In this document: positions 1 through 64,000 of the stretch, piece by piece
How positions within the stretch are numbered: the first letter of the stretch is position 1
Layout: each line of letters starts with the position of its first letter
From: a phage
NCBI GenBank assembly: GCA_024672315.1
Contig: GCA_024672315.1_4714.1
DNA length: 64,000 nt
Strand: one strand, 5' to 3'
Position numbers and translations under genes: made by a program
The notes under the pieces: generated by a model
Database searches by the model: none
The model's input: the letters and a program-made list of their open reading frames with translations, nothing else
What the model was told of the DNA's origin: nothing

Positions 1-325
1 GAGTCAGCAATGCTTCGGAGGGCAGACCCAGAGCAATCGATGCGGATTCTTGCATATTACGAACTAATGCAACGTCACTGTAGTTAGCCGATTCGATAGT
101 CGGAGCAACATCAAAACTGATTTCCCGCAGTGCAGCAACAGCAGGGAAAGCACGATCAAGTGCATCTTCATGTTCGTCGATTGTCGCTAAACGTAATTCA
201 ACGCCATCAGCATCGATGACTTCAGCGGTCGGCTCCACAGCAAGCGCCTCAGCAACAATAGGATCTTTTTCAAACGCCTCAAGGCTGATATCGCCTTGGG
301 TCGCAAATAGCGGTATGTGTACCAT
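1..325 (-). CDS. hypothetical protein, N-terminal part only (gene runs off the left edge of the window)
   Basis: Minus-strand frame opening with ATG at ~323-325 (MVHIPLFATQGDISLEAFEKDPIVAEALAVEP...) with a GGAGA Shine-Dalgarno-like sequence about 7 nt upstream; absent from the ORF track because no stop lies in the window. Confidence 0.55.
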   Translation of the reverse strand, partial: MVHIPLFATQGDISLEAFEKDPIVAEALAVEPTAEVIDADGVELRLATIDEHEDALDRAFPAVAALREISFDVAPTIESANYSDVALVRNMQESASIALGLPSEALLT

Positions 326-365
326 GTGTTGTCTCCAGTAATGATTCAAAAGATAAACCTGAGCG

Positions 366-411
366 GCATAGAACCCTCTCCCAACCCGTCAGGGAAGGGA
401 GAGGGAATATG
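366..411. promoter_or_regulatory. conserved GC-rich intergenic stem-loop, family copy 1
   Basis: gcatagaa CCCTCTCCC aacccgtcagggaa GGGAGAGGG aatatg; 9-bp perfect stem; between two minus-strand genes; no U-tract on either strand. Confidence 0.8.
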
Positions 412-427
412 TCAGTTTATTAACTGA

Positions 428-1750
428 TTACTGCTGTGCTGCGTCAGCCGGTTTCTCAGCCGCTTGGCCGCCGTACTCTTTCAGCATTTTAGCAACGCCA
501 TCCAGGACAGCGTTACCTGCCTGAACACCGTATTTCATCAGACCAGTCTGCGGGTTCACGTAGCAGGAACGTGCGTCTTTCAGTGCAGACAGTACAGCTT
601 GAACACGCTGTTTTTCCTGAGCGGAAACTTCGCCTTTCTTAGACAGATCGGCTTCCATATCGTCACCGAATTTAACAGCGTCTTTGAAGCCCTGGGATTT
701 CTTACCGATGTTGCCTTTCAGCGCCAGCAGTTTGTCAGCCAGTACTTCAACACCGCTAACCGCACCAGCCAGCTGGTTCAGGGACAGGACGGTAGCTTCA
801 ACTTCTTTTGCTTCGCCGGAGCGTTCCCAGGTTACTTTACCATCATTGGCTTTGAAACCCCAACCTGCCGGGCCAGCAACGTCAGCAATCGCCGGAGCGT
901 TCAGTTTATCAGTGTATTCGGTGTGGGACTTAGATTTGACTAACTCAACGAATTTATCAGCACGATCGTCAGCAGCCTTCATTGCTTTCTCGAAGGTGTC
1001 AGCGATTTTGGTCGCGCCGGTAACCAGATCGTCGCCACCGATGTAGCCAGAAACGCCGCTACCCAGTTTAACTTTGGTATTTTTAGCAGCGCCTTTACGC
1101 TTGGCGATCATTTCTTTCAGTTTAGCAGCACGTGCTTTCAGTTTGGTTGCGCCGTCGAAGATACGATCCATGAACTTCACGAAGGTTTCCCAGGAAGTTT
1201 TCAGGAAGTTCTTGATGGTTGCCCACAGTTTCTGCCACCATTTTTGTTCTTCCAGGAAGATCATGTTGGTTGCATCGTAACGGGAAGCGGAACCACCGAA
1301 GCTTTCGAAGGACGGCATGGTTTCCGGCATTTTGAAACCGATAGTACCACACAGACGTTTCAGATTACGCATGTGTTCCTGAGCGGTTTGTGCAGACATA
1401 CCACCGTCTTTCAGGTAGCTTTCGGTTGCAACAACGGTTTCCGTCAGTTCATCCATGGCTTCGTCCATGGCTTCTGCGGTTTCGTCGTCTTTTGCAATTT
1501 CGATAACAACAGCATCAACCTGCTCGATATCACCACGAACTTCGATAGCCAGTTCGGTTTCAGCTGCGGTATCTTCAGCGATTTCAGCACGTTCGGTCAG
1601 TTCAGCTACAGCGTTTTCATCCGCTGCTGCAGCATCAGCTGCCGGTTCTGCTTCAACGGTTGCCGCTGCATCCGGATCGATCTCAGCAGCCAGTTGAACC
1701 AGCTGTGCGTTAGATGGATTTGCGACAAGACGATCAAAAATAGAAGGCAT
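428..1750 (-). CDS. hypothetical protein, strongly acidic Ala/Glu/Asp-rich (possible virion-internal or scaffold-like protein)
   Basis: 440-aa ORF; ATG with AAGGAA RBS; acidic low-complexity N-terminal half and Lys-rich helical-looking C-terminal half; plus-strand ORFs 464..1771 are antisense shadows. Confidence 0.8.
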   Translation of the reverse strand: MPSIFDRLVANPSNAQLVQLAAEIDPDAAATVEAEPAADAAAADENAVAELTERAEIAEDTAAETELAIEVRGDIEQVDAVVIEIAKDDETAEAMDEAMDELTETVVATESYLKDGGMSAQTAQEHMRNLKRLCGTIGFKMPETMPSFESFGGSASRYDATNMIFLEEQKWWQKLWATIKNFLKTSWETFVKFMDRIFDGATKLKARAAKLKEMIAKRKGAAKNTKVKLGSGVSGYIGGDDLVTGATKIADTFEKAMKAADDRADKFVELVKSKSHTEYTDKLNAPAIADVAGPAGWGFKANDGKVTWERSGEAKEVEATVLSLNQLAGAVSGVEVLADKLLALKGNIGKKSQGFKDAVKFGDDMEADLSKKGEVSAQEKQRVQAVLSALKDARSCYVNPQTGLMKYGVQAGNAVLDGVAKMLKEYGGQAAEKPADAAQQ

Positions 1751-1814
1751 AATTTGTTTCCTTTACAATAAATTACACATTAGCTAATGTGGCTTAAGTG
1801 AACCGTCAGCTCAC

Positions 1815-2345
1815 TTAAAAGCCCTTAAAACCCGGTGCCATAGGTTGCCCAAACACCGCATTCAAAGTACATATGATGTCCTGGATGCCATTGTCCCAAT
1901 GGAGCCAAGTACGCACCATCTCTTCGTCTGACAACGTGATATAACTCATAAGTTTACCGCTGCTTTCCAGACGTTGGTGTGAACTTAGCGACTGGCGATC
2001 TGACCAGTTATCAATCAATTGACCAGCAATCTGAACGTTCGTGTCTCGTCTACCCGTGTGAATGAACCGCAGCATGTCACGGATAAACTCCAGACTGGTG
2101 AAGTTCAGATTTGGGTTATGGCTGTTCATTTCCACCCAATCGGTGATGGGGTACATCAAACGATAAAGGGTAGAAAGAACCTGACGCTCATATTTCCAGT
2201 CATCGAGAGGAGTACCATCGACCAGACGCTGATACAAACTAACAACGTCCCGATCGTAGTTCTCCTGGCGTTTTACACCGTTAACCGGGAATCCGAAGAA
2301 CCCGGTACCGTATAGCGTTAAAGGGACGTCACGAAGTGCACTCAT
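1815..2345 (-). CDS. hypothetical protein
   Basis: 176-aa ORF; its ATG overlaps the stop of the upstream gene (ATGA at 2342-2345). Confidence 0.75.
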   Translation of the reverse strand: MSALRDVPLTLYGTGFFGFPVNGVKRQENYDRDVVSLYQRLVDGTPLDDWKYERQVLSTLYRLMYPITDWVEMNSHNPNLNFTSLEFIRDMLRFIHTGRRDTNVQIAGQLIDNWSDRQSLSSHQRLESSGKLMSYITLSDEEMVRTWLHWDNGIQDIICTLNAVFGQPMAPGFKGF

Positions 2346-3244
2346 ACAGCCGCCTCTTCTTTTCGTTTAATATCGTAACGAAGTTTCTTCAGTCGCTCTT
2401 CGTGATATTCGATCTGCTGCTGGATTTTTGGATCGTTGCCCGCATTCTGTTGCTTTTGCTTCAGCGACAAAATCCAATACTCCAACGCTTGGGCTTCTTC
2501 TTTGGCCGCTTGTAACGACGCTTCTTCACGTTCACTGCGCCAGATGCGATAACGATAAATAAGCGTGTTGGTCATTTGAGTGTCGGACCATGAGCCCATA
2601 CGCATCGGGTCAGTATTACCCGCGTTGTATAAGCCATTACCAACACCGTCTTCATCAGAAACCACAACATCCGGGATTTTATCCAACCCAGCAAGAATCT
2701 GTTGTTTCTGTCCACACAGCACCTCGGTGGCGATGGCGAAACCGTACATGTTGGCGGTCAGGTAAGCAATCTCGTTTTTGGTGAAGAACTCACCAAGTGC
2801 TTTATCACCACCCGGCATGCTTTCGCAGATGACCGTTGCACGAAGTAGCGTACGAGCGTAGCTAACGTAGAAGCCCAGGGATTCAACAAGACGTACCAGA
2901 GCGGCTTCTTTGAAACTTAGGCCGTCAGCAGCAACATCGATTTCCAGGTTTTTGTTAACACGTTTAACAATTTCTGGAATCAGGTCAACAGCATTGCGTA
3001 GCGCTAAGTGAACGTTTTCTACCCAGCTTCCAGAGCGAACGCGGGTTAAACGCTGGTGCAGATCCTTATCAGCAAGTTTCCATAAGGCGCTTTCTCCCTT
3101 TTGGAGAAGCGAAGCGGATGTCTCGTAGTAAGGAATCGCGGTGTTGTTGATTTCGTCACGGATTGATTCGAGTGCGTCAGCAACACCGGTGCGTTTAAAA
3201 AGCGGCTTCAAACCGCGAATGAATTCTTTAAAATCGATTGCCAT
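2342..3244 (-). CDS. hypothetical protein
   Basis: 300-aa ORF with AGGTG RBS-like sequence upstream of ATG. Confidence 0.8.
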   Translation of the reverse strand: MAIDFKEFIRGLKPLFKRTGVADALESIRDEINNTAIPYYETSASLLQKGESALWKLADKDLHQRLTRVRSGSWVENVHLALRNAVDLIPEIVKRVNKNLEIDVAADGLSFKEAALVRLVESLGFYVSYARTLLRATVICESMPGGDKALGEFFTKNEIAYLTANMYGFAIATEVLCGQKQQILAGLDKIPDVVVSDEDGVGNGLYNAGNTDPMRMGSWSDTQMTNTLIYRYRIWRSEREEASLQAAKEEAQALEYWILSLKQKQQNAGNDPKIQQQIEYHEERLKKLRYDIKRKEEAAV

Positions 3245-3283
3245 GAGTGAGCACCTATGCTATTTCGAAACAGGTTGCATGTA

Positions 3284-4390
3284 TTAACGAATCTGTGGGA
3301 CGTTTCCGGTACGGAGCGCCTGGAGGATCGTCAGAAGATCGGAACCCGAGGTTGACGAACTGTTGGATTTTTCCAGTTGCTTGAAGCTTACGGTGGTCCC
3401 TTGATCCAAGCTGTGGAAATAGAAGGTCACCATCTCTTCAGCTTCGTCGATGATGATCAACTGCATTGCGAGGGCTTCAGCCATGACTTTCTGACGTGTG
3501 GTATAGTCAGATAAACGACGTCCGATCTTACGCTCGATGGCTTCCTGGTTAGCCTTAGAGATGATATAGGTGGAGGCAATGGCTCCAGAAGAAGGGATCT
3601 TTGTGCTCGCTGCAGCTTTTGCGGCATTGATGCGCGCAGCATTAACAGCCTTACGGATACCCTCTTTATCCATGCGTGAGATTCGTTTGTGTTCACGAAC
3701 CAGATCGCTAAGCAGGATCATATCGCTCCAGAAAGACAGCTCACCTGCCATCATGCGATGCCAACGTGCTCGCCAGGTGTTCTGTGGGCCGCCAATCGCT
3801 AAAATCGACGCAAGCACTTCCGCTGGAGAGCTTGCGATACGCATGCTGATATTCAGCGGCATTTTCATCGTTGCTTGACCATCGGTCAGCGTCACGGTTA
3901 AGAACTTGCCGGTGACCGCGTTCGCATCTTTGTTCAGCAATTCGATCGCTGCGTCGCTGGCTCCAACATCGATGCTATTTTTTTGTTTCCCCTGCAGGTT
4001 GAATCCTTTGTCATCAAGGAAAACAAGGCTTTTGCTATCCGCACTTTCCAGCGCTAATTTAACAGCCTTATCCGTCAGGTTAGCGTTACGGTTTGGATTC
4101 ACACGACCCAGCGTTTTATCGACACTGATATTACCCACCTGCATGATGGTATTCAACGCCAGTAAATAGAACCCGGTATACATGTTTTCAGCGGTGCGCA
4201 TGCAGTTGCCTAACGCATTGCGTGCGTCGCTATAATACAACTCACGTTCGAAGATCAACGGCGCGATAACGCGTGAAGGTTGTGAGAGTTCAACCAGCGA
4301 ACCTGGCTGGATAAGTTTATTAACTTCGTAGACTTTAGCGATACCGGACGCAACAACGTTAACAGCGTCGGCAATTTCTGATGCTACCAT
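3284..4390 (-). CDS. hypothetical protein
   Basis: 368-aa ORF, first gene of a minus-strand block; divergent from the plus-strand gene starting at 4425. Confidence 0.8.
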   Translation of the reverse strand: MVASEIADAVNVVASGIAKVYEVNKLIQPGSLVELSQPSRVIAPLIFERELYYSDARNALGNCMRTAENMYTGFYLLALNTIMQVGNISVDKTLGRVNPNRNANLTDKAVKLALESADSKSLVFLDDKGFNLQGKQKNSIDVGASDAAIELLNKDANAVTGKFLTVTLTDGQATMKMPLNISMRIASSPAEVLASILAIGGPQNTWRARWHRMMAGELSFWSDMILLSDLVREHKRISRMDKEGIRKAVNAARINAAKAAASTKIPSSGAIASTYIISKANQEAIERKIGRRLSDYTTRQKVMAEALAMQLIIIDEAEEMVTFYFHSLDQGTTVSFKQLEKSNSSSTSGSDLLTILQALRTGNVPQIR

Positions 4391-4424
4391 ATTGAAATCC
4401 TTATTTACAAATAAAGGAAAGAAA

Positions 4425-5630
4425 ATGTCTAATTACTACGACCAAGCTATTCAAACCATTCAGGAGAATAATGCGTCGTTAACACCCGAAGCTGTGGAGG
4501 CAGCGGGCAATGCGGTGTTATTCACTGATTCGGATTGGGCAATAGCGCGGAAGAATATTCGTACCAGTGTCGGTCAAGGGACATACGAGGACAGTATCGC
4601 CAGACGGTATCGGAATGTGTCACCTATTCCGGGTAACAGTCCGATTCCGATTAACCGCGATCATGCCGGTATTACCTTCTTCACACGACCTAATTTACAT
4701 CTTACCGACGCGAACTTAAAACGAGATCGACGTTTGTGGTCGTTACGTACGGATAATCCTAACAGTATTCAGGCTGTTGTCCGTGACTACTTGGACCCTG
4801 TGGGTGCCAGAAAGCGGAACCATCGAGGACGTGCCATCGTCGATGAGCGCAATCCATTCATAAGTATACTGACGGACAACCTAACGGATATCAGCGGTTT
4901 CAATGACATGGAAATGCAGGTTTACCAGGGTAAACCGGGATTACGTCAAGAAACCGTTGTGATGGCTGACGGTTCGGTGGATATGTTTCAACCCTATAAC
5001 CTGAACGCGACATTCAAGAACATCATGGGTAACCCTATCATGTTCCTTCATTATATTTGGTTGATTTACATCGCAGGCGTGCATAATGGTGAACTGACGC
5101 CAAGCCCTCAGGCCATCATCGACAATGAAATGGATTATTGGACAAGATGTTATCGCATCATCCTGGATCCAACTGGGATGTATGTTCGTTATATCTTCGC
5201 ACCGACCGCGATGTTTCCCGTCGGGTTACCGATCGGTAATATGGCTAACTACAGCATCGATAAACCCTTCACGCAGGATAACGAACGTATCACTATCCCA
5301 TACCAAGCGGTTGGTAACAACGCATTCGATGAAATTCTGAAGGATGAATTCAATCGCCTTGTCCTGATGTTCTATTACGGTGAGAACGATACCCGTACGT
5401 TCCTTGAAGATGAGGAGTTGGTACCTATCTCACCCTACGAGCGTCGAATCATGTCGTATCGTGTCGATATGTATCCATTTATTCATCCGTTGACCTCAGA
5501 GCTTCTTTGGTTCGTACCCGCTGATGATTACAACGAATTCTATCTGGATCTTGAACCATCGGCGTTACCACCGGATACGTTCAGTCGCGATCTTGTCCGA
5601 ACCACCATTCCGCAAAATTACGAGGGATAA
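4425..5630 (+). CDS. hypothetical protein
   Basis: ORF track starts at TTG 4392; I prefer the first ATG (residue 12, MSNYYDQAIQ...) which has an AAGGAAAG RBS; only ~34 bp separates it from the divergent gene 3284..4390. Confidence 0.75.
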   Translation: MSNYYDQAIQTIQENNASLTPEAVEAAGNAVLFTDSDWAIARKNIRTSVGQGTYEDSIARRYRNVSPIPGNSPIPINRDHAGITFFTRPNLHLTDANLKRDRRLWSLRTDNPNSIQAVVRDYLDPVGARKRNHRGRAIVDERNPFISILTDNLTDISGFNDMEMQVYQGKPGLRQETVVMADGSVDMFQPYNLNATFKNIMGNPIMFLHYIWLIYIAGVHNGELTPSPQAIIDNEMDYWTRCYRIILDPTGMYVRYIFAPTAMFPVGLPIGNMANYSIDKPFTQDNERITIPYQAVGNNAFDEILKDEFNRLVLMFYYGENDTRTFLEDEELVPISPYERRIMSYRVDMYPFIHPLTSELLWFVPADDYNEFYLDLEPSALPPDTFSRDLVRTTIPQNYEG

Positions 5631-5633
5631 TAA

Positions 5634-8627
5634 ATGAGCGTAACCAACAAAGATCTTGCTGAACAGCTCAATCGCTATATGCTTTCACCTATTGAAATGC
5701 AGGCTGTTGCAAGCGATATGATCCGTTTGGCCTCTGATGGCGAGTTAACCCTGGTTGACCCCAGCTGTCCGTTTGTTTATCTGCTGGAGGTTGCAACGGC
5801 AACGGCTGCGAACCAGAACGCACGAGATGAGTCCCGTGTTCGCGAACTGTATCCGAAGCTTGCAACCAACTGGAGCCAGCTCTATCGTTGGATGTATGAT
5901 GAGTCGTACGTCGGACGTTTCGCAATGCCAGGTAAAACGGAAATCATTTATTCGTTAGGGTATCAGGAAATCCTCGATCGCGCTGTAGAAATTCCAAACA
6001 CCGCCACCTCCGATGATTTAAGCCGTTCTTACAGCCGTAAGTTAGTGATACCGCGTACGACGGCGTTTACGGTGGCCGGAATGGATTTCGGGTTGCATTA
6101 TCCCATCGAAATCCAGGTGCAAGCGCACGACCAGATCCGTGTCGTTTATAACACTGATAACATCAGCCCGCTGCAAACCTTGGAGAGTAACCAAGTTGAG
6201 TACGGGGTTGTTCGTGTAAAAGCGGGTAAAGTGTTGGTGATGCGTATCCCGCTGTTCCAGTTTAAAACGCTGGTAAAAGATGTGCCGTTTAACAGCGTTC
6301 ACGGGATGAACAGCAGCATTACCTTCGAAGATCAGTTTTACCATTGTCGTGCGTATATGTCGTCGGATAATGATACCTGGACGGAGATAGCGACAACACA
6401 CAGTCAGCAGATCTACGATCCGTTAACACCAACCATCGCGTTACAAGTGGAAGGGAACAAACTGAACTGGCGTGTTCCTGAAATTTATTTGTCTCAAGGC
6501 ACGATGGATAAAAGCACCATTCGGCTTGAGGTGTTGACGACGAAAGGGAAAATCAGTGTCGACCCGTCTGATTACGACGTGACCGATTGGAAAGATAACT
6601 ACATCGATTTGTCGCCAAAAGCCGAACAGAAATACAGTGCGCCGCTAAGCGCGTTCAACATTAAAGGGATTTATAGCGAAGGGGCATTGTCGGGTGGACG
6701 ATCTGCGTTAACGTTCGAGGAACAACGTGAACGCGTTATGGCAGGCGTGAACAAAACCAAGGTGCCAATCACAGGAACGCAGGTAGAGCTGGTACTTCAA
6801 GATGCGGGTTACGGGATGGTGACCACTATCGACAACGTAACCAATCGTTCGTTCCTGGCAACCCGAGATTTACCGCAATTGAGCGACAGCGTGCCGCAAG
6901 CCGGTTCGTTGATGGGGTCTTTCTATACGTCAGCCGCAGCATTGGTGAAAAGTAAGTTTGTCGCTGATAACGGTGATCGTATTACGATTAAACCGGATTG
7001 CTTGTATCGTGACAGTAACGGAAGCATCGCGCTGTTGTCAGACGATGAAATTGACCGTATTAATGCAGGCAACTCCGATGCGAAGTTGAACGCGGTAAAC
7101 AACGCCATGTTGTTTTACAGTCCGTTTCATTACGTATTAGACGCAACAAGCGATTTCGACATCCATGCTTATTACCTGGATGCCCCTAAGATCGGCACAC
7201 AAGCATTCCTCGACGCGAACGAGACAATCCCGTTAACCGCTATGGTGACCGGATACCGTCTGGATCGTATCGCTGAAGGATATCGTCTAAGCCTCATTGT
7301 AGAAGGTAACGACGCATGGAAGGCGCTCGACGATAAAAACGTGCATATCCAGCTGGGGTTCAATCCGCGGGGTGAGGGTGATTATGCGACGATGTTAGCA
7401 TCACCGACAACCGATGAACAAGGTCGTCGTTTGTTCACCTTCGATATCACCACGAATTATGATTTTACGCGAATCCTGGCCGATGATTCCACGGCGTATG
7501 AACCATATATCGCATTGACTTCGTTCTCGATGTATGAATCAACACCGCGGGATTATTGGGCATCGCTGCAGCAGTATTTGGAAATCTTCCATGTGGTGAC
7601 GGATTACGCACCGGAAGATGTCGACGGTATTTTACACAGTGCTTCCGATAATTACCTGGTTAAGAAACTCACGCTTCAAAATGGGTATTGTTTCTACCGT
7701 GAACGTCTCACCGCAACCTTTGGTTATGATCTGGACGGTCTTTGGATGCGCTCTCGTACGGTGGCCTCGGAGATTACGTATAAACGTTATACCGAGAACA
7801 TCCCGTGGGTGTATGATGAAGATATTCCAGCGACGGATGAGACCGGTTCGGTTATCATCGAGCAAGGTGATGATGGTACGTTGTCGGTTAAATATCTACA
7901 TCGTAAAGGTGACCCGAAATTAAACAGTGATGGAAGCCAAGCCTATCGTTATCTGAAAGGCGACATCATGAAAGATAATTACGGTAATCCGATCCCTGTC
8001 GATGAACGTGAAGTTCTGCGTAACCTGGACATGTTCTTTATTGATGCGTCGTATCTGCTAGCGAACGATACGGACGTGATTGACTATCGTAACACGATTC
8101 CTACTCAGCTTATTGAGTGGATTCAGAACGATATCAGCACGTTCAGGAATTTCTGTTATGAGGAAACAGAGATTTCACTGTATCCTAAGCAATCGCTGGG
8201 GTATGTGGATGTGATTGTGGAAAACGGATTGGAAACAACGCTTCCTGCTGCCTTATCGTTCAACGTGACGCTTTACTTACCAGCTAAGCAATACGCGGAT
8301 TTGGATCTACGTCAAGTCCTTCAAGCGATGGTATCGAAAGTCATCAACGAATGCTTAACGTCCCGTACGGTGGCTAAAGCAGAAATGATCGCGATGATTC
8401 GTGATGAGGGTGGTGATGACATCCTGAACGTTGAAATCGATGATTTTGGACCAGGTAAGAACCTCAGTGTTTATACCGCGAAGAACGATGGTGTTCGTTG
8501 TGCGGTGAAGAAAGAGCTTTATGTTAAAGCGGATGGTATCTTGTCCGTACGTGAAGCGATCGATGTAAGTTTTGTGAAACATGCACAAAGCAACAGTTCA
8601 GCGCTAGCGCAAGGCCTTCGTGTCTAA
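5634..8627 (+). CDS. hypothetical large protein (997 aa), probably structural
   Basis: Long ORF starting 4 nt after the previous stop with GAGGGA RBS; no catalytic motif recognised. Confidence 0.85.
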   Translation: MSVTNKDLAEQLNRYMLSPIEMQAVASDMIRLASDGELTLVDPSCPFVYLLEVATATAANQNARDESRVRELYPKLATNWSQLYRWMYDESYVGRFAMPGKTEIIYSLGYQEILDRAVEIPNTATSDDLSRSYSRKLVIPRTTAFTVAGMDFGLHYPIEIQVQAHDQIRVVYNTDNISPLQTLESNQVEYGVVRVKAGKVLVMRIPLFQFKTLVKDVPFNSVHGMNSSITFEDQFYHCRAYMSSDNDTWTEIATTHSQQIYDPLTPTIALQVEGNKLNWRVPEIYLSQGTMDKSTIRLEVLTTKGKISVDPSDYDVTDWKDNYIDLSPKAEQKYSAPLSAFNIKGIYSEGALSGGRSALTFEEQRERVMAGVNKTKVPITGTQVELVLQDAGYGMVTTIDNVTNRSFLATRDLPQLSDSVPQAGSLMGSFYTSAAALVKSKFVADNGDRITIKPDCLYRDSNGSIALLSDDEIDRINAGNSDAKLNAVNNAMLFYSPFHYVLDATSDFDIHAYYLDAPKIGTQAFLDANETIPLTAMVTGYRLDRIAEGYRLSLIVEGNDAWKALDDKNVHIQLGFNPRGEGDYATMLASPTTDEQGRRLFTFDITTNYDFTRILADDSTAYEPYIALTSFSMYESTPRDYWASLQQYLEIFHVVTDYAPEDVDGILHSASDNYLVKKLTLQNGYCFYRERLTATFGYDLDGLWMRSRTVASEITYKRYTENIPWVYDEDIPATDETGSVIIEQGDDGTLSVKYLHRKGDPKLNSDGSQAYRYLKGDIMKDNYGNPIPVDEREVLRNLDMFFIDASYLLANDTDVIDYRNTIPTQLIEWIQNDISTFRNFCYEETEISLYPKQSLGYVDVIVENGLETTLPAALSFNVTLYLPAKQYADLDLRQVLQAMVSKVINECLTSRTVAKAEMIAMIRDEGGDDILNVEIDDFGPGKNLSVYTAKNDGVRCAVKKELYVKADGILSVREAIDVSFVKHAQSNSSALAQGLRV

Positions 8628-8642
8628 AACAAAATAGCATGA

Positions 8643-8687
8643 GCATAACCCTCCTCCAACCCAACAGGGAAGGAGGAGGGAATATGC
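8643..8687. promoter_or_regulatory. conserved GC-rich intergenic stem-loop, family copy 2
   Basis: gcataa CCCTCCTCC aacccaacagggaa GGAGGAGGG aatatgc; between convergent genes 5634..8627 (+) and 8690..11476 (-). Confidence 0.8.
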
Positions 8688-8689
8688 TG

Positions 8690-11476
8690 TTATCTTACGT
8701 TATTGCTATTCTGCTGTTCGCTGAACCAACCGTACACCTTGAGATCGGTACCGTATTTCAATGCGATATACGCATTCAATGCAGCACAGAACAAAGACAC
8801 GAATGCCCATATCAGCGAAGGATCAACATCTTCCGTTACCACCGGGAGAGTATTATCCGGTTCCCACGATGGAGAACTGTCCATGAACGTCGTGTACCAT
8901 TCCCGCCGTTGTTCTTCAGTGGTAAAGTCGCTATGAGGTTCCAACGCTTCTTTTGCCAGACGTCGATATTCGAACACATACGTTGCGAAAGCCGATGAGT
9001 TACCAGATTCGCCTTCATAGTTCGGATCCACCGCACAACAGAGTTCTGTGGAATCTAACAAAGCAATCGCTTGTGTGATGCTGTCGGCAGTGCCTGCACC
9101 ATAGAGCTCGATAGACCGCGAAAGCTTTTCACAGAACGTATTTAACGCGGCAGGATTGGACACCTGAAGGTCAAGGCCTAATGTCCACGGATAGTTACTG
9201 AACACGCCCGTAAACCGCGGCAGGACACCCAACAGATGTTGTCCGATTACAGCACGGTTATAAACAGCCCGGTTATAGACTTGAAACGCAGCCTCCAAGG
9301 CTTGGTTATAATGACGACGAAGTTCGTCACGCGAGTTGCGGAATCTGTTTGCCGCAAGACTCGTGGCTGCGACGCTACAAACATCGTAATTGGTGGACGA
9401 GAGCACAGTTTCGTTAAGATCGAACGATTCCTGTTTCAACGATCCGCTAACCGCTGCTGCTTCGCTGTTTGCTTTATCGACAACTGTACTCAAAGCGTTG
9501 ATGTAACGCTTAGCCCGGACTTCCAGCCATTGTGCGATACCGAGAACATCCACAGCGGCTTTAGCAAGGTCACGTGCGTTCACGATTTCGTTCTTCAATG
9601 CCCCTAAACCTTTATTCTCAGGCGAAGAGGCTTGTTGACGAATCATGCTGTTCAACATGGTAAGCAGATTATCCAACTCATGTCCACTGACCTTGTTACG
9701 TGCATCGGTAACTGGTCCTTGCAGGAATTTACGACAACCATCGTTGTATCGAATCAGTTTGTCCACATCGATAGATTCGTTCGTGGATTCCTTGAACTGA
9801 TCCTTCAATTCTTCACGGTAGTCATGGATTTCACTTGCGAGATTATCGATAGTGATACCATCGTGTCCAAGAAGAACTTTATTGAAGTTACCTTTCTCGA
9901 ATGCAAGAGCAAGACCTTCACGAATCTTAGCGAGTTTATCCTGATCGAGTTCGCGACCGTTCGATAGCTCTTTCACTTCCGAGCTGATTAGTGCCGCAAC
10001 GTTACCCAGATTGTCGGTAACGCCTTTGAATGTTCCCGACCAGATCGTTCCTGCTTCAGCATATTTCGCAATGGTCTGAATACCGACGGTGTGCAGCGAC
10101 GCTAAACGTTTCTTCGTGCCTTCGGTAAGCAGAGCGTCTTTAGCTCGCGTAAGCTGGCTGTTATTCGCTTCCGCCTGCTGAATCGCCGCTTTCGCACTTC
10201 CATTACGCCAGCTCTTAACCAGCCAATCGACCAAACGTTTTAGGATGTTGACGGTGTATTCCATCGTCCGCCGTAACGTTTCCCACGCGCTTTCTGCGGT
10301 ATAGATGCCGTACCCTTCCTGCACGAGATCGGTACGTGTGTATCCGTCGGCCGCTTCGATTTCTTCTTGCGTTTTATCCCAAAGCTCTTCGCTACGAACA
10401 GCAGTAGCGGTTTCAGATACCGACATAACAAGCTCAGCAACAGCTTCAGCGTAAGTCAGTACGGTACGCACACATTGCACTAACATGCGCTGGTAAACGA
10501 TACGTGCGTTTTGCAGACGTGCGATAACCGCTAAATAACCGATGTTATCAAGATTTTCATCGGTTTGAGCAGATTCAACGCGTTCTAACAGTTGTTTAAC
10601 TAGCGCCGCTGTTTCTGGGTAATCGTTCACGACGTCACGCATGATTCGTGATGCGAAAACCGCAGTACCTAAAACGGTGAGAAGTGTTTTACCGTCCCAT
10701 TCTTTCGGTGCCGCTACCGATTCAGCAGGGATGAGATTTCCCGCTTGGTCGAAGTACGGCATAAGGACATTGATATCAGTCGACGGAACAGCAGTAATTG
10801 CGTTGTACTCTTCATCCACGCCATCGTTGCCAGACGGTTGTAATGCGAGCGCTTGTTCGAGGATTTTGCGGTCAACAGCGTAAAGCGCCGACAGAGCCTG
10901 TGTTACCGCAACCAGATCAACGATCGGCGACCAGAGCTGTGCGAGCTTACCTTCGTATTTCTGTACAGCGATAGCAAGGTCTTCTTTTACGTCTGGATGA
11001 TCGATCAAACCACCCAATGTTTCATGGATGGCAGAAAAACGTTCAGAATGCGCTTGAGTCAATGCGGTAAAATCGTCAACGTACGACGCATTTTCTTCAA
11101 GACGCGTAAGTTCCTGCTCCAGAAGATCTTTTACTTGCGTGGCGGATGCGTTTCTCAACTGTTCCCCGATAATCGCGATGGCTTTATCGACAACACGGCA
11201 GGCTTCATTGAAACCGGTCGTTGAAGGTAACTCGGTCCATAATGCCAGCGGCTTACCTTCCATTGCGTCAGGAAGGGAATATGACAGCATTGCTAGTTGT
11301 TGACGTGATACCTGTTTGTCACGATGTAATGTTTCTTTCAACGCCAGAAGCTCATCAAGACCCACGCTGCTAGGGATCGTGGGATGTGATACGGCGTTGA
11401 TATTTCCTGTCAATGACTCAAGAACCAATAAACCATTTTCAGCGGAAGATAACCCTGCTTTAAGGTATTTGTTCAT
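8690..11476 (-). CDS. hypothetical large alpha-helical protein (928 aa)
   Basis: Long ORF, helical/coiled-coil-like composition; convergent with 5634..8627; GGAG RBS sits directly 3' of a perfect 12-bp hairpin. Confidence 0.85.
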   Translation of the reverse strand: MNKYLKAGLSSAENGLLVLESLTGNINAVSHPTIPSSVGLDELLALKETLHRDKQVSRQQLAMLSYSLPDAMEGKPLALWTELPSTTGFNEACRVVDKAIAIIGEQLRNASATQVKDLLEQELTRLEENASYVDDFTALTQAHSERFSAIHETLGGLIDHPDVKEDLAIAVQKYEGKLAQLWSPIVDLVAVTQALSALYAVDRKILEQALALQPSGNDGVDEEYNAITAVPSTDINVLMPYFDQAGNLIPAESVAAPKEWDGKTLLTVLGTAVFASRIMRDVVNDYPETAALVKQLLERVESAQTDENLDNIGYLAVIARLQNARIVYQRMLVQCVRTVLTYAEAVAELVMSVSETATAVRSEELWDKTQEEIEAADGYTRTDLVQEGYGIYTAESAWETLRRTMEYTVNILKRLVDWLVKSWRNGSAKAAIQQAEANNSQLTRAKDALLTEGTKKRLASLHTVGIQTIAKYAEAGTIWSGTFKGVTDNLGNVAALISSEVKELSNGRELDQDKLAKIREGLALAFEKGNFNKVLLGHDGITIDNLASEIHDYREELKDQFKESTNESIDVDKLIRYNDGCRKFLQGPVTDARNKVSGHELDNLLTMLNSMIRQQASSPENKGLGALKNEIVNARDLAKAAVDVLGIAQWLEVRAKRYINALSTVVDKANSEAAAVSGSLKQESFDLNETVLSSTNYDVCSVAATSLAANRFRNSRDELRRHYNQALEAAFQVYNRAVYNRAVIGQHLLGVLPRFTGVFSNYPWTLGLDLQVSNPAALNTFCEKLSRSIELYGAGTADSITQAIALLDSTELCCAVDPNYEGESGNSSAFATYVFEYRRLAKEALEPHSDFTTEEQRREWYTTFMDSSPSWEPDNTLPVVTEDVDPSLIWAFVSLFCAALNAYIALKYGTDLKVYGWFSEQQNSNNVR

Positions 11477-11491
11477 AAAACACTCCGTTGA

Positions 11492-11522
11492 CCTAGGTGG
11501 AGGCCAATAACCTCCACCTAGG
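11492..11522. promoter_or_regulatory. perfect 12-bp-stem hairpin between the two ~930-aa genes
   Basis: CCTAGGTGGAGG ccaataa CCTCCACCTAGG; on the coding strand its 3' arm ends ~16 nt before the ATG of 8690..11476, directly 5' of the GGAG RBS. Confidence 0.8.
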
Positions 11523-11557
11523 GTTGAACAACGCGTACGGTTATACGGTACGCACGA

Positions 11558-14350
11558 TTACGCTAATTTACCGAAACCGGCTTTCTGTAGTTTCTCGTTG
11601 ATCAGTTTTGCTTCAGCGAAAACATAATCACGATACGCAGTGACTAATCCATCCACCCGTGAACGCAAGGCTTCTTCGAAGCTATACCACGCAGCGATTT
11701 CACGAATCTGTGCGTTGATATAATCAACGGTTGAGCGAAGCTCGGTTGCGTTTTCTTGCGGGATGGCTTTCACCTGGCGAGCAACGTCATTTAAACGACG
11801 GAACTGTGTTTCGATTTCTTTAAACTTACTGTCGGCAAGTTTGCTGAATTCGTCACCGGAACGGGTAAATAACAGATAGCTGTTGCCGTCAAGTGCGGTT
11901 GCTAACTGCTGAAGTACGTTGGTGTCCGGATACACAGGAGTACCGCTTTGCAGTACTTTCTCACCGAATTCCGCGAAGTCCTTCGGCGGTAAGTGTGCAG
12001 ACGTTGTTAACTCGTTGAAACGGAAAGTCAGCGAATTATCATACAGCATCCGGTACGCTTCCATACCCTGTTTCATAGTACCGGCCAGGTTAGCCAGACG
12101 CGGAGCAATCTCGCCTTCTTTAGCGCGTTTCTGGTCTTCTAACGCCCCTTCGAGTTCTTTACACTGGTCGTTCAGATACACGATACGATCGGGACGCAGA
12201 CGACGCATCTCACGAAGAATAGTATCCAGCTTACCTTCCTGGAAATAACCTAACGTTAATGACGTACACGCTTGCTGAAGACGATCGAACACCGGTAAGG
12301 TCACCATCTCCTTACGGATACCATCAACAATCGCAGAAACAGCCGAAAGTTTCTGTTCGGTGGTTAATGGAACGTCAGAGACCGACTTGCTGGGCGCACC
12401 AACAACGTTACGCATTGCGTCGGTATCCTCGGTTTTATCAACCTCTTTACGAACATGCTCATCAGGAACATAAACGTTCGCGTTACGTTTCGCCTGCTTG
12501 ATGGCGTCGTTGGCCGCTTTTTCGGTGGCTGCTACGCTATCAGCACGTTTCTTCAAGAGTTCAATAATCCAGAGCAACAGACGACGAATCGCAGTATAGG
12601 CCGTCGTGATGATGACACCGATAACAGCCATCTTCATGATACCGAACGATTCCATGGTCGGCTCTAATGCCTGGTCTGGCATATACCGTTCACGCAGTTC
12701 CAGATAGATCTGCTCATCTGGTTTGCTGATCTCACCACGATGCGAAGTCCGATAGATGGCTTCGTCAATCTCAACAAGATCTTTGCGTGCCTGACGATCG
12801 GATTCTGTTAAGTAAGCACAACCGGATACATCATCTTCGAAGCTTAAGAATTTGAAGAAGTCGCTGACATCGATCTTGATCTTCTTCGTTTCATTGTCAA
12901 CGTTAATGAAATCCGTTTTACGAGACTGCTGTTGAATCTTAATATCCTTTATCGGTTTAAGCGCTTTGTCTTTTAATGCCTGCATGATCTGTTTCCAGCT
13001 GGCATCGCGTTCAAGAACAAGGAAATAGTTCTTGAGTTCGAATGCGCGATAGCGGGCAACAAGTTGTTCTACCTGGACATGAGCGAGTTGTACGTCCATC
13101 AGCCAACGCGACAGCGCAGAAACCAAACGGCTATACGCAAGCAGCGTCTGGTACGTCAGCTTCATGTGTTTCTCGTAGAGCTCGATGTCTCCGCCCTGGA
13201 TGTCGGCTGTCGGGTTCATTTCCTTCGTTGCTTTGAAGACTTGTTCGGCTTCATTCAGCATCTGCTCGAACTTGACTTCATTGAACGCGTTGAATGGTTC
13301 GGCCAGTTCGTTCATCCGATCGTGCAGTTCGCGAACCCAAGCTTCTTTGTGATTACGAATGACCGCATCAGCGTGGAGTTCGGTTTGATGTTTCTGTACC
13401 CATTCTTCAATGATATCCGCAGCTGCAACAACGCCCGTGTTGTCAGAAATCAATGGAATGACGTTAGAGAGCGTACCCGCACATGCTGGTGTTTTCCAAT
13501 GATCGTTAAGCGTGTTGCGGAACGTAATGATGTCCGTCATAGACGTAGTGATATCGAGGAACGTGTTACCGTTACGACTCATGCTTGTGATGTTTGTGGC
13601 AAACGTCTTTTGTTGTTCTACAACGAATGGAATCAACGCCATCAACCAATCAGCAATACATTTTGCTTTTTCTTTCAGGTTTTTGTCGGCGATTTCTTTG
13701 AGATTAATTGCGCCGCCGTAACCTGCAAGTTCGTTATACACATCGTTCAAGGTCATCTGCGCGTCAAGCATTTCTTTGAAACGCGGATAATCTTCCCCTA
13801 ACGCATCGATGATATCCTGGATAACGTCGTCGGTTGTAGCGATAAATTTCTTCGTGTCGACTTTAGATTTCCAGATTATTTTCACCGCTTCTTTCATAAC
13901 GGTGAACATGATCTGCCAAATACGCTTAATAAGTTCCCAGACTTTCTTCGCACCATCGACAAACAGTTTAGAGACCTTGGCAACGAATCCTTCCTGCACC
14001 AATTCAACGCCGTTACGTGATGGGATTTCCGTGAAGAAAGCATCCGGCAGTTGTTTCGGGAATGCGTCACCAAGACGCATACGTAGTTCCGGTACATCAG
14101 CACGAGAAATACCGCGTGTTACTAATTGTTCGTGAAGACGAACGTTTTCTTCACCGGCAGCCACGAATTCGTCAACATCGAAGGAGACCATTGTTTCCTG
14201 ATCTTCGGTGGTAACGACGCTTGAACCATCGCTGGTCTGGATGTCCTCGTCAGGGAACGCCATGAGCATACCGTGACGCATTTCAACCACTCCGTAATCG
14301 GTTGCTAAACCGAATTCGTTGTGATCGGGGGTAATAACTGGAATACTCAT
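11558..14350 (-). CDS. hypothetical large alpha-helical protein (930 aa) with a hydrophobic segment; tape-measure- or ejection-protein-like composition
   Basis: Long ORF; hydrophobic stretch MAVIGVIITTAYTAIRRLLLWII; Lys/Glu-rich helical regions; assignment by composition only. Confidence 0.85.
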   Translation of the reverse strand: MSIPVITPDHNEFGLATDYGVVEMRHGMLMAFPDEDIQTSDGSSVVTTEDQETMVSFDVDEFVAAGEENVRLHEQLVTRGISRADVPELRMRLGDAFPKQLPDAFFTEIPSRNGVELVQEGFVAKVSKLFVDGAKKVWELIKRIWQIMFTVMKEAVKIIWKSKVDTKKFIATTDDVIQDIIDALGEDYPRFKEMLDAQMTLNDVYNELAGYGGAINLKEIADKNLKEKAKCIADWLMALIPFVVEQQKTFATNITSMSRNGNTFLDITTSMTDIITFRNTLNDHWKTPACAGTLSNVIPLISDNTGVVAAADIIEEWVQKHQTELHADAVIRNHKEAWVRELHDRMNELAEPFNAFNEVKFEQMLNEAEQVFKATKEMNPTADIQGGDIELYEKHMKLTYQTLLAYSRLVSALSRWLMDVQLAHVQVEQLVARYRAFELKNYFLVLERDASWKQIMQALKDKALKPIKDIKIQQQSRKTDFINVDNETKKIKIDVSDFFKFLSFEDDVSGCAYLTESDRQARKDLVEIDEAIYRTSHRGEISKPDEQIYLELRERYMPDQALEPTMESFGIMKMAVIGVIITTAYTAIRRLLLWIIELLKKRADSVAATEKAANDAIKQAKRNANVYVPDEHVRKEVDKTEDTDAMRNVVGAPSKSVSDVPLTTEQKLSAVSAIVDGIRKEMVTLPVFDRLQQACTSLTLGYFQEGKLDTILREMRRLRPDRIVYLNDQCKELEGALEDQKRAKEGEIAPRLANLAGTMKQGMEAYRMLYDNSLTFRFNELTTSAHLPPKDFAEFGEKVLQSGTPVYPDTNVLQQLATALDGNSYLLFTRSGDEFSKLADSKFKEIETQFRRLNDVARQVKAIPQENATELRSTVDYINAQIREIAAWYSFEEALRSRVDGLVTAYRDYVFAEAKLINEKLQKAGFGKLA

Positions 14351-14787
14351 GCATTCTCTCCTTGCAGTGCGTTAGCGAAAGCTGTTGCAAGTTGTGCAAC
14401 CAGTTTCGGATCGACGCCTTCGATAACGTCAGGAAGCCCTGCGGTTTCTTGGTCACGAACAGCAGCTGCTAATAACAGCATGGTTTCAGGTGCGGTCGGC
14501 TCATGCACCATGCGGTAACGCAGGCACCAGAAGTAGCGAGCAACGTCTAACGCATCAGCCAGCCCAATAACCAGTACCTTGTTCAGCTTATCCAACCCTT
14601 CACGGATTTTAGGGAGATGCTCGCGAACGAAAATGCTATCTGCGGTCAGATCTTCTTTTTCAGCGAATACCGGCATGCTGTAACCAGCAATGTAACCTGC
14701 GGCAATACTTAATGCGCGGGTCTGTTGTTCGGCCGGGAAATCACGAACCAGGTCTTTCAGCTGAACGGCGAAATCAGAAATATTCAT
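14347..14787 (-). CDS. hypothetical protein
   Basis: 146-aa ORF; stop overlaps the start of 11558..14350 (ATGA). Confidence 0.75.
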   Translation of the reverse strand: MNISDFAVQLKDLVRDFPAEQQTRALSIAAGYIAGYSMPVFAEKEDLTADSIFVREHLPKIREGLDKLNKVLVIGLADALDVARYFWCLRYRMVHEPTAPETMLLLAAAVRDQETAGLPDVIEGVDPKLVAQLATAFANALQGENA

Positions 14788-14819
14788 GTTAAATTCCTTT
14801 ATAGTAAAAATAGAAGAGA

Positions 14820-16130
14820 TTAGGCGATAATGGAATCAAGAGTCGCTGCGGTTTTGAACAGATCGCTGTTCATTGTAGAAGAAAGGGCTTGCTGAATTTC
14901 TTCCTGTTTAACCGCCTTACGAACCCCAGGACGAAGGGCGATAGTCACCATTTGCATGAACGTACGGTTGTTGTTCATTTCTTTCAGTGTATCATCGATT
15001 GTTTTAATCGTGTCTAGCGTAGTTGAACGGATATCGTTAGGGAGATCGCGATCTTTCAGGCGTATAATCAGATCCTGTTTGATCTTACGGAATCGTTCCA
15101 TATCGTTATCGTAAATGTTGTATGTTGGATCTAACCAAACTGCAAGCGCCATAGCGGCAACAAATATTGCCATACCGAGAATATTAACCGAGGTGAAACT
15201 GATTGCAATCAGAATAGCCACGGCGGCATCTTTAATGAAGGAGAGCCAGAACATCGTTTTGGACTTCATGGAGTCTTTGCTATAAAGCCGATACATTTTA
15301 GCAAGCCCGCTAACGAGATACTCCCCACCACCATGACGCGTAGCGAACTGATCAGCCATGAATTCGGAAGCAACGTCGGTATATCGTCCAGCGTTATTTA
15401 CATTTCGTAATTGCATCGCTTTGTTAGATACGTAAACCGTGTACCAGACACTACCATCGTCTGAATCACTGATTTTATTTACGTCGACGTTGGTATCCAG
15501 CGTTTTGTTTAACGCTTTAGCCAGTTCGATACGTTTTACCTTATCGGTTGTCCCCAACAGTTCACGCTGCACGGTCATGATTGAGGCTTCGACACGAACC
15601 GTTTCCGACAATGTTTCGAGGAAAGTAAATGCGTGCCCGATTTCATGCAGCATTATGGCTGCTTTTTCTTCCGGAAGAAAGGGTTCTGTCGCTGTTAGCA
15701 GTTCATACGTGATGGCAGAACGAATCTTCAACTCTTCAAAGATACCGTAAACACGACCTTTTTCTAAATCGACGTAACCGACAGGCACATCTTTAATCTT
15801 CTTAAGGAGTGCGACACCATCAGCACCGCGCATCCATAACCGATGATAGTCTGCCAGGATCGTGTTGTTTGTCGAAATATCCGGCGGGTACACGTAGGCA
15901 TTCATCTGGCCCATTTTCACGTCGACCGAGAATTCGATGTTCAACCCCGTATAGCGTTTAACCATCTCGGTTAAATGTCCGTCCTTGAAAACGTTTAAAA
16001 CATCTTTTTTATCCAGTCCCTGTTTGCTTCTGAAGAACTCGGTCATTTCCTTGAACAAGGAACCATCCTGAAACTTGATGGCCTCCATCGTTAATTCGTC
16101 ATGACCATACACGCGTTGTAGTAATGACAT
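14820..16130 (-). CDS. HExxH zinc-metallopeptidase-like membrane protein
   Basis: 436-aa ORF; HEIGH motif (..AAIMLHEIGHAFTFL..) and a C-terminal hydrophobic region (FWLSFIKDAAVAILIAISF..AIFVAAMALAVWL). Confidence 0.6.
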   Translation of the reverse strand: MSLLQRVYGHDELTMEAIKFQDGSLFKEMTEFFRSKQGLDKKDVLNVFKDGHLTEMVKRYTGLNIEFSVDVKMGQMNAYVYPPDISTNNTILADYHRLWMRGADGVALLKKIKDVPVGYVDLEKGRVYGIFEELKIRSAITYELLTATEPFLPEEKAAIMLHEIGHAFTFLETLSETVRVEASIMTVQRELLGTTDKVKRIELAKALNKTLDTNVDVNKISDSDDGSVWYTVYVSNKAMQLRNVNNAGRYTDVASEFMADQFATRHGGGEYLVSGLAKMYRLYSKDSMKSKTMFWLSFIKDAAVAILIAISFTSVNILGMAIFVAAMALAVWLDPTYNIYDNDMERFRKIKQDLIIRLKDRDLPNDIRSTTLDTIKTIDDTLKEMNNNRTFMQMVTIALRPGVRKAVKQEEIQQALSSTMNSDLFKTAATLDSIIA

Positions 16131-16141
16131 TGTACACTCTC

Positions 16142-16159
16142 TAAATTTACGTAAATTTA
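16142..16159. promoter_or_regulatory. 18-bp perfect palindrome (operator-like) in divergent intergenic region
   Basis: TAAATTTAC|GTAAATTTA; ~12 nt upstream of the ATG of the HExxH gene (14820..16130) and ~190 nt upstream of the divergent exonuclease gene. Confidence 0.6.
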
Positions 16160-16351
16160 AGGGCTAATGGATCGGCTGGCCGCACCAATCACAATGTGTC
16201 CGCTGCTATGCAACGGCATTCATAGAAATACCTTTTGACGGTAACATCACCGTTCATACCCCAAGCAATAAGAGTGGTCGGTTAAAAACAACAGAACGTG
16301 GGGATGATATAGAAAATCACCTTTTAACACTTATTACGAGTTTATCAAGCC

Positions 16352-17851
16352 ATGAGCGAACAAGAACGAAAACCTAAGAAGAAACTGCTCGGTATTCAAT
16401 GTCGACACATCAGTTATAACGAAGCGAACGATGGCAGCAAGAACGACCTCATGATCGCAAAAGAGATCATGTTCTTTGATGATAACACACAAGCGACGAA
16501 TCTTCGCTTCTTCGAGAATTACAAACGTCCGTTTTGGGTGACGGTAGAGAGTAAACGCAAGAACAAATATAAAAAGGAAAGCGAGAAGCTCTCGCACGTG
16601 CGTCGCTACGATGTCCGTCAAAGTGAACTGGTTGAAAAGATCAGTTCGGTGCTTTATAAAAGACGTGCTGATGATAACACCCGTCTACAGCAGCTTGCAC
16701 GGAGTCCATACCTCTATGGCACGGACGTTAGCGCCAGCTGTTATTTAAAAACTCAGTACAACACAAAATGGCCGGAATACGTCGATAAATTACCCGCTTC
16801 CATTGCCTGTTTCGATATCGAAACCGACGTTGTCCATGGACACGGTAAGATCGTCTGTATGTCTATTACAATGGGATACAATGCGATACTTTGCTATACC
16901 AAGGACTTCGTTGGTCATATTCCGAATGCCATTGAGAAAACCCATGAGAAGATTCGATATTACCTGGCCGAACGTCTGAACACCAAAGAAGATCCTCACG
17001 CGTTCGAAAAATATCAGTACGATGTGCGAATCGTAGAAAGTCCGGCACAAGCGGTCATCCAATGCATGCAGAAGGTTCACGAATGGCAGCCGGATTATCT
17101 CCTTGGCTGGAATATCGCGTTCGATATTCCGCGCATGCTCCAGGCACTGAACGAAGAAGGGTATCGTCCCGAGGATGTTTTCTCCGATCCTCGTGTACCA
17201 CCTAAATATCGCATTGCTCGCTGGGTACCACCGAAGACCGACAAGGTATCTGCTTCAGGGCGTAAAACCAACCTTACCCTTGAGCAAACCTGGCCGATGT
17301 TTTATACGATGGCTACGTATCAGGTTATGGATGCGATGTGTGGTTATAAGTTCGTTCGTTTAGGAAGACCGGATGAGGGACGCTATTCACTCGATGCGGT
17401 ATTAGAGCGAAATAAATGCCATACGAAATTAAAAGCAATTCCTGGTACAGAAGGGTTCACGGAGCTCGCCTGGCACGAAGAGATGCAAACGAACCATCAA
17501 ATCGACTACGGCGTATATAACCTTTGGGATAACCAGGGTATCGAGGCGTTGGACCAGAAAACAAAAGACTATTCGATGACCATCCCTATTCGTTTAGCGG
17601 CGTCGGATTTGAAAGATTTCAGTTCTAACCCTAAACGTATCTGCGATAAACTTTTCTTCGTTTATCTTAACCGTGGGGAAGTCATGGGATGCACCGCCGA
17701 CGACATGACCCAGGAAGAAGATAAGTGGGTTATCTCACGAACCGGACATATCGTCACATTGCCGTGCGATCTCATGGCGGACAACGGCATCCATCTCTTC
17801 TGGGATATGCCTAATTTAAGGAGCTATATTCGATTATTTGTTGCGGATTAA
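16352..17851 (+). CDS. DEDDy-type 3'-5' exonuclease protein resembling the proofreading domain of family-B DNA polymerases (no polymerase domain)
   Basis: 499 aa; Exo I-like FDIETD, Exo II-like WNIAFDIP, Exo III-like YNLWD in the right order; none of the polymerase motifs (DxxSLYPS, KxxxNSxYG, YGDTDS) in this ORF or downstream. Confidence 0.75.
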   Translation: MSEQERKPKKKLLGIQCRHISYNEANDGSKNDLMIAKEIMFFDDNTQATNLRFFENYKRPFWVTVESKRKNKYKKESEKLSHVRRYDVRQSELVEKISSVLYKRRADDNTRLQQLARSPYLYGTDVSASCYLKTQYNTKWPEYVDKLPASIACFDIETDVVHGHGKIVCMSITMGYNAILCYTKDFVGHIPNAIEKTHEKIRYYLAERLNTKEDPHAFEKYQYDVRIVESPAQAVIQCMQKVHEWQPDYLLGWNIAFDIPRMLQALNEEGYRPEDVFSDPRVPPKYRIARWVPPKTDKVSASGRKTNLTLEQTWPMFYTMATYQVMDAMCGYKFVRLGRPDEGRYSLDAVLERNKCHTKLKAIPGTEGFTELAWHEEMQTNHQIDYGVYNLWDNQGIEALDQKTKDYSMTIPIRLAASDLKDFSSNPKRICDKLFFVYLNRGEVMGCTADDMTQEEDKWVISRTGHIVTLPCDLMADNGIHLFWDMPNLRSYIRLFVAD

Positions 17852-17940
17852 CCTTCGTTCTGTAAAAGTTTACTTCATGTAAGAATTGTGTGCGGCATAA
17901 GAGAGGCCGATACATCTAGATATTACATGAGGTTTACGAG

Positions 17941-19131
17941 ATGGAAAAATCTATACATACTCAAACTGGAACTATTGACTATCGCGATTCAGCATATTTG
18001 CCGTACACAAATCATCGTTATCGTATATTTGAAGATGGCGAGTTGTACGACTATAAAGAAGATAGGGTCGTCCCTTACGAAGTTGTAGACGGTGTCCCTT
18101 ATGTTGAAATCGATTGGTATAGAGGCATTGGAAAATACGATCTCGGTATGATCATTCTCACCGTTCTTGAACGGGTTGCTTTACCAGATCACCTTTACGA
18201 TGAAATTGAATCGTTGTTTGTGGACGGAGATCCGACTAACTTTTCGTATAGCAATCACATCTACCGTTTCCGTAATGGGCCGTTAGAAGTTGAGGGATTC
18301 GAAGGTTATTGTTATATTCCGTTTGCATCTCGTTACGCGATAAATAAAGAAGGACATTGTATTAGTCTTCTTTCGTTGGATCCTATCACGTGGACGAAAA
18401 CGGTTCAGCAAGGCACACGTCTTGGCGGATACGCTTATCGTAAAGTGGTTCCTGATAGCGGGTTTACACCGCAGTTGTATCGTCACCGAGCTATCATGTT
18501 AGCGTTTACGAGATATGATGCTAACGTTGTGAACTTAACCGTAAATCATAAAAACGGAATTAAAGGTGACGATTGGTTTGACAACCTCGAATGGGCGACA
18601 TATGCCGAGAACAATCAACATGCTCGTATGGCAGGGTTGTGTATAGGTACGTCAAAACCTGTTTTGGTTTATGATTACCGTGCACGAATCGAACGTCGTT
18701 TTAATAGTATCGCAGAAGCGGAACGTGCTTATCCGTACGTACCGAAAGGACGTTTCAAATGGTGGGTAAACAATCCCCCGAAACGTATCCCAGAATGCGA
18801 TTTATACATCAAGTTTGCCACGGACAATACGCCTTGGCCAGAGTGGAAACTTGGAGAAGATCGTCGTGTCGAGGACACCGATGGTCGCGGTATTCTCGCT
18901 ATTAATAAAGAGACGAACGAACGACATGTGTTTCCATCAGTAACTGCTGCCGCAAATGCGTTAGGAATCTCCTGGATTACCGTAAGACGTCATTGCGATC
19001 GTCGTGCAGTACCTACGAAACAGCCTTGGTGTTTTCGTTATGCTGATGATATTGCCGCTATGCCCGATTTCGATGTTAGTAAATTAGTTCCTAAGAAGAA
19101 GCGTGTATTTAATGTTCCATTAGAACGATAA
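17941..19131 (+). CDS. HNH homing endonuclease
   Basis: 396 aa; HNH signature VNHKNGIKGDDWFDNLEWATYAENNQHA; GAGG RBS; immediately downstream of the exonuclease gene. Confidence 0.8.
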   Translation: MEKSIHTQTGTIDYRDSAYLPYTNHRYRIFEDGELYDYKEDRVVPYEVVDGVPYVEIDWYRGIGKYDLGMIILTVLERVALPDHLYDEIESLFVDGDPTNFSYSNHIYRFRNGPLEVEGFEGYCYIPFASRYAINKEGHCISLLSLDPITWTKTVQQGTRLGGYAYRKVVPDSGFTPQLYRHRAIMLAFTRYDANVVNLTVNHKNGIKGDDWFDNLEWATYAENNQHARMAGLCIGTSKPVLVYDYRARIERRFNSIAEAERAYPYVPKGRFKWWVNNPPKRIPECDLYIKFATDNTPWPEWKLGEDRRVEDTDGRGILAINKETNERHVFPSVTAAANALGISWITVRRHCDRRAVPTKQPWCFRYADDIAAMPDFDVSKLVPKKKRVFNVPLER

Positions 19132-19134
19132 CAG

Positions 19135-19649
19135 GTCCCCCTACTTGTAATGAGTGGGTGAACTCTCTTTAATTGCTGGAAACCTTTAATGCCCCTCCAC
19201 ACCACAACGCAATCCGAAAGGGTAAACGTGATGGTTGTCGAAAGACAGAAAAAAGTTGGAGGGGATTACCTATGTTGCAATAAAAGCCACCGCTTTCTTG
19301 GATAACGAAAGATGACGGTGGTACTAAGGGTAGAAGATAGAAATAAGGTAACCGTAGCAGCGAAGACCCTACGGACTGTCGTGACCGACTCGATGAGTTG
19401 GCGTGGTTAACACGGACAGGCTACGGGTAACGTTCAACGACCATCCGGTTGCGCGGAGTAGGAGAATTAGGATGTTCTCCGAAAAGGGAGAAGTCGGTCG
19501 AGGTGTTGTAGAAACACCGTTGGGTTTGCTAACGCGAATATAAGACAGGCTAAGATATGGTCTATTTTTCGTTGTGTTCATGTATAGAAATTACTGAACC
19601 ATCGTAAGAGCTCGATATATCTTCAAGCTATCCAAATGGGCAGATCCTG
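19135..19649. other. ORF-poor, stem-loop-rich region downstream of the HNH gene (candidate structured RNA or intron remnant)
   Basis: ~0.5 kb with no convincing ORF on either strand; nested hairpin CCACCG ctttc ttggataac gaaag atga CGGTGG (~19287..19320); no tRNA-like T-arm seen. Confidence 0.3.
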
Positions 19650-19865
19650 TTGAATCTATCCAGAGCATGTGTTTTTCGTGAGCTCTCGCGCATTGAGGGC
19701 GTCTCTGACTATCAATTCAGGAAGTTAGGTATCAACTTTATTACCGGAGGTAAAACGAACGCTGTAGACTTCTGTAGAATCGTTTATAAAGCACCGTCGA
19801 TGTTTGAACTTTTAGAACATTTCGATGCGACGCGCCCAAAAGAGGAAGCGCGGACCATCGAATGA
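19650..19865 (+). CDS. hypothetical small protein (doubtful)
   Basis: 71-aa ORF at the end of an ORF-poor region; weak RBS; could be non-coding. Confidence 0.2.
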   Translation: MNLSRACVFRELSRIEGVSDYQFRKLGINFITGGKTNAVDFCRIVYKAPSMFELLEHFDATRPKEEARTIE

Positions 19866-19910
19866 ATCAAGTATGTTGATCCTCGTTTAACAAAAAGAAA
19901 ACGCATGCGA

Positions 19911-19957
19911 AGCCCCTCCCCCTGGCGGAAGCCGGAGGGAGGGGTGAGGTTTATGCG
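19911..19957. promoter_or_regulatory. GC-rich intergenic stem-loop (related family)
   Basis: CCCCTCCC cctggcggaagccgga GGGAGGGG tgaggtttatgcg; 8-bp outer stem with inner GGC/GCC stem and GGAA loop; between the ORF-poor region and minus gene 19951..20436. Confidence 0.7.
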
Positions 19958-20436
19958 CGTTCGTTGCCAACCGTTACTTTGTAGTCAGCGTCGGTTAAGA
20001 AAATAGACAGGAATCCATGTTCTTTGCAAATCTGACTAAGGATGTCAGCAATGATTTCGTTGATCATCGGTTTGTTTGCAAGGGCATAGATGTACCCGGG
20101 TGTAAAAGAAAGTGCATGATTGATCATAGGCTCATGAGAAGCCAAGATAAGGATCACGTGATGCTTCCCATCGTCGGTAACGACCGCTTGCGTAGACACG
20201 AAGAAATCAGTGAAGCAGCAGCGATCACAGGCTTTAGGTATATACAAATCACCCAGAGCTTCGTCGCGTGCTTTTATGTGTGTTTCAGGGGTGATGCTGC
20301 TAAGTTGATCTTCAGCGAGATCCAAGACATCCTCAATCGTTTTAAGAATAGCGTTGCGGAAATCCTCGCGGTAGAATGGGATGATATCACGATCGTTCAT
20401 GTAATCGCCGGATTCGATAGTAAAGTTGATGTTCAT
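19951..20436 (-). CDS. hypothetical protein
   Basis: 161-aa acidic ORF with AGGAG RBS; preferred over the overlapping plus-strand ORF 20017..20439 by strand context and RBS. Confidence 0.7.
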   Translation of the reverse strand: MNINFTIESGDYMNDRDIIPFYREDFRNAILKTIEDVLDLAEDQLSSITPETHIKARDEALGDLYIPKACDRCCFTDFFVSTQAVVTDDGKHHVILILASHEPMINHALSFTPGYIYALANKPMINEIIADILSQICKEHGFLSIFLTDADYKVTVGNERA

Positions 20437-20546
20437 TGAATGCTCCTAGTGGTTATGTCGATTGATTGACGTGTTAATTTATGTTTGATGAGGTATACTT
20501 GAAACTACAAATAAGGCTCTTGGCGTTGCTGTTATGGTTCAGTTCT

Positions 20547-20999
20547 TTATCCCTTGTTGGATTCGTCAATATACTTGGTGTCGTAAGACAAATGCTGAAT
20601 TAATTTTCTAGGTCTGATGAATATACGACATGTGATAAACACATCAGGATCGTATTGTTCCACGCAACGTCCGAAGGCTCGTTTTGCGGACTGACGCATC
20701 AAGGTTAATTCCTGATCGTTCATCTCATCATCAAATTCGATGTGTATCGTGATTTTATCGGGAAATAAATAGATAGAGTAGTCGCTACCGATATCACCGT
20801 CGTCAAAACGATAATCGTTGTGGTAATGGTGGAGTTTACCTTCGTGTATCGTCTGGTACCACCCGACGATACTATCAAGACCCATACCCAGGCGTCCGAA
20901 TGCCTGATTAATAATATCTTCGACGATGGATGCGGGTGTGGGACCATTGAATAGACGATCTAAGCGCTTTTTCATCGATTTGTCGGTTTTCATGTTCAT
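20547..20999 (-). CDS. hypothetical protein
   Basis: 150-aa ORF with AGGAAAAG RBS. Confidence 0.7.
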   Translation of the reverse strand: MNMKTDKSMKKRLDRLFNGPTPASIVEDIINQAFGRLGMGLDSIVGWYQTIHEGKLHHYHNDYRFDDGDIGSDYSIYLFPDKITIHIEFDDEMNDQELTLMRQSAKRAFGRCVEQYDPDVFITCRIFIRPRKLIQHLSYDTKYIDESNKG

Positions 21000-21027
21000 T
21001 GTTTCTTTTCCTGTGTAGTCGGTATAC

Positions 21028-21067
21028 AGCCCTTCCCCGGCCTTGATGGCTAGGGAAGGGGCTATGC
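21028..21067. promoter_or_regulatory. GC-rich intergenic stem-loop (related family)
   Basis: AGCCCTTCCCC ggccttgatggcta GGGAAGGGGCT atgc; imperfect ~11-bp stem; between minus genes 20547..20999 and 21075..21473. Confidence 0.65.
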
Positions 21068-21074
21068 TACGTTG

Positions 21075-21473
21075 TTATGCTTCGCAATCAGCTGAAGGCG
21101 TCGCGCCTTTCTTACCAGCGATACGCCAAATCCGACACGCTGGGTAATGGTTAACCTCTAGAGAGCAAGGAATGTTATATTTCTCTTCCAGCGCATAAAG
21201 ACATTTCGTTAGCTGCTCCAGCGCGTTCTCGTCGTGTCGTAACGCGTGGTGGCCTAATCGATGTTGGTCGTTCTTTATATACGCCTCGAAGAGAACATGT
21301 TGGCGATGTACGCTGACGTTTACAGCCTCGAGTATAGCTTGGTCGAGCATACGACTAAAGCACATCAACGAGTCAGATACGTTTTCTCGCTTAACCAGAT
21401 CGATCATGGTGGGAATATACGAATGGTCGATGTTATCGATGACCGCTTTAGCGACGGAATCAGCAACGTTCAT
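21075..21473 (-). CDS. hypothetical protein, paralog of 21510..21905
   Basis: ORF track starts at 21503; ATG at residue 11 (MNVADSVAKAVIDNIDH...) aligns with the N-terminus of the neighbouring paralog (MSIVESIVKAVNDNIDH...); shared C-terminal EEKYNIP(C/F)SLEVN. Confidence 0.7.
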   Translation of the reverse strand: MNVADSVAKAVIDNIDHSYIPTMIDLVKRENVSDSLMCFSRMLDQAILEAVNVSVHRQHVLFEAYIKNDQHRLGHHALRHDENALEQLTKCLYALEEKYNIPCSLEVNHYPACRIWRIAGKKGATPSADCEA

Positions 21474-21509
21474 CTTTTTAATCCCTAGTTTGTTATTGAT
21501 CACGTATAT

Positions 21510-21905
21510 TTACTCTTTGACGTCAGTTGTCGTTTCGACATGCTTCTCACTACTGACGTACCAGAGCAGGTACGTTGGGAAAAGATTGACCTCTAAGCTA
21601 AATGGGATATTGTATTTCTCTTCCATTTTACAGAGATGTTCTTTAAGTAAATTTCTCGCGTCTCTGTCACCACGAACAGAGTGCCAGTCTAGTTCTTTGT
21701 TCTCCTTTACCAGGACCTCTACGATGATACGTTGCTCGTGAACCTCGGTTTTCACAGTGAAAAGTAAATCGCTGCTATCAAAACGGGTAAAACGAATGTA
21801 TGAACCAGGTGTTTTTTCTTGTTTGATAATATCGATCATGGTAGAAATGCGCGGATGATCGATGTTGTCGTTAACAGCTTTAACGATGGATTCTACAATG
21901 CTCAT
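21510..21905 (-). CDS. hypothetical protein, paralog of 21075..21473
   Basis: 131-aa ORF; clear similarity to the adjacent gene. Confidence 0.75.
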   Translation of the reverse strand: MSIVESIVKAVNDNIDHPRISTMIDIIKQEKTPGSYIRFTRFDSSDLLFTVKTEVHEQRIIVEVLVKENKELDWHSVRGDRDARNLLKEHLCKMEEKYNIPFSLEVNLFPTYLLWYVSSEKHVETTTDVKE

Positions 21906-21938
21906 TTTTTTATCCTTAATGTTATCGATTTGTAAATA

Positions 21939-22706
21939 TTACTTATTTTTGCTTTCTTTATAGACAGTTGTTACCCACGATGGGAAAGCCGGATGGAAAC
22001 AGAGCGTGAACGTAACTGTCGTATCGTATTTAAACGCACAGTTCACTAACCGGGTATCGAACGTTTTCCTTAGACCATCATCATCGTTATCGATGACAGC
22101 CATATCTCTTAATATCCCAAGCACGTTAACGCCGTCGAGTGTCTGGGTTACAACAAGTCGTCGTAATGGCCCGCATGTATAGTTACGTACAAATCCTTTC
22201 TTCGGGTCCGATACCCTGTTTAACGCATCGTGATTTTTGATGAATTCATCGGCGATCCAATAGATTTGTTCCCTTGCTTTATCGGGATCGTATTCTGCTA
22301 ATAGTTCCTTCGTGTCGAACGTTATCACGTTATTATCATTCGATTCAGAAGGGAAACATAAAACTAAACGAACAGGGTATTCGTATTGATCTGTTCTTGT
22401 TTCGAAAGCATTAGCTAAACACGGCTTGTATGCCTTTGCGTCGACATTGTCCAAACATGGATGCAATAATGCGTGAATAACGGCACCATCGTCAGTTAAA
22501 CCGAATTCCAGAAATTGTACCCTATCAGTATCCGCTACGGTTTTCTGAAGATACGCTTTACCGTTTACGATATCGGTATCCCACATATCGTCGTTTAACG
22601 ATTCTTCAAACTTATCGAATATATGGTTTACGAGATTGACGAGTTCATCAATACGGCACTGTTGGTTGAATTCGATTAATCGCTGAACTTTATCTTTGAT
22701 AGACAT
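21939..22706 (-). CDS. hypothetical protein
   Basis: 255-aa ORF; contains an EYDPD segment like the small paralog family downstream. Confidence 0.75.
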   Translation of the reverse strand: MSIKDKVQRLIEFNQQCRIDELVNLVNHIFDKFEESLNDDMWDTDIVNGKAYLQKTVADTDRVQFLEFGLTDDGAVIHALLHPCLDNVDAKAYKPCLANAFETRTDQYEYPVRLVLCFPSESNDNNVITFDTKELLAEYDPDKAREQIYWIADEFIKNHDALNRVSDPKKGFVRNYTCGPLRRLVVTQTLDGVNVLGILRDMAVIDNDDDGLRKTFDTRLVNCAFKYDTTVTFTLCFHPAFPSWVTTVYKESKNK

Positions 22707-22708
22707 GA

Positions 22709-23167
22709 TTACCCCTTAGCTCCTTCTTCGTCTGGAGAGTATTCCATCGTGTAGAATTCATAACCGTCGGAAAACTTGAGTGTTAATGTAATAGGGAAAT
22801 CGCACGGCATAGCTGATTTCGTAAATGCGTTATTAGCAACATCCGCCAACCGACGTATAGCATCAACCCCGCTGACGCTGAATGGTAGTTGTATGTTGAT
22901 AAGGATACGATGCTTGTAAACATAGAAAACAACGGTACTGTCAAGATAAACGCTATGAAACGGTATTGTTGGGATGCGTTCCACGATGGTAAAATACGTG
23001 CCGTCATTATCGCTATGTCCCATCGACCAAATATCGGATTTACGTAGATTTTGTTTGAGGGATTCGATACTTCGAGTGACGGTCTCAGCAACAGGCGTGA
23101 CGTAAGTGTCTCTATGCGAGTCGAAAAGTTCGTTGACGTTAGATTCGAATGAATACATTGTTGCCAT
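22709..23167 (-). CDS. hypothetical small acidic protein, paralog family member
   Basis: 152 aa; shares QLPFSV(S/N)G ... (F/L)T(M/L)EY(S/E)PD with 23167..23628. Confidence 0.75.
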   Translation of the reverse strand: MATMYSFESNVNELFDSHRDTYVTPVAETVTRSIESLKQNLRKSDIWSMGHSDNDGTYFTIVERIPTIPFHSVYLDSTVVFYVYKHRILINIQLPFSVSGVDAIRRLADVANNAFTKSAMPCDFPITLTLKFSDGYEFYTMEYSPDEEGAKG

Positions 23168-23628
23168 TATTCTACCTCTTTCTTCATCTTCATCGGAACA
23201 GAGAGTGCTGTTATCTCTGTTCCATTATCCGGTTCATACTCCAATGTAACGAGATTGCAGCCATCCGATAATTCATAATCGATCGCTAGGGGGAACGAGA
23301 TACCGTGCGACTTTATGCATTTACCAAATGTCTCGTTGGCTGTATACATTAGAAGTTGCTTTGCGGCAAGCCCGTTTACGCTGAAAGGTAATTGTGCTGT
23401 CGCAGCGATACGATTATTGTAAACTCTGATATCGGTGATATCTACAATCGTAGCATTGCCGTGTTGTGTTGTTGGAACGGATAGGTTGTAGAAGTAAGGT
23501 TCGGAGTCGGAATCGGACTCATTAAATAATTCCCAGCATCCGTCCTCCTGCAATCTTACCTCGAGTATTTCAAAGCTTTTAATTATCGATTCTACCAGCT
23601 GCTCACCGTAAGAATCCCACGTCGTCAT
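23167..23628 (-). CDS. hypothetical small acidic protein, paralog family member
   Basis: 153 aa; paralog of 22709..23167; stop and start overlap by 1 nt (TAATG). Confidence 0.75.
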   Translation of the reverse strand: MTTWDSYGEQLVESIIKSFEILEVRLQEDGCWELFNESDSDSEPYFYNLSVPTTQHGNATIVDITDIRVYNNRIAATAQLPFSVNGLAAKQLLMYTANETFGKCIKSHGISFPLAIDYELSDGCNLVTLEYEPDNGTEITALSVPMKMKKEVE

Positions 23629-23699
23629 TTTTTAACACCTTCGACACCTTTTAACCGATACGTGTCCCACCTAACAAGGGACACGATATCGTCGATTAA

Positions 23700-24194
23700 T
23701 TACTCTTCTGTGTTTTCATTGTCAGGATCGTAGTGGAATTCGAACAGCCCTGAACCGTCGTGTCCGTTGATTGTTAGTATAACTGGCATATCGAATCCTC
23801 GGACGCGCGAATGAAAACACTGTGCTAATTTTAGTTTGGCGTATGCCGCTATTTCATTGACGGCAATACACGACTCACCTGTTATACTCAGTATAACGTC
23901 GATACTAACAATGTTGTCGTGCAACGCAAAACGCCAGCGATCGATACGATTATTATCTTTAGCAGCTGTCTCGTTTACGAGATAGACTTTATCGTCAACC
24001 GACAAAGCAGGTCTCCAGCAACTGTTGTTCCTTAAATTCGCCTCGAATCGCAGCATCGTTGTGTCGATAATATCCCAACATGCAACTAGTACGGTATTGG
24101 GCACTAAATTGAGAAGAGCTGATACCCTATCCTTTATTTTAAGTGCTTCCGCAGGACGCCCGCAAATACCATGCATTTCAACTTTCTTATCCAT
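23700..24194 (-). CDS. hypothetical small acidic protein, probable paralog family member
   Basis: ORF track starts at GTG 24200; ATG at residue 3 has GAGGTG RBS; C-terminal ..FEFHYDPDNE resembles the family. Confidence 0.7.
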   Translation of the reverse strand: MDKKVEMHGICGRPAEALKIKDRVSALLNLVPNTVLVACWDIIDTTMLRFEANLRNNSCWRPALSVDDKVYLVNETAAKDNNRIDRWRFALHDNIVSIDVILSITGESCIAVNEIAAYAKLKLAQCFHSRVRGFDMPVILTINGHDGSGLFEFHYDPDNENTEE

Positions 24195-24237
24195 ATTCAC
24201 CTCTTTTTTAATCTAAATGTTAGTTGGGATAGGGCGA

Positions 24238-24840
24238 TCACATGCTTTCTAACATATCGATGATCATGGAACCCATACCGAAACTCGGTCTCTCGCCGAT
24301 GTACTCAGCAAGCTGACGATGAACGTCTTTTGGATTTCCTTCTTCACCATCAGCATCGATGTAGACCGAAAAAGAAAATGAATCGGAATCCACACTGATA
24401 ACCAGACGGCGTTCATTGCGTTCCTTAAGTGTATCGACAATAGCTGCTTTCAGTATTGCGATCGCATTCATCGCGTGCATGATATCTCCATCGGGTTTCG
24501 GCAGATCGATCTTTTCTTTCAGGTCGATATTGATGTTGGTTACAATTGGGTTGAGGTCGACCTTGACATAATCGTTGGGATACATGCGAATAATCGCACG
24601 ATCGATATCTGAACCGTAAAAGTCAACACGTGGCTTTAACACCTCTTTGTTTGGATCCATGTTTTCATCCATCCCTGCCTGCAAGAAACGTTCGACGTTA
24701 TCCAGTTCACGATAGACTGACGCTTCGATTTCTTTCAGATAGTTGGCTGCGGTTTCATGTTCTTTACGTAGCTCGTCTTTAAGGAGCTGTACTGTGGTTT
24801 CACTGGAACGAATGCTGTTCGCGAATTGGGTAATTGACAT
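24238..24840 (-). CDS. hypothetical protein
   Basis: ORF track starts at TTG 24870; first ATG (residue 11, MSITQFANSIR...) has AAGGAA RBS. Confidence 0.7.
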   Translation of the reverse strand: MSITQFANSIRSSETTVQLLKDELRKEHETAANYLKEIEASVYRELDNVERFLQAGMDENMDPNKEVLKPRVDFYGSDIDRAIIRMYPNDYVKVDLNPIVTNINIDLKEKIDLPKPDGDIMHAMNAIAILKAAIVDTLKERNERRLVISVDSDSFSFSVYIDADGEEGNPKDVHRQLAEYIGERPSFGMGSMIIDMLESM

Positions 24841-24888
24841 ATCGAATTCCTTAAATTCTCTTGGGTTCAATTAATGATGAAAAGCTGT

Positions 24889-24915
24889 AAAAAAAGAGGT
24901 GGGGCGAACCCCACC
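24889..24915 (-). terminator. rho-independent terminator candidate
   Basis: Hairpin GGTGGGG cgaa CCCCACC; on the minus strand it is followed by a T7 run (plus-strand aaaaaaag just upstream); directly downstream of 24941..25366. Confidence 0.7.
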
Positions 24916-24940
24916 AAAACGTCAGACACACGCAGGAAAA

Positions 24941-25366
24941 TTAATTCAGTGATGCATATAAGGCATAACGACTGTAGATCTCAACCGCCGGTCCGTTATG
25001 TGTTAACAGACCGTCTCGGCCGTAATACTGGAAAAATGAATAACGTTTGTCGAAGTGATAAACAAAAGCAATGTCTTTGCCGTCAAAACCCATGACGCGC
25101 GGCCTGTTTTTATCTAGCAACGCTTTGACTTTTAACAGTGTTGCCGCACGCGCTTTAACGTTAGGGATTAATCCATCACAATCGATATAAACCGTGTAAC
25201 CTGTTTCAGATGTTGCGACGGTTGTATTGCGATTGACGCGAAAGATTTTTGTTTTGTACGTATCATCTTCAAGAATTGGGTTTTGTTTTTCGTATTTTCG
25301 TTTACGTAGAAATTCTACAACGGTGATATAGTTAGCGGTAATATGCCCGGTTATAGCTTGTAACAT
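24941..25366 (-). CDS. hypothetical protein
   Basis: 141-aa ORF; preceded by the conserved ~110-bp upstream block also found before 51588..51905. Confidence 0.7.
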   Translation of the reverse strand: MLQAITGHITANYITVVEFLRKRKYEKQNPILEDDTYKTKIFRVNRNTTVATSETGYTVYIDCDGLIPNVKARAATLLKVKALLDKNRPRVMGFDGKDIAFVYHFDKRYSFFQYYGRDGLLTHNGPAVEIYSRYALYASLN

Positions 25367-25500
25367 CTTGACATCCTTTTATATTGGATTGATTGCAATT
25401 GTCTTAAATAGATGATAAGATATTTTGCTCTTATCACTAAGGTAATGCTTACGCGTCGCGTTCATGATGCATGGCATCATGAAGGTAATATAGTCGTGAA
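25364..25500 (-). promoter_or_regulatory. conserved upstream regulatory block, copy A (5' region of 24941..25366)
   Basis: Coding-strand sequence ..TTTCACGACTATATTACCTT..(spacer)..GCAATCAATCCAATATAAAAGGATGTCAAG-ATG; near-identical blocks precede 51588..51905; copy A carries an extra 8-bp-stem palindrome (CATGATGC atg GCATCATG). Confidence 0.7.
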
Positions 25501-25530
25501 ATAAACTGCGTTAACACGAAATAAAAACAG

Positions 25531-25589
25531 CATAGAAACCTCCTCCCCCATCCTTCAAGAGGACGGTGGGAAGAGGGAGAGATTAAATG
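25531..25589. promoter_or_regulatory. GC-rich intergenic stem-loop (related family, imperfect)
   Basis: catagaaa CCTCCTCCCCCATCC ttcaaga GGACGGTGGGAAGAGGGAGAG attaaatg; same catagaa(a) left flank as copy 1; downstream of 25583..25984. Confidence 0.55.
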
Positions 25590-25984
25590 TCGTGGACGGC
25601 AACGCCGTTTAACCAACAATACAGCTTAACGCGACAGGAATACCGCTTCGTTGCAGCAACCATTTCATCGCGTAAACGCTGGTAGATTTCATCCTGGTGT
25701 TCACGATCAATGGGGTAATCAGCCCAACATTCGATCATGACGTCACCATTCGTCAGAATCGTCGTACGCATCCTGTCCTGGATACGGCGGTCTTTCCCGG
25801 CATTAGGGAAATACATTCCTTCGGTACGAATAAGGTCGCCGCAGGGCATGACTAACCATTCGTTCGTTTTGCCGGTATTCTTATAATCCATTACGGCTTG
25901 CATTGCGGTGTCAACGCTAAAAGAAACATAATTCCAAACGGATGTCCAACGATAGATTGCGGGTTGTTCGAGTGTTTCGTTCAT
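25583..25984 (-). CDS. hypothetical protein
   Basis: 133-aa ORF with AGGAAAAG RBS. Confidence 0.7.
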   Translation of the reverse strand: MNETLEQPAIYRWTSVWNYVSFSVDTAMQAVMDYKNTGKTNEWLVMPCGDLIRTEGMYFPNAGKDRRIQDRMRTTILTNGDVMIECWADYPIDREHQDEIYQRLRDEMVAATKRYSCRVKLYCWLNGVAVHDI

Positions 25985-26030
25985 GGAGTGCTTTTCCTAT
26001 TTTTATTTTCTGCACAGGATAAATTCAACG

Positions 26031-26076
26031 GCATAAAGCCCTTCCCTGCCCTTATATGGGGCGGGAAGAGTTTATG
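26031..26076. promoter_or_regulatory. GC-rich intergenic stem-loop (related family)
   Basis: gcataaag CCCTTCCCTGCCC ttatat GGGGCGGGAAGAG tttatg; stem with two bulges; TATG-like flank on both strands. Confidence 0.65.
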
Positions 26077-26197
26077 ACCGCAATGAGAATCTCTCACGAC
26101 AAGCTCACGACGATTATCGCATCACCCCGCGAGTGAGGGAGATCAGGATCACCTCCTACGTCGTAACGACAGCAATCCCGTTACGTCGCTTTAGACG

Positions 26198-26824
26198 TTA
26201 TGCAAAGCGACGCATGTAACCTGCCAGATAGTTACGCGTATCGAAGTAGGCAATTTCAGGAATTGCGATATTAAGGTCGATAGCGCGGATTTCAACTTGG
26301 CGACGGCTTTCATCATAGATCGCATCCATCAGACGCAGTACTGTCAGGAAAGCCATGCGGGTATGGTAGTCCAGCGGCATGTTGTCGATACCGCGATACA
26401 GATAACGGTTTGCATTAAATGCCCCTTCGCTGTTATCTTTCCAGATCTTCAGAATATCAGCAAAGGCGGTGCGGAAAACCTCAGGATTATCCACATCCAG
26501 TAACGCACGGAAAGCAGACATTAAAGACCGCTGATGACGGATCAACGACTGCGGTGTTTGCGGCATGGTCGGACCCATTTCTTCCGCGTATTTCTGGAAC
26601 GGGGCAACCAGGGTTGCGGCACGAGAAGCCACGATAGAAACAGCTGGCGATTCTTTCGCCGCTGGTTTCGCAGGCTTTTCTTCAACAACGGTTTCCTTCT
26701 TCTCAACAGCGACCGTTTCCGGCTGTGCTACAACATCACTAACCGGAGCATCTGCAACGGTGGTTTCTACCGCAGTAATCTCCTCGTCCATTTTTGCAGA
26801 ACGTTGGTCTTTATTCTTGCTCAT
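26198..26824 (-). CDS. hypothetical protein
   Basis: 208-aa ORF, acidic low-complexity N-terminus; directly downstream of the RNAP beta-prime-like gene. Confidence 0.7.
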   Translation of the reverse strand: MSKNKDQRSAKMDEEITAVETTVADAPVSDVVAQPETVAVEKKETVVEEKPAKPAAKESPAVSIVASRAATLVAPFQKYAEEMGPTMPQTPQSLIRHQRSLMSAFRALLDVDNPEVFRTAFADILKIWKDNSEGAFNANRYLYRGIDNMPLDYHTRMAFLTVLRLMDAIYDESRRQVEIRAIDLNIAIPEIAYFDTRNYLAGYMRRFA

Positions 26825-26849
26825 GTTTATTTCCTTTTGTTTAACAAGG

Positions 26850-28151
26850 TTAACTAATATAAAGTTCAGGATCGTAAGGCGCTAACGATACACTGGCGTT
26901 ATGCATTGCTTTCATCATAGTGTTCATGAAAACGTTGTTTACACCGGTGATCTCTGCCCCGATCGCATCTGGGGTTGGAGCCATCGCGTTACCGCAACAG
27001 GTAGCACAGTATTCCAATGGGCCTGCTTTACAACGTTGAGGATCACGTAACTTGATGGTTTGTCCTTCCAAGGAAGCGAGTAATTCAGCATCGATAAGTT
27101 TAAGAGCCGCGCCGTCGATCATGTAACGGCCGACAAGCAGCTTATCTTTGATGTGGTCGCGGTTTACCGTGAAAAGAATATGCTCGTGGGTACCGCAGTC
27201 GTCCATCGTGATTTTAAGGTTCTGTGTCGCACGTTGTGATTCTTTCGCCGTCTGTCCAGCTAAAGCGGTCAACGCACCACGTGAGAACGAACCGGCACGT
27301 GCACTGTTGTTGTACTCCGCCCAATGGTCGACACGCATCCCTTCGGCCAGGCTGTGTGTGATAACGTTACGTTTACCGGGGTCAACGAAGTCGGCTTCAA
27401 CCCCCATCATGATGTGCGTTTTCTTTCGAGTATTACCGAAACTCTTGCCTGGGTTAATATAGAACCCTTCCGACTCATCGCCCTTAAAGGATTCCTTATC
27501 CATTTTGGTTAGCGTGGCTTCGAGTTTGATCAGTTCTTCAGGCGTGAACTTACCTTCCTCTTGTAAGCGCGCCAACTCTTTATCACGATAGGCAATAATA
27601 TCATCATCGACCGTTAACGCTTTATCACTCATTGACGGGACAATTAAACGGTTGATAGCGGTTAATGCGCTGATATTGTTGGTGAATTTCTTCACTTCGC
27701 TTGCGTACAACGGACCAATAGGACGTTCATTAGGATCGGGTATTCCCTCTTCGGGATCGTCCGCTACGCGTGGCGCAATCAGTGACTCCAGTGTGCCGCT
27801 GGTCAACCGTCCTGCCTGATATTCAATCTGAATACCGAAAGCATCATAAAGGACGTACATATTGAACAACGCTTCACCGAAGGTTGTGGTGGTTGTGTTC
27901 TTAACCGACGGTAAATCGCCAGGTGCGAGCTCCAACGGCTCCCAGAAACTCAACAAGGGTTTTGTTGGCTCGGTTTCCCATTGGTGTTCTTCACCGTCGA
28001 TGGTAACCGTAACGACGTTACCTTGACGACGTAATTTAGGCTGATACTTCTCAGCGCCGCCTTCCGTAAAAGCAAATGCGTCGTTAATCCATTCAAGATA
28101 TCGGTAGTGCCCTTCACGCATCGCGTAAAGGAAATATTCACGAGGTGTCAT
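26850..28151 (-). CDS. multisubunit RNA polymerase beta-prime-like subunit, middle fragment (bridge helix through Zn-binding segment)
   Basis: 433 aa; ..EGMRVDHWAEYNNSARAGSFSRGALTALAGQTAKESQRATQNL.., TMDDCGTHEH and RCKAGPLEYCATCCGNAM...DAIG...MMKAMHN align by eye with E. coli beta-prime ..[36 protein letters not shown].., TEDDCGTHEG and SCDTDFGVCAHCYG...EAIG...LTMRTFH (recalled from memory); the NADFDGD catalytic motif is absent, so the subunit is split. Confidence 0.75.
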   Translation of the reverse strand: MTPREYFLYAMREGHYRYLEWINDAFAFTEGGAEKYQPKLRRQGNVVTVTIDGEEHQWETEPTKPLLSFWEPLELAPGDLPSVKNTTTTTFGEALFNMYVLYDAFGIQIEYQAGRLTSGTLESLIAPRVADDPEEGIPDPNERPIGPLYASEVKKFTNNISALTAINRLIVPSMSDKALTVDDDIIAYRDKELARLQEEGKFTPEELIKLEATLTKMDKESFKGDESEGFYINPGKSFGNTRKKTHIMMGVEADFVDPGKRNVITHSLAEGMRVDHWAEYNNSARAGSFSRGALTALAGQTAKESQRATQNLKITMDDCGTHEHILFTVNRDHIKDKLLVGRYMIDGAALKLIDAELLASLEGQTIKLRDPQRCKAGPLEYCATCCGNAMAPTPDAIGAEITGVNNVFMNTMMKAMHNASVSLAPYDPELYIS

Positions 28152-28164
28152 GTAACAACTCCTT

Positions 28165-29037
28165 TTAAACCCGGGTCAGGTCACCGTGACGTGAAACGAA
28201 CTCTGATAACGCTCGGGTTGCTTCTTTGGATTCTTCAGCCATCGGGAAGTTTGCGGTAATAAGTTCTCGTAAGACAGGGACGAGTTCGTTATCTTCGAGA
28301 TCGGAAGCTAAAGCGAATGCGATCAGTTCTTGGGTGTATGCATACGGTTGCTGACGTAATGTAGTAAGCTGATCCCGACACTGCGCCATCAGCAGGTCCA
28401 GTGGAACCGCTATCGTACCCCCTTCATCAATATACTGGCTGAACACCGGTGGGAACGCATCACTGATGACACGAATACGTCGACGGATGCGATCAGGAAT
28501 CTGGATGTTTTCCTCGTCGACTACGTTCTCGCTGTCTTTCTCCAGCTTCTTGGTCAGCACCTGCTGAATGCGTGGAAGCAAGCTTGAATGCACGAAACTG
28601 ATTAATGGGGTTACATTCGCAGCATCGACGCCGTAAATGTGTCGCGTACATTCTGCTAACGCTTCAGCTGCGGTGTAGTCTTCATCTTCAACGATAGCGA
28701 GTAGAAAAGCGGTATCGTCGTGTGTTTCCAGGTCTAATAACGTAGACGCCAGCGCGTGAAGATATTTCAGGCTATCCAGAGATAGTTGCCCTTCGTTAAT
28801 TCGGATCCCGAAGGCAAGCAATTGTTGTTTATAAAGTTCGATACATCCGTTTGTTAAAATGATATCTAATTCGTTTAAATCGTATTGTTCCCCAGCACCC
28901 GACAACATCGTACTGCAGAACGTTTCCAGTTGTTCACATTTAAAATCTTGGTATAAACGATGCATGCAGTGCTGTAACAGCGTACGCCTTGTTTCAGGGA
29001 TCTTACCTTCTAACAAAGCCAAGACGGAATCAATCAT
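28165..29037 (-). CDS. hypothetical protein
   Basis: ORF track starts at GTG 29043; ATG at residue 3 has GGAG RBS; divergent from the plus-strand block starting at 29134. Confidence 0.7.
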   Translation of the reverse strand: MIDSVLALLEGKIPETRRTLLQHCMHRLYQDFKCEQLETFCSTMLSGAGEQYDLNELDIILTNGCIELYKQQLLAFGIRINEGQLSLDSLKYLHALASTLLDLETHDDTAFLLAIVEDEDYTAAEALAECTRHIYGVDAANVTPLISFVHSSLLPRIQQVLTKKLEKDSENVVDEENIQIPDRIRRRIRVISDAFPPVFSQYIDEGGTIAVPLDLLMAQCRDQLTTLRQQPYAYTQELIAFALASDLEDNELVPVLRELITANFPMAEESKEATRALSEFVSRHGDLTRV

Positions 29038-29133
29038 ATCCACTCCGATGCGGTAAATGTCTACTAGCTCTCATAATCTATTGAAGAAACTACCGGCTTA
29101 CGCCAACTTAGATTAATCAGGAGTAACCATCCC

Positions 29134-29607
29134 ATGCCAGTTTCATCCAAACCAAGAAAAAAATCCGTAGGAAACCCTAAAGCTCAGGAAACAACAGCAA
29201 TTCGTTGGGACGAGTTACGCGAACCTATCGAAAACTGCGAATTGTTATTAGGCACCCTGGGTGCGGCTATTTACCAAGCGACGCAGCCCTGTCGTTTACG
29301 ATTAACCCAAAACAAACGTGATGAGTTCGTTGCGTTATCAACAAGTACGAATAAAGATCTGACCGAACTTCAAACCGAGTTGACGACGATCAAGAACTCC
29401 ATCACACCGATGTACGGTAAAGAAGTTGATGAACAAAGTATTCTGTTACAGTACAACTACGGGATGTCGTTAATGAACATCCTGGAACGCGCATCCGATA
29501 TTCTGCGTCCTGACGTTGCACGCCTGAGCCAACTGCGTGTTGAAGGGATGGAGAACCAGATCCGATTCGCTAACAGTGTTAAATCTCAAGGAGCCACCGA
29601 AGCATGA
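29134..29607 (+). CDS. hypothetical protein
   Basis: 157-aa ORF with AGGAG RBS; stop overlaps next start (ATGA at 29604-29607). Confidence 0.7.
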   Translation: MPVSSKPRKKSVGNPKAQETTAIRWDELREPIENCELLLGTLGAAIYQATQPCRLRLTQNKRDEFVALSTSTNKDLTELQTELTTIKNSITPMYGKEVDEQSILLQYNYGMSLMNILERASDILRPDVARLSQLRVEGMENQIRFANSVKSQGATEA

Positions 29608-31289
29608 GCGAACAAGAAAAAGAAGTCGTGACGAATCAGGAAGCCGTTGAGCGTTCAGAGTCGTCCGCTGAAACAACGATTCCGGCAAGTTCCGATCCTG
29701 TTGGTTCCGCACAGCAGGAAAGTAAAGACGAAGTAAACACTACTAAAGAAGATGTAGTGGCTCCAGAAGCAACCCGTGAAGAAGAACCGTCACATCCGCC
29801 GTTGGTCGATTTCTCGAAGGCAACGATACGTTTCCAATGCGAAGACATTCGTCCTAAGAGTCCGAAGAAAACAAAACGCCAGCCGCTGGTGTTACCGCTG
29901 TATTCTCCGCGTGTACAGACAACGTATTACCGGGAATACATCAACGAAGCAATGGATACCGTACAAGCCATTGTCGCTCAACGCGGTAAACCGACAGACG
30001 AACAGTTTGATAAATTCAGTAAAGCGGTGGTGCAATCGGTTGCTGATGGTCAATACCATCCGCGTGGTCCAGCTCACGATCGCGCGTTGGAACGTAAGGG
30101 CAGTCAGTGGACTAACGTACCCGTAGACTCATCGGGTGTTGGTCGCGTTATTCCAGGCATTCCGCAACCGAACCATATTCCTGATGATGTCGAAGCGCCG
30201 CTGACAGGAACCGATGCGATCTATTTTGCTATCCGTAATACGAAATCAGGCGCACCTGCGGTAATGCCGTTATGGCATAGCGGTATTAAGCTGCAGTTCA
30301 ATCCGCCGTCAAATGAACGTGTTGCTATTATGCACGAACGTATTGCACGCGATAAAATCCTGGGTGGACGTGATAGCACCGGTTTCCTGTTTTCGGCAAC
30401 CTCGATTATCACCATGAAGCATGCTATCGAATTAGCATTAGAATGCTGTTACATGGCCAACGTACCGAACCTGGATATCCAGCGTTTGAAAGACATTATT
30501 CCGGTTACCGATGTTCCGGCGTTGTTGTTGAACGTGCTGGTAACCATGTACCCGTACGGATATCCTTACGTACAGACCTGCTATCAGAATCCAGAAACCT
30601 GCGACTATCGTGTCGAAGATACCGTAAGCTTTGCGAAACTCTATCAAGTTGACAACAGCGCAATTACCAAACGTATGCGACAGATCATGACCGAAGGTCC
30701 GGTCATGACCGATGAACTTTTGCGTGAGTATGCAAACGAGCTGGGTGAAACGAACTCCCGTACGCTGGATCTGTCCGACAACGGTTCTGTTATCATTGAA
30801 CTCGAAGTACCGAAGATCTCACGACAAATCGCCATGGGTGAACGTTGGTTAAGCGATACGCTGGAAGATCTGCGTGATATTCTATCGCGTCCGTCAATGA
30901 CCGAAGAAGAACGTGATCGTGTTATTCGTGAACGTCAGTTCTATAGCTGGATGCGTCAGTATGATGCGTGGATCAAATCTATGCATGTATCGGTAAACGG
31001 TACTATGCGTCGTGTAAGCGATGCAGATACGGCAACGGTATTAGCGCAGCTGTCTCGTGACAGCGACCTTCGTGAACGTTATATCGATGGGTTGATGCAA
31101 TTCATCGGTGATTCGACGATTGCGCTCGCAGCAATGCCTGCCTGGAAATGTCCGAAATGTAATGCCGATATTGCTGACAATCTGCGTGACCAGAAATACT
31201 ACGATCTGATTGCTTTGGATGTACCCCAGCTTTTTTTTACCCTAAACTCCGTCCAATCTCTTCAGGAGGGGATGGACGCGGTATTCTAA
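29604..31289 (+). CDS. hypothetical protein (561 aa), acidic N-terminus
   Basis: Long ORF; contains a T8 run at 31231..31238 forming a T_TTT_TTT heptamer in the zero frame 17 codons before its stop. Confidence 0.8.
   Translation: MSEQEKEVVTNQEAVERSESSAETTIPASSDPVGSAQQESKDEVNTTKEDVVAPEATREEEPSHPPLVDFSKATIRFQCEDIRPKSPKKTKRQPLVLPLYSPRVQTTYYREYINEAMDTVQAIVAQRGKPTDEQFDKFSKAVVQSVADGQYHPRGPAHDRALERKGSQWTNVPVDSSGVGRVIPGIPQPNHIPDDVEAPLTGTDAIYFAIRNTKSGAPAVMPLWHSGIKLQFNPPSNERVAIMHERIARDKILGGRDSTGFLFSATSIITMKHAIELALECCYMANVPNLDIQRLKDIIPVTDVPALLLNVLVTMYPYGYPYVQTCYQNPETCDYRVEDTVSFAKLYQVDNSAITKRMRQIMTEGPVMTDELLREYANELGETNSRTLDLSDNGSVIIELEVPKISRQIAMGERWLSDTLEDLRDILSRPSMTEEERDRVIRERQFYSWMRQYDAWIKSMHVSVNGTMRRVSDADTATVLAQLSRDSDLRERYIDGLMQFIGDSTIALAAMPAWKCPKCNADIADNLRDQKYYDLIALDVPQLFFTLNSVQSLQEGMDAVF
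31232..31238 (+). other. candidate -1 ribosomal frameshift slippery heptamer
   Basis: T_TTT_TTT in the zero frame of 29604..31289 (codons CTT TTT TTT at 31230-31238); -1 frame is open from 31190 to 31711. Confidence 0.35.
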
Positions 31290-31351
31290 TCGATCCGCGA
31301 TACGGGTTACACGACGGACAACTTGTTCGTAATGATGAAAAAATCTGGGAA

Positions 31352-31711
31352 TTGCTGTTAGCGCGTAAAGGCGACGGTGGCATGAAACTGAACATCGAAA
31401 TGGGTATTGCGTACGACACCATGTTTGGCTTGTACGACCGTGTTAACGAATGGACACCGTTGAAATGGGTTGCTCAGCATCCCGCTGAAGATCCCTGGGA
31501 CAGATTAGGGATTAAACCCTTAATCGAGGATTATGTTCGATTCGGTATTAAAGAGTTCATGACGCTGGATGCGTTTTTAAAAGCACCGTATCCTTACGCG
31601 CAAACGGTACTCAAAATCGCACAAGACGAACTGCGGAAACGTAGTGCGGTACTGGACGACGATGAGGACAAGTTACGACGAGAAGAAGAACGTTTACGAA
31701 ACGGAAAATAA
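31352..31711 (+). CDS. hypothetical protein; may be expressed as a -1 frameshift extension of 29604..31289
   Basis: ORF track start is TTG with no SD; the frame is open back to 31190 and is the -1 frame of the upstream gene; first ATG (31379) has only a weak, tightly spaced RBS. Confidence 0.45.
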   Translation: MLLARKGDGGMKLNIEMGIAYDTMFGLYDRVNEWTPLKWVAQHPAEDPWDRLGIKPLIEDYVRFGIKEFMTLDAFLKAPYPYAQTVLKIAQDELRKRSAVLDDDEDKLRREEERLRNGK

Positions 31712-31712
31712 A

Positions 31713-32222
31713 ATGGCGAGATTTACCAGTTTGATTGGGTTGGATATTTGGGAAACACCGGCTGACGTTCGGGTTATTCCTGTTAACACCGTCGGTGTGA
31801 TGGGACGTGGTCTTGCTAAGCAGGCAGCCGATCGTGTGCCCGGTCTTCTTGAAGCGTACCGTAAGCAATGTCAAGATGGGTTTAAGGTGGGCGAAGTCGT
31901 GTCATATCAGCATGGCGAGAACGATCAGCTCACCTACGTGTTGTTTCCATCAAAATCGGATTGGCGCGAAAAAACACGACGTGAGTATATCGTTAATGGT
32001 TTACTGGCGTTAAAAGCGTGGTTATTGGAGCTTCAGTTCGAAAGAGACGGCTTCTCATATCGGCGTCCGGCTGAACCGCTGATCGTTGCAATTCCTCCGG
32101 TTGGTTCTGGCTGCGGTAATATCGGCTACGGACAATCCGAAACAATCCAGCCTCAATGGGTACGCGCACAAATCAAACAGTATCTTGCCACCGTGCCAAA
32201 CGTTCATTTCTACTTGTTCTAA
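31713..32222 (+). CDS. macro domain protein (ADP-ribose binding/processing-like)
   Basis: ORF track starts at 31644 inside the previous gene; ATG at 31713 lies 2 nt after the upstream stop; motifs VIPVNTVGVMGRGLAKQ and IVAIPPVGSGCGNIGYG match the two glycine-rich macro-domain loops. Confidence 0.7.
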   Translation: MARFTSLIGLDIWETPADVRVIPVNTVGVMGRGLAKQAADRVPGLLEAYRKQCQDGFKVGEVVSYQHGENDQLTYVLFPSKSDWREKTRREYIVNGLLALKAWLLELQFERDGFSYRRPAEPLIVAIPPVGSGCGNIGYGQSETIQPQWVRAQIKQYLATVPNVHFYLF

Positions 32223-32232
32223 TGTAAAGGTA

Positions 32233-32277
32233 ACATAGCCCTCTCCCTTCCCTTACGGGTTGGGAGAGGGCTTATGC
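32233..32277. promoter_or_regulatory. conserved GC-rich intergenic stem-loop, family copy 3 (inverted orientation)
   Basis: acatag CCCTCTCCC ttcccttacgggtt GGGAGAGGG cttatgc; near-identical to the reverse complement of copy 1; between convergent macro-domain gene and 32288..32662. Confidence 0.8.
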
Positions 32278-32287
32278 TGTTATGTTA

Positions 32288-32662
32288 TTAATGTTCGTTC
32301 CAGATGGCATCTTCCGGTGGAACAATAGGATCTTTCTTCGGCATTGATGGCACTTCATGACGATGCTTACGGAACTGCCTATCAATAACCTCACGAAGCC
32401 GGTACGCGTCAACCCACGTTGATTTATTGAACAGCTCCAATGTCACAGTTAATCGTGTTCTCGACATTGAATAGCTTTTCTTTGCAATCAAATTGGGATA
32501 ATTCAGTTGAGCGAACCACGCACGTATTTGTGCTTCGGTAAAAGCGATGCTGTAATAACTAAGTTTACCGTCATTAAAATCGTGCGCGTGGGTGTAACGT
32601 CCAGCGTAACGCCAGACAAGATGCACATTCAGATCGATCCATGGTGGGGTGGTATCAGCCAT
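32288..32662 (-). CDS. hypothetical protein
   Basis: 124-aa ORF with GAGGG RBS; last gene of the tail-module block. Confidence 0.7.
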   Translation of the reverse strand: MADTTPPWIDLNVHLVWRYAGRYTHAHDFNDGKLSYYSIAFTEAQIRAWFAQLNYPNLIAKKSYSMSRTRLTVTLELFNKSTWVDAYRLREVIDRQFRKHRHEVPSMPKKDPIVPPEDAIWNEH

Positions 32663-32671
32663 GTGTTACCC

Positions 32672-33241
32672 TCAACGATTCTTCATCACTTTACCCAGGC
32701 TTTCGATATTATCCCAAAAGCGATTTTTACTTGGCGCATCGCCGACGATAACCGACATCAAATCACGACGTTCGCGACTGATGATGCCTTGTGATTTCCA
32801 GATCACCATCGTCCAGCAAGCAGCCAGAACGAACAGATGGTTAATGCTCGGTTTGGTTTGTGCGACGAACGCAAGCCATGCCCAGATACCGGTATATACC
32901 AACGTCACTAAAAAGAGAGAGATTGTTGCAACGACGACAACGAAGTTTTGGACAGCGGGCTGATTAGCCTTATCATGAATAGCGGTAAGATCAGGAAGAT
33001 TACCTTCAACTGAACTCGTTTCATCGATTTCCAATTCTTCGATTTCTTTTCGTGTGTCAGGAGCTAATCCAGCATCATCGAGATAGTTTTTTAACCGCTG
33101 AATACTTAATCGTTGACCGACAGGAATGTTGATGTTGTCGTAACTATTAAGCGCATCGACCAGTGAGCGCCCGTCAACGAGAACCAAGCTCGCAGTACCC
33201 ATCGTTTGCGGTTTTATTTTGTAAAGGTCTTTTACTTTCAT
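32672..33241 (-). CDS. hypothetical membrane protein
   Basis: 189 aa; two central hydrophobic helices (FVVVVATISLFLVTLVYTGIWAWLAFVA, LFVLAACWTMVIW); GGAGGTG RBS. Confidence 0.7.
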   Translation of the reverse strand: MKVKDLYKIKPQTMGTASLVLVDGRSLVDALNSYDNINIPVGQRLSIQRLKNYLDDAGLAPDTRKEIEELEIDETSSVEGNLPDLTAIHDKANQPAVQNFVVVVATISLFLVTLVYTGIWAWLAFVAQTKPSINHLFVLAACWTMVIWKSQGIISRERRDLMSVIVGDAPSKNRFWDNIESLGKVMKNR

Positions 33242-33262
33242 CTAGACACCACCTCCAACGTG

Positions 33263-35875
33263 TTAAGCGTCCGGCGTAAAATCAAAAGGAATGTCCGTAC
33301 GAATGATATCATAACGTTTTCCGAGGAAATAAAACTCTTCGGGAACCTGGCCTGGAATGATGCTATCACCGATGAACTGCGGATACGCCCAGATGTACTG
33401 AGTGAGTCCTTCGAACATATCCAGGTTATTTGCGTGGTTACCCATGATACGTTTCCAGAGTTCGCGTTTATACGGCGTTTTAACATCGAACCCATAAAGC
33501 GGTGCAAGATCTTCACCAGGAACAAATCCCAGGTAATAGTGGATCTGACTAACCGGGAAACCAAGCGTATCTCGCGGAATGGTGATCGCTTGCTCAGCCT
33601 TGGTGACATGCGTCTCAATAATCCAGTCATAGCACTCCGAATAGAACCGATCGAATTTCTCTGGATTATACCATGCTTTGGGAAGATTGAGTTTCTCCGT
33701 GAACGCATTCGACATGATCGTCGGTAAGAACGGAAGAATACCGGTTTTGATCTGCGTGTATTTCGATTTTACCCGGTTAACGAGATTCCAGCAACTGTAT
33801 CCTAATTGGTCGTTACAAAACTCAACGTAGAGATCGTAGTCACCGCCGGATAATGGGTTGTTGATGTCACCGATGTCTGCGGCATATTTGTTGGGATATC
33901 GGTTATTGAAAGCCAGTTTGGTTTGGTAATCGTAGATACACGGTTTGTTGTTCGCTGTATTGATCCACCACCAAGGTTCACCTACCTGCACACAAATGTC
34001 CTGGACATGAGGGTAGATGATATCAGCAAATGCGGTTAACACATCCCCTAACCACGCCATCGCCTGTTGGTTACACGGAGACAACAACCAAGACGGTGGC
34101 GTATATCCGGTTGCTGCGATGTTTCCTTCCCAATCCTGCTGCGCCCATTCGAACGGGCATGCGGTACTCATCAATTCGTAACTTAAACTGATAGTGACAG
34201 AGAAATGGTGTTTTGCAGCATATGCAGCGAAAGCTTCATGCCACGCGATACAGGGCGGATTTAATACATCCGTGGTGTTCACCAGTAACTTACCCGCACT
34301 TGGTGTCCAGACAGTATCGTAGAAATGCGACATGCCAACATAATGCACTAATTCATCCTGATATCCCGCATAAACCAGGTTCTCAAATACACGCTCCGGC
34401 GTGATGTTGTAATGGTCATCATAAGCGGTTATCGCACGAAGTTCGTGTGGCGTACAGTGGTGGCGATTAACCGTCATTTCCTGATACACCCCATCGATAG
34501 GAAGAATCTCGATGGTTAAGCCGAGGTCGATCGGTGTTTCCAGATAGGTCGTTTCAGTCGCATCTTCCTTATAATGTCGAGAACTCATGCTGAACATCAA
34601 CGACGTTACCGATTCGAGTTCGATAGGTTCGTCAGCATAGAACCCCGCCATTGCGTCGTTGAAATCGATCGTTACGATTGCGCTTCTACCGTCTTCAGAG
34701 ACATCTGTCGCATATCGGGTTAATGAGATATACTGACGGCTATCGTCTTTGTGTACAACGGTTAAAACCGGCGGGTGTTCGGTATCTGCAAAGTTACGCT
34801 GATCGCCAGTAAACGTGATCTTCGCTTTAAAGATCAAACCAAGCAACGACGTCATGGGATCATACGCAATACAGCCGTGATCCAGCGTATCCGTTGTCCG
34901 CCATTCTATCCCGACCAACCCGTTAGCGGTATGGCATCGCATATACGCATTAAGTACCATGTCTTCACTGACAACCGCGAAGTTCTCTGTTGACTGACCG
35001 TTGATAATCCAATACATCGGCTGCCAGAGGTTACGCGTACCTTTTGCGTAGCGGTAGGTTGGTGCGCCTTTAGGGTTGCCGTTATTGAGATGGAATACGG
35101 CAGTACCTTGATAATGGTCGTTCGTATTAATCGGAACACTGTAAGCATCACCGAGGTCCGTACGTTCCACCTTCGTGATTGTTGCGTTTTCAAATAACCT
35201 ACGTAGCGCGGGTAAACCGATATCTTCAGGCGCGTTTTCTCGACGAATCGCATCCGCGATGCGGTGGGCTAAGGCGGGGTAAATGACTTCACCCTGTTGT
35301 AGGTTTGCAAGACCTACAAAGCGATCGGGGCCGATACCAGCAATCAATAACTCGACACCACCCTTCGTTCTATCGTCGTTAAGATATTTCAGTCCGGTAA
35401 GGTCAAGATGCTGAATAAGCGACAACAGGTTGTAATTACGGTTCTCAACAGTTAGTACAAGATCGCCCGCCCAAACCAAACTTCCCTCATCCGCTGTTAC
35501 TTTAACGGATTGTCGGCCTGTTGTAGACGTTGTTGTCGTTTTATTTAATTGTCCTTGTAGGAAGTCGGTTGCGAGGTCAAAGGCAATACCGTAACGGTCA
35601 GCGACCGCTTGCATGATTTCACGTAACTGGGTATCTTCTTCAATGATAATCTTGACAGGTATTCCCAAGAACGCTTTAGCAAGGTCTCGTTTAACCAACG
35701 AGACGAATACGGATTTGTAGTATCGGCTTCCATCTTTCCCTTTAAAAAGAATGGAGGTTGTTTCGGGTGCCGATAGAACACGTGCAAATACAACATCGTC
35801 GGAAGTAAGAGAAAGTCCGTTTTTCTCGTTGACCAATCTTAGTATTTCATTTTGCGCGGTTTCATGTAACTTCAT
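33263..35875 (-). CDS. putative receptor-binding / tail-associated protein (870 aa) with shared N-terminal module
   Basis: N-terminal ~100 aa (..VFVSLVKRDLAKAFLGIPVKIIIEE..YGIAFDLATDF) is paralogous to the N-termini of 41064..41591 and 45408..46238; sits in the tail-fibre cluster. Confidence 0.6.
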   Translation of the reverse strand: MKLHETAQNEILRLVNEKNGLSLTSDDVVFARVLSAPETTSILFKGKDGSRYYKSVFVSLVKRDLAKAFLGIPVKIIIEEDTQLREIMQAVADRYGIAFDLATDFLQGQLNKTTTTSTTGRQSVKVTADEGSLVWAGDLVLTVENRNYNLLSLIQHLDLTGLKYLNDDRTKGGVELLIAGIGPDRFVGLANLQQGEVIYPALAHRIADAIRRENAPEDIGLPALRRLFENATITKVERTDLGDAYSVPINTNDHYQGTAVFHLNNGNPKGAPTYRYAKGTRNLWQPMYWIINGQSTENFAVVSEDMVLNAYMRCHTANGLVGIEWRTTDTLDHGCIAYDPMTSLLGLIFKAKITFTGDQRNFADTEHPPVLTVVHKDDSRQYISLTRYATDVSEDGRSAIVTIDFNDAMAGFYADEPIELESVTSLMFSMSSRHYKEDATETTYLETPIDLGLTIEILPIDGVYQEMTVNRHHCTPHELRAITAYDDHYNITPERVFENLVYAGYQDELVHYVGMSHFYDTVWTPSAGKLLVNTTDVLNPPCIAWHEAFAAYAAKHHFSVTISLSYELMSTACPFEWAQQDWEGNIAATGYTPPSWLLSPCNQQAMAWLGDVLTAFADIIYPHVQDICVQVGEPWWWINTANNKPCIYDYQTKLAFNNRYPNKYAADIGDINNPLSGGDYDLYVEFCNDQLGYSCWNLVNRVKSKYTQIKTGILPFLPTIMSNAFTEKLNLPKAWYNPEKFDRFYSECYDWIIETHVTKAEQAITIPRDTLGFPVSQIHYYLGFVPGEDLAPLYGFDVKTPYKRELWKRIMGNHANNLDMFEGLTQYIWAYPQFIGDSIIPGQVPEEFYFLGKRYDIIRTDIPFDFTPDA

Positions 35876-35897
35876 TAAAAACCTCAGCCCTTTAGAA

Positions 35898-36539
35898 TTA
35901 GATGTACTGCTTACCGCCCACGAAGGAAGTTAACCAGTTCCCGCTGACGAGTTGTGATACCCAGCCTGGAACGGCTCTACCATTCTGGCTCATGATGTTA
36001 CCACACCAACCAGGGAATCCGGGACGGATGTAATAGAAAGTTAAATTGTAGAGATGACAGTTCCATACCGCAACGTTATGTTTACCAGAAACCGCTTTAA
36101 AGACAAACGCGACAGGTAAAGGAGACGATAACAATTCGGTCACAGGGACGGCTGACCAGTTCGCATTCGCGTTCCACGGCTGCCAGGTATGACTACGCGA
36201 GTCGCAATATACGTTACCGTTGTTACCGCGCCCACCCGCATGCCACCACAGCGACGGACTCATGTTCTTAAGTGAGGTAAATTGTTGCGGTGGAATATTA
36301 GGAATAATAACAGGGTTGGTACCTTGTCCATGTTTCTTTTCTTTTGCGTTCACATACCCGCTTATCGATTCGAGGTATTTGGTACCAGGATAATTGTTCT
36401 GGACTTGTGTCGCAATATCACGAACGTCGAACGTCCAGCAGATCATGGTGTTATAGTAAGCGTCGGTGTTATCGTGCCATGAGTTACCATCTTGTAAACG
36501 TGCGCCGCTATTCGGTGTTTTATCTGTACTTATAGCCAT
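35898..36539 (-). CDS. hypothetical protein
   Basis: 213-aa ORF, Trp/Asn/Gly-rich; AGGA RBS. Confidence 0.7.
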   Translation of the reverse strand: MAISTDKTPNSGARLQDGNSWHDNTDAYYNTMICWTFDVRDIATQVQNNYPGTKYLESISGYVNAKEKKHGQGTNPVIIPNIPPQQFTSLKNMSPSLWWHAGGRGNNGNVYCDSRSHTWQPWNANANWSAVPVTELLSSPLPVAFVFKAVSGKHNVAVWNCHLYNLTFYYIRPGFPGWCGNIMSQNGRAVPGWVSQLVSGNWLTSFVGGKQYI

Positions 36540-36671
36540 GGTCTTGTCCTATACGTTGGTGGTTGAGGTGACGGATATCGGATGCGTGCTGGACGTGAAC
36601 CCTATAGTTCACGCTATCGCCATTTTCTACCTCGTTTCTATTCTCAAAAAGGAAATTTCATACGATGACGC

Positions 36672-36712
36672 CATAGCAGCTCCTCCTTCCCTGACGGGTT
36701 GGAGGAGCATAC
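36672..36712. promoter_or_regulatory. conserved GC-rich intergenic stem-loop, family copy 4
   Basis: catagca GCTCCTCC ttccctgacgggtt GGAGGAGC atac; loop identical to the reverse complement of copy 1's loop; between lipoprotein gene and 35898..36539. Confidence 0.8.
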
Positions 36713-36716
36713 TTAA

Positions 36717-37223
36717 TTACTTACTGATAACCTCAACGGAGTTGGGATCAGCGATCAATGCACGGTCGGTAGAACAATTGAAGAAGACCATCCCAACACC
36801 ATCGCCGTTCGAGTTCAGGGTTGAACTTGCGTAAGACAATGTTGGTTTGTTCATGCGGTAGAAGCGTTCGCTGGTTGCGGTATTGAACCCCAGGTCAACG
36901 TAGTCTTTCACCGTGGTATACAACTGGGTGGACTCGAAAACGGTTACCGGAGAGTCAACGGTAAACTGACTGCCTTCATCCACAACCAGAACTTTATCGT
37001 TCCAGATTTCAGTGGTTGAGAACTTCGGTTTCCAATGTTCGAATTCCTGGGTTGCGCCCCAGCAAGAATACACAGCGAGATTGCTGTTCTTCTCAACAGG
37101 TTTCAAACCCACCAGTTGCGTCAGGTCTTTATCCAGGTTCGGTAAACCTTCCAGCGTAGCACACCCACCCAGAGAAAGCACCATCAACATACCAAGAACG
37201 ATCGCGCAAAGTTTCTTCATCAT
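36717..37223 (-). CDS. putative lipoprotein
   Basis: 168 aa; N-terminus MMKKLCAIVLGMLMVLSLGGCATLEG = basic n-region, hydrophobic h-region and lipobox-like LGGC; AAGGAA RBS; immediately downstream of the tail-fibre gene. Confidence 0.7.
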   Translation of the reverse strand: MMKKLCAIVLGMLMVLSLGGCATLEGLPNLDKDLTQLVGLKPVEKNSNLAVYSCWGATQEFEHWKPKFSTTEIWNDKVLVVDEGSQFTVDSPVTVFESTQLYTTVKDYVDLGFNTATSERFYRMNKPTLSYASSTLNSNGDGVGMVFFNCSTDRALIADPNSVEVISK

Positions 37224-37277
37224 CGGATTTCCTTATGTGTTAACGGAAGTGATTTCCATAAGAATAATCGTCCGATG

Positions 37278-40200
37278 TTAATATCCCTGGTTTGTAGCTC
37301 CTGCTGTACCTGCGAACTTCAGCCATTGCCCTTCCGGCGACAATGCGCTCCGATAATGATACACTACAATCATATTTGTCAAACCGCTATAATCTGCTTT
37401 ATGTTGCGTAGTAATACGTATCGTATAATCCAACCCGTTAGGGAAGTTGAATACTTCAATGATCGTACCGGCGAGCTGGAGAGCACCGAACCCGGTGATT
37501 GTTCCTGTGCTTCCGGCGTTCATGCCCATCGCATCGCCGAATCCAATCCAGTAGCGTTTCCGAAACGCACCTTCGCTTTTCAGATAGTTGATGAAGTCAC
37601 TAAACGACATGTTCATACCACCAGATGAAAGCGTGGATGTTTTAATCGCCATGTTAGGGATATCGCTACTGGATGCTTTATATCCTAATTTCGTATCGAT
37701 TTCTGACTTCGTATACGTAGACAGATCCGCCGCAGTTAACGTGATATTCGCCGAACCATCGAACGCTTTCCCGTTGATCGTACGCGCAGTCCGCAACTTC
37801 GTTGCCGTTGCTGCGTTTCCTGAAGTATTCTGATTACCAGCGGTGTTGACACCTGGTAGGTTAATATTAGCGCTGCCGTCAAAAGACACTCCGCCTATTG
37901 TCCGGGCCGTCTTTAACTTGGTCGCTGTCGCCGCATTTCCTGTGGTATCTTGGTTACCTGTGGTATTAACACCAGGTAAGTTGATGTTTGCTGTACCGTT
38001 GAATGATACCCCACCTATCGTTCTTGCCGTTTGAAGCCTTGTCGCTGAAGCGGCATTACCCGTCGTGTTTTGGTTACCTGTTGCATTCACACCCGGGATA
38101 CTATCCTTAGATGTGTAAATCTGTGCCCATTCCGACCATTTCGCATCGGTTGTATCGCGACGTGAACGTAAATAAGCTGGAGCGTGCGCGCCCGAGGTAC
38201 CCGACCATCCAATGAGGATTTCACCTTCACCAACCGATGAAGCACCTTTAAGATGAACAATGTTACCGTAGGCTGTAGGGTATCCGTTATTGTACACTTC
38301 ATACATCTGAATACCCGTATTGCTGCCCTGGGTCGCATTAGCTAAAGCGGTGACCCGTCCCTTGGAAGCGAGCACGTTAATGCTAAAGCTAATATCAGTT
38401 GTACCGTCAAAGGCGACCCCATTAATCCTCCGCGCCGTTTGGAGTTTCGTGGCAGTAGCCGCATTACCAGAGGTACTCTGATTACCCGCTTTGTTCACAC
38501 CCGGTAAATCAATGTTGGCGGTCCCATCAAAGGACACACCCCCTATGGTTCTCGCCGTCCGAAGTTTTGTTGCTGAACCAGCGTTTCCGGAAGTGCTTTG
38601 ATTCCCCGACGCGTTGACACCCGGTAGGTTAATGCTCGCAGAACCATCAAAAGAAACTCCGCCGATCGTGATCGGTGTTTGCAGCTTCGTGGCTGTCGCA
38701 GCATTACCCGTCGTATTCTGATTGCCAACCGCATTAACGCCTGGTAATGCGATATCGGCCGTACCATCGAACGCAACACCACCGATTTTACGGGCGGTCT
38801 GTAGCTTGGTCGCTGTCGCCGCGTTGCCGCTGGTATTTTGCGTGCCCGCTTCATTTACGCCTGGTAAATCAATGTTCGCAGTACCGTCAAAAGAAACACC
38901 CCCGATGGTTCTCGCGGTCTGCAACTTCGTTGCACTTCCTGCGTTTCCGCTGGTGCTTTGATTTCCCGCTGCATTAACACCTGGTAGACTGATGCTGGCT
39001 GAACCATCGAAACTCACACCACCGATCGTAACAGCGGTTTTCAATTTCGTGGCGGTTGCTGCGTTACCGGTTGTATTTTGGTTGCCTGTCGCATTCACGC
39101 CAGGTAATGCAATATCCGCTGTTCCGTCAAAGGCAACGCCACCGATTTTACGTGCAGTTTGTAGCTTGGTTGCACTAGCAGCGTTACCGCTGGTATTCTG
39201 GGTGCCCGCTTTGTTAACACCGGGGAGATCGATGTTAGCAGAACCATCGAAGCTGACGCCACCTATCGTTCTTGCGGTAGCGAGTTTAGCTGCTGTGGCT
39301 GCATTATTACCCACTTTCAGCCAATCATCCCATGGACCATCCTGGCCGTTCCATGATGCCGTTAAACTACGTACGTAAATATTGCCGGTACGTACAGTGT
39401 AACGTTGCGTTCCACCGAATTGCCCGGTTGGGAGCACTTCAATGTAACCTGCGGCGTTTGCTTCAGGGAAATTGTGGGCGATGTCCGCGTTCGTTGTTAC
39501 TGGTTTAGACCAAATACCCACAGACGCTTCGACTGGGCCGAAGGTATTCAGATTTGCGTCTATCGCCATAGCGCCATTAAATTTCAGGTATGTCTCTGAC
39601 GATAACCCGATCGTTTTAGCAAACGCAGCTTTATCTACGATATCACTACCGTTATTCCCTGCTTGCAACGCCGTCTTAGCTGCCTTTATGGTTTCGGTCA
39701 ATCCAAGATACTGTAAGATCGCATCAACGCTTCCTTTGTTTAGCAGATTCAGACCTGTTGACGTTACGTTAGTTAGTCCGATTTGGTTCCGTCCAGTAAA
39801 ATAAGGGAGTTTATTCGCTTCTGTTGTTAGGTTAGACCACGCAGTCAACAACGCGTTCAAAGGCTGTTTACCCGCCAACGCATTGGTTACTGTCGTTGCG
39901 AAATTAGGATCGTTCCCTAAAGCTTGAGCCAGCTCATTAAGCGTATTTAGCGCTTCTGGAGACGAGTCGATCAGCGATGCGATAGCGCGCATCACAAATT
40001 CCGTGTTGGCAATCTGTCGACTGCTATCGTTCTCTGCAGCCGTAGGCGCTGCCGGGATACCGGTGAACACGGGGCTATTAAGATCTGCCTTGAGCGCGAT
40101 GAGACGTTTAAGTGCGTCGACATCGACTTTCAGGTTTTCCCACCCGATGAGAGAACCACCACTGCTGGCATGATAACGGTTATACCAGAAGTCACCGTTA

Positions 40201-41057
40201 ATGCCTAAAAAGAATATTCCCTTCTCTTCGTTTTGTGGGCCAGAACTGTTCCGTGACGAGCTGATGTAATTGATTTCAATAAGACCGGTAAACGTCACTC
40301 CTGGAATTATTTTATTGTCTCCAGCTGACTGTGATACCTGGTAAATCCCCGGGGTTGCGGCTTTAACCCATGTTAAGAATTCTGTTACTCCAGCGGTGCC
40401 GCTAAAATTCTTAACGTCGGTAAGTATTGCCCCATAACCGAACATACCGGGTAGAGCCACTCGTCCGCTGGTACGATCACGAATATCTGTTGCAACAACA
40501 GGCAATTGTTTACGAACGGCATTAACCGCTTTAGGTGTAGCCGATTTTGTCTCGTCGTCGCTATCGGTTGCATTACTTAGAATAGTTAAACCGCGCGTAG
40601 CAGTCGTTGCATCAGGAAGAAATGCGTTATCCAACACCTTAAGCTGTACTGCACTCGTATTACTAACAACGACATGCACTTGACAGTTAAGAACGCTGGT
40701 TGCGCCTTCGGCAGGCGTAGGCTTATATCTTTCTGGTGCACTGCAGACGGCAATCAGAACACCTTGGTCATCATACAGACCGATCTCACGTACCCAGAAC
40801 CCACCTTGACCAGCAGGAATAATACCCTCAACGATAATCCTGGTTGTGCTGTCACCATCCGCATGGATATTAGAAACTTCCCCACGATAAACTTCGTGAA
40901 CAAGCGCTGTTTGGCTGGCGGTCGGAGTTGGGATCGAGCCGTTACCATCACCAACGGCAAAGTGTGTGATTTTTAGTTTCTCACCGTCGGGAAGTAACGC
41001 GGCGGTGATACGTTCTGCTCCTTTATCGGTAACTACCGTTATATATGCTGTACTCAT
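37278..41057 (-). CDS. tail fibre protein
   Basis: 1259 aa; N-terminus (..FAVGDGNGSIP..ALVHEVYRG..GGFWVREIGLYDDQGVLIAV..YKPTPAEG..ATPKAVNAV) matches the conserved N-terminal domain of P2 gpH-type tail fibres (from memory); about ten tandem 40-aa repeats of type ATKLQTARTIGGVSFDGSANIDLPGVN..GNQNTSGNA. Confidence 0.9.
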   Translation of the reverse strand: MSTAYITVVTDKGAERITAALLPDGEKLKITHFAVGDGNGSIPTPTASQTALVHEVYRGEVSNIHADGDSTTRIIVEGIIPAGQGGFWVREIGLYDDQGVLIAVCSAPERYKPTPAEGATSVLNCQVHVVVSNTSAVQLKVLDNAFLPDATTATRGLTILSNATDSDDETKSATPKAVNAVRKQLPVVATDIRDRTSGRVALPGMFGYGAILTDVKNFSGTAGVTEFLTWVKAATPGIYQVSQSAGDNKIIPGVTFTGLIEINYISSSRNSSGPQNEEKGIFFLGINGDFWYNRYHASSGGSLIGWENLKVDVDALKRLIALKADLNSPVFTGIPAAPTAAENDSSRQIANTEFVMRAIASLIDSSPEALNTLNELAQALGNDPNFATTVTNALAGKQPLNALLTAWSNLTTEANKLPYFTGRNQIGLTNVTSTGLNLLNKGSVDAILQYLGLTETIKAAKTALQAGNNGSDIVDKAAFAKTIGLSSETYLKFNGAMAIDANLNTFGPVEASVGIWSKPVTTNADIAHNFPEANAAGYIEVLPTGQFGGTQRYTVRTGNIYVRSLTASWNGQDGPWDDWLKVGNNAATAAKLATARTIGGVSFDGSANIDLPGVNKAGTQNTSGNAASATKLQTARKIGGVAFDGTADIALPGVNATGNQNTTGNAATATKLKTAVTIGGVSFDGSASISLPGVNAAGNQSTSGNAGSATKLQTARTIGGVSFDGTANIDLPGVNEAGTQNTSGNAATATKLQTARKIGGVAFDGTADIALPGVNAVGNQNTTGNAATATKLQTPITIGGVSFDGSASINLPGVNASGNQSTSGNAGSATKLRTARTIGGVSFDGTANIDLPGVNKAGNQSTSGNAATATKLQTARRINGVAFDGTTDISFSINVLASKGRVTALANATQGSNTGIQMYEVYNNGYPTAYGNIVHLKGASSVGEGEILIGWSGTSGAHAPAYLRSRRDTTDAKWSEWAQIYTSKDSIPGVNATGNQNTTGNAASATRLQTARTIGGVSFNGTANINLPGVNTTGNQDTTGNAATATKLKTARTIGGVSFDGSANINLPGVNTAGNQNTSGNAATATKLRTARTINGKAFDGSANITLTAADLSTYTKSEIDTKLGYKASSSDIPNMAIKTSTLSSGGMNMSFSDFINYLKSEGAFRKRYWIGFGDAMGMNAGSTGTITGFGALQLAGTIIEVFNFPNGLDYTIRITTQHKADYSGLTNMIVVYHYRSALSPEGQWLKFAGTAGATNQGY
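37740..39300 (-). repeat. in-frame tandem repeats (~120 bp / 40 aa, about 10 copies in two blocks) inside the tail-fibre gene
   Basis: Repeating peptide ATKLQTARTIGGVSFDGSANIDLPGVNxxGNQNTSGNA; DNA periodicity visible (same motif recurs 120 nt apart, e.g. near 38404, 38524, 38644, 38764, 38884); blocks of ~7.5 and ~2.5 copies separated by a ~285-bp non-repeat insert (~38100..38380). Confidence 0.85.
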
Positions 41058-41063
41058 GTTGTT

Positions 41064-41591
41064 TTATCCTGGATAAATAGTGATGATATCACCAATGACG
41101 GTTGTGGCACCGGCGTAAAGATGAGCCGGAGATACATCGTGTTGGTTTGTCACAGTAAGATCCAATCGACCACGCCAAACCATGGAGGTATTCGCGATGG
41201 GGATAGAAATCTTTTTGGATATATCGTCACGAAAATCAATAACAGTGGCAAGGGTAACTGCATCAAAATCAACGTCGGGATCAAAGACGAACCCGTATTG
41301 ATCTGAAATCGCCCGAATAATCGCATGTATAGTTGTTGTCTCAACGGACTCTAAAACGATTTTTACCGGTATTCCTAAAAATGCCTTCGCGATATCGCGT
41401 CGAGCGTAAACGATAAAACTTTCACCGCACCACTTTGTTCCTTCATTTGCTGTGACGATCACTTTTGCCCTGTTAGCACCAGAACTCCCATCCAAGGTTA
41501 ATGTAAGATCGGAGCTGCTGAACACGCTACCGTTACGTTGGTTTATCAACGTAATCAGTTCGTCTTTCCATGGCGGGTAAAGTGAACGCAT
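41064..41591 (-). CDS. hypothetical protein with the shared N-terminal module (short paralog)
   Basis: 175 aa; ..FIVYARRDIAKAFLGIPVKIVLE..YGFVFDPDVDFD aligns with the N-terminus of 33263..35875. Confidence 0.7.
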   Translation of the reverse strand: MRSLYPPWKDELITLINQRNGSVFSSSDLTLTLDGSSGANRAKVIVTANEGTKWCGESFIVYARRDIAKAFLGIPVKIVLESVETTTIHAIIRAISDQYGFVFDPDVDFDAVTLATVIDFRDDISKKISIPIANTSMVWRGRLDLTVTNQHDVSPAHLYAGATTVIGDIITIYPG

Positions 41592-41697
41592 AAGCGCAAC
41601 CCTCCTCCAACAGTCAAATTAAATTGTAAAACTCCTCGAGATCAGAGTGCGATTCGAGGTAAACGTAAACAGTCCAGACGACCGCATAAAATTCCGC

Positions 41698-41755
41698 GCA
41701 TATTGCCCCTCTATCTCGCTTTGTCGAGATAGAGGGGAGGATAATACGATTATGC
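41698..41755. promoter_or_regulatory. GC-rich intergenic stem-loop (related family)
   Basis: gcatattg CCCCTCTATCTCG ctttgt CGAGATAGAGGGG aggataatacgattatgc; perfect 13-bp stem; a second perfect hairpin (ATGGGGCGG taa CCGCCCCAT, ~41774..41794) sits directly after the stop of 41798..45394. Confidence 0.8.
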
Positions 41756-41797
41756 TGCCGCACTCCAAAGTTCATGGGGCGGTAACCGCCCCATCGG

Positions 41798-44700
41798 TTA
41801 AATGGTTGGTTTTACATCACGTAATAAGGCAATATAATAGCCTAATCCTCGGAGGATCTCCCCACTCCAGAAACCAAAATACATTCCGTCTCTGCCGAGA
41901 TTAGCGCTATCTGGTGCAGGACTCCACCCACCATTCATTACGTCGTCAACAGTGTAATGGTTGATGTAGTTCTCAACGATTTCGTTATAAGCATTAACCG
42001 CAACAGAATAGCCTTTATCGTTGGGATGTCCGTACAACATTGCTAACGACGCACCCGCCAACCATAATCCCGCCATGTGACCAGTAAAGTCATTAGGGAT
42101 AAAAGCAGGGGGTTTATCCATCGGAAAATCCGTAGGGGATTGATAAGCGTTTTCCTGTTGATACGTAAACAAGAAATCGATCCAATGACTGATGTAAGTG
42201 GTTAATTTCTCAGGGACAGCCAAACCATGATCAAGCAGTCCAGCATAAAGCCTCACCGCTGAGAAGAAAGCCCTCGGCTGATAACCGGACCATGCCGTCT
42301 GATCGCCGAAGTGGTACATCGTAAAATCGTTAACTTTTGATCCGCTTGGCGCATCCCAACGATCCCACACGTACGCACTTGCCCCTGGCCCTAAAACCCC
42401 GAATTTCTGATAATACCACTGTTGTGAGTCATACCAGAAATTCACAACGTTCTGAATCATGAGGTCACGTCGTTCAGTCGGTACTTCCATATCCAGGAAG
42501 ACCCATGGATGTTGGTAGCCGGGATAAGGCTGACCACGCCAACTGTCGAACGTCGGTGCGTTAGGGATATAGTTGTTCGAGAACGGAATAATACCAGGAG
42601 TATAAGGCAGTGGGTCAAGACGTTGGTTGACAATCGTGCAATCGCCAACACGTAATGTTCCCTCTGCCTCAAAGGTTGCTTTTAACGTAAACAACATGGT
42701 ATATCCGTCATCCGTGGTGTAAGTTGACGGTGGATTGTTGATGGCGTAAAGCTTAAATACCCCTTCAGCGATATCGCTGTCGTCAGGCAAGAACAGAATT
42801 TCAGTTGAGCCATCGCCCCACACAGGTGCAGAAGGTTTAGGGTCAGTATCAGCGTGGCCCGGTTGATACCCTGAAAGCGTCCATCCGTTCACCGAAAGCG
42901 TCAACGTATTTCTTGCCGTGGTGGCCGGTAGCATATACCACCATCGCCAACCATTTGCATCTTCTACACGAACGTTGTAGTCAATCGACGCGAAATAACT
43001 GACCTGTCTTACGATCTGTTTTGCTGTTGGATTGAATTCAAATTGCCCGCCTGCTGCAGTAAGCTGCGCTTTTAGGAACAACCCATCCCAGGAATCTTCC
43101 ACCGCTTCGCTGAATTCTGTTGTGATGGCGACATCATCTTTCCAGCCGACTTTATCAGCCGATATCAACACAGAACCTGTAACAACATCACCGGTTGGTG
43201 TTGAAGCTTCATCAACCGCATCGGCAGGAATCAACGAGCCTATTTTGAAATCCCATTCTTTCGGTTCAGCGCTGGAAGGTAGTACCAGTTTGTACGTTTT
43301 GGCGTTCGCTTCGGTTTTGTCCAAAGAAAGCGATAATGAGATCTCAACCGGAATTGCAACACCTGCTGTATCTTTACCTCCGCAGGTTACACGAAGAATT
43401 GAATCACGATTGACGCGGAACGGAATGGCCTGCTGCTCAAGGTAAATTTGTGCTGAAGATGCTTGAATCACGATCCAGCCATCGGTATCACGCGTGATTG
43501 TAAACGGTGCTTTCGATGGGTATGTATACGTGTAAGCGATACCGTCGGTGTCGTAACGATCGGTTCCTTTTACCTGACGGAAGAACTTATCATTGGCGTC
43601 GATACGGGTATATTCTTCAATCGTAAACAACGATGCCTTGTACGCTTTCTGATAACGCTCCTGCTGCGTTAAACGGTATAAGGTGTAGGCTGCTTCACAA
43701 AACCACTGTTCAGCGTCTGACGCGTTTCCCATGTAGTCTCTGGTGACCGGCACCTGGATCGGTCGGTTATGCTGACATTCGTTCGTTTTGATAAGGTATC
43801 CGCCATATTCAACAGGAACACGGGGTGCCCATGCAACCAAGTAAGAACCGTTGACGGATTTATCTTTGAGTACGATAGTACCTACTTCATCGTCAGTACA
43901 CGCTTCAAGATCGTCTCCGTCAGCACTTACGTAACGTTTTGTGCGTAACGCAACTTTCTCGATAGGGAACACCGTACCCTTTGTATCCCAGTCAATTGTC
44001 CCATCATCATTGGTTTTGAACACATCCGCGTTCAAATTCTGCCAGCCGAGTTTACCCTCATAGACCTGAACAACAAGATCCATGTATTCCCCGAACGTTG
44101 GCGCACCGTGTGTTATTTTTCCGATACCGTTGGTGAATGTAACCGCTGTGTCATGGAAACCGCCATGTGTTGGGTAATCGTCTTTTGCAAGAGGATAATG
44201 GGCCAACACAGGTTGTTTACCATTAACAATCCAGTTAGCGATCCAGCGTGCTGGTGTATCCGGTGGTTCAAGGCCTGCATAGAACGCATTTATATACGCA
44301 TCGAACGATGCCTCCGCTAATGTGAGATAATGCGCTTTAAGCTTGGTATCATCCGTTGTATGACTGAATATACCCGCACCCAGAATTAACAACGACTGTC
44401 CTTCTGTTGTTGCGTCACCGTCCGGTTGTGCTTCTTGTCGTGTTGCTGCAATGAAATGACGGTTGTTTACCATGACTCCGCTTTCATTTAACACGTAATG
44501 ATCGGTTTCTGGATCGGTAAACGTTCCTGTGTTTCGGGTTAAGAATCTTGCATGACCATAACCAACGAAATTAACCGGCGACGCCGTAAGCACCCATTTA
44601 CCGATAAGTTGAGCGACGTCATTATAACGCTCCGATGCGGTGATTTGTTTCACGTACCAATCTTTACGGTTAAATGTCCAGAGCAGGAAGTAATAGGTTG

Positions 44701-45394
44701 TATTGATTTCCATCACTGGGAACGTCGGCGTTAACGGCTCCAGCGTTAAGTAGTTGCTCCAATCAATCTGTCCACCAACCACCGATGGGGTAATCTCTAA
44801 TAACTGACACCATTCATAACGGTTCGGTACACTACCGGACGTTGTTGGTAAAGGTAACTTGTATACGCCAGTACGATTCAGATCGAACGCTTTTCTAGCC
44901 GATCCTAAATCAACATAAATACTCGATGATGCGCTTGCATCAGATGCCTCCAAAGCACCTAGCGTTGACCGATACATTGAGATGAACAACGTATCTTTCC
45001 AGTAAGGGTTATCCTCGGTTGGTTCTAAAGCGATTTGTGCGGAGATGCTGTTCCATGTCCCTAACTGGTATGCTGCATTTAAAGATTCTTCCGTGAAATA
45101 ACTTTCCGCAATCGCCAGATGGAACTGTTCATTCAATAACGCGAGTGCACTGCGACCGGTAACATCCTCGTTACCGGTTTCTTTTTTCATGATCGCGCCG
45201 AACGGAAACAGTGTCGCGAATGACCGTTTTGGTTTATTAACCGTAACCGTCCCCGTGTATTTTCCAACACCATCAAGTTTTTGACTATCGCCAACAGCAG
45301 TGACTGCGATACCATCAACCGGGATATCTGTTTTATTTAGTATATTGAGTTGGTCAACCAGATCCTGCTTATCGTCAGGTAAGAATGTCGCCAT
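41798..45394 (-). CDS. large tail-associated protein (1198 aa), possible tail spike/fibre
   Basis: Long ORF in the tail-fibre cluster with AAGGTGGAG RBS; Trp/Tyr/Gly-rich C-terminal part; no motif recognised, call rests on position. Confidence 0.55.
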   Translation of the reverse strand: MATFLPDDKQDLVDQLNILNKTDIPVDGIAVTAVGDSQKLDGVGKYTGTVTVNKPKRSFATLFPFGAIMKKETGNEDVTGRSALALLNEQFHLAIAESYFTEESLNAAYQLGTWNSISAQIALEPTEDNPYWKDTLFISMYRSTLGALEASDASASSSIYVDLGSARKAFDLNRTGVYKLPLPTTSGSVPNRYEWCQLLEITPSVVGGQIDWSNYLTLEPLTPTFPVMEINTTYYFLLWTFNRKDWYVKQITASERYNDVAQLIGKWVLTASPVNFVGYGHARFLTRNTGTFTDPETDHYVLNESGVMVNNRHFIAATRQEAQPDGDATTEGQSLLILGAGIFSHTTDDTKLKAHYLTLAEASFDAYINAFYAGLEPPDTPARWIANWIVNGKQPVLAHYPLAKDDYPTHGGFHDTAVTFTNGIGKITHGAPTFGEYMDLVVQVYEGKLGWQNLNADVFKTNDDGTIDWDTKGTVFPIEKVALRTKRYVSADGDDLEACTDDEVGTIVLKDKSVNGSYLVAWAPRVPVEYGGYLIKTNECQHNRPIQVPVTRDYMGNASDAEQWFCEAAYTLYRLTQQERYQKAYKASLFTIEEYTRIDANDKFFRQVKGTDRYDTDGIAYTYTYPSKAPFTITRDTDGWIVIQASSAQIYLEQQAIPFRVNRDSILRVTCGGKDTAGVAIPVEISLSLSLDKTEANAKTYKLVLPSSAEPKEWDFKIGSLIPADAVDEASTPTGDVVTGSVLISADKVGWKDDVAITTEFSEAVEDSWDGLFLKAQLTAAGGQFEFNPTAKQIVRQVSYFASIDYNVRVEDANGWRWWYMLPATTARNTLTLSVNGWTLSGYQPGHADTDPKPSAPVWGDGSTEILFLPDDSDIAEGVFKLYAINNPPSTYTTDDGYTMLFTLKATFEAEGTLRVGDCTIVNQRLDPLPYTPGIIPFSNNYIPNAPTFDSWRGQPYPGYQHPWVFLDMEVPTERRDLMIQNVVNFWYDSQQWYYQKFGVLGPGASAYVWDRWDAPSGSKVNDFTMYHFGDQTAWSGYQPRAFFSAVRLYAGLLDHGLAVPEKLTTYISHWIDFLFTYQQENAYQSPTDFPMDKPPAFIPNDFTGHMAGLWLAGASLAMLYGHPNDKGYSVAVNAYNEIVENYINHYTVDDVMNGGWSPAPDSANLGRDGMYFGFWSGEILRGLGYYIALLRDVKPTI

Positions 45395-45407
45395 TATTTA
45401 CTCCACC

Positions 45408-46238
45408 TTAATCGTAACTAAAATAAAGTTTGCTGCTGACGCCGCTATCGGAATGAGGTTTTAACACCAGAACAGAGCTTCCGAACGACGGAAGTATTGG
45501 AACATTTAAATCGTTTGCGTCGGCAACTTTTCCATTATAAACGACACTGGCTGTTGTGATGAGTTCCCAAGCCGAGGCATAACTCATTGAAATCAGCGAT
45601 GAGGCTAAACGGAATGCGTTGTATCCTTCGGGAGTATCTCCAACCGACATCGAACGTATCGCATCTTGCGGCGGTAAATTTAGCTTGATGCCGTATGTAC
45701 TGAATGTGTGGAAATCCCCTTGTTTACTATCTTCTGGATAATACGAGGTTAGTGGTTCTCGTACCGTAAACAGTTCGCTAATATCGGCACTTACATCTTT
45801 TCGTGCGAGGAATTGAAACGTACCGTACCACGATGCTGACGCGTCAGAAAGAACGGGAACAGATATGGTTTTCTCGCCGCTTTCAAATTTAACCTGTGAC
45901 GCTAACGCTGAAGAATCAAAGATCGTTAAATCGATCTTCAACCCATACTTCTTAAACAGCTGCGTTAAGCAGTCTGCTGTCGTCGTCTTATCAGCAACGA
46001 CAATAAAAGGTTGGTGTTTGATAAAGAGCTTATTAATATCGCGACGTTGAAGATAAACCTGTACGGGGTCTTCGACGTAGTAAACCGATTGTGGTGTGGG
46101 GGCTATAGAAAGGCGTAACCGACCTGATGCACCATACCAGGCTGGCGTTAACGTAATGTCTGACAGAGACAGCGGATGCTGGAGATAAGCGTTTATTTTA
46201 GATAACGCTTCTTCCTGCCACGATGCTTCAGGATACAT
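45408..46238 (-). CDS. hypothetical protein with the shared N-terminal module
   Basis: 276 aa; ..VQVYLQRRDINKLFIKHQPFIVV..YGLKIDLTIFD resembles the N-terminal module of 33263..35875 and 41064..41591. Confidence 0.7.
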   Translation of the reverse strand: MYPEASWQEEALSKINAYLQHPLSLSDITLTPAWYGASGRLRLSIAPTPQSVYYVEDPVQVYLQRRDINKLFIKHQPFIVVADKTTTADCLTQLFKKYGLKIDLTIFDSSALASQVKFESGEKTISVPVLSDASASWYGTFQFLARKDVSADISELFTVREPLTSYYPEDSKQGDFHTFSTYGIKLNLPPQDAIRSMSVGDTPEGYNAFRLASSLISMSYASAWELITTASVVYNGKVADANDLNVPILPSFGSSVLVLKPHSDSGVSSKLYFSYD

Positions 46239-46296
46239 ACTGACCTCATAGATGATCGTTGATAGGAAAGAAACCTAATTCATACCATGGGAACCT

Positions 46297-46351
46297 CAAA
46301 AAAAAACGAAAAATAGGAAAACGGTGTTCATCCCTAAAAAGGATGAACACC
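46297..46351 (-). terminator. rho-independent terminator candidate
   Basis: Perfect 11-bp hairpin GGTGTTCATCC ctaaaaa GGATGAACACC followed on the minus strand by GTTTTCCTATTTTTCGTTTTTTTTT; directly downstream of 46373..46948. Confidence 0.75.
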
Positions 46352-46372
46352 GTGTACCGTTATATCGAACGA

Positions 46373-46948
46373 TTAGTAAGGAATCAGATCGTTAAGCTTT
46401 TCTTCTTCAATGACAAAGAAGTTGTTCTGGTCGTCTAAATCTGTTAACAGGACTTGTCCGACAGTAAAGCAAGTGCCGCCCTTCTTAGGCATCCATACCG
46501 GCTCATTCGTTACCTTATCGGGATACCATTTGAAACGATTGGTGTCTAAGAAGAACGCTGCTTTGTTCGCTTTATCGGTTGAACGATAGCTAACCAATGC
46601 AGGCCACTCAATCCAGGTGTTTGTGCACGGCACATGTAAAGGATACCATGCGCGCCAGCGTTTGCCTGGCCTGTTAGGATCAACCCAATACTCGGCAGTC
46701 AATACAGCATCTTTATAATGTTTCTGCATTAACATTTCGAGCACAAGCTCATTGCCTTTAGACGCATCTAAAGTCACTTCCGTCATATAAAGCGATTTAG
46801 GTAATTCAGACTGTTTTGCGGGTGTTACAACACCGGTAACCAACGGTCTGCTCGGTTTACGTTTCTGTTCTTTCCGACGTGTGTAAAAGAATAGTCCGAT
46901 AGATACAGCAACAAGGATAATAAACAACACTACCTTAATCCAATTCAT
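46373..46948 (-). CDS. hypothetical membrane-anchored protein
   Basis: 191 aa; N-terminal helix WIKVVLFIILVAVSIGLFFY followed by RRKEQKRK; stop followed by a hairpin plus T-run terminator. Confidence 0.7.
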   Translation of the reverse strand: MNWIKVVLFIILVAVSIGLFFYTRRKEQKRKPSRPLVTGVVTPAKQSELPKSLYMTEVTLDASKGNELVLEMLMQKHYKDAVLTAEYWVDPNRPGKRWRAWYPLHVPCTNTWIEWPALVSYRSTDKANKAAFFLDTNRFKWYPDKVTNEPVWMPKKGGTCFTVGQVLLTDLDDQNNFFVIEEEKLNDLIPY

Positions 46949-47694
46949 TCGTCAATATCTCCTTCTACAAACAGAGTCAATTTGATTTCAGGATCATAGA
47001 ACATGGTAATCACATCATCTTGCTCTACTGAACGCTGTGCTGTCCATATTAACTGTTCATCCCGAATATCAAATTTATGTCGTTCGTCACTCACCACAGC
47101 TTCCGCATCAACGTAATGGTAAACATCACCGAGAGGATTCTCAATCCAGCCGCGTACCATCAAACGTTCTTTTTGTTTACGTGTAAAGAAGCGATAAGGA
47201 TCTTCGCATGTGCGCCATACGTCCCCGTTCTCGTTAACCAGTTCATCATAAACTTTAGAGAGTTCGTCAGGTACCGGAATCAAAATGTTATCTTGATAGT
47301 TCGACCAGAAACGACGTACATCTTGGATCAACTCGTCGCCCGGGAGTTTAGTCGCTATGTTACTATAATCGATTTCAACAGTATCGATATCAAGACGGGT
47401 AAACGGAAGAGCGTCTAGGTTTCCCACCATGACCTCGATACCATCATGATGGACACGAATCCATCCGTCGAACCATCTGTACCCATCAGCTTGATATAAC
47501 GTTGTGTGATAAGTGACGACGTTAATATCCTCGAACGATTCTAATAAGGCTTTAGCGGCTAAAAGCGGCGAAAAGTTCTTCGATTGTCCTGGTTTACGTA
47601 TTTCTTCTTTGATGAACAATTTACCAAGCGTCGGGTGTTCAACAACAAAACCACAGGAAAGCATGATGCTTCCTTGATAACGTGCTTCTTGCAT
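46945..47694 (-). CDS. hypothetical protein
   Basis: ORF track starts at TTG 47712; ATG at residue 7 has GAGGAA RBS; stop overlaps downstream start (ATGA). Confidence 0.7.
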   Translation of the reverse strand: MQEARYQGSIMLSCGFVVEHPTLGKLFIKEEIRKPGQSKNFSPLLAAKALLESFEDINVVTYHTTLYQADGYRWFDGWIRVHHDGIEVMVGNLDALPFTRLDIDTVEIDYSNIATKLPGDELIQDVRRFWSNYQDNILIPVPDELSKVYDELVNENGDVWRTCEDPYRFFTRKQKERLMVRGWIENPLGDVYHYVDAEAVVSDERHKFDIRDEQLIWTAQRSVEQDDVITMFYDPEIKLTLFVEGDIDE

Positions 47695-47771
47695 TTTCCA
47701 TTCCTCAAACAAAAGATTGTCTTTTACGCGACATGATTACTAATACACAGGTTACTGAATTTCTGTAAAAG

Positions 47772-48272
47772 TTAATGTTTGTTCTTTACGAACTCTACCG
47801 CTTCCAGAATAGCAGCGTTTAATCGTTGACCGCGTTCCTCCATTGTCCCGCCATCGCGATGTTTGAAATTAACCGAGTGGATATCCCAAGCCCAGTAATG
47901 TGTCTCCGGCGTGTCGTCTTCTTTGGTGGGATCGCTCAATCTGTTAACCCCGATTCGCCAAATATAATCAGCGGGTTGTCGTCGTAAGCATTCACCTATA
48001 GCGTCTATATAAGACAACCCTTCGGTCGTCACAGCGACGATAACGTGCGGATGCTTACGAACAACCTTTGTGCTTGTTTTCCCATCAACGACCACTTTAC
48101 GGGTTACATTATCGTGTCCTTCGCATGACCACATCGGTGCAATACCAGGCGCATCTAACAACGCCTGGCACGCGGGTAATATTCCGGGTTCAATGACTCC
48201 TTCCTTGATAGCCATCCATGCACGTTCTTTGAATATCGCTAATTGTTCTTCGCTGACAACAAAAGAAAACAT
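47772..48272 (-). CDS. hypothetical protein
   Basis: ORF track starts at GTG 48302; ATG at residue 11 (MFSFVVSEEQ...) has AAGGAG RBS. Confidence 0.7.
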   Translation of the reverse strand: MFSFVVSEEQLAIFKERAWMAIKEGVIEPGILPACQALLDAPGIAPMWSCEGHDNVTRKVVVDGKTSTKVVRKHPHVIVAVTTEGLSYIDAIGECLRRQPADYIWRIGVNRLSDPTKEDDTPETHYWAWDIHSVNFKHRDGGTMEERGQRLNAAILEAVEFVKNKH

Positions 48273-48344
48273 AATTACTCCTTTCTGGTTCTTCCCCTCC
48301 ACAGCCTCAGGAAGAGAAGAACCGTTTGCTAAGTTGCTAAGTAA

Positions 48345-48602
48345 TTAAAATGCGTTGATTGGGTTGTTCAGCGCTTTATCGCGGATTTGAATCGCCGCCA
48401 ACATCGCTTTCTGGTACGAATCGTAAGCATCAACAGAAACCGTCATATCAACCAATTTCTCTAATACGGATTCAGCCGCTTTTACACGAACGCGGAACTT
48501 GGTGATGGCGTTATCTTTGTTACGGTAAACCGTGATATGGTGCAGCGGCTGAACGTTAGTTTTATTTGTTTTAACGGATTTAGTTGCTTTGATCGTTTTC
48601 AT
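48345..48602 (-). CDS. hypothetical protein
   Basis: 85-aa basic ORF with AAGGAA RBS. Confidence 0.65.
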   Translation of the reverse strand: MKTIKATKSVKTNKTNVQPLHHITVYRNKDNAITKFRVRVKAAESVLEKLVDMTVSVDAYDSYQKAMLAAIQIRDKALNNPINAF

Positions 48603-48649
48603 GATGATTTCCTTCTTTATTAGGATGATTACATTTAGTCAGTTTAACA

Positions 48650-48686
48650 GCATAAACCCTTCCTGCGTAATGCAGGAAGGGCATAC
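48650..48686. promoter_or_regulatory. GC-rich intergenic stem-loop (related family)
   Basis: gcataaa CCCTTCCTGC gtaat GCAGGAAGGG catac; perfect 10-bp stem; on the coding (minus) strand it is followed by TTTATGC, ~45 nt, AAGGAA RBS and the ATG of 48345..48602. Confidence 0.8.
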
Positions 48687-48695
48687 GGATTTGTT

Positions 48696-49193
48696 TTACG
48701 TGTGACGTCGTTTACCAAAGAAAATGTGACTGTCTACCACGGTGATATTGGTAGCATGTTTTCTGAAATGTTTAGGGCGAAGATGTTTCGCGTTAAAGAA
48801 TACGGCTCCTCGTGTTGGGTCGGCTTTATGGTAAGCCGCAATGTCAGTATAACGTAATGTTGCGACCTCTCGCGCTATTGCTCTTGCTCGCTCAAAAGCA
48901 GCATGATCGCGTATGATAATACGCCTTTGTTTTGTCCAGGGGAATTGACCTCTTTGCAGTACGACGTCTTTGACGTTCGTAGGGAATCGGTAGTCCATAG
49001 ATCGATTATGTATTAAAAACGCCACGGAGTATTGCCCTTTTACAGATTCGCCTCTGGCTTCCATATACACAGCGCATGCGACGATCTCTTTCCGGCAATC
49101 GATTCTAGGTCCTGCGTTCACTGATGCTTGACTGAACGGTGTGATAAGCAACATAACAAGCCCTAAAATCAACGTGTGTAAAATACCTTGCAT
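48696..49193 (-). CDS. secreted cell-wall hydrolase, SleB/CwlJ-like (candidate endolysin)
   Basis: 165 aa; signal-peptide-like N-terminus MQGILHTLILGLVMLLITPFSQASV; catalytic-domain pattern ..AVYMEARGESVKGQYSVAFLIHNRS..FP..V..QRGQFPW.. and ..GAVFFN.. typical of that family. Confidence 0.75.
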   Translation of the reverse strand: MQGILHTLILGLVMLLITPFSQASVNAGPRIDCRKEIVACAVYMEARGESVKGQYSVAFLIHNRSMDYRFPTNVKDVVLQRGQFPWTKQRRIIIRDHAAFERARAIAREVATLRYTDIAAYHKADPTRGAVFFNAKHLRPKHFRKHATNITVVDSHIFFGKRRHT

Positions 49194-49445
49194 CTTAATA
49201 ACCTCACGATAAGGTGCTGTCCACTGGCGTCTTGATAACGCATCCCATCATCGGGTTGTTCTATTCAGCGGGCAGCAGGTTAGCGTCAGATGTTTGCCCG
49301 ACATCCACGACAGAAATAAGCGGTACTGAAATTACGGTCTCCTCTGGTTTGGCAATAAACATAACGTTGGATAACAGAACCCATTTCCCGCATCCAACGC
49401 GGTAAAGGTGTACATCGTTTGAATTCATATAGTTTCTCAAAGATG

Positions 49446-49757
49446 TTAACCTCTACCGTCAAGCCATAGGTTGTATTTATCCCGAACATACGGATCGCGA
49501 TAAATACGTCGATAGACTTGATGTGGTATAAACTCGCAATGTACGAGTTCGTCGCTTAATTTATGACGTCGCTCCATACCGTTGTGTATACGACGTATCT
49601 CCCGGATATTAAAGGTTGTTTTATTCAAGAGAATAGACATAATGGCGGATCGATGATCCAGATTAAAGATCGCCATCACGCTTCGTATCTCACGTAAAAC
49701 AACTTCTCTATCGACAAGGATGCGATTAGTTAACTTAAGATTCTCCGTGATACCCAT
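49446..49757 (-). CDS. hypothetical protein
   Basis: ORF track starts at 49814; ATG at residue 20 (MGITENL...) has GAGGA RBS and reduces overlap with the upstream gene to ~23 nt. Confidence 0.55.
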   Translation of the reverse strand: MGITENLKLTNRILVDREVVLREIRSVMAIFNLDHRSAIMSILLNKTTFNIREIRRIHNGMERRHKLSDELVHCEFIPHQVYRRIYRDPYVRDKYNLWLDGRG

Positions 49758-50106
49758 AACCTTCATCCTCGACACGTCGACACATCGGTAAAAATAAACA
49801 CCAGCTTGTTGCACTGAGGATCGCTGTTGCGATGATATTTGCGATATCGCTCAGTCGAGCATCGACCTGCCACATAACAAGCATAAAAAGAACGTACGCG
49901 AACCCATACACAACAAACCGTTTGATGTTACGCGTCGACCATGTACAAATATACAAAAGGGGAAGCTGCCCTATAACACAAACGATGGTTCGGATAACGT
50001 AATAAACGCGTTCCGTCGTTGTTTCAAAATCGATATTCGCTGCAGAAATCCCAATCATTATAAAAGTGAAAATGAAATAGATTTTTGCGTATGTCTTTAA
50101 ACTCAT
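49735..50106 (-). CDS. hypothetical multi-pass membrane protein
   Basis: 123 aa; three to four hydrophobic helices. Confidence 0.6.
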   Translation of the reverse strand: MSLKTYAKIYFIFTFIMIGISAANIDFETTTERVYYVIRTIVCVIGQLPLLYICTWSTRNIKRFVVYGFAYVLFMLVMWQVDARLSDIANIIATAILSATSWCLFLPMCRRVEDEGYGYHGES

Positions 50107-50122
50107 GGTTTTTCCCGATCGT

Positions 50123-50317
50123 TTATTTGTGTTTTCCTACATTCCTCAACAAGGTAACGATAACGAATACCGCTATCATCAAGAAGACGAACCATAACCC
50201 TACGTTAATTCGGGCAGCAGGTTCATCGACCATGAAGAACATCATCCCACAAAACCCAATGACCATCCATGCTAGAACCATCCCCGTTAATCCCCGTAGT
50301 AGCATATGTCCCATCAT
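50123..50317 (-). CDS. small two-helix membrane protein (holin-like topology)
   Basis: ORF track starts at TTG 50356; ATG pair at residue 14 (MMGHMLL...) has AAGGAG RBS; two hydrophobic helices and basic C-terminus. Confidence 0.6.
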   Translation of the reverse strand: MMGHMLLRGLTGMVLAWMVIGFCGMMFFMVDEPAARINVGLWFVFLMIAVFVIVTLLRNVGKHK

Positions 50318-50327
50318 GAACTCCTTC

Positions 50328-50498
50328 TTACTTTTTCTGATAAAGCGATGATTCAAATTTTAGAAACATCACTAATGCGAATGCGAGTAATAACGCACGT
50401 ACCCACATACCTCCTTGATAACTGTTGTACAACATAAAGACCAGAGCGATGCCGCCCATATGCAGGCGGCACTTATCGAACAGTGTTGGTTTATACAT
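50328..50498 (-). CDS. hypothetical small membrane protein (not in ORF track; coordinates approximate)
   Basis: Hand-translated ~56 aa (MYKPTLFDKCRLHMGGIALVFMLYNSYQGGMWVRALLLAFALVMFLKFESSLYQKK); ATG overlaps the stop of 50491..50718 (ATGTATAA); no clear SD. Confidence 0.3.
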   Translation of the reverse strand: MYKPTLFDKCRLHMGGIALVFMLYNSYQGGMWVRALLLAFALVMFLKFESSLYQKK

Positions 50499-50718
50499 AA
50501 GTGATTAAACGTTGAATGATTTTTACTTTGCCTTTACCTGGACCTTTCTTGCGGCGATTCAACAGACGGATACGGGTTCGAGTTACAACGTCGCCGTCAT
50601 AATCAGCCTGGAACTGTGATAAAAAAGCAGGCTGTATCGGATCGACACCAGGATTGCTATAGAAAGGATTGAGACCTAAAAGAGGGTTAACTGGAATCAT
50701 CGCATTGTCCTTACTCAA
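50491..50718 (-). CDS. hypothetical protein
   Basis: 75-aa ORF abutting the stop of 50719..51069. Confidence 0.55.
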   Translation of the reverse strand: MSKDNAMIPVNPLLGLNPFYSNPGVDPIQPAFLSQFQADYDGDVVTRTRIRLLNRRKKGPGKGKVKIIQRLITYV

Positions 50719-51069
50719 TTATTTACCCAGATAGAGGTATTCACCACCCTGAACAACACCGGTTGCTGGATCAACAAGTATACGAACCCGTGCGTAGGTC
50801 TTGAAAGAGGGGTTGAAAACTTCGAAGTCTGCCACTTTCAATTTCACGCTGGGGTTGGTAGGGTTCTTAACTCCGGGAAGTTCTTTCGGGGTACCGAAAT
50901 CAACACCACATTCTTCAAGGTCTGCTGGCGTCATGCTCTCCATGGCCATGTAGATTGCTTTTGCTTTATCGTAAACCTCTGGGCTATCCAGCAATCCAGC
51001 CTGTGCTGAACCGACAACACTACCGAACAGAATAGCAACAGCAACAAACAATTTAGTTAACGTTTTCAT
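50719..51069 (-). CDS. hypothetical secreted protein
   Basis: 116 aa; signal-peptide-like MKTLTKLFVAVAILFGSVVGSAQA. Confidence 0.7.
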   Translation of the reverse strand: MKTLTKLFVAVAILFGSVVGSAQAGLLDSPEVYDKAKAIYMAMESMTPADLEECGVDFGTPKELPGVKNPTNPSVKLKVADFEVFNPSFKTYARVRILVDPATGVVQGGEYLYLGK

Positions 51070-51105
51070 GATATTTTCCTCGAAAGTAAAATGTTACAAT
51101 ACCTA

Positions 51106-51528
51106 TTAACGTACGGCCGCTACGCTGTTAGCGCATGCCTGAATATCATCGGTATTTACGATGATGGTTTCGTTAAACGCACGAATACGCGCACGACGTG
51201 CTTCTTTAAGGCTGGCGATTGCGCTAGTAGCTTGATCTGTATTCGCAAGGCTAATAACCGGGATCAAACGCATGTCAGGACTGCAGATATTCAATGCTTG
51301 GTATACACGTCCATTGATTCCTACGGTATCAGACATCGGATAGTGCGCACGGCATTGAAATTGACCCATGACAACAAGCGAACGATCGGAGATACCAATC
51401 TGATAACGACCGTCTTCGCTGTAGGCGTAACAGTTATTCCCACGAGCCATCCAGTTAGCCTGTGCTTGCGTGCTAACAAAAGCCAGAGTGGTGACGATAG
51501 CGAATACGATATTTTTGAACAGTTTCAT
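51106..51528 (-). CDS. hypothetical secreted protein
   Basis: ORF track starts at 51573; ATG at residue 16 (MKLFKNIVFAIVTTLAFVSTQAQA, signal-peptide-like) has GAGGA RBS. Confidence 0.7.
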   Translation of the reverse strand: MKLFKNIVFAIVTTLAFVSTQAQANWMARGNNCYAYSEDGRYQIGISDRSLVVMGQFQCRAHYPMSDTVGINGRVYQALNICSPDMRLIPVISLANTDQATSAIASLKEARRARIRAFNETIIVNTDDIQACANSVAAVR

Positions 51529-51587
51529 GATAAAGATCCTCGTTGAAATAAAATCGGTATAAAGGCCCCCCATTTAGGGGGACCTGA

Positions 51588-51905
51588 TTAGTTTGCGCGT
51601 AAGAAACGACCCAGAACCGTTACGATTGGAAACAGCCCTGTAACAGTATCATCGCCCGAAAACATCATCATTGTTCCGTTAACGGTGATGAAACGGATGT
51701 CTGTTGCGGACCCATCGATAGCGACAAAACGCATCGAGTTCGGTGGAAGGTCCTCAACCACTTCCACGAGATACTCGCGATTGTCAAAGGCTTCTTTAAC
51801 ACGACGCATGAAACGAATCAATGTTCCTTCCGCGTCGGCTTCCAAATGACCTAAGATATCGCGATTATTACGAATAGCAAATACAGCCATTTTAAACATA
51901 CACAT
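51588..51905 (-). CDS. hypothetical protein
   Basis: 105-aa ORF; preceded by the same conserved upstream block as 24941..25366. Confidence 0.65.
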   Translation of the reverse strand: MCMFKMAVFAIRNNRDILGHLEADAEGTLIRFMRRVKEAFDNREYLVEVVEDLPPNSMRFVAIDGSATDIRFITVNGTMMMFSGDDTVTGLFPIVTVLGRFLRAN

Positions 51906-52010
51906 CTTGACATCCTTTTATATCGGATTGATTGCTAATAATTCAAGGTGAAGCTGATTACTGCATTGCTTCACCTAAGTAATATAGCCGTGAAAATTAA
52001 TGTATTAACC
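51903..52010 (-). promoter_or_regulatory. conserved upstream regulatory block, copy B (5' region of 51588..51905)
   Basis: Coding-strand ..TTTCACGGCTATATTACTTA..(spacer)..GCAATCAATCCGATATAAAAGGATGTCAAG-ATG; identical to copy A over ~33 nt at the start codon and ~20 nt in the distal block. Confidence 0.7.
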
Positions 52011-52013
52011 TAT

Positions 52014-52970
52014 TCACGCTTTTGCTAAGTAGGGTTGGATCTCATTAATCCGTTTAACCACAACTTCAGGGAAAAGTTTGAGTATTTCATCAGGTGGTAT
52101 TGAACCTTCTGTCCAACGATAGCGTTCAACCATCTCGATGCGCGGACTCCCTCCGACGTCAGCGATACGAAAGATACAGGCGATGCCTAAATCGAAACAT
52201 ACGCTGTAAATATCTTCCGTACCTCCTTTATCAGCAAGTATTTTCGCAAAATGCTCGTTATCGGGAAGAATGGCTAAATTACGGATACACCAAACATTAT
52301 TCCCCATTTCTTCAAGTTTTGGGTAGGTTAAAGTGTGCCCGTATTGCGTTAACCATCGATGATTTTCGAGGTAGAAGTCCTTATCCCCTGGCCGATAACC
52401 CAGTATCACTCCCGTGTAGAAGAAATTGGGCATATCAAGCAGTTCTTGCACTGTCGGGCCGGTATGCTCCCAAAGACAGATTTGTTTACGGTCTATATCG
52501 TAATCTGTGACGTTACTCACCTCCCAACTTATCGTAAGTTCATCGGCAACGTGCCAACCTAAAGCGTGTTCGCCGCCAAGCAGATTAACAATGGTTGACA
52601 CTTCATACTTGTCAAATACGCCTAAATTACGCGGTGGTTGCATCGTACGTAATGGCTCCCACAACACACTGTAATCATAGAGCAAATGGCGACATAAACT
52701 TTTTGTTAGGGGCGTCTGTTCAGTGAACAGGGGAAGAATCACCGTATCCAATAACGGGCGTAACGGATGATCGTTCGGTGGTAACGGGGTAGCCAGCCGA
52801 CCTCCTTCTTTGGGGTAATCGAGACCAAACCCGTAACGCTCCGAAATGAGTGCAATCAGCACTTTTGCTACGCGGTTACGTAGTATGCGATGGATATCAT
52901 CACTGTAACTGAATTTCGGTTTATTACCGCAAACGAAGGTGAAGTATCTGGGCGTTAGCACAGCCATCAT
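52014..52970 (-). CDS. hypothetical protein
   Basis: 318-aa ORF; no motif recognised. Confidence 0.75.
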   Translation of the reverse strand: MMAVLTPRYFTFVCGNKPKFSYSDDIHRILRNRVAKVLIALISERYGFGLDYPKEGGRLATPLPPNDHPLRPLLDTVILPLFTEQTPLTKSLCRHLLYDYSVLWEPLRTMQPPRNLGVFDKYEVSTIVNLLGGEHALGWHVADELTISWEVSNVTDYDIDRKQICLWEHTGPTVQELLDMPNFFYTGVILGYRPGDKDFYLENHRWLTQYGHTLTYPKLEEMGNNVWCIRNLAILPDNEHFAKILADKGGTEDIYSVCFDLGIACIFRIADVGGSPRIEMVERYRWTEGSIPPDEILKLFPEVVVKRINEIQPYLAKA

Positions 52971-52977
52971 CTTTCCC

Positions 52978-53424
52978 TCAATCTAAATAGTACGTGATGG
53001 ATAGGTCTTTTCCATCGAATACAATATCCGTGCAGTCGTGAATGGTCGGTAATACCATTTTTGCTGCTATTGGGACGTATGCCTGCAGTTCCATGAAGTT
53101 ATTCATGCGGAACGCACGACGTACCATCAGCGGTGTTAGCGTAAACGTTACGCTGACGTTACCGCTTGGAAGCAGGTGCATTATCGCATGTCCGTGATCG
53201 CACCAGCAATGGTTTTCGATCCATCCGGTGTAAATCAGAATGTCTTTATCTTCGTCGTAATAAGCAATGCCGGTCTGCTTTAGATGACTAGTGAATCGAG
53301 AGGCTTGCTCGTAGCCTGCACGCAACATTCGAGCAACCAGTCGAGTATTGTTAGCGATTCGATTCTGTTCGTTGGTTTTTGTGGTTTTGAAAATTTCGAT
53401 ACGTTCTGCTTTTGTAATTTGCAT
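52978..53424 (-). CDS. hypothetical protein
   Basis: 148-aa ORF; Cys/His cluster HCWCDHGH. Confidence 0.7.
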   Translation of the reverse strand: MQITKAERIEIFKTTKTNEQNRIANNTRLVARMLRAGYEQASRFTSHLKQTGIAYYDEDKDILIYTGWIENHCWCDHGHAIMHLLPSGNVSVTFTLTPLMVRRAFRMNNFMELQAYVPIAAKMVLPTIHDCTDIVFDGKDLSITYYLD

Positions 53425-53502
53425 GATTACTGTCCTTTTGAAATATGTTTAGATAAGGAGGATTTACCCGGTATTAAAAGTTATTTGGTGTATGTAATGT
53501 TT

Positions 53503-54102
53503 TTACTTAGGTTCCAGTATTGGTCCGAACAACCAGAATGTCAGACGCTGGTAAACCTGTTCGATGACTGCAGCTTCTGTTTGCTCTTCTAGTGCTTTCC
53601 CTTTCTTATGTTGTATTTCTGGCGGGATGTCGCCGTTGTAAACATACCCTGTTGAGAAGTCCCACGCCAACCGTTTACCGAAAGTGGGTAAGAACACCTC
53701 TTCGAATCGGAACGCTTTCGAATTCCAATGAAGCAGCTGATCGGATTCAACATGTAAGGCTTTATTACGTTTGCTTGGCGTGTTTCCGAAGTACTGAACG
53801 ATAGCTGATTTCATAACCCGATCGGCGAAGTCTTTGGCTTCGGCCTCATCGAGGGGAGGCAGACGATGTGATAGATTCAGCTTGCGTTGTTCAACATCAA
53901 TCTTACGCATCGCTTTAATCAAATCACCAGGAACGATTTTACCCTTATGGCCTTCCTGTCGGTGTACGAAACACCCCTGGAATAGCACGCAAAGTTCTTG
54001 AGGTGCGCTACTTTCCATTCGCCCATAAGCAACAATCACCGATCGACGACGATCAATAACTTCGCGGATAAACCGCGGCTCAGTAATACTCACCACTGTC
54101 AT
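53503..54102 (-). CDS. hypothetical protein
   Basis: 199-aa ORF. Confidence 0.7.
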   Translation of the reverse strand: MTVVSITEPRFIREVIDRRRSVIVAYGRMESSAPQELCVLFQGCFVHRQEGHKGKIVPGDLIKAMRKIDVEQRKLNLSHRLPPLDEAEAKDFADRVMKSAIVQYFGNTPSKRNKALHVESDQLLHWNSKAFRFEEVFLPTFGKRLAWDFSTGYVYNGDIPPEIQHKKGKALEEQTEAAVIEQVYQRLTFWLFGPILEPK

Positions 54103-54146
54103 TTAAAGCCCTCTTTATCTTTTTCCATTTCTCTTTACATAACCAC

Positions 54147-54851
54147 TTAAGACGTTGCCATCTTACCTTCCAGAGACTTCTTCGGTAAACCATGGATAAC
54201 TCCTTCCGGGGTTAAGAACACACAGTCTGGATTCTGCGTTCGTGAACGGTCGTCTGGACTGTTCAACGAAAACAGCAATGCAGAAATACCTTTTGTCCGA
54301 TTTAACGTTGCGACGATCACATCAAGCTGCCGTAGCGCATCCGATACTGTTCGATGTGGAACGATTCGCGACTGTTTGAAGCTGGCTAACCGCCAAGTCT
54401 CGAACAAACAACGCAGTTTAAACACGTCGGACGGAATAGCTGTAGATCCCTGTTCGATAACCTCAACCCGATCCGCTTCAGGATAACCTACAGCAACCGC
54501 ACTAAAGTGTTTTACCCCATTATGAAAATCATCGATAGACGCTTCAGCGTATTTACATACCGTGCCAGAAACGACCATCACTTTTGCTAAACCGCGATAA
54601 TTGATCGTTAACGGAATACGAAATACGCGTAAAGCATGTTCCGGATTTAATGAGACGTCATTCACTTTCGCAGATACCAGCGCACCTCGTTCATATCGAG
54701 CTTTGAACGGCAGCCCATTATAAACGGGATTGATCACAACGCCCCCTGGGGAGGCGTTAGCGTTAAGATGGGTGTTAAGCCAATCGGATACTTCCTGTCT
54801 GCTGGTTACGATTAACATAAAACGGTCCTCCATTTCTTTTCCTTCATTCAT
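54147..54851 (-). CDS. hypothetical protein
   Basis: ORF track starts at 54872; ATG at residue 8 has GGAAGA RBS and overlaps the methyltransferase stop by ~8 nt. Confidence 0.65.
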   Translation of the reverse strand: MNEGKEMEDRFMLIVTSRQEVSDWLNTHLNANASPGGVVINPVYNGLPFKARYERGALVSAKVNDVSLNPEHALRVFRIPLTINYRGLAKVMVVSGTVCKYAEASIDDFHNGVKHFSAVAVGYPEADRVEVIEQGSTAIPSDVFKLRCLFETWRLASFKQSRIVPHRTVSDALRQLDVIVATLNRTKGISALLFSLNSPDDRSRTQNPDCVFLTPEGVIHGLPKKSLEGKMATS

Positions 54852-55494
54852 GGCGCATATCTTCCAAATCATCCTTTTGTTTTGTAAATTCTGATTGCTT
54901 GCGATAAACCTCCCATGAGTCGTATATACCGTAAAAGTTCAAATGGCGTGCATTTAAGTTCACAGTAAATTCTTCCACAGAGGCAAAATCCGAACGAAGC
55001 ATCGAATGGAAGGTGTCATCTCCAGTGCAGCCTCCGTATCCTTCACCCTGATAGACCAAAAGCTGGTGAGGTTGGATACGTGCGGCAACCAATGCAGCTT
55101 GTGGTTCGTCGTAAGGTGGCCATGACAGTAGAATAACGTCGTACTGTGAAAGATCGATGTTTGTGTAGTCGGCTTGCTGAATGTCCTCGATAAACGGGTG
55201 GGGATGTAATTCCGTATCGTAAGCGGTAATATCCTCAACACCGAGTTTACGTAACACGTAAGTCAGGTAACCTGTCCCACAACCCAGGTCAGCGACGCGT
55301 CGCCCGTAACAGATGCTCGCTAACTGGAGCGCGGTATCCATGGTTAACAATGACCACCCGATGCGCTGGGTATATTCTTCACGCACGATCCATTGTTGAT
55401 GGTGCGTCATTGGTTCTAAGATAGCAGCAAGCTGCTGGTACGGCAACGGCATTTTGGTTTCGCCTTGCGTGACTAATGCAATAACGTCGTTCAT
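54844..55494 (-). CDS. class I SAM-dependent methyltransferase (substrate unknown)
   Basis: 216 aa; motif I VADLGCGTGYLTYVL; a downstream ..LLSWPPYDEP.. resembles but does not exactly match the (D/N/S)PPY motif of amino-methyltransferases. Confidence 0.7.
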   Translation of the reverse strand: MNDVIALVTQGETKMPLPYQQLAAILEPMTHHQQWIVREEYTQRIGWSLLTMDTALQLASICYGRRVADLGCGTGYLTYVLRKLGVEDITAYDTELHPHPFIEDIQQADYTNIDLSQYDVILLSWPPYDEPQAALVAARIQPHQLLVYQGEGYGGCTGDDTFHSMLRSDFASVEEFTVNLNARHLNFYGIYDSWEVYRKQSEFTKQKDDLEDMRHE

Positions 55495-55512
55495 TTTGTT
55501 TCCTTTTTATCG

Positions 55513-55544
55513 GCATAAGCCCTCCCATGCCGGGAGGGTACAAT
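55513..55544. promoter_or_regulatory. GC-rich intergenic stem-loop (related family)
   Basis: gcataag CCCTCCC atgcc GGGAGGG tacaat; on the coding strand followed by TTATGCC, A-rich leader with AAGGAAAC RBS and the methyltransferase ATG. Confidence 0.75.
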
Positions 55545-55636
55545 TATTCATTTATGTGGGTAAAGGTGTGGATCGGCAGCCGTTGAGGCGATAACGCAAT
55601 AGAACGGCCGTTCATTAATAACTACTGTTTTGATGC

Positions 55637-56143
55637 TCATGCTAAAATTCCCTCATTACCTAACAGTCGATTACGATGACGTCGGTACATTTGACAAAGT
55701 GTTGTGATTTGATAATGTTTGTTGTAGCGTACCTCGATACGTTTTTGCACCTCTTTCCATGGAAGTTTATCGTATTGTCGATAACGATGGATTTCATTTA
55801 ACATACGAAGACGAGTAGGATCGGTGTTCTTTATCGTCGTGAGCTTCACGCGTTGATATCCACGCTGTAGTCCCGATTCGGAATACGTGACATCAAACTC
55901 ATCCTGAATGATGGTGATGATCTCCCGCCACCGACGGTTCTCGCCATCACGTAAATGGACAACCCGCGATAAGATATCGTTCCGATTACGATGACTCAGT
56001 TTGATGTTAAGCATTGAAGCAATCGCGCTAATTGCTCTCTGACTCCGTCCTAACGCTTCACCGATTTCTTTCGATGTCATGACGCCCGCGTTTCGGCGTA
56101 TGAATGCGATTTCGGTTGTTGTGTATTCTTTACCTACTGCCAT
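55637..56143 (-). CDS. Myb/SANT-like HTH-repeat protein, paralog 1 of 6
   Basis: 168 aa; HTH-like repeats (TEIAFIRRNAGVMTSKEIGEALGRSQRAISAIASMLNI) shared with the five upstream genes. Confidence 0.7.
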   Translation of the reverse strand: MAVGKEYTTTEIAFIRRNAGVMTSKEIGEALGRSQRAISAIASMLNIKLSHRNRNDILSRVVHLRDGENRRWREIITIIQDEFDVTYSESGLQRGYQRVKLTTIKNTDPTRLRMLNEIHRYRQYDKLPWKEVQKRIEVRYNKHYQITTLCQMYRRHRNRLLGNEGILA

Positions 56144-56607
56144 TTCTTACCACGTGTGTTATAATAGTAACGCTGACAAAGATGTGTGTGACGATACTCC
56201 CGTTTGAACTCGACGCTGATAATGCGAGCAACTTCTCTCCAGTTAACCCCTTCACGTCGAAGTGCTGTAATACGGTCTGAAATTCTGCACCATTCATCCG
56301 GGTCGTATCGTCGTAGCTTGAGTCGTCGTATTACGGAGGCGACGCTCGCTCTCGATCGGCCAAGATGATTTGACAGCTGTTTGACCGAGTATCTGTGGAT
56401 ATTGTCGCGAATATAGGAAATCTCGTTGTCCGTATATGCCTCATTGGTTCTCGACGAAGGGAACAGCATATACAGCTTATTCTTAATCGCGCTTTCTGTG
56501 CGTTGAAATACAGCAGCCAGCTCACTAACCGGTGGTCTGGGTATCCGGTCCGCGTAATCCTCGAGGCGTGAGAGTTCCTCATCTGTCCAGCGATGGTACT
56601 TGCGCAT
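56134..56607 (-). CDS. Myb/SANT-like HTH-repeat protein, paralog 2 of 6
   Basis: ORF track starts at 56709; ATG at residue 35 (MRKYHRWTDEELSRL...) has AAGGAG RBS; contains ..IRDNIHRYSVKQLSNHLGRSRASVASVIRRL.. Confidence 0.7.
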   Translation of the reverse strand: MRKYHRWTDEELSRLEDYADRIPRPPVSELAAVFQRTESAIKNKLYMLFPSSRTNEAYTDNEISYIRDNIHRYSVKQLSNHLGRSRASVASVIRRLKLRRYDPDEWCRISDRITALRREGVNWREVARIISVEFKREYRHTHLCQRYYYNTRGKKWQ

Positions 56608-57082
56608 GGGCAACTCCTTTGTTTTTCGTGTAGTAACACCAACGTTGATACAACGCATGTTTATTCGTTGTAATCCCAAATTTAACAACAACGTCGTAGG
56701 TAATAACATCCCAATTTTGGGTGACGTTAAGTCGTTCCGCGATAAACGCGATAATCGCTTCCCGTTCTTGCTTGGTTAGCGCACGACGAATTCCATTAAG
56801 CCGTATAAACTGACGAACCGAGTCATACGAACGGTTTAAATCGTACGCAATCTCCCGCAGCGATTTTTGTCTGATTACCGACTTGATGTACGCACGTTCT
56901 TCTTCCGTATACGGCCGATGCTTTTGACGTTGACGTATTCCTAAGCGTCCCAGACGCGCGTCGACGCTGGCGCGTGTTCGTCCTGTCCGTTGCGCGATTT
57001 CATCAATCGTCATCGACGTGTTCAAATACAGATGCGTAACATCTTTCAGCTCGTCGTCACGCCACGGTTGAGATCGTCCCAT
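56579..57082 (-). CDS. Myb/SANT-like HTH-repeat protein, paralog 3 of 6
   Basis: 167 aa; W-x2-(D/E)EL ... IDEIAQRTGRTRASVDARLGRL, then ..SLREIAYDLNRSYDSVRQ..; GAGGGA RBS; start overlaps upstream stop by ~26 nt. Confidence 0.7.
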   Translation of the reverse strand: MGRSQPWRDDELKDVTHLYLNTSMTIDEIAQRTGRTRASVDARLGRLGIRQRQKHRPYTEEERAYIKSVIRQKSLREIAYDLNRSYDSVRQFIRLNGIRRALTKQEREAIIAFIAERLNVTQNWDVITYDVVVKFGITTNKHALYQRWCYYTKNKGVAHAQVPSLDR

Positions 57083-57560
57083 CTTGTATCCCTCTTTTCT
57101 TTCTATGATGCCACCAACGCTGATAGACAGCCTGCTTCGTACGTGTTATACCGAAATGCGCATTAACCCGTTCAGCAATGTGGTGCCAATCCTGCGTTTC
57201 TTCCAACAATGTATCAACGAAGGCTATGAAGATCTTAGTATCAGCCTCGCTTAACCGCTTGAAACCATGACGATGTGCTATCGTTCTGATACTGTTTGGA
57301 TCCCTGTTTAAATCGCGCGCGAGCTGTTTATAACTTTTGTGTTTGCAGTGCACTCTGATGTATTCCAACTCATCGACACTGAAACGTTTATGCGGTTTAC
57401 GACGTTCAACATTTAAGTATATCAACCTCGATTTAATTGCACCGTACGTTGTTTCCATGATTTCTGCGATTTCACGGATTTTTAATTTCGGGTGACGATA
57501 GTACAATTCCAGCAACTGTTCATCATCCTTACGATTCCATCGTCGTACTGGAGGTTTCAC
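57057..57560 (-). CDS. Myb/SANT-like HTH-repeat protein, paralog 4 of 6
   Basis: 167 aa, GTG start with AGGAG RBS; three repeats (W..KDDEQLLELYYR..IREIAEIMETTYGAIKSRL; ..SYKQLARDLNRDPNSIRT..; ..WHHIAERVNAHFGITRTKQAVYQRW). Confidence 0.7.
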   Translation of the reverse strand: MKPPVRRWNRKDDEQLLELYYRHPKLKIREIAEIMETTYGAIKSRLIYLNVERRKPHKRFSVDELEYIRVHCKHKSYKQLARDLNRDPNSIRTIAHRHGFKRLSEADTKIFIAFVDTLLEETQDWHHIAERVNAHFGITRTKQAVYQRWWHHRKKRGIQDGTISTVA

Positions 57561-57573
57561 AACGAGATTTCTC

Positions 57574-58041
57574 CTATTCTACGCGTTTTAATGCTTGAGT
57601 GTAGTAGAGGCTATGAACACCGCTTAACGTGTAATGGGTGTTAAATTCGTTATTGATGATATTCCGTATTCTCTCCCAGGTGTTATTCTCTTTTCTAAGC
57701 GTATGTATTCGATAATAAATCATCTCTCGACGTTGCGCTTTGCATGCAACAATACCGTAACGGTAGCAGAGTTTAGCGATTGCGTCCACGCTACGGTTGA
57801 ACATCGCTGCAGCTTCTTTTACGCTATGCGTCTTAAGATAATCGGCTAACATCACGCGTTCTTCGAAACAGCAATAGCGGTGACGCGACATGAGTTTCCA
57901 GCGCTTGCGATTACGGTTAATTCGACCTTGAACAGAGCCTTCTGTTCGGTCAAGCCGTGCCGCAATCTCTTGCATCGGGATACCGTTTCGGTACAGGGTA
58001 ATCAATATCGCGTCTTCTTCGGGTGTCCAGTCCTTGACCAT
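57574..58041 (-). CDS. Myb/SANT-like HTH-repeat protein, paralog 5 of 6
   Basis: 155 aa; WTPEEDAILITLYRNGIPMQEIAARLDRTEGSVQGRINRNRKRW is a near-canonical Myb-type repeat. Confidence 0.7.
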   Translation of the reverse strand: MVKDWTPEEDAILITLYRNGIPMQEIAARLDRTEGSVQGRINRNRKRWKLMSRHRYCCFEERVMLADYLKTHSVKEAAAMFNRSVDAIAKLCYRYGIVACKAQRREMIYYRIHTLRKENNTWERIRNIINNEFNTHYTLSGVHSLYYTQALKRVE

Positions 58042-58053
58042 AGTGCCACCCCA

Positions 58054-60789
<2,736 letters not shown>

Positions 60790-60824
60790 GATGGGAGGGA
60801 CACAGGCAATACGCTTTTATTTCG

Positions 60825-61433
60825 TCACGACTTCACGACGCATTCGACTTCGTCGTTCATATAAGCTTCGTATAACGACAGCACTTCCTTCATTTTAATT
60901 TCAGGTAACGCGACGGAACGAATCGCTTTCAGGATATTCCGTGTTTGATGGTGTTTAACCTTCGCTTCACGGGATTTACAGAATTGACGGATACAGGTAT
61001 TAACCTTACCCCCTTCAGCACGTTCGAGGGCGACATGCAGTTTCAGGTCAAGTAATACTTCTGTGAGTTCCTGGGTGGCAGGATCGTTACGAATAAGCCG
61101 CACCGTCCGTTCATCTGGATTCAGCATCTCGAGGAACTGAAGCTTGATCTGTTCAGGTACGGGTTTCGTGTTCATCATGATGGCATCAAGCTGTTCCTTA
61201 ACACCCGGCTCATTAAACACGTAACGTTCGATGCTTACGACGTGTTCTTTTCCTGACTCGCCATAAACCGCCATCGCACGATAGTCATCAAACAGCACGG
61301 CATACAACAAATCCTGTTCCGGTCCGATGGTACCATCGATGAGCTTCGGCGCGTGCTTCTTCAGGAAGCCATAGCGAACAGCTTCATCCGGCATGAGCGT
61401 CCACGCATTAACGGGTTGCTTTACGAGTTCCAT
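60825..61433 (-). CDS. hypothetical protein
   Basis: ORF track starts at 61457; ATG at residue 9 (MELVKQPVNAW...) has GAGGTG RBS. Confidence 0.7.
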   Translation of the reverse strand: MELVKQPVNAWTLMPDEAVRYGFLKKHAPKLIDGTIGPEQDLLYAVLFDDYRAMAVYGESGKEHVVSIERYVFNEPGVKEQLDAIMMNTKPVPEQIKLQFLEMLNPDERTVRLIRNDPATQELTEVLLDLKLHVALERAEGGKVNTCIRQFCKSREAKVKHHQTRNILKAIRSVALPEIKMKEVLSLYEAYMNDEVECVVKS

Positions 61434-61701
61434 GTAACACCTCATCAAGATTATCACTTACACCTGGCGGTACCACGATACCGGTACGAATCACGGCAGC
61501 AACTTCCTGCATGCCTTTACCCTTCAACGCATAGGTTTCATGTACCGTATTACGTCGCGTCGTTAACCCAACAAATTTACATACAACCATGTTGTTTTCT
61601 GAAAGGTAAGCGGTGTCGAGTTCACCATGCAACAATTCTTTCTCTTTGGTATCAATACCCAATAACGCAATTTGATAAGCTGAAAGTTTCCAATAGCGCA
61701 T
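61408..61701 (-). CDS. hypothetical protein
   Basis: ORF track starts at 61728; ATG at residue 10 (MRYWKLSAYQ...) has GGGTG RBS; overlaps downstream gene start by ~26 nt. Confidence 0.55.
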   Translation of the reverse strand: MRYWKLSAYQIALLGIDTKEKELLHGELDTAYLSENNMVVCKFVGLTTRRNTVHETYALKGKGMQEVAAVIRTGIVVPPGVSDNLDEVLHGTRKATR

Positions 61702-61717
61702 GTTATCACCCAAACTG

Positions 61718-62134
61718 TTAAGAAGCATCCTGTTTAATGTTGATGAGTATTTCCGTTCGAACCGAATTAGTCAGCACAGCACGCATACGTTCAAGCATCA
61801 TCGGGTTATCCGTAACCACCACATCGGCGTAACACAACGGATGGCTTTCGAATGCTTCGGTGTCACTTACTAACAGAACACCCATCACATTTACGTATTG
61901 CGGTATGCGTCCACGGATGCGTTGCCACATGTCTTGAGTAAGGTCTTCGTTTTCTAATGCGACCACGATAACAGGGCTGATATTTACCGGGAAACGCGGA
62001 TGCACCGTGCGGCGAAAGGTTACCCAGCTTTCGACGTGGGATAATGCAAGTTCGAGAGAACAGCACTTTGGAGAAATCTGTATGTTTATTTGCTGAATCA
62101 ATGAAAGGGGGTTTTGTACAGTCGCTTCAGCCAT
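61718..62134 (-). CDS. hypothetical protein
   Basis: 138-aa ORF abutting the stop of 62135..63112. Confidence 0.7.
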   Translation of the reverse strand: MAEATVQNPLSLIQQINIQISPKCCSLELALSHVESWVTFRRTVHPRFPVNISPVIVVALENEDLTQDMWQRIRGRIPQYVNVMGVLLVSDTEAFESHPLCYADVVVTDNPMMLERMRAVLTNSVRTEILINIKQDAS

Positions 62135-63112
62135 TTACTTTTTCCTGAAAATTAATGTCGGTAAGCCGTTTCTTACAGCATAATACAACACTAAGAGGTT
62201 AATCTTGCCAGCGGATACCGTAAGCATTTTACGACGACGTGGTAAACTAACCGGTACGGTAGATGCCATCGTTGCGCTGTTCTTGAACGTTTGGGAATAA
62301 CGTCGCAGCGACGCTTCACCTAACAATGGAAGGAACAGATCCTCGGTAAGAATATCATCGCAGATATACGTAATCGCAAGTAACGGCGGATTCCATTCGT
62401 TCAGGAACTCGAAAATCTCGTTTGCGATACCCATCGCGTTATTGGGAAGCGGAACCTCACGAACGTATTTCTGATTGCCTTTATCCAACAGGATTCTTGA
62501 CATACAGTAGTCGTGGATTATACCCGCAACGTCATCCGCTGTTTCTGCGTTCTGCATCAACGCTCGTGCTTCTTCCCAGGTCAGTTGACGTTTTGTTTCG
62601 TAGTAGGTTGGTTTCAAAACCGCGTAAAAATCGTGGATTAAGCGACCAACATCCCCACGGGTTTTCTCCGCCAACGCGATCGCGTACGCTTTCTTCTCCG
62701 CATCCGTTAAGATCTGATTACGCCACAGCTCGTATTCGTCTAACAGCTCGGTGTATTTGGCTGTCCATTCAGAGGAAAGATAATAACCAATACTGTCAAT
62801 CAATGCGTGCGTTAAAACACCCAGACGCTCGCGTCTTGGATCGACCGACGGCTCATAGACAAAAGGTAGCTTCGGTTTTTCAAAGCCGCTGGCTACGACG
62901 GTATCTGAAAAAGCGTTAGCGAAAACACCCATCGGTTTCCATGACGTAAGGAGATCCTGATACAGCATTGGATGAACGTTATTAATCGCTGTGAGTTTAT
63001 CATCGAAAAGACTCACGCTTGGATGTTCGGCATTCGCAAGCTCAAAATAAATTCTTTCGAGCAACGCCTTTACCGCATCGCGTGTCTTATCGATTGGGCC
63101 AACAGAAGCCAT
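62135..63112 (-). CDS. hypothetical protein
   Basis: 325-aa ORF; plus-strand ORF 62422..62919 is its antisense shadow. Confidence 0.75.
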   Translation of the reverse strand: MASVGPIDKTRDAVKALLERIYFELANAEHPSVSLFDDKLTAINNVHPMLYQDLLTSWKPMGVFANAFSDTVVASGFEKPKLPFVYEPSVDPRRERLGVLTHALIDSIGYYLSSEWTAKYTELLDEYELWRNQILTDAEKKAYAIALAEKTRGDVGRLIHDFYAVLKPTYYETKRQLTWEEARALMQNAETADDVAGIIHDYCMSRILLDKGNQKYVREVPLPNNAMGIANEIFEFLNEWNPPLLAITYICDDILTEDLFLPLLGEASLRRYSQTFKNSATMASTVPVSLPRRRKMLTVSAGKINLLVLYYAVRNGLPTLIFRKK

Positions 63113-63126
63113 GTAAATTATCCTCG

Positions 63127-63393
63127 TTAAAAAGTACCCATGATCGATAGGGCAATATGGTCTTTATTCGCACGCGCTTGTAACGACATATCAAGACCGC
63201 TTTTCTTAATATGCCAACGTGCCACCAGTTCCGGTTGGTCAACGGAATACAGCCCTTCTCGATGTTGATTCAACCATTTAGCAATTGGATGCAATTTATC
63301 AGGATCGACCACACCCAATTCCAACCCACCGGGTGTTAATGGTTTAGAATAAAAGTCAAGTGCGTTCCGTAAAAAGTCATCCTCGATGCTCAT
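63127..63393 (-). CDS. hypothetical protein
   Basis: 88-aa ORF; ATG overlaps the stop of a small upstream ORF (ATGA). Confidence 0.65.
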   Translation of the reverse strand: MSIEDDFLRNALDFYSKPLTPGGLELGVVDPDKLHPIAKWLNQHREGLYSVDQPELVARWHIKKSGLDMSLQARANKDHIALSIMGTF

Positions 63394-63506
63394 CGTAGCA
63401 TACCTACCATGCCAATTACGGCAAACAGTACGCCGACGGCGCTATACGCAAGCAGCGCTTTAGCAACCCAAGATTTTATTTCCGTAAGCTCGTCATTATT
63501 CACCAT
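63390..63506 (-). CDS. hypothetical small membrane protein (not in ORF track; coordinates approximate)
   Basis: Hand-translated 38 aa (MVNNDELTEIKSWVAKALLAYSAVGVLFAVIGMVGMLR) with GAGGTG RBS 5 nt upstream of ATG; single hydrophobic helix. Confidence 0.35.
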   Translation of the reverse strand: MVNNDELTEIKSWVAKALLAYSAVGVLFAVIGMVGMLR

Positions 63507-63556
63507 GTTTCACCTCGTTCGGTTATTGTCTGATCTCATACCTTTACCTAAGCGTA

Positions 63557-63579
63557 TCCCCCGTCATTAAGACGGGGTG
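63557..63579. promoter_or_regulatory. GC-rich hairpin immediately 3' of gene 63584..63958
   Basis: CCCCGTC attaa GACGGGG; no U-tract. Confidence 0.6.
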
Positions 63580-63583
63580 CTTA

Positions 63584-63958
63584 TCACCAGAGACGATTAC
63601 CTTCCTCATCCCACCAAGCAATCGCTTGTGTCGACTCGAATGCATTAGGGCGTAACGTCATGCCCTTGTGGTCAACGATTAACCGCAACTCAGTACCGAA
63701 CCACTCAATCGAGATAAACAAACCCTTCCGAATGATTGCTTGATAACCTGATAGCCGGTCAAAGAGTCGTTGAAAGATTTCATCATGCTCACACGACACT
63801 AATGCTTCTGAATAGCGTCGCATCGATTTTGCATCGCTAGGTAAGCGTGTTTTACAGTCCCACCATAACACAGCGTACATCAATGCGGCATTACGCAATC
63901 GTAACGATTGAACTGGCGTTAGCTGCCGTCCTTCAACATCATCGATAATAACGTACAT
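63584..63958 (-). CDS. hypothetical protein
   Basis: 124-aa ORF; stop followed immediately by a GC-rich hairpin (63557..63579). Confidence 0.7.
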   Translation of the reverse strand: MYVIIDDVEGRQLTPVQSLRLRNAALMYAVLWWDCKTRLPSDAKSMRRYSEALVSCEHDEIFQRLFDRLSGYQAIIRKGLFISIEWFGTELRLIVDHKGMTLRPNAFESTQAIAWWDEEGNRLW

Positions 63959-64000
63959 TGCGTCTTATTCCGCGTTTGTTTCCTTAACATGGACACATTC

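Follow-up and report, generated by a model that had tools for sequence, protein, structure and literature searches.

Probable composite early-expression cassettes upstream of two unrelated orphan genes in a Goslar-like chimallivirus

Why should two genes whose products have nothing in common be preceded by nearly the same DNA? The question is raised by positions 25364..25500 of the window, by which we mean the whole 64,000-nucleotide stretch of phage DNA that was analysed. Gene A (24941..25366, minus strand) encodes 141 aa and is a homolog of Goslar gp075, and gene B (51588..51905, minus strand) encodes 105 aa and is a homolog of gp105. Comparison of the two proteins confirmed that they are unrelated, as had been proposed from the sequence, and searches of Pfam and PHROG with both genes and their neighbours gave no matches, so that all are orphans by this measure. 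The window has 94.5% identity to Escherichia phage Goslar over the 3 kb compared (24000..27000), which would make the phage a relative of Goslar and a member of the Chimalliviridae. Our answer, which we hold to be probable, is that the two upstream regions are composite early-expression cassettes of a Goslar-like chimallivirus. They would represent the early-gene switch of Goslar-like nucleus-forming jumbo phages, a known kind of element that is met here in a new phage.

The sequence-only reading had described a single duplicated block of about 110 bp. The shared strings are real and lie where they had been placed, but pairwise alignment of copies A and B resolves them into two conserved blocks, one of about 40 nt that includes GTTAA...TTTCACGRCTATATTAC and one of 33 nt, parted by unalignable sequence of unequal length; the leader middles are not homologous, and there is no contiguous duplicate of about 110 bp. 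The similarity extends past the ribosome-binding region. The distal block, TTTCACG(A/G)CTATATTAC, lies at 25501..25485 and 51995..51979, and these are the sole two matches in the window even when three mismatches are allowed. The proximal block, GCAATCAATCC(A/G)ATATAAAAGGATGTCAAGATG, has its copies on the minus strand at 25396..25364 and 51935..51903, which agree at 32 of 33 positions. Between them the conserved blocks of A and B flank unrelated hairpins. Both cassettes, each with its own hairpin, are found in every lineage sampled, including those in which coding identity is 61-84%.

The arrangement that we propose is as follows. A promoter of about 39 nt, TTAAYNCA-N4-5-TTTCACGRCTAYATTACYTWRGTGA, would be recognised by the multisubunit virion RNA polymerase, which the phage injects along with its DNA, and transcription would start in GTGA, about 6-8 nt past TATATTAC. 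The transcript would then begin with a stem-loop of promoter-specific sequence, its 5′ arm at or a few nucleotides from the 5′ end, followed by an AU-rich linker and by the shared block AATCAATCCRATATAARAGGATG-N7-AUG, which would supply the Shine-Dalgarno sequence and its context. The unrelated orphan genes A and B would thus be transcribed and translated in the same mode, each as a single-gene unit ending in a terminator. Finally, the cassettes may have been copied and partly homogenised by ectopic recombination among promoter copies, which would account both for the sharing of the two cassette ends by unrelated genes and for the occurrence of a 43-nt hairpin module at different promoters in different genomes. 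For the window phage, the start site, the timing and the polymerase are assigned by analogy with its relatives.

The evidence for a promoter is found in the distal block. On the minus strand, copy A consists of an upstream TTAACGCAGTTTA element and TTTCACGACTATATTACCTTCATGATG (25475..25513; TATATTAC at 25492..25485) and scores 35.1 bits with a PWM built from the motif, against a maximum of 21.8 bits in shuffled sequence; copy B, with the element TTAATACATTAAT and TTTCACGGCTATATTACTTAGGTGAAG (51969..52007; TATATTAC at 51986..51979), scores 38.4 bits and starts about 7 nt past the stop codon of the upstream gene. The two are orthologous to Goslar sites 86714 and 113806, respectively, and a PWM scan of the window finds exactly these two sites. 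It is the extended motif alone that is significant, since TATATTAC by itself is not above chance in the window (2 found, 2.4 expected); likewise, TTTCANNNNTATATTA with two mismatches occurs there at chance level, and signal is separated from noise by the full motif or the PWM only. The suggestion of the sequence-only reading that TATATTAC is the phiKZ early-promoter motif proved correct: a published table (PMC7058600, Table 2) gives TATATTAC for phiKZ and TTTRARR_BTATATTACDWHDGTG for 201phi2-1. The extended block fits the family consensus, and copy B fits that of 201phi2-1 through the trailing GTG. From these comparisons, TTTCACGRCTATATTAC would be the core of a chimallivirus early promoter for the virion RNA polymerase.

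The same motif recurs throughout the Goslar genome. With a cut-off of 27 bits there are 12 sites, each of them on the minus strand and pointing the same way as the gene that follows; 11 are intergenic, and the other lies inside the doubtful gp047 ORF. Their cores read TATATTAC or TACATTAC. TTTCACGRC immediately precedes the core in 9 of the 12, as it does in both window sites, and farther upstream, in the -20/-30 region, there is TTAAYNCA or TATTGAAAAAAA. An AT-rich core, an upstream TTTCA or T-rich element and many co-oriented copies are the features of virion-RNA-polymerase promoters in the Chimalliviridae, and the motif matches the published early-promoter consensus sequences of phiKZ, 201phi2-1, OBP, N1M2 and EL, as well as the extended -10 box with upstream T-rich element and the -10/-20/-30 conservation that have been described. 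The related form TTTCA-N4-TATATTACTTAGGTG is intergenic and co-oriented with the downstream gene in SPN3US, Vibrio phiKT1028 and Aeromonas LAh10. One Goslar site lies upstream of chmA, the nuclear shell gene. An RNA-seq study of Goslar places the 5-mpi start of chmA within the 91 nt before the start codon, and that stretch begins 2 nt ahead of the promoter motif. As for the enzyme, several RNA polymerase beta-type subunits are annotated in Goslar, which on that annotation would encode split multisubunit virion and non-virion polymerases; one is orthologous to 26850..28151 of the window, and gp196 is treated in the literature as a virion polymerase subunit. No description or map of Goslar early promoters was found in the searchable literature.

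Putative terminators occur around the two units. Immediately 5′ of promoter A, a terminator-like hairpin predicted by RNAfold (CCUCUUCCC..GGGAGGAGG with a UUUCUAUGCUGUUUUUAUUU tail; 25519..25576, minus strand) ends the upstream unit of the gp076 homolog; it is one of a family of terminators repeated in the window and resembles the conserved phiKZ terminator motif. Gene A is followed by an intrinsic terminator, GGTGGGGTTCGCCCCACC and a T-run (24898..24915, minus strand), which is annotated as such in Goslar and makes gene A a single-gene unit. After gene B there is a terminator-like hairpin of the phiKZ type, GGUCCCCCU-AAAU-GGGGGGCC followed by UUUAU (51558..51585, minus strand; RNAfold, -19.1 kcal/mol), which resembles the published phiKZ motif and is not called by a simple scan for T-runs.

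Downstream of each promoter, the leader folds. The native hairpin of leader A, GUGAUAAGA-(8-nt loop)-UCUUAUCAU (25412..25437, minus strand), is predicted to begin within GTGA, the start region of the ancestral promoter core. That of leader B, AGGUGAAGC-(13-nt loop)-GCUUCACCU (51946..51976, minus strand; -12.8 kcal/mol), had escaped the sequence-only reading; its 9-bp stem begins inside the conserved AGGTG start region, in the same place as the palindrome of copy A and unrelated to it. The hairpin begins at the predicted transcription start, and its sequence is unlike between promoters. Across orthologous leaders, which are related and not independent in such tests, stems are kept, loops are replaced and changes from G-C to G-U are tolerated. 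For leader A, the stem is conserved and the loop hypervariable in 11 distinct orthologs, with 88.6% of cells paired versus 36-58% when the partner is slid; for leader B, 13 orthologs have an invariant stem and a variable loop. A covariation test of the leader-A stem in the 11 distinct orthologs gave nothing significant, the stem being simply conserved. Searches of Rfam gave no match for copy A, and for copy B a snoRNA match at chance level only (16.5 bits against a gathering score of 45).

Hairpins are also a tendency of the promoter family. The 40 nt after the 12 Goslar promoters have a mean folding energy of -8.0 kcal/mol, versus -4.1 for shuffled sequence (0 of 300 shuffles reach it) and -6.0 for genome windows (P about 0.017), and 4 of the 12 promoters have no convincing hairpin. 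A scan of IMG/VR with TATATTACYTAGGTG, in which most matches lacked the upstream TTTCA element, left 25 distinct promoters on other chimallivirus contigs, whose leaders average -7.8 versus -3.9 kcal/mol for shuffles (Wilcoxon P = 4.5e-5); compared with controls taken 300 nt farther on, the wider set gives P = 0.056, and so, measured against real sequence, the enrichment is modest. For most SPN3US-like leaders, and for most of the 12 in Goslar, the 5′ arm starts 0-3 nt away from the conserved GTGA.

There are several possible roles for such a hairpin. Most likely, it protects early mRNA from decay that depends on the 5′ end; attenuation of transcription is less likely. A broader form of the second idea is that the hairpins attenuate or terminate transcription close to the promoter, giving short 5′ RNAs, or else are DNA structures that aid opening or escape by the virion polymerase, and do not stabilise mRNA at all. 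Abundant short RNAs derived from 5′ UTRs by premature termination have been reported for phiKZ and 201phi2-1, U-rich stretches follow the hairpins of A and B, UCUUUU often stands right after the hairpin in SPN3US-like leaders, and the conserved promoter sequence AGGTG overlaps with the 5′ arm. However, the stems are short and AU-rich, their tails are poor T-runs, a terminator scan calls none of them, and the genes directly downstream must be expressed. The tolerance of G-C to G-U changes points to structure at the level of RNA rather than DNA. We consider attenuators or DNA structures unlikely, and retain protection of the 5′ end as the favoured role.

The proximal block raises a different question, namely how much of it serves ribosome binding. 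Copy A (GCAATCAATCCAATATAAAAGGATGTCAAGATG, 25364..25396, minus strand) contains the Shine-Dalgarno sequence AAGGA (25378..25374), a 7-nt spacer and the start codon (25366..25364), and copy B (GCAATCAATCCGATATAAAAGGATGTCAAGATG, 51903..51935, minus strand) likewise contains a Shine-Dalgarno sequence and the start codon, where the homology between A and B stops. In our reading the 33-nt block is a Shine-Dalgarno region confined to these two orphan genes. No other copy with three or fewer mismatches was found in the window, nor in shuffled sequence, and a search of Goslar and the window for further copies or an antisense partner, with up to 12 mismatches, gave only one marginal candidate, which matches at 23/33 positions and lies upstream of the gp097 homolog. 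A metagenome scan with a 19-nt degenerate form of the block returned 83 hits, mostly chance, and only about 12 of the loci are Goslar-like. The core of copy A, AATCAATCCRAYAYAARAGGATG, is kept in orthologs in which coding identity is only 61-76%, and leader identity is 85% where that of the coding sequence is 61%. In L041, however, the high conservation of the leader could reflect mosaic recombination and not selection, because the terminator region downstream is also 88-98% identical. There is no fixed difference between A and B in about 13 genomes each. A variant position (AAAAGG or AAGAGG) is concordant between the two copies in 4 of the 5 genomes that carry both, which falls short of proving gene conversion at the block.

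It is conceivable that the block does more, and that AAUCAAUCCRAUAUAARAGGAUG is a post-transcriptional operator through which an RNA-binding protein (a RegA-kind repressor, ChmC or CsrA) or a small RNA co-regulates the two mRNAs. Such an operator would add to the cassette reading. Conservation takes in the Shine-Dalgarno sequence and what lies upstream of it, about 23-25 nt in all, far beyond what ribosome binding needs; the block is limited to two unrelated genes per genome and is kept, without a fixed A-versus-B difference, at coding identities of 61-84%; predicted folds of both leaders place its GGAU mostly in base pairs; and AUAARAGGAUGU resembles the CsrA SELEX consensus. Against this, the search of Goslar and the window found no complementary RNA on either strand, the binding partner is only hypothetical, neither copy has an Rfam match, the predicted pairing partners are unlike in A and B, and no common partner emerged when long-range pairing of the block was sought within each mRNA. 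Moreover, the most divergent copies (L042 and L044) are altered at several positions, and recombination and mosaicism can account for the conservation too. An operator function is thus a tentative addition, on the unlikely side, to a block that we read chiefly as a translation initiation region.

Evidence for exchange between promoters comes from copy A. The inserted palindrome that had been noticed there is part of a 43-nt indel relative to Goslar, where it is absent; its stem, however, has 10 bp and not 8. This leader module (25448..25490, minus strand) consists of the hairpin (25483..25461, with 25483..25474 paired to 25470..25461 around a 3-nt loop) and GCGACGCGTAAGC, and is flanked by direct repeats, ATTACCTT, that derive from the 3′ end of the promoter. 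At 96-98% identity, L043 and L129 carry the module at the gp075 promoter, and L018 (IMG/VR 3300011560, 98% identical) carries it at another promoter, of the gp021 type. At the gp075 promoter it is present or absent in two separate lineages (window versus Goslar, L043 versus L040); a different module, of 51 nt, occupies the same junction in L013 and L093, and an indel of a whole gene adjoins the cassette. Sharing of the module between promoters would indicate promoter-to-promoter recombination. These are few events, which do not fix its direction or mechanism, and the repeated presence and absence could reflect repeated deletion between the flanking repeats instead of repeated gain.

A more ambitious scheme may be built on these observations. 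Early-promoter cassettes might form a recombining system in Goslar-like chimalliviruses, and probably in others of enterobacteria, with hairpin modules and translation-initiation blocks being exchanged and parts of leaders thereby passing from one gene to an unrelated one, and the AAUCAAUCC...AAGGAUG block (with weaker ATCAAT and AATCGAC strings in other early leaders) might be a dedicated RNA signal, for example for binding of a factor or for handling of early mRNAs as they leave the injection vesicle. Taken as a whole, we judge this scheme rather unlikely. The opposite extreme is that the likeness of A and B is a neutral relic of one recent segmental duplication or gene conversion, with a proximal block that is unconstrained beyond its Shine-Dalgarno sequence. 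Ectopic exchange of promoters clearly occurs in the clade, the genomes are mosaic and the homology ends at a gene boundary; but the presence of both cassettes in all lineages sampled, down to coding identities of 61-84%, implies that the arrangement is old, yet no A-versus-B difference has become fixed, and near-identical flanks around an unalignable middle are unlike the product of a single recent copy. We find a neutral relic decidedly improbable, and prefer old cassettes whose ends have been partly homogenised.

The sequence-only reading had also seen a promoter in the proximal block, with a sigma-70-like -35, an 18-bp spacer and a -10 (TATAAA) ending about 14 nt before the ATG. The distance is in fact 11 nt, TATAAA lacks the final T of a -10 element, and a sigma-70 scan calls neither copy. 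A second, later start, made by host sigma-70 polymerase or by the non-virion polymerase of the phage, would be in keeping with the early and middle starts reported for phiKZ chmA and with the weak -35-like hexamers found 17-18 bp upstream of TATAAA. Those hexamers, however, lie outside the conserved block and differ between the copies, and transcription beginning about 7 nt past TATAAA would set out from within or beyond the Shine-Dalgarno sequence, so that the mRNA would lose it and keep a leader of 4-5 nt. In addition, published transcription in the family is independent of the host polymerase, neither block contains TATG, the core of the phiKZ late promoter, in which each of the four bases is needed (the Goslar enzyme may prefer otherwise), and the homology ends exactly at the start codon, as it would for a translation initiation region. 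A second promoter here is highly unlikely. A distal block serving as a plain sigma-70 early promoter for the host enzyme, of the kind found in T4-type phages, is scarcely credible. In both copies TATATT is preceded, at a spacing of 16 bp, by a weak -35-like hexamer (TTAACG, TTAATA), but such matches are no commoner than in shuffles. Conservation in the 12 sites falls on TTTCACGRC, where the spacer would be, and on the AC and then GTGA that follow the hexamer, and not on the -35 hexamer; the motif is common to chimalliviruses of Pseudomonas, Vibrio and Aeromonas whatever the host; and early transcription in the family is rifampicin-resistant and takes place in the injection vesicle, where the virion polymerase is also present.

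A third gene had been linked to the pair through CAATCAATC, upstream of 19951..20436. The string is present (20468..20460, minus strand), though 23 nt and not 28 from the ATG of this gp070 homolog, and it stands outside the cassette family, the PWM scan finding no early-promoter match upstream of the gene. The window contains four occurrences against 0.89 expected; two of the four are the A and B copies, so the remaining count is near chance. Nor is the 9-mer invariant, since the A and B blocks of sister genomes have CAACCAATC, CAAGCAATC or TAATCAATC in its place. The link to a third gene is not supported. As a separate observation, ATCAAT-type strings show a weak, post hoc enrichment in early leaders.

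What follows from the cassettes is partly practical, and current understanding is not overturned by any of the results. They amount to a predicted promoter map for the virion polymerase in the Goslar clade, the E. coli model for nucleus-forming phages, with 12 sites in Goslar and two in the window, and the map is directly testable with existing RNA-seq data or by mapping of 5′ ends. Genes A and B are flagged as likely immediate-early, self-contained units with identical signals for transcription and translation, which may help in picking candidates for host takeover and in designing expression cassettes for engineered jumbo phages. The exchange of hairpin modules suggests that regulatory cassettes help to shuffle chimallivirus genomes, as PeSLs do in T4-type phages.

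Finally, we compare the cassettes with known systems. Stem-loops that stabilise mRNA from its 5′ terminus, as in the 5′ UTR of E. coli ompA, share with the present hairpins a position at or a few nucleotides from the (here predicted) 5′ end, a conserved stem of variable sequence and an association with highly expressed mRNAs; the distance from end to stem that defines them is, for our hairpins, a predicted one. Operators common to several phage early mRNAs, of which the T4 RegA targets are an example, are likewise conserved sequences overlapping the ribosome-binding sites of unrelated early genes, whereas the proximal block has two carrier genes per genome and no known cognate protein, and may be a mere shared translation initiation region.

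As whole units, the cassettes are most like the promoter-early stem-loops (PeSLs), mobile regulatory cassettes of T4-type phages (Arbiol et al. 2010, PMC2839356). Both are intergenic composites of a terminator or stem-loop, an early promoter, a Shine-Dalgarno sequence and a start codon; both are repeated in the genome and stand before orphan genes; and here, too, differences between close relatives map to the cassettes and look, on the few events seen, like recombination between copies. They differ in that the PeSL promoter is of the sigma-70 type and ours would be that of the phage's own multisubunit polymerase, in that the variable hairpin here follows the promoter, at the predicted 5′ end of the transcript, and in that many gene swaps are associated with PeSLs, compared with a 43-nt leader module and one adjacent gene indel here. 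As promoters, the Goslar-clade sites have fixed bases of their own (the CACGRC spacer, and Y at core position 3 in some copies, TACATTAC), and 12 are predicted per genome versus 28-32 sites in phiKZ. In other respects they follow the phiKZ-like early promoters, with the same AT-rich, extended -10-like core, the upstream TTTCA or T-rich element and a further conserved region upstream, with positions at the heads of co-oriented gene runs that include the nuclear shell gene, and often with the conserved terminator hairpin of the family just before the promoter.

The window resembles Escherichia phage vB_EcoM_Goslar, a member of the Chimalliviridae and a jumbo phage that forms a nucleus: the two share 94.5% identity across a 3-kb stretch around copy A. 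The comparison set consisted of the complete Goslar genome together with relatives out of IMG/VR, metagenomes and bacterial assemblies (L numbers denote loci of relatives, gp numbers Goslar genes). The two look-alike upstream regions lie on the minus strand: copy A (25364-25500) precedes gene A, the gp075 homolog (24941..25366, minus strand), and copy B (51903-52010) precedes gene B, the gp105 homolog (51588..51905, minus strand). No Pfam or PHROG family was found for either protein, and comparison of the two products revealed no relationship, as the sequence-only reading had held. Each gene forms a single-gene unit, because a canonical intrinsic terminator lies 3′ of gene A and a phiKZ-type hairpin followed by UUUAU lies 3′ of gene B. 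Assemblies labelled E. coli O157, Salmonella enterica and Shigella flexneri contain Goslar-like contigs of 244-248 kb (L040, GCA_027262955.1; L043, GCA_041342935.1; L045, GCA_031658775.1), which implies that such phages accompany the isolates sequenced from several enterobacterial genera or are contaminants of them.

The shared upstream regions are genuine, but the earlier account of them as a single duplication is wrong. All of the strings named in that account are in the window as given; pairwise alignment, however, resolves the proposed contiguous 110-bp duplicate into a distal block of ~40 nt and a proximal block of 33 nt, separated by a stretch that is unalignable and differs in length between the copies. 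The distal 17-mer has only two sites in the window with up to 3 mismatches permitted, and the proximal block, identical in A and B at 32 of 33 positions, has no third copy at ≤3 mismatches in the window and none in shuffles. Taken alone, TATATTAC is at chance frequency (2 in the window vs 2.4 expected), while CAATCAATC occurs four times (0.89 expected), two of these being copies A and B themselves.

Judged by its sequence, the distal block is a predicted chimallivirus early promoter, a known kind of element. The proposed link of TATATTAC to phiKZ is borne out by the published consensus table, which gives TATATTAC for phiKZ, TTTRARR_BTATATTACDWHDGTG for 201phi2-1 and related motifs for OBP, N1M2 and EL (PMC7058600). 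According to reviews and transcriptome papers, phiKZ-like early promoters are conserved at -10, -20 and -30, combine an AT-rich extended -10-like box with a T-rich element 5′ of it, and are transcribed by the injected virion RNA polymerase. The minus strand of the Goslar genome carries 10 copies of TATATTAC and the plus strand none; in the same genome a 27-mer position weight matrix yields 12 sites above 27 bits (shuffled-genome maximum, 21.8), all 12 on the minus strand and oriented with the next gene (gp004, gp021, gp040, gp047, gp075, gp105, gp159, gp175, gp182, chmA/gp246, gp214 and gp200). Eleven are intergenic; the other, site 49741, is within the annotated gp047 ORF, the start of which is doubtful. 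The window has exactly two sites, orthologous to those of Goslar, scoring 35.1 bits (copy A) and 38.4 bits (copy B). The consensus is TTAAYNCA-N4-5 (or TATTGAAAAAAA), then TTTCACGRCTAYATTACYTWRGTGA, and copies of TTTCA-N4-TATATTACTTAGGTG, traced from weak BLAST signal, are also intergenic in Salmonella phage SPN3US, Vibrio phage phiKT1028 and Aeromonas phage LAh10, each oriented with its downstream gene. A Goslar RNA-seq study placed the 5-minute start of the nuclear-shell gene chmA within the 91 nt preceding its start codon, and this stretch begins 2 nt ahead of the promoter motif.

A sigma-70 reading of the distal block is disfavoured, in that hexamer matches are no commoner than in shuffles and the conserved bases would fall in the spacer and after the hexamer. 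The gp047-internal match (49741..49715, within Goslar NC_048170 49584..49772; 28.7 bits) is followed by an 8-bp hairpin; probably the annotated start is wrong, or the promoter drives a shorter ORF or gp046.

To this known early promoter are added two features, one of which is a promoter-specific 5′ hairpin. The hairpin of copy B, AGGUGAAGC-loop-GCUUCACCU, starts within the conserved AGGTG; leader A (the transcript between predicted start and start codon of gene A) has in its Goslar form GUGAUAAGA-loop-UCUUAUCAU at the equivalent position; and copy A of the window has UUCAUGAUGC-CAU-GCAUCAUGAA downstream of the promoter. Over 40 nt from the start region, the mean folding energy of the 12 Goslar promoters is -8.0 kcal/mol, vs -6.0 for random minus-strand windows (P ~0.017) and -4.1 for shuffles (0/300 reach the observed value); a convincing hairpin is absent at four of the 12. 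The 25 distinct promoters taken from further chimallivirus contigs in IMG/VR average -7.8; their shuffles average -3.9 (Wilcoxon P = 4.5e-5), and windows lying 300 nt downstream average -5.3 (P = 0.056). Among 11 distinct orthologs the leader-A stem is conserved, with G-C to G-U changes tolerated, no significant covariation and most variation in the 8-nt loop; across 13 orthologs of the leader-B hairpin, the loop varies and the stem does not. We infer a stem-loop that acts at the RNA level, most likely in a protective role. The main rival explanation is an attenuator, which is favored by the short 5′UTR-derived RNAs reported in phiKZ and 201phi2-1 and by U-rich tails downstream of the hairpins.

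In SPN3US-like leaders (L163, L164, L179, L219, L222, L225), UCUUUU often stands 3′ of the 5′ hairpin, an arrangement that looks like a weak attenuator just past the start site; TAATCTT, AATCTTT and ATCTTTT occur in 6/35 SPN3US-like early leaders vs 0.4-1.1 expected.

The proposal that CAATCAATC links the two copies to a third gene is not supported: the 9-mer is near chance frequency, it varies among sister genomes even inside blocks A and B, and the matrix finds no early-promoter match upstream of its occurrence at 20468..20460. ATCAAT is present in 3/12 Goslar early leaders (gp021, gp075 and gp182) vs 0.29 expected (P ~0.003, a post hoc count). ATCAAT/AATCAATC and AATCGAC[CT]AT recur at no fixed position between 5′ hairpin and Shine-Dalgarno in several unrelated early leaders, with occurrences at 20460-20468 of the window and in SPN3US-like loci (L048, L159, L199, L212 and L225, the last carrying TTCAATCCGACCATCAAGGAAT). 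Being post hoc, this recurrence is recorded as unexplained and not as a finding.

The second added feature is a translation block common to two genes. In the proximal block a Shine-Dalgarno AAGGA, for which many relatives have AGAGGA, is separated by a 7-nt spacer from the start codon, where A/B homology ends. It is found only at genes A and B, with no other match in Goslar or the window exceeding 23/33 and shuffles reaching up to 22/33. One start-codon-aligned 23/33 match, GTAATCATCCTAATAAAGAAGGAAATCATCATG (48600-48632, minus strand), 5′ of the gp097 homolog, is marginal because shuffled genomes come so close. The suggestion of a sigma-70 promoter here is not sustained, since a sigma-70 scan makes no call and a start after TATAAA would delete the ribosome-binding site; the phiKZ late-promoter core TATG is likewise absent from both copies. 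The core AATCAATCCRAYAYAARAGGATG is kept in orthologs with coding sequences 61-76% identical (A) or amino acids 84% identical (B), and between Goslar and L041 the leader is 85% identical and the coding sequence 61%. No position has a base that consistently tells A copies from B copies, and of five genomes having both, four carry the same AAAAGG/AAGAGG variant in A and B. Rfam gave no match for these leaders, and no pairing partner is common to A and B. We conclude that the cassette ends 3′ in this shared block, from which both genes take an identical translation start region; the block may also act as a dedicated operator.

The gp075 homolog (24941..25366 in the window) is itself mosaic. Compared with Goslar 84700..86716, L041 is 46-70% identical over the first two thirds of the coding sequence and 88-98% identical from the gp075 3′ end through the terminator into the beginning of the next gene, so recombination besides selection could preserve leader likeness. 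N-termini differ wholly among lineages (MLQAITGHI, MVREVFGYI, MTINLLNHV). Within the proximal block, AUAAAAGGAUGU (25371-25382 and 51910-51921, minus strand) resembles the CsrA high-affinity consensus, RUACARGGAUGU.

The palindrome described as inserted in copy A is indeed an insertion relative to Goslar, but the unit extends beyond it to a 43-nt module (25490..25448), bounded by ATTACCTT repeats that duplicate the 3′ end of the promoter. The module is 96-98% identical at the gp075 promoter of L043, a Salmonella-assembly contig with a gp075 coding sequence just 75% identical, and of L129, a metagenome contig; that promoter lacks it in Goslar, L007, L040, L041, L042, L095, L111, L131 and L136. 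In L018 (IMG/VR genome 3300011560) a 98% identical module, with a flanking repeat of 14-15 nt, follows a gp021-type promoter, a diverged version is at the Goslar gp200 promoter, and L013 and L093 have another module, of 51 nt, at the junction in the gp075 promoter. Such a pattern is that expected from recombination among promoter copies and is evidence of exchange, and recurrent deletion across the flanking repeats may partly account for presence and absence. An extra gene adjoins the cassette in two relatives. This ORF of ~150 codons stands 3′ of the gp076 homolog and 5′ of promoter A (L007, ~3440-3960, minus strand; L013, ~3830-4300) and is absent from Goslar and the window (junction 25583/25582); with one edge at the gp076 stop codon and the other within the terminator hairpin, the indel abuts the regulatory cassette.

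We found no description of the Goslar early promoter in the searchable literature, and the analysis is useful chiefly in supplying the Goslar clade with a promoter map that can be tested. The window also has near-identical minus-strand terminator hairpins, CCCTCTCCC..loop..GGGAGAGGG, then TTCTATGCTGT (366-410, 8643-8693 and 32239-32280; variant, 25519-25576), with one copy directly upstream of promoter A, and this family is similar to the conserved terminator motif of phiKZ, BCCYCCCCHWWDGGGRRGGBYTTATKYYGT. Finally, the putative exchange of leader modules parallels the recombination described between copies of PeSL (promoter-early stem-loop) elements, the mobile regulatory cassettes of T4-type phages.

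Follow-up and report, generated by a model that had tools for sequence, protein, structure and literature searches.

The locus and its transcription unit

The window, by which we mean the whole 64,000-nucleotide stretch of phage DNA analysed here (NCBI GenBank assembly GCA_024672315.1, contig GCA_024672315.1_4714.1), is ~94% identical to Escherichia phage Goslar over 86% of its length, indicating that it comes from a sister phage rather than from Goslar itself. The features of the locus, in the direction of transcription, are:

28165..29037, minus strand: co-oriented upstream gene of 290 aa, its product homologous to the head protein gp79 of phiKZ (BLASTP E 9e-6; PHROG 5038)
28159..28164, minus strand: Shine-Dalgarno sequence AAGGAG, 7 nt 5' of the ATG (read from the sequence)
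26850..28151, minus strand: CDS of 433 aa, assigned to the virion RNA polymerase (vRNAP) as its Mid-beta-prime; orthologous to Goslar gp78, phiKZ gp80 and SPN3US gp42
27333..28151, minus strand: residues 1-273, region following the DPBB (double-psi beta-barrel) in cellular beta-prime (profile, hhalign, Foldseek)
27225..27332, minus strand: residues 274-309, bridge helix (phmmer alignment and helix in the model)
26991..27203, minus strand: residues 317-387, predicted four-cysteine zinc-site module (hhalign register)
26898..26963, minus strand: residues 397-418, first trigger-loop helix (hhalign; helix in the model)
26198..26824, minus strand: co-oriented downstream gene, counterpart of Goslar gp77, a capsid decorator (by position relative to Goslar)
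24898..24915, minus strand: terminator-like hairpin GGTGGGG-TTCG-CCCCACC followed by a T run (Goslar terminator at the equivalent place)

The ORF at 26850..28151 is a real gene of 433 aa with an ATG start, and the upstream gene has its stop codon at 28165-28167, adjoining the Shine-Dalgarno sequence of this ORF. Its translation contains every motif quoted in a first-pass annotation of this DNA, namely GALTALAGQTAKESQRATQNL at residues 292-312, DDCGTHEH at 317-324, CATCCG at 382-387, DAIG at 395-398 and MMKAMHN at 412-418. The capsid-decorator role of gp77 comes from a Goslar cryo-EM preprint, and its counterpart here serves as operon context only. The hairpin at 24898..24915 probably ends a transcription unit running from gp79 to gp75. 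Pfam returned nothing significant for the two neighbouring genes. A scan for sigma-70 promoters performed no better than on shuffled sequence, as expected of a phage that transcribes its genes without the host polymerase.

Homology to cellular beta-prime

The 433-aa product had been read in the first pass as a split beta-prime-like fragment of a phage-encoded multisubunit RNA polymerase, and profile, hhalign and fold searches agree with this. With the single ORF sequence, phmmer matched E. coli beta-prime; bacterial beta-prime was matched at E 5.7e-7 by a 7-sequence profile and at E 1.3e-9 by a 107-member family profile. The latter also matched the beta-prime-C subunit of the non-virion polymerase (nvRNAP) of AR9 (7s00_D, E 2.6e-8) and phiKZ gp74 (7ogp_D, E 1.6e-6). 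Alignment of profiles by hhalign against E. coli beta-prime 470-1000 gave E 6.6e-7 over 391 columns (query 10-430 on 473-954), and the cysteine and bridge-helix residues, on whose alignment the first-pass reading had been staked, are in register. The profile check proposed alongside that reading succeeded with the family profile but not with Pfam, which assigned no family to the ORF, including the RNA_pol_Rpb1 models, even at E<=10. The sequence is too divergent for Pfam, and the relationship comes to light only with a family profile. Since the Pfam Rpb1 models miss the product, a HMMER search against Pfam taken alone would have led to a wrong rejection of the claim.

At the level of residues, query 263-329 aligns without gaps to E. 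coli beta-prime 758-824, from the bridge helix to DDCG (phmmer). R285, T295 and G299 of the bridge helix pair with E. coli R780, T790 and G794, while hhalign pairs C319, C374, C382 and C385 with C814, C888, C895 and C898, and M413, K414 and H417 with M932, R933 and H936. TTFG at 89-92 pairs with E. coli TTVG at 572-575, the register being of low confidence before residue ~89, and in the family profile positions 96-337 align to Streptomyces beta-prime 659-901. The E. coli strings quoted in the first-pass annotation are correct (MG1655 rpoC: DDCGTHE at 812, CAHCYG at 895, EAIGV at 913, TMRTFH at 931). The order of motifs that it claimed to share with E. coli holds, as does the spacing from the bridge helix to DDCG, but not the spacing from DDCG to CxxC (65 residues in the ORF vs 83 in E. 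coli) or from CxxC to (D/E)AIG (13 vs 18). From AIG to M(K/R)xxH the two proteins differ by one residue.

NADFDGD and the region beyond the start of the trigger loop had been reported as missing, and they are: a regular-expression search found no DFDGD-type motif in the ORF, and the protein ends 16 residues past the trigger-loop histidine. The lack of the NADFDGD barrel is expected of a split subunit. The sole DxDGD-type match in the window, ADYDGD near 50604 on the minus strand, falls in a 75-aa ORF and was rejected as chance.

An AlphaFold (AF2) model of the product (pLDDT 93.5, pTM 0.82) places residues 274-309 in one 36-residue helix, and residues 397-418 are likewise helical. Each of the best 50 PDB matches to this model (Foldseek) was a chain of beta-prime or of AR9 nvRNAP beta-prime-C, with E values down to 1.5e-10, alignments of ~400 of the 433 residues and a query-normalised TM of about 0.5. 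The bridge helix, the four cysteines, the M-R/K-x-x-H helix and the fold of beta-prime are present, and the similarity of the ORF to beta-prime is far beyond chance. The four-cysteine module is a predicted zinc site equivalent to the second zinc site of beta-prime.

Conservation, orthology and rival readings

A word-indexed homologue search returned 9 matches only, and an exhaustive profile search was needed to reveal the family. At E<1e-30 it comprises no fewer than 935 representatives, almost all of them 420-455 aa long and aligned from end to end. Among 150 representatives, bridge-helix residues R291, T295 and G299 are invariant, C319, C374, C382 and C385 are each present in all, and so is H417; M413 is kept in 129. 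The protein ends exactly 16 residues past this invariant histidine in 144 of the 150, and we therefore attribute the truncation to a conserved split, not to decay. The sole conserved part of DDCGTHE is D318, C319 and G320: position 322 is mostly K, T or R across the family, and E323 is also variable. Given this variability, and since H322 is Q in Goslar, the exact DDCGTHE identity with E. coli is partly a coincidence. The N-terminal extensions of ~150 aa found in a few family members are not gp79 fusions and have no Pfam match.

The organisation had been likened to that of phiKZ-like jumbo phages, and homologues in such phages bear this out. Goslar gp78 (HOV27_gp078, YP_009820763.1) is 99.8% identical in amino acid sequence, the same protein save for H322Q, with the same neighbours and orientation. 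Its gene differs from that of the window at 55 of 1302 nucleotides, with 54 synonymous changes vs 1 non-synonymous (omega 0.0045). PHROG 2962 covers residues 1-432 of 433 (E 6e-106), phiKZ gp80 aligns over its full length at 31% identity (BLASTP, E 1e-49), and the homologues in the SPN3US-like phages SPFM19 and JN03 are ~30% identical across their full length of 431 aa; this identity and the same 431-aa length tie the ORF to SPN3US gp42.

We conclude, with a probability of roughly 95%, that the ORF encodes Mid-beta-prime (also beta-prime-M), a piece of the vRNAP's split beta-prime-like subunit, in a Goslar-like chimallivirus. The identity rests on homology, residue register, fold, conserved ends, purifying selection and gene context, and it was already known, having been published for Goslar gp78 as Mid-beta-prime of the vRNAP. 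The first reading is refined in that the polymerase is the virion and not the non-virion enzyme, and the fragment is the middle one of three beta-prime pieces.

The profile matches to AR9 7s00_D and phiKZ gp74 7ogp_D, together with a secondary match to PHROG 3015 (E 4e-11), would also fit a beta-prime fragment of the nvRNAP that is produced early and taken up into the phage nucleus. This reading is very unlikely: pairwise BLASTP found no similarity to the nvRNAP paralogue gp74, as against E 1e-49 for gp80, and nvRNAP beta-prime-C, at 631-677 aa, runs past the trigger loop, whereas the family of this ORF stops 16 residues after the histidine. Moreover, Goslar gp78 has been detected in virions, and the gene is flanked by a head-protein gene and a capsid-decorator gene. 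It is likewise highly improbable that the ORF is what decay or truncation has left of an acquired rpoC, or that it encodes a head protein whose polymerase function has been lost. The absence of a catalytic aspartate motif, the stop within the trigger loop and the lack of a Pfam match are what such a remnant might look like, and phiKZ gp80 carries the annotation 'structural head protein'. However, an omega of 0.0045 and the conservation of both ends in at least 935 representatives argue against decay, and the positions invariant in 150 diverse members are the key positions of cellular enzymes (bridge-helix R/T/G, four cysteines, trigger-loop histidine). In addition, the genetics of SPN3US tie gp42 to the other polymerase subunits (PMC5105663). 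Finally, the partly coincidental nature of the DDCGTHE identity might point to a chance resemblance of motifs in an unrelated phage protein, but profile, profile-profile and fold searches all give beta-prime with the motifs in register, and we regard this explanation as refuted, its probability being negligible.

Partner subunits, proposed assembly and comparison with known systems

As Mid-beta-prime of the vRNAP, the fragment would act together with other polypeptides. The first-pass annotation had suggested a search for the complementary fragments, which found none among the window's 22 ORFs of 250 aa or more (PHROG scans) but did locate them elsewhere in the Goslar genome. The RefSeq annotation of Goslar 58-130 kb, the stretch matching the window, names no further RNA polymerase gene. 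The Goslar partners are gp196, gp205, gp207 and gp210, and an FDGD-containing piece adjoins gp205; splicing of an intron between gp205 and a downstream exon would restore the DFDGD motif. Pfam on these four subunits returned nothing significant. All four, and gp78, were found in Goslar virions by mass spectrometry, where gp78 appears among the vRNAP subunits and is put at some 14-33 copies by estimate (bioRxiv 10.64898/2026.04.21.720040). A scheme of five polypeptides for the vRNAP is laid out in PMC7598289. In SPN3US, gp42 is named beta-prime-M and is gone from the heads of a beta-N amber mutant together with the other vRNAP subunits (PMC5105663).

In the mechanism that we propose, the catalytic double-psi beta-barrel would reside on a separate N-beta-prime polypeptide, and the present fragment, which begins beyond the barrel and ends at the tip of the trigger loop, would contribute the post-barrel region, the bridge helix, the trigger loop's first helix and the second zinc site. 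The remaining beta-prime would be supplied by a separate protein of ~236 aa (Goslar gp210, phiKZ gp176, SPN3US gp244). Goslar gp210 is homologous to phiKZ gp176, and the lengths of 433 and 236 aa sum to 669 aa, vs 677 aa for beta-prime-C of the phiKZ nvRNAP. When gp210 was tried as the missing C-terminal part of beta-prime, a profile of 13 phage sequences aligned without significance in hhalign, both to E. coli beta-prime 1100-1407 (E 0.35) and to the C-terminus of gp74 (E 0.49). IMG/VR yielded nothing but near-identical copies of gp210, and a word-indexed search 3 close relatives.

The fragment would join N-beta-prime, N-beta and C-beta in a polymerase without alpha and omega subunits. This vRNAP would be made late in infection, enter the capsid in a few tens of copies and be injected with the DNA, to transcribe early genes independently of the host polymerase. 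Virion location, five-subunit composition and early-gene role are taken over from the literature, the virion location having been seen in Goslar, and would apply here by analogy. Because no jumbo-phage vRNAP had been purified as of a 2020 review (PMC7598289) and the best 50 PDB fold matches include no virion-RNAP chain, we infer subunit contacts and catalytic roles by homology. The bridge helix and trigger helix would act as in cellular enzymes, with the trigger loop completed in trans.

It is conceivable, though rather doubtful, that the gp79-like gene encodes an unrecognised partner of the chimallivirus vRNAP, such as a factor for assembly, packaging or promoter specificity. In each of the eight chimallivirus lineages checked, it lies directly upstream of the gene for Mid-beta-prime, and its product occurs in Goslar virions, by mass spectrometry, at a copy number near that of gp78 (bioRxiv 10.64898/2026.04.21.720040). 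However, AR9, which also has a vRNAP, carries no such neighbour beside its Mid-beta-prime gene, and a fold search with the gp79-like product gave generic helical bundles only, with nothing sigma-like. Nor is it among the six proteins that the available part of PMC5105663 names as lost from SPN3US heads without beta-N, where the homologue is possibly a non-virion protein.

The Mid-beta-prime gene shows that the window belongs to a jumbo phage of the nucleus-forming kind (Chimalliviridae), which carries a transcription enzyme of its own into the cell. Scientifically, nothing is new here beyond what has been published for Goslar, phiKZ and SPN3US. The value lies in annotation, as the protein is missed by Pfam and labelled in GenBank as hypothetical or 'beta subunit', the correct name being vRNAP beta-prime, middle fragment. 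Two details may help structural work on the vRNAP, namely the chain break 16 residues past the histidine and the gp79-like gene upstream in chimalliviruses.

Among known systems, E. coli RpoC ~520-950 has the same bridge helix, zinc site, first trigger-loop helix and fold. In contrast to RpoC, the phage product is a stand-alone protein of 433 aa with ~17-19% identity, and it lacks the clamp, the NADFDGD DPBB, the second trigger helix, the C-terminal regions and the SI3 insertion; its chain presumably stops about where E. coli beta-prime carries SI3. PhiKZ gp80 (449 aa) and SPN3US gp42 (431 aa) share its length class, conserved residues and upstream gp79-like gene, but both are only ~30% identical, and in gp80 the trigger-helix lysine is one position off (MSKMH vs MKAMH here). 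Beta-prime-C of the nvRNAP (phiKZ gp74, 7OGP chain D; AR9, 7S00 chain D) has a homologous post-DPBB core. Unlike the ORF product, it is a single chain of 631-677 aa that includes the entire trigger loop as well as the C-terminus, and it is not packaged in virions.

The largest subunit is likewise divided after the DPBB in cyanobacteria (RpoC1/RpoC2) and archaea (A'/A''), and the phage split has been equated with the cyanobacterial one (PMC7598289). By alignment offsets, which are rough, the start of cyanobacterial RpoC2 would fall near query residue ~100 and not at residue 1. The second split, inside the trigger loop, is not known from cyanobacteria or archaea. Their largest subunits are divided into two pieces, whereas the phage beta-prime is divided into three.

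Fragment of the beta-prime subunit and its conserved end

The 433-aa open reading frame claimed by the first-pass annotation exists on the minus strand of the window, and all five peptide strings that had been quoted from it were found in its translation.

26850..28151, minus strand: Mid-beta-prime (beta-prime-M, the middle of three beta-prime pieces), 433 aa, ATG start (ORF translation)

Reading of the sequence places an AAGGAG ribosome-binding site 7 nt 5' of the ATG and a gap of 13 nt between the gene and the preceding gene's stop codon. The E. coli strings given for comparison were also correct: in the MG1655 rpoC translation, DDCGTHE starts at 812, CAHCYG at 895, EAIGV at 913 and TMRTFH at 931.

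A Pfam search of the protein yielded no match; PHROG 2962 ('RNA polymerase beta subunit') was matched end to end (E 6e-106). Used as a single-sequence query against PDB sequences, the protein gave weak bacterial beta-prime matches (E 3e-3), with an ungapped alignment of query 263-329 to E. coli 758-824, which comprises the bridge helix and DDCG. The best beta-prime match improved to E 5.7e-7 with a 7-sequence profile and to E 1.3e-9 with a 107-sequence profile, and the profile search proposed in the annotation recovered beta-prime. Against the non-virion RNA polymerase (nvRNAP), this 107-sequence profile scored 2.6e-8 with AR9 chain D and 1.6e-6 with phiKZ gp74. Alignment by hhalign of the profile to E. 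coli beta-prime 470-1000 (probability 92%, E 6.6e-7) extended over 391 columns, query 10-430 against E. coli 473-954, and the Cys and bridge-helix residues, on whose register the earlier claim depended, remained aligned.

Residues paired by hhalign (query, E. coli beta-prime)
TTFG 89-92, TTVG 572-575
C319, C814
C374, C888
C382, C895
C385, C898
M413, M932
K414, R933
H417, H936

The likeness of DDCGTHEH to the E. coli sequence holds in part: D318-C319-G320 are truly conserved, but the letter-for-letter identity is partly luck, because relatives mostly have K, T or R at position 322, and 135 of 150 have G at position 324.

In an AlphaFold2 model built from the 107-sequence alignment (pLDDT 93.5, pTM 0.82), predicted helices at 274-309 (a single one of 36 residues) and 397-418 represent the bridge helix and the first trigger helix, respectively. 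The top 50 Foldseek matches in the PDB were all beta-prime chains or AR9 nvRNAP beta-prime-C (best E 1.5e-10; alignments of ~400 columns).

An exhaustive profile search over 1.84 billion representatives returned 2366 relatives at E<=1e-3, of which 935 reached E<=1e-30. Nearly all of the best 150 were 420-455 aa long and matched from first to last residue, and in 144 of these 150 the chain ended exactly 16 residues past the invariant His. Truncation of the beta-prime fragment is a conserved split. Invariant in the 107-sequence alignment were W21, G250, R291, T295, G299, C319, C374, C382, C385 and H417. Four of the best 150 relatives, all from metagenomes (P0019, P0032, P0039 and P0102), carry an extra N-terminal domain of ~145-157 aa with a shared 'YHGS...AVFAT' pattern. 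These domains showed no relation to gp79 and no Pfam match, and could be real fusions or gene-calling artefacts.

Relation to Goslar and the upstream gp79-like gene

By tblastn, the protein was 99.8% identical to that of Escherichia phage Goslar, and ~310 other jumbo-phage records were matched at 21-33% identity, with hosts including Pseudomonas, Erwinia, Salmonella, Vibrio and Serratia. An identical protein occurs on a 238-kb public contig. Megablast of the 20 kb around the gene matched Goslar only (93.9% identity, 86% of the query), and we therefore regard the window as a sister of Goslar; by gene content, Goslar gp58-gp126 is roughly its counterpart. The two copies of the gene differ at 55 nucleotides with one amino acid change, H322Q, which falls within the DDCGTHEH string (omega = 0.0045). 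Two adjacent ~930-aa ORFs, 8690..11476 (-) and 11558..14350 (-), are counterparts of Goslar gp64 and gp65; neither had a PHROG match at E<=1e-5, and a Goslar cryo-EM preprint includes gp65 in the capsid vertex-binding complex.

The Mid-beta-prime gene lies within a minus-strand unit, gp79-gp78-gp77-gp76-gp75, whose gp77 product decorates the capsid in the Goslar structure (Goslar cryo-EM preprint). Such a setting fits a gene that is expressed late, together with virion genes.

24898-24915, minus strand: strong terminator hairpin at the end of the gp79-gp75 unit (sequence)
28165..29037, minus strand: gp79-like head-protein gene, 290 aa, phiKZ gp79 family, PHROG 5038

gp79-family genes in stretches from other chimallivirus relatives
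L005, 8182-9039
L021, 1630-2514
L022, 640-1497
L023, 654-1514
L024, 613-1491
L025, 681-1508
L026, 401-1300

Each of the eight chimallivirus lineages inspected (the window, phiKZ, JN03, pEa_SNUABM_54, Psa21, RP12, BONAISHI and FishSpeaker) has an ORF of 275-300 aa directly 5' of the Mid-beta-prime gene and in the same orientation. In these lineages it is the first gene past a divergent junction and is spaced from Mid-beta-prime by <=13 nt or overlaps it by <=17 nt. The gene is fast-evolving (omega 0.13 against Goslar) and its product all-alpha; identity of the lineages' proteins to the window copy is only 15-21%, and the homology of that copy to phiKZ gp79 ('structural head protein') is weak (E 9e-6). 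An AF2 model of the window copy (pLDDT 87) is all-alpha with two lobes; in BFVD it matched uncharacterised full-length proteins from 16 chimalliviruses (E down to 7e-11), which supports a single family. Could this protein belong to the polymerase? Goslar virions contain an estimated 10-24 copies of gp79, similar to gp78 (2026 preprint supplementary table). Against the PDB, the model matched generic helical bundles only, with no sigma-like or other informative fold, and our literature search found no paper on its function. AR9 has no gp79-like gene upstream of its Mid-beta-prime homologue, so in this small sample the pairing looks specific to chimalliviruses and not universal to the virion RNA polymerase (vRNAP). 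A direct vRNAP role is possible but unlikely.

Partner subunits and the virion polymerase

BLASTP against phiKZ-like RNAP subunits, as the first-pass annotation had suggested, gave a full-length match to phiKZ gp80 (31% identity, E 1e-49) and no similarity to phiKZ gp74 (nvRNAP beta-prime-C). The proposed split beta-prime with phiKZ-like organisation stands, refined to the virion enzyme and to the middle of three beta-prime pieces. The complementary fragments expected with it were not found among window ORFs of at least 250 aa: PHROG scans of the other ORFs of this size revealed no further RNAP fragment in the window, and RefSeq annotation of Goslar 58-130 kb names no other RNAP gene. The partners lie elsewhere in Goslar, the vRNAP genes being 115-140 kb distant. 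An 'ADYDGD' string in a 75-aa ORF of the window, 50491..50718 (-), resembles the RNAP catalytic motif; we attribute it to chance, as the ORF is too small for a double-psi beta-barrel.

Partner genes in Goslar stretches, outside the window
L007 575-754 and 2757-4265 (NC_048170.1 211574-211753 and 213756-215264), minus strand: 59-codon piece and gp205
L004 32656-33366, minus strand: gp210, 236 aa, accepted C-beta-prime, phiKZ gp176/SPN3US gp244 family

Goslar gp207 (1448 aa) is covered along its whole length by a match to PHROG 3148 ('RNA polymerase beta subunit'), contains no DFDGD motif and, by size, corresponds to SPN3US beta-N gp241 (1401 aa). The annotated end of gp205 (502 aa; vRNAP N-beta-prime) reads '...LAGLGGDQGKANK...' and is followed by the HNH gene gp206, an annotated group I intron RNA and a 59-codon piece, which starts 'FDGDTVSVNV...' and stops just ahead of the gp207 start. 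Because this piece lies downstream of the intron, the intron seems to split the catalytic DFDGD of gp205 and splicing to restore it; if so, the deposited gp205 CDS would be truncated. In the window, an HNH/NUMOD homing-endonuclease gene, 17941..19131 (+), lies directly 3' of a family B DNA polymerase fragment, 16352..17851 (+), the same arrangement as Goslar gp68-gp69 and a further case in these phages of a mobile endonuclease beside a split gene for replication or transcription.

Goslar gp210 is homologous to phiKZ gp176 (28.6% identity, E 7e-26); it was found in 275 phage records, whose hosts span the same range as those of gp78. The combined length of 433 + 236 = 669 aa compares with 677 aa for nvRNAP gp74. 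Profile comparisons of its family were not significant with E. coli beta-prime 1100-1407 (E 0.35) or the phiKZ gp74 C-terminus (E 0.49), and Thomas et al. gave E 0.05 on the relation to the beta-prime C-terminus. The C-beta-prime assignment thus draws its support from genetics, proteomics and length rather than from strong sequence similarity.

Mid-beta-prime carries the bridge helix, a zinc site and the first trigger helix, and residues important in cellular enzymes are kept invariant in its family. By homology, the bridge helix would border the active site and take part in translocation, and the trigger helix, which bears M413, K414 and H417, would close over the incoming nucleotide. Another chain, most probably gp210, would have to supply the second trigger helix, so that the trigger loop would be built from two polypeptides with a residue-exact break point. 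According to the literature, packaging follows assembly of the five vRNAP pieces, the capsid carries a few tens of copies, and the enzyme is injected into the early-infection vesicle, where early genes are transcribed without the host enzyme.

The identification as Mid-beta-prime is supported and already known, since the SPN3US, phiKZ and Goslar literature names these vRNAP subunits. In PMC5105663, SPN3US gp42 (431 aa) is named 'beta-prime-M', and knockout of beta-N (gp241) yields heads without gp42, gp218, gp240 and gp244. A 2020 review lists N-beta-prime, Mid-beta-prime, C-beta-prime, N-beta and C-beta as the vRNAP core (PMC7598289), and a January 2026 paper, after Thomas et al. 2016, gives gp178, gp149, gp180, gp80 and gp176 for phiKZ (PMC12809450). 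In Goslar, a 2026 virion preprint names gp78, gp196, gp205, gp207 and gp210 as the five subunits, all detected by MS, with an estimated 14-33 copies of gp078 per virion (supplementary table).

Follow-up and report, generated by a model that had tools for sequence, protein, structure and literature searches.

A conserved slippery heptamer near the end of chimallivirus core gene cg18 probably directs a programmed -1 ribosomal frameshift

The window, that is, the whole 64-kb stretch of phage DNA analysed here, comes from a phage related to, and ~95% identical with, Escherichia phage Goslar: it displayed 95.4% nucleotide identity with Goslar 90831..92917 and 98% amino-acid identity over the gp081 plus gp082 region. 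By homology, the plus-strand ORF at 29604..31289 is the chimallivirus core gene cg18 (Goslar gp081, corresponding to phiKZ gp077; Table S3 in PMC10299810), and a tblastn comparison with PHIKZ077 gave 24% identity (E 1e-26). Upstream lie the gene of an RNAP beta-like subunit and two ORFs of 292 and 157 aa, the latter with a stop that overlaps the cg18 ATG (ATGA, 29604..29607); a macro-domain gene follows downstream and capsid protein genes are nearby. The upstream small ORF and the RNAP subunit were also present beside homologs, indicating a conserved neighbourhood. Searches with Pfam, NCBIfam, PHROGs and PDB profiles found no function for cg18 and, since they leave it unsupported, the label "baseplate hub (assembly protein)" carried by three GenBank records was not adopted. 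A structure model of the gene product obtained from five close sequences had a pLDDT of 34, too low to interpret. A homolog occupies this locus in 158 GenBank phage records; no joined CDS was present among the approximately 120 of these that were listed, and every phage genome record examined shows two genes with no frameshift annotated. A literature search did not reveal any earlier account of frameshifting in phiKZ gp77, Goslar gp81 or cg18. The "gp77" named in three papers corresponds to other proteins and not to phiKZ gp077. The features of the locus are the following.

29604..31289, plus strand: zero-frame ORF of the cg18 short form, 561 aa (ORF list, homology to Goslar and phiKZ, PHROG 4585)
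31232..31238, plus strand: slippery heptamer (T_TTT_TTT) forming part of the T8 run (sequence, register, homologous site in 62 of 62 non-identical loci)
31233..31235 and 31236..31238, plus strand: P-site TTT and A-site TTT, with TAC at 31238..31240 as the post-slip codon
31238..31289, plus strand: dual-coding overlap, read in the zero frame as TLNSVQSLQEGMDAVF followed by the stop (C-terminal tail of the short form) and in the -1 frame as YPKLRPISSGGDGRGIL (start of the extension)
31238..31711, plus strand: trans-frame extension of 157 codons, read in the -1 frame and closed by the stop at 31709..31711
31289..31351, plus strand: apparent intergenic gap, coding in the -1 frame (free of ATG, GTG and TTG; substitution pattern)
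31248..31276, plus strand: candidate stimulatory hairpin, putatively pairing UCCGUCC (31248-54) with GGAUGGA (31270-76) (MFE folds)
about 31277..31299, plus strand: second predicted hairpin, spanning the zero-frame stop

The run of eight T at 31231..31238 (plus strand) lies in the codon context CAG CTT TTT TTT ACC. It had been predicted that the heptamer T_TTT_TTT at 31232..31238 was in the X_XXY_YYZ register, and this was borne out by the phasing of the ORF, which reads CTT (31230-32), TTT (31233-35) and TTT (31236-38), with sixteen sense codons downstream of the heptamer before the stop. The -1 frame is indeed open from 31190 to 31711, and 140 of its codons lie past the zero-frame stop. Its earliest ATG, GTG or TTG is the TTG at 31352 and its earliest ATG is at 31379, neither being preceded by a convincing Shine-Dalgarno sequence, in agreement with the claim that the downstream ORF had no good start. 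The conventional small ORF (TTG 31352 or ATG 31379 to 31711), which is Goslar gp082, is thus nested in a longer open stretch, and a conceptual -1 slip yields 545 + 157 = 702 residues, close to the fusion of roughly 700 aa originally anticipated. When this conceptual fusion was used as a query, both the tblastn and the PHROG matches broke exactly at residue 545: the upstream part matched PHROG 4585 (E 7.5e-65; no function label), a match that terminates at that residue, and the extension matched PHROG 12109. The T8 run was the only run of at least eight T in the window, and the sole longer homopolymer was an A9 at 46298, which is intergenic. That the T8 site goes beyond chance follows from its conservation in all the homologous loci examined and not from these within-window statistics.

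We compared 62 non-identical homologous loci of metagenomes and of phages of Pseudomonas, Erwinia, Xanthomonas, Klebsiella and Bacillus, the most distant sharing 16–20% amino-acid identity with the window; these loci are not independent lineages and, for example, L055-L068 form one clade. At every evaluable locus, the small ORF was in the -1 frame, never in +1 or 0, and this frame was open from upstream of the site and continued for 134-187 aa beyond the stop of the first gene; the +1 frame was nearly always shut within a few codons. The site itself was T_TTT_TTT in 42 loci, T_TTT_TTC in nine, G_TTT_TTT in seven, G_TTT_TTC in three (the variant of the Noxifer-like clade) and T_TTT_TTA in one, so that the full T_TTT_TTN heptamer was found in 52 of the 62 and G_TTT_TTY in the remaining 10. 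Goslar carries a T8 identical to that of the window, the nucleotide string TTTTTTTTACCCTAAACTCC was invariant in relatives at 51-87% protein identity, and phiKZ, Eowyn, LucasX, a Bacillus phage and 58 IMG/VR contigs all presented the TTT_TTN core followed by a second ORF in the -1 frame. To the question of whether homologs would be fused or keep the T-run, the answer was that they are split and that all 62 loci retain the TTT_TTN core.

The zero-frame Phe-Phe is conserved, with F545 invariant, but the first Phe codon was TTT in all 62 loci vs 47% TTT among the Phe codons of the same genes, and in L012, L013 and L019 the whole gene had only two TTT codons, both at the site. The length of the run varied from T5 to T9 and its last base was C or A in 13 of the 62 loci. 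The constraint was therefore asymmetric, the wobble base of the first codon being invariant and the Z position varying among T, C and A, and this fits the X_XXY_YYZ rule because it is the first-codon wobble base that must re-pair in the A site. In Bacillus phage AgentSmith the amino acids had changed to V-F-L, and the site was still slippery (T_TTT_TTA).

The extension was conserved as protein from the slip site onwards. An alignment of 51 loci displayed the pattern YP..P..GHV..P.FGL..AYD..YGI.., in which the FG motif was near-invariant (F in 49 and G in 45 of the 51 loci) and preceded any ATG, GTG or TTG in 35 loci and the first ATG in 43. In L025 the stretch without start codons takes up 151 of 154 codons; the corresponding figures are 85 of 165 for phiKZ and 87 of 164 for AgentSmith. 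In the window, 31289..31351 contains no ATG, GTG or TTG and could thus be translated only by ribosomes arriving already in the -1 frame. Within this gap, the differences with L010 at positions 1, 2 and 3 of the -1-frame codons were 3, 0 and 6, those with L008 were 7, 5 and 15, and the single difference with Goslar was synonymous in the -1 frame. These comparisons show that purifying selection acts on the start-less trans-frame region. In an AlphaFold model the extension was helical (mean pLDDT 70, exceeding 90 in about the final 60 residues), and no fold match to this model was found in the PDB.

We believe that the T8 site is probably a programmed -1 ribosomal frameshift giving a second, 702-residue cg18 product. 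This agrees with the original prediction, which is supported by the conserved register, the split and the open -1 frame in homologs. Most ribosomes on 29604..31289 would read through to give the 561-aa short form, and a minority would slip back one base with two tRNA-Phe on the TTT TTT of T_TTT_TTT, where both tRNAs would re-pair perfectly with U UUU UU. Decoding would resume with TAC CCT AAA in the -1 frame and proceed across the gap and the small ORF to 31709..31711, so that the long form (702 aa) would join residues 1-545 to a C-terminal domain of 157 aa that is mostly helical. Since both forms appear to be kept by selection, the site would set a fixed short:long ratio of a core protein that has been detected in virion preparations. 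The frameshift efficiency would be perhaps about 10-15%. Measurements in E. coli place H_HH.U_UU.Y motifs among the most efficient at -1 slippage and rank the tetramers A_AAG >> U_UUC > U_UUU (PMC4066793), and the universally kept U_UUY core agrees with this ranking. In the 10 loci with G at the first position only the A-site tRNA would re-pair fully, and accordingly a lower efficiency is predicted for them.

With regard to stimulatory elements, which would be a hairpin or pseudoknot 5-9 nt downstream of the site and/or an SD-like sequence upstream of it, a candidate hairpin at 31248..31276 begins 9 nt downstream of the heptamer, and MFE folds of this region had z-scores of -2.3 to -2.6 vs shuffles. 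Comparable hairpins were found 7-10 nt downstream in some other clades (L025-27 and L029/33/36). The 3' arm of the hairpin sits in different alignment columns in L008 and L009, so in-clade covariation was not demonstrable; a family-wide downstream RNA structure was not found (mean z -0.4 across loci), Rfam gave no matches in 31000..31800 and no SD-like element was visible upstream of the slip site in the window. These data are only suggestive of a downstream hairpin that may act as frameshift stimulator within the clade.

The same 702-aa protein (...LFFYPK...) would result from programmed transcriptional slippage, with an RNA polymerase stuttering on T8 to yield a fraction of mRNA with U9; the slipping enzyme would then probably be the phage-encoded multisubunit non-virion RNAP, inside the phage nucleus. 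Known sites of this kind are the A9 of Thermus dnaX, the T9 of Shigella mxiE and those of IS elements, and the cg18 site resembles them in that a T run links two frames with an identical protein outcome. The T7-T9 runs of the window, Goslar and many relatives are in keeping with this mechanism, as are the T found in 52 of 62 loci at the synonymous base preceding the run (this T makes the run longer and also completes the heptamer) and the lack of a universal ribosomal stimulator structure across loci. Runs of T5-T6 are too short for efficient RNAP slippage when judged by the bacterial A9 and T9 cases, and yet the split is kept with T5 (G_TTT_TTC, three loci) or T6 (G_TTT_TTT, seven loci, and some T_TTT_TTC). 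Slippage sites would be expected to have long runs, typically of at least nine bases in the bacterial examples, kept across homologs irrespective of the codon register; the window has T8, and in the homologs, unlike in such sites, the run falls to T5-T6 and the constraint follows the register. A model based on run length predicts a symmetric pressure, and the invariant third base of the first Phe codon (62 of 62) together with a last base of C or A in 13 of 62 loci argues against it. Moreover, several clades have downstream hairpins at the spacing of ribosomal stimulators. In favour of slippage by the polymerase, U7/U8 runs are also prone to it, and Sharma et al. raised the point that UUUUUUU may cause mRNA indels in this way. 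Altogether, we consider transcriptional slippage, the main rival reading, unlikely and infer that the slipping machine is probably the ribosome rather than RNA polymerase.

It could also be argued that there are two ordinary genes, the small ORF starting at TTG 31352 or ATG 31379, or by termination-reinitiation, and the T-run being merely two Phe codons. All the genome records examined annotate two genes, gene-calling programs assign a start codon at many loci, the conserved zero-frame Phe-Phe explains part of the T-richness, and exhaustive searches yielded only stand-alone small proteins, a result that reflects gene calling. Against this stand the conserved extension motifs encoded upstream of any ATG, GTG or TTG in 35 of 51 loci, the L025 locus, in which no start codon appears before codon 151 of 154, and the coding-type substitution pattern of the start-less gap. 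Moreover, the second ORF occupies the -1 frame in all loci, this frame is never interrupted between the ORF and the site, the use of TTT as first Phe codon (62/62) is far from the 47% background, and the Bacillus homolog lost Phe-Phe and retained a slippery heptamer. The annotated starts are not conserved, and those of the window lack a convincing Shine-Dalgarno sequence. Accordingly, it is quite improbable that two separate genes account for the arrangement, and the TTG and ATG of the window may nevertheless give some independent 109-119-aa product.

The remaining alternative, that a T9 misread as T8 splits a 702-codon gene or that the locus is a recent frameshift pseudogene, is scarcely conceivable: homopolymers of eight are error-prone on some platforms and one added T fuses the frames, but the same split is present in Goslar, in the 158 GenBank phage records and in the 58 IMG/VR contigs, both parts are under purifying selection in relatives down to about 16-20% identity, and neither 18 database hits nor the 30 cluster members listed included a fused homolog, which rules out the sequencing error contemplated in the original prediction. 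Those 30 members, from two protein clusters, were recorded on several hundred contigs that had been assembled independently (about 236-259 kb; E. coli, Salmonella and Shigella assemblies) and were of 552-567 aa or 109-119 aa, except for three truncated fragments, with none of ~700 aa. An exhaustive HMMER search with the extension retrieved 13 stand-alone small proteins and no natural fusions, and a word-indexed protein search retrieved five close homologs, whether the query was the single fusion or a 22-sequence profile.

The programmed ribosomal frameshift proposed for cg18 has parallels in well-known systems. In the tail assembly chaperone of lambda (gpG/gpGT), a -1 slip a few codons before the upstream stop gives a minor, C-terminally extended protein, and the arrangement persists in highly divergent phages, including those in which sequence similarity has been lost, and is usually annotated as two ORFs. 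Xu, Hendrix and Duda are said to have described this frameshift in 2004 for lambda gpG/gpGT and its analogues in tailed phages. The cg18 site is likewise a few codons before the stop and would give a minor long and a major short form. Tail chaperones, in contrast, have an upstream part of about 100-150 codons (545 in cg18), are encoded between the tail tube and tape measure genes, use G_GGA_AAG rather than a U-only heptamer and are not virion components, whereas the cg18 protein was detected in virion preparations. No match to a chaperone family was found in the Pfam, NCBIfam, PHROGs and PDB profile searches, and we rejected a tail-assembly-chaperone identity on gene context, size and missing homology. 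In gene 10A/10B of T7 (major and minor capsid proteins), a -1 frameshift near the 3' end leads to ~10% of a longer form that is co-incorporated; its U-rich site, G_GUU_UUC with U_UUC, is resembled by the G_TTT_TTC variant of the Noxifer-like clade. Sequence relationship with the T7 gene is absent and cg18 is not the capsid protein, the major capsid protein of Goslar being gp41; in addition, the cg18 extension is a conserved domain of ~157 aa and the site is kept over a far wider evolutionary range. Finally, like E. coli dnaX (tau/gamma) and the orfA-orfB of IS3 and IS911, cg18 would use canonical -1 frameshifting by host ribosomes at an X_XXY_YYZ site. In dnaX, A_AAA_AAG is accompanied by a Shine-Dalgarno-like element on the 5' side and a strong hairpin on the 3' side, and frameshifting gives the shorter of the two products; in cg18 no SD-like element is visible, the downstream structure is not conserved in the family and the frameshift product would be the longer one. 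The heptamer U_UU.U_UU.C and the U_UU.Y tetramers occur among IS elements (PMC4066793).

Protein data are available for Goslar virions. According to the LC-MS values in Table S4 of a recent preprint (10.64898/2026.04.21.720040), gp081 was detected with 24 peptides and about 22 copies per virion, and gp082 with one peptide and about 3 copies. The resulting gp082:gp081 molar ratio of ~0.14, which rests on that one gp082 peptide (10.64898/2026.04.21.720040), is of the same order as the ~10% of T7 and lends the frameshift indirect support. The preparation also holds PhuZ and chimallin at more than 100 copies, so that the virion association of gp081 and gp082 is not secure on these tabulated values, and in the preprint the tail tube and sheath are gp217 and gp218, far from the locus (10.64898/2026.04.21.720040). 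No peptide-level data were found in the accessible part of the supplements of the same preprint (10.64898/2026.04.21.720040). Tryptic peptides predicted to be diagnostic for the long form are YYDLIALDVPQLFFYPK (junction), LRPISSGGDGR, GILIDPR, YGLHDGQLVR and IWELLLAR, all of them encoded 5' of any start codon, and YYDLIALDVPQLFFTLNSVQSLQEGMDAVF is the predicted marker of the short form.

Taken together, the conservation across loci indicates that cg18, which is one of roughly 68 core genes common to nucleus-forming jumbo phages, has a second, longer product and that the small ORF following it encodes a part of this protein. It also indicates that the arrangement is older than the divergence of the phiKZ, Goslar, Erwinia, Xanthomonas, Vibrio and Bacillus jumbo phages. 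The correction of the annotation would concern the 158 GenBank phage records as well as the Goslar-like contigs found in bacterial assemblies, and the catalogue of viral recoding sites would gain a deeply conserved entry; since the mechanism is a textbook one, the finding extends known biology and overturns nothing. A protein of ~78 kDa would be worth looking for in structural and proteomic work on virions, and synonymous changes leading to short-only or long-only mutants would provide a genetic handle on cg18 function. It is rather doubtful that the recoding is tied to chimallivirus biology instead of being a passive fixed-ratio device. Were it so, one possibility is slippage by the phage multisubunit RNAP, or phage ribosome-binding proteins that modulate host ribosomes; another is that the ratio sets a low-copy virion complex (~20 short and ~3 long forms) acting at injection or early infection. 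If the latter is true, the 157-aa extension would be a hitherto unrecognised core domain of all nucleus-forming phages and their Bacillus-infecting relatives.

The region is 95.4% identical to that of Escherichia phage vB_EcoM_Goslar, a nucleus-forming jumbo phage in which the large and small ORFs are gp081 and gp082, both annotated as 'hypothetical protein', and which has an identical T8 and the same split. According to the core-gene list in Table S3 of Prichard et al. 2023 (PMC10299810), Goslar gp081 corresponds to phiKZ gp077 and RAY gp267 and is core gene cg18, a 'hypothetical protein' that is not limited to chimallin-encoding phages, and gp082 does not appear among cg1-cg58 in that table. 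The elements of the site in the window are:

29604..31289, plus strand: gene 1, the zero-frame ORF of 561 aa
31231..31238: T8 run
31232..31238: T_TTT_TTT heptamer
31238..31711, plus strand: extension, the -1-frame product of 157 codons plus stop, containing the small ORF

The window sequence at the site is GTA CCC CAG CTT TTT TTT ACC CTA AAC. The original prediction described a T_TTT_TTT heptamer in the correct -1 register near the gene 1 stop, an open -1 frame and a fusion of about 700 aa, and it proved accurate throughout. The heptamer lies in X_XXY_YYZ register over the gene 1 codons CTT TTT TTT, and 16 sense codons separate it from the stop. The -1 frame stays open between 31190 and its stop at 31709..31711, and a -1 slip would join residues 1-545 to 157 more, giving a conceptual translation of 702 aa. 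Gene callers start the small ORF, which lies inside this open frame, at TTG 31352 or ATG 31379, and no ATG, GTG or TTG occurs in the -1 frame between 31190 and 31351. There is no other run of at least eight T within the 64-kb window. Its longest homopolymer is an A9 (46298..46306) outside any coding overlap, in the 134-nt gap between the minus-strand ORFs 45408..46238 and 46373..46948.

The interpretation as a programmed -1 frameshift is supported by strong comparative evidence. With the conceptual fusion as query, tblastn yielded matches in 158 phage records; the phiKZ match (PHIKZ077) breaks off precisely where the slip is proposed, at residue 545, and PHROGs divides the fusion between two families with no assigned function, 4585 (to residue 545) and 12109 (residues 602-688). 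We compared the junction in GenBank phages (phiKZ, Noxifer, Eowyn, LucasX and Bacillus phage AgentSmith), in three intermediate relatives from public assemblies (51-87% identity) and in 58 IMG/VR contigs. The 62 non-identical loci (L-numbers below) reach down to 16-20% amino-acid identity and do not equal 62 independent lineages, L055-L068 for example being one clade. In every evaluable locus the downstream ORF occupied the -1 frame of gene 1, and this frame was already open before the homologous position and extended 134-187 codons beyond the gene 1 stop; the +1 frame was closed within a few codons in almost all. On the proposed check of whether homologs remain split with the same T run, all 62 loci were split and carried a TTT_TTN core (T_TTT_TTT in 42, T_TTT_TTC in 9, G_TTT_TTT in 7, G_TTT_TTC in 3 and T_TTT_TTA in 1). 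The first Phe codon was TTT in 62/62, compared with a background TTT share of 47% in the same genes (499 TTT vs 562 TTC), and in L012, L013 and L019 the whole gene has just two TTT codons, both at the site. In AgentSmith the zero-frame residues are now Val-Phe-Leu but the nucleotides, GTT TTT TTA, still form a classic slippery heptamer, which indicates selection on nucleotides as well as on protein. In the IMG/VR relative L038 the run reaches T9 (T_TTT_TTT_T, 2546..2554).

We believe that ribosomal -1 slippage at the heptamer is the probable mechanism, and the site is a mechanistically canonical -1 PRF site. RNA polymerase stutter, giving a U9 transcript that encodes exactly the same protein, is an unlikely alternative on balance. 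UUUUUUU may provoke such transcriptional slippage (Sharma et al. 2014, PMC4066793), and it is also favored by the lack of a downstream structure conserved family-wide: the 60-nt downstream folds had a mean z of -0.4, with z < -2 in only 7/51. Good hairpins at 7-10 nt were predicted in clades L025-27 and L029/33/36, and in the window a predicted hairpin (31248-54 / 31270-76, z ~ -2.3) begins 9 nt past the heptamer; in the Goslar clade L008 and L009 do not keep its 3' arm in register, and dual coding would account equally well for the invariance of the 5' arm. Against polymerase stutter, the arrangement is kept in lineages with a run of T5 or T6 only, and the constraint falls unevenly: the first codon never varies at its wobble base, which has to serve as base 1 of the A-site codon in the -1 frame, whereas Z is T, C or A, as expected from the X_XXY_YYZ rule and not from a run-length rule. 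Moreover, H_HH.U_UU.Y belongs to the group of -1 heptamers with the highest efficiency in E. coli, and bare tetramers rank A_AAG >> U_UUC > U_UUU (Sharma et al. 2014, PMC4066793); the element retained in all loci, a U_UUY core with the full heptamer in most, fits these efficient ribosomal motifs.

An alignment of the -1-frame peptides from 51 loci, started at the slip position, showed conservation over their full length, with the consensus YP..P…GHV..P.FGL…AYD..YGI…P..L.LV..HP.ED…G.SL.EFL..LPR. The near-invariant FG motif (F in 49/51 loci, G in 45/51) precedes the first ATG in 43 loci and the first ATG, GTG or TTG in 35, which makes it very improbable that the small ORF is expressed by independent initiation alone: residues that initiation could not reach are conserved, so their translation requires ribosomes that come in reading the -1 frame. 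The start-less stretch covers 38 codons to TTG and 47 to ATG in the window, 85/165 in phiKZ, 87/164 in AgentSmith, about 100 in L029 and L033, and 117-120/201 in the L058 group. L025 (2536..3033), with no ATG, GTG or TTG in 151/154 extension codons, is the cleanest natural case for an experimental test of the frameshift. Within the window's clade, substitutions in the start-less gap 31289..31351 fell mostly on third codon positions in the -1 frame (positions 1/2/3: 3/0/6 against L010 and 7/5/15 against L008; 5/3/33 in the undisputed downstream coding part), and the sole difference from Goslar in this gap is synonymous in that frame.

The homopolymer sequencing error raised as an alternative in the original prediction is excluded, an artefact having a negligible probability, since no fused form was found among the 30 listed members inspected of the clusters of the window's two proteins (355 and 59 members; all 552-567 aa or 109-119 aa except three truncated fragments, none of about 700 aa), in an exhaustive HMMER search with the extension (13 matches, all 107-158 aa) or in word-indexed protein database searches. 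Several hundred contigs of ~236-259 kb, from assemblies given as E. coli, Salmonella enterica, Shigella sonnei and Shigella flexneri, carry such proteins, identical or nearly identical to those of the window; this indicates that Goslar-like virulent jumbo phages are widespread in bacterial-isolate sequencing data.

In label-free LC-MS of Goslar virions (10.64898/2026.04.21.720040, Table S4), gp081 was represented by 24 peptides (49% coverage; median 22 copies/virion, range 15-35) and gp082 by one (11% coverage; ~3 copies, range 2-5). The molar ratio of ~0.14, resting on that one gp082 peptide, may tentatively be read as the outcome of ~10-15% frameshift if gp082 peptides stem from the long form; the fusion was absent from the search database, which precluded any match to a junction peptide. 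The same CsCl-purified preparation, by the same quantification, contained ~170 copies of PhuZ and ~126 of chimallin per virion, an evident contamination by non-virion proteins that calls for caution in regarding the low-copy gp081 and gp082 as virion-associated.

Searches of Pfam, NCBIfam, PHROGs and PDB-sequence profiles gave no informative function match for the cg18 protein, and the 'baseplate hub' label of three GenBank records had no support in the family and profile searches. Four cysteines, invariant or nearly so across relatives at 16-25% identity, form a C-x6-C pair (C326, C333) and, ~190 residues later, a C-P-x-C pair (C516, C519); this pattern suggests a putative zinc site made of two distant pairs, and four members had a weak, sub-threshold match to a YgiT-type zinc finger. 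For gene 1, the AlphaFold model built from five close sequences had a pLDDT of 34 and could not be used. The model of the extension depicted a helical domain with a long helix at its end, with pLDDT >90 for roughly the last 60 residues and no fold match in the PDB.

Gene 1 encodes 561 aa in the window vs 554 in Goslar (other cluster members, 552-567), and the differences are probably located in the N-terminal 60-100 residues, which are acidic, of low complexity and poorly conserved across the family (window 29604..29800 vs Goslar locus 3001..3180). Upstream, a 157-aa ORF (29134..29607) ends within the gene 1 start codon in an ATGA overlap, and phiKZ (gp078), Noxifer, Eowyn, AgentSmith and LucasX have the same small ORF ahead of the gene; this suggests translational coupling in a conserved two-gene or three-product operon. 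Downstream, the Goslar-annotated start of a macro-domain gene overlaps gp082 by 50 nt (window 31644..32222; Goslar locus 5038..5598), and the ORF called mechanically in the window starts at GTG 31644; ATG 31714, three bases past the extension stop codon, looks like a more natural start.

The two known systems closest in layout to the cg18 site are the tail assembly chaperone G/GT pairs, in which slippage shortly ahead of the stop codon yields a longer minor product and the layout persists where sequence similarity is lost, and T7 gene 10A/10B, with a U-rich site and both forms assembled into the particle. Gene size, gene neighbourhood and profile searches rule out the cg18 pair as a member of the tail assembly chaperone family. 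The searchable literature held no earlier report of recoding in the cg18 gene, although mention elsewhere is possible, and none of the phage records examined has a joined CDS annotated at the locus. Sequence comparison thus gives strong evidence that a core gene of nucleus-forming jumbo phages carries a -1 frameshift of ancient conservation that earlier annotation had not recorded. The mechanism itself is textbook; the value of the site lies in better annotation and in the handle it offers for studying an uncharacterised core protein.

What the first reader, a model, noticed from the sequence alone, without database searches (positions are those of the whole stretch)
31713..32222. Macro domain protein
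The 169-aa product carries both glycine-rich macro-domain loops (VIPVNTVGVMGRGLAKQ and IVAIPPVGSGCGNIGYG), resembling the TARG1/DarG-type subfamily more than MacroD. A phage macro domain could reverse ADP-ribosylation of DNA or protein (for example against DarT-type defence toxins) or process NAD-derived metabolites. That role is inferred, not shown.
Basis: partly seen in the sequence, partly recalled or inferred. Interest (0 to 1): 0.55.

Follow-up and report, generated by a model that had tools for sequence, protein, structure and literature searches.

The report
Known phage anti-DarT macrodomain (AdfM)

Summary
The 169-aa ORF at 31713-32222(+) is real and is a macrodomain. It passes Pfam's Macro threshold. 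Its best sequence and fold matches are the DarG antitoxin macrodomains of Thermus aquaticus and M. tuberculosis, then TARG1, with MacroD-type proteins far behind. Both residues that are catalytic in T. aquaticus DarG are present (N25, K81) and invariant among 14 relatives.

The window is a close relative of Escherichia jumbo phage Goslar (95.9% nt identity over 2.3 kb around the gene). The gene is the orthologue of Goslar gp83 (97% aa). Morgan et al. (Cell Rep 2026, PMC13309987) list gp83 among the chimallivirus AdfM proteins. AdfM is a stand-alone DarG2-like macrodomain, imported into the phage nucleus, that removes DarT2-made ADP-ribose from phage DNA. Those experiments were done on PhiKZ gp104 and PhiPA3 gp108, which is 33% identical to this protein over its full length.

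The protein is not a DarG antitoxin proper. It lacks the DarT-binding C-terminal half, and no DarT-like gene was found among the seven neighbouring ORFs scanned.

Verdict: observation confirmed, interpretation supported (its anti-DarT option), novelty nil. Activity and localisation of the Goslar-type protein remain inferred by homology.

The parts
31713..32222 (+). CDS of the 169-aa stand-alone DarG2-like macrodomain. It is the orthologue of Goslar gp83 / AdfM.
   Evidence: ORF and translation. 97% aa identity to Goslar gp083. Macro/DarG profile hits. DarG-like fold.
31779..31820 (+). ADP-ribose-binding loop 1 (residues 23-36, PVNTVGVMGRGLAK). It includes the Asn25 codon at 31785-31787, which is equivalent to T. 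aquaticus DarG N22 and PhiKZ AdfM N23.
   Evidence: P23, V24, N25, G28, M30, G31, G33, L34 and A35 are invariant in 14 sequences. Aligned to DarG VNTVNTVGVMGKG. In PhiKZ gp104 the N23A mutation reduces activity.
31953..31955 (+). Lys81 codon, in FPSKSDW. It is equivalent to the catalytic Lys80 of T. aquaticus DarG and K78 of PhiKZ AdfM.
   Evidence: K81 and W84 are invariant. Aligned to FPTKKHW of 5m31. The active-site assignment comes from the Fig. 1C legend of PMC13309987.
32091..32132 (+). Glycine-rich loop 2 (residues 127-140, IPPVGSGCGNIGYG).
   Evidence: P128, G131, G133 and G135 are invariant. Aligned to DarG PPLGAGNGGL.
32237..32272 (.). GC-rich hairpin between the convergent AdfM gene (+) and the gp084 homologue (-). 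It is a likely bidirectional terminator.
   Evidence: RNA fold -37.6 kcal/mol, z -7.1, 0 of 200 shuffles as stable. Annotated as a terminator at the same place in Goslar. The simple terminator scan did not call it.
29134..31711 (+). Context only: three co-oriented upstream ORFs, the homologues of Goslar gp080, gp081 and gp082. Together with the macrodomain gene they form a four-gene + strand block between minus-strand blocks. Their function is unknown.
   Evidence: Same order in Goslar and in the distant relative L006. gp081 is 54% identical and gp082 43% identical between the window and L006. No Pfam family matches; only PHROGs of unknown function. The block is not conserved next to the macrodomain gene in PhiPA3, Noxifer or Psa21.

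Best explanation
The gene encodes an AdfM-type anti-defence enzyme. This is a stand-alone macrodomain descended from the ADP-ribosyl-glycohydrolase half of the bacterial DarG2 antitoxin.

Proposed mechanism: when the Goslar-like phage infects a host carrying a DarTG2 toxin-antitoxin defence system, the toxin DarT2 attaches ADP-ribose from NAD+ to thymidine in TNTC motifs of single-stranded phage DNA. The phage protein binds the ADP-ribose through its two glycine-rich loops and hydrolyses the base-ribose bond using the Asn25/Lys81 active site. This restores unmodified DNA so that replication and packaging can proceed. By analogy with PhiKZ, PhiPA3 and Asesino, the protein is probably imported into the phage nucleus by the PicA pathway and acts there.

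Shown here: macrodomain fold, DarG-type class, conserved catalytic residues, orthology to Goslar gp83, homology to PhiKZ gp104 and PhiPA3 gp108, absence of a DarT-binding domain, and no DarT-like gene among the neighbouring ORFs scanned.

Shown by others for orthologues only: DNA de-ADP-ribosylation, rescue from DarT2 toxicity, protection from DarTG2, and nuclear localisation.

Inferred for this protein: all enzymatic and cellular steps.
For: - Identity of the gene: the window is 95.9% nt identical to Goslar over 2.3 kb around the gene, and the protein is 97% identical to gp083. Goslar gp83 (YP_009820768.1) is listed among AdfM proteins in Fig. 1B of PMC13309987.
- Homology to tested proteins: full-length alignment to PhiPA3 gp108, 33% identity, E 5e-25.
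- Experiments on orthologues: PhiKZ gp104 removes DarT2-made ADP-ribose from a DNA oligonucleotide, N23A weakens this, it rescues E. coli from DarT2, and deletion mutants of PhiKZ and PhiPA3 lose 3-6 logs of titre on DarTG2 hosts.
- DarG-type class: PADLOC DarG E 1.7e-22; NCBIfam antitoxin_DarG E 3.1e-23; profile against PDB gives DarG 5e-42 against TARG1 7e-14; Foldseek top hits are 5m3e, 5m31 and 5m3i.
- Active site: N25 and K81 are invariant.
- DarTG2 is active against coliphages: it restricts T5, and T4 needs its own macrodomain AdfM (Tk.4) to resist it.
- The window shows no avoidance of the DarT2 target TNTC: 2355 observed against 2242 +/- 44 expected. The DNA is therefore a potential substrate.
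Against: - No experiment has been reported on Goslar gp83 or this protein. In PMC13309987 it appears only in an alignment.
- It is more diverged from DarG than PhiKZ gp104 is: 82.6 against 137.8 bits on the NCBIfam DarG model.
- It carries two lineage-specific insertions of low model confidence, roughly residues 107-121 and 137-147, where 10-residue block pLDDT is about 60.
- A neighbour-joining tree did not resolve whether the Goslar-type and PhiKZ-type proteins are sister groups.
- The gene sits in a different genomic neighbourhood from the PhiKZ-type genes.
- Macrodomains of this class (TARG1) can also act on protein and nucleic-acid-end ADP-ribosylation. This point rests on established knowledge of the family and was not tested here.
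Confidence: 0.8

Rival explanations
1. It is a TARG1-like eraser of ADP-ribose on proteins or RNA rather than on DNA bases. It would counter a different ADP-ribosylating defence, or reverse modifications made by a phage ADP-ribosyltransferase.
For: TARG1 is the next-best structural and sequence relative after DarG. The Goslar-type protein is more diverged from DarG than PhiKZ AdfM is and has two specific insertions.
Against: DarG macrodomains score about 28 orders of magnitude better than TARG1. Orthologues act on DarT2-modified DNA and protect specifically against DarTG2. The paper states that these phage macrodomains align most closely with DarG2 macrodomains, which act on DNA.
Confidence: 0.1
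2. It is a housekeeping processor of free ADP-ribose derivatives, that is an ADP-ribose-1''-phosphate phosphatase or O-acetyl-ADP-ribose deacetylase. Many database labels for the family imply this.
For: phrog_335 is labelled 'phosphatase'. Several phage homologues are annotated 'Appr-1-p processing' or 'phosphatase'. JGI names for P0008 and P0010 are 'O-acetyl-ADP-ribose deacetylase'. Yeast Poa1p appears among the fold hits.
Against: These labels are generic transfers from the Macro superfamily. Poa1p and MacroD-type entries score far below DarG. The catalytic Lys typical of the DarG/TARG1 class is conserved. A defence-specific phenotype has been shown for orthologues.
Confidence: 0.06
3. It is a non-catalytic binder or sponge of ADP-ribose-containing immune signals, such as Thoeris-type cyclic ADP-ribose isomers.
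For: Macrodomains bind ADP-ribose, and phages are known to sequester NAD-derived signals. This rests on general knowledge; no tool result here supports it.
Against: The catalytic Asn and Lys are strictly conserved, which would not be expected of a mere binder. The orthologue is catalytic. Known sponges belong to other folds (general knowledge).
Confidence: 0.03

Closest known systems
AdfM of chimalliviruses (PhiKZ gp104, PhiPA3 gp108, Asesino gp217, Goslar gp83; Morgan et al., Cell Rep 2026, PMC13309987)
   Same: Stand-alone DarG2-like macrodomain of about 160-170 aa in a nucleus-forming jumbo phage. 97% identical to Goslar gp83 and 33% identical over its full length to PhiPA3 gp108. Same MA(x)F N-terminus, the same catalytic Asn/Lys, and an insertion at the same place before the second glycine loop.
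   Different: Only the Pseudomonas proteins were tested for activity and protection; localisation was tested for the two Pseudomonas phages and Asesino. The Goslar type has an additional insertion after the second glycine loop (residues about 137-147), a different C-terminus, and a different genomic neighbourhood.
DarG2 antitoxin of DarTG2 toxin-antitoxin systems (T. aquaticus 5m31/5m3e, M. tuberculosis 5m3i)
   Same: Best sequence and fold match. The macrodomain has N22/K80 equivalents and both glycine loops.
   Different: The C-terminal DarT-binding domain is missing: the match covers profile positions 7-146 of 338, and 82.6 bits falls below the 250-bit family cut-off. No DarT-like gene is nearby. 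It is phage-encoded and acts as a counter-defence rather than as self-immunity.
T4 Tk.4, also named AdfM (HIDEN-SEQ preprint, 10.1101/2025.11.20.689424)
   Same: Coliphage stand-alone macrodomain that is required to resist DarTG2. It weakly matches the same DarG model.
   Different: Only 25% identity over 114 residues, E 3e-5. In the pairwise alignment a Tyr, not a Lys, lies opposite K81. The phage does not form a nucleus.
Human TARG1/OARD1 (4j5q/4j5r/4j5s)
   Same: Same macrodomain class with a catalytic Lys. It is the second-best structural group (TM about 0.7 to 0.86).
   Different: 17-20% identity. It is a eukaryotic enzyme acting on protein (Glu) and nucleic-acid ADP-ribosylation (established knowledge).
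AdfN (T4 gp30.3), the NADAR-type orphan antitoxin-like enzyme against DarTG1 (PMC11257639)
   Same: Same strategy: the phage carries only the enzymatic half of the antitoxin in order to erase DNA ADP-ribosylation.
   Different: Unrelated fold (NADAR), guanine-specific, and does not counter DarTG2.

Membership tests
Macro domain (Pfam PF01661) | Score at or above the Pfam gathering threshold | tested here: met
   26 bits against a cut-off of 22, E 9.2e-6, residues 23-141.
Macro domain (Pfam PF01661) | Three-layer alpha/beta/alpha macro fold | tested here: met
   AlphaFold2 model with pLDDT 87.1 and pTM 0.85. 197 PDB matches at E<=0.001; the 50 listed are macrodomains or macrodomain-scaffold designs.
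Macro domain (Pfam PF01661) | Two glycine-rich ADP-ribose-binding loops | tested here: met
   NTVGVMGRG and PPVGSGCG are present. G28, G31, G33, G131, G133 and G135 are invariant.
DarG/TARG1-class macrodomain | Closer to DarG/TARG1 than to other macrodomain classes | tested here: met
   Profile against PDB: DarG 5e-42, TARG1 7e-14, others 6e-8 or worse. Foldseek gives the same order.
DarG/TARG1-class macrodomain | Catalytic Lys (T. aquaticus DarG K80, TARG1 K84) and active-site Asn (DarG N22) | tested here: met
   K81 and N25 align to them and are invariant. The residue roles come from PMC13309987.
DarG antitoxin of a DarTG toxin-antitoxin system | C-terminal DarT-binding domain (full-length protein of about 330-340 aa) | tested here: not met
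   The protein is 169 aa and matches only positions 7-146 of 338 (NCBIfam, 82.6 bits < 250) and 8-143 of 329 (PADLOC).
DarG antitoxin of a DarTG toxin-antitoxin system | Adjacent darT toxin gene | tested here: not met
   Seven neighbouring ORFs have no DarT/DUF4433 or other ADP-ribosyltransferase Pfam hit. All neighbours are phage genes shared with Goslar.
AdfM (anti-DarT factor macro) | Phage-encoded stand-alone DarG2-like macrodomain homologous to PhiKZ gp104 | tested here: met
   97% identical to Goslar gp83, which the defining paper lists. 33% identity and E 5e-25 to PhiPA3 gp108. 32% identity to PhiKZ gp104 in the alignment.
AdfM (anti-DarT factor macro) | Removes DarT2-made ADP-ribose from DNA and protects the phage from DarTG2 | not testable with these tools
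   Shown only for PhiKZ (activity and protection) and PhiPA3 (protection). This needs a biochemical assay and a phage deletion mutant.
AdfM (anti-DarT factor macro) | Imported into the phage nucleus (chimallivirus members) | not testable with these tools
   Shown for PhiKZ, PhiPA3 and Asesino. The PhiKZ recognition region, residues 77-95, corresponds to residues 80-98 here, but no sequence motif defines import.

The most novel reading that the evidence does not exclude
The enterobacterial Goslar-type proteins (the window protein, P0003, P0004, P0006, P0007) may be a separate lineage of DarG-like macrodomains rather than simple orthologues of PhiKZ AdfM. They have two lineage-specific insertions, a distinct C-terminus, and a fixed place at the end of a conserved four-gene cassette. 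They might have a different or broader substrate range, or work together with the unknown cassette proteins gp080-gp082.
Probability: 0.1. Interest if true: 0.4.

Novelty: already known. Interest (0 to 1): 0.15.

Why it matters
AdfM shows that the protein shell of the phage nucleus is not a sufficient shield. A host enzyme that modifies DNA still reaches the genome, and the phage needs an imported repair enzyme to counter it. This matters for understanding jumbo-phage host range and for phage therapy. That case has already been made in print for PhiKZ and PhiPA3, and Goslar gp83 has been named as a family member.

This window adds only another near-identical copy. It also gives a corrected start codon and evidence that the gene's position in a four-gene block is conserved among Goslar-like phages.

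Tried and rejected
- Conserved gene neighbourhood with PhiKZ-type phages. The window's gp081 and gp082 homologues show no significant similarity to PhiPA3 gp106 and gp107. The macrodomain genes of Noxifer and Psa21 sit among unrelated small ORFs. I rejected the idea of a family-wide operon partner. The cassette is conserved only among Goslar-like phages.
- Phylogeny, to decide between common descent and independent acquisition of the Goslar-type and PhiKZ-type proteins. The first attempt timed out. The second, a neighbour-joining tree with 100 bootstraps, recovered each group but left the backbone unsupported, and some distances were saturated. The result is inconclusive.
- The shared insertion as a nuclear-import signal. 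The published PhiKZ recognition region is residues 77-95, which is the catalytic-Lys loop plus the start of the following helix, not the insertion. I dropped the idea.
- Avoidance of the DarT2 motif TNTC in the window. The motif is not depleted.
- Presence in complete E. coli genomes, for example as a prophage or carried element. None was found.
- The consensus promoter/terminator scan around the gene was uninformative. Chimallivirus promoters are not sigma-70 type.
- No tRNA genes in the window.

Full report
**Observation**

The + strand carries an ORF from the ATG at 31713 to the TAA ending at 32222, giving 169 aa.

The macrodomain assignment is statistically solid:
- Pfam Macro: 26 bits against a gathering score of 22.
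- phmmer against PDB: E 4.5e-15 to the T. aquaticus DarG macrodomain (5m31/5m3e) and 1.8e-11 to the M. tuberculosis DarG macrodomain (5m3i).
- PADLOC DarG: E 1.7e-22.
- NCBIfam antitoxin_DarG: E 3.1e-23.
- An exhaustive HMMER scan of 1.84 billion representatives gave 2947 relatives at E<=0.001, mostly stand-alone proteins of about 150 aa.

**Where the window comes from**

The 2.3 kb around the gene is 95.9% identical to Escherichia phage vB_EcoM_Goslar, and a 25-kb stretch is 94.3% identical over 89% of its length. Goslar is a nucleus-forming jumbo phage (chimallivirus).

The gene is the orthologue of Goslar gp083 (YP_009820768.1), at 97% aa identity. RefSeq already annotates gp083 as 'macro domain-containing protein, weakly similar to ORF104 of phiKZ'. 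tblastn finds homologues in 167 phage records, led by PhiKZ-like and PhiPA3-like Pseudomonas jumbo phages.

**Class of macrodomain**

A profile of the protein and 13 relatives (alignment A1) was searched against PDB:

| Target | E-value |
|---|---|
| T. aquaticus DarG macrodomain | 5e-42 |
| M. tuberculosis DarG macrodomain | 1.6e-41 |
| Macrodomain of the T. africanus DarTG fusion | 1.6e-35 |
| Human TARG1 | about 1e-13 |
| All other macrodomain classes | 6e-8 or worse |

An AlphaFold2 model built from A1 is confident (pLDDT 87.1, pTM 0.85). Foldseek ranks the same structures in the same order: 5m3e TM 0.79/0.88, then 5m3i, 7omu, TARG1.

Asn25 and Lys81 align with T. aquaticus DarG N22 and K80 and with PhiKZ gp104 N23 and K78. 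They are invariant, as are the glycines of both loops. The residue roles are taken from PMC13309987.

**What it is not**

It is not a DarG antitoxin in the strict sense. The match covers only the N-terminal macrodomain of the DarG models (positions 7-146 of 338), so the score of 82.6 bits is far below the 250-bit family cut-off. The DarT-binding half is absent. None of seven neighbouring ORFs has a DarT-like or any ADP-ribosyltransferase domain.

**What is known**

Morgan et al. (Cell Rep 2026, PMC13309987) describe this family as AdfM, 'anti-DarT factor macro'. Their findings:
- PhiKZ gp104 removes DarT2-made ADP-ribose from a TNTC oligonucleotide.
- The N23A mutation weakens that activity.
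- The protein fully rescues E. coli from DarT2 toxicity.
- Deletion mutants of PhiKZ and PhiPA3 lose 3-6 logs of titre on DarTG2-expressing hosts.
- Phage DNA becomes ADP-ribosylated without AdfM.
- GFP fusions from PhiKZ, PhiPA3 and Asesino localise to the phage nucleus.

Goslar gp83 is one of the sequences in their Fig. 1B alignment. No experiment on it is described there.

Import of PhiKZ gp104 depends on PicA and on a surface region at residues 77-95 (PMC11087766). PicA is also present and essential in Goslar.

Independently, a T4 transposon screen found that the macrodomain protein Tk.4 is needed to resist DarTG2 in E. coli, and it was also named AdfM (preprint 10.1101/2025.11.20.689424). 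The analogous NADAR-type enzyme AdfN counters DarTG1 only (PMC11257639).

**How this protein most likely works**

By homology, the protein hydrolyses thymidine-linked ADP-ribose placed by DarT2 on single-stranded phage DNA, probably inside the phage nucleus. This allows replication and packaging to proceed.

The protein aligns end to end with PhiPA3 gp108 (33% identity, E 5e-25). The window shows no depletion of the DarT2 target TNTC (2355 against 2242 +/- 44), so its DNA is a potential substrate.

Every biochemical and cellular step is inferred for this particular protein. I put the confidence at about 0.8.

Reasons for caution:
- The Goslar type is further from DarG than PhiKZ gp104 is (82.6 against 137.8 bits).
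- It has two lineage-specific, low-confidence insertions.
- It sits in a different neighbourhood from the PhiKZ-type genes.
- A rough tree could not show that it is sister to the PhiKZ group.

- Start codon. The ATG at 31713 lies one base after the stop of the upstream gene. It is supported by the N-termini of PhiKZ, PhiPA3 and four metagenomic relatives, and by an in-frame TAG 9 nt upstream in the 47%-identical relative L006. The Goslar RefSeq start, 51 nt upstream, is probably wrong.
- Conserved cassette. In L006 the same four + strand genes occur in the same order as in the window and Goslar: 150 aa, 536 aa, 119 aa, then the macrodomain. They are 54% and 43% identical for gp081 and gp082 respectively. 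Their function is unknown.
- Terminator. A strong hairpin at 32237-32272 (z -7.1) closes the block.

**Verdict**

The feature belongs to a family that is already described, and its near-identical Goslar orthologue is named in the defining paper. Novelty: already known. Interest is low. The only residual value is that the Goslar-type lineage has not itself been tested.

Noticed in passing
window 21083-23722: About 2.1 kb here has no counterpart in Goslar. It carries extra members of a tandem family of small minus-strand ORFs. 21075-21503 and 21510-21905 are 38% identical (E 2e-31). 22709-23167 and 23167-23628 are 31% identical (E 9e-18). 23700-24200 is related more weakly. Function unknown.
   Followed up: partly
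window 31352-31711 (+): The gp082 homologue probably starts at the TTG at 31352 (119 aa) rather than the ATG at 31382 annotated in Goslar (109 aa). The longer form aligns from residue 2 with the 119-aa homologue in L006 (43% identity, E 3e-34).
   Followed up: partly
window 31662-31712 and Goslar NC_048170.1 92868-92918: The RefSeq start of Goslar gp083 (186 aa) overlaps gp082 by 50 nt and is probably 51 nt too far upstream.
   Followed up: yes
window 33263-35875 (-): This 870-aa ORF is 'hypothetical' in Goslar (gp086). It matches Pfam PF23845 (non-contractile tail sheath protein TIM barrel, E 3.8e-85), DUF7941 (E 1.7e-41) and NCTSP_N (E 1.7e-10).
   Followed up: no
window 29604-31289 (+): A 561-aa protein (gp081 homologue) is conserved at 54% identity in L006 and matches phrog_4585 (E 3e-67). 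It has a C-terminal CPKC motif, no Pfam family and no known function.
   Followed up: partly
P0001 (NCBI record; 99% identical to the window protein): The closest database protein comes from an 809-bp contig of a Salmonella enterica serovar Muenchen assembly. This suggests Goslar-like phage DNA in a Salmonella isolate's sequencing data. No match was found in complete E. coli genomes.
   Followed up: no
L007 6926-7390 (-) (T4 tk.4): T4's own AdfM (Tk.4) is only 25% identical to the window protein. In the pairwise alignment it has FNLY where this protein has FPSK, so no Lys lies opposite K81. That is a single BLAST alignment and has not been checked structurally.
   Followed up: no
window 10319-11178 and 37260-37888: These stretches have no or weak megablast match to Goslar within otherwise 93-96% identical DNA. 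The second lies in the tail-fibre/tail-fibre-assembly region, which may indicate a host-range difference.
   Followed up: no
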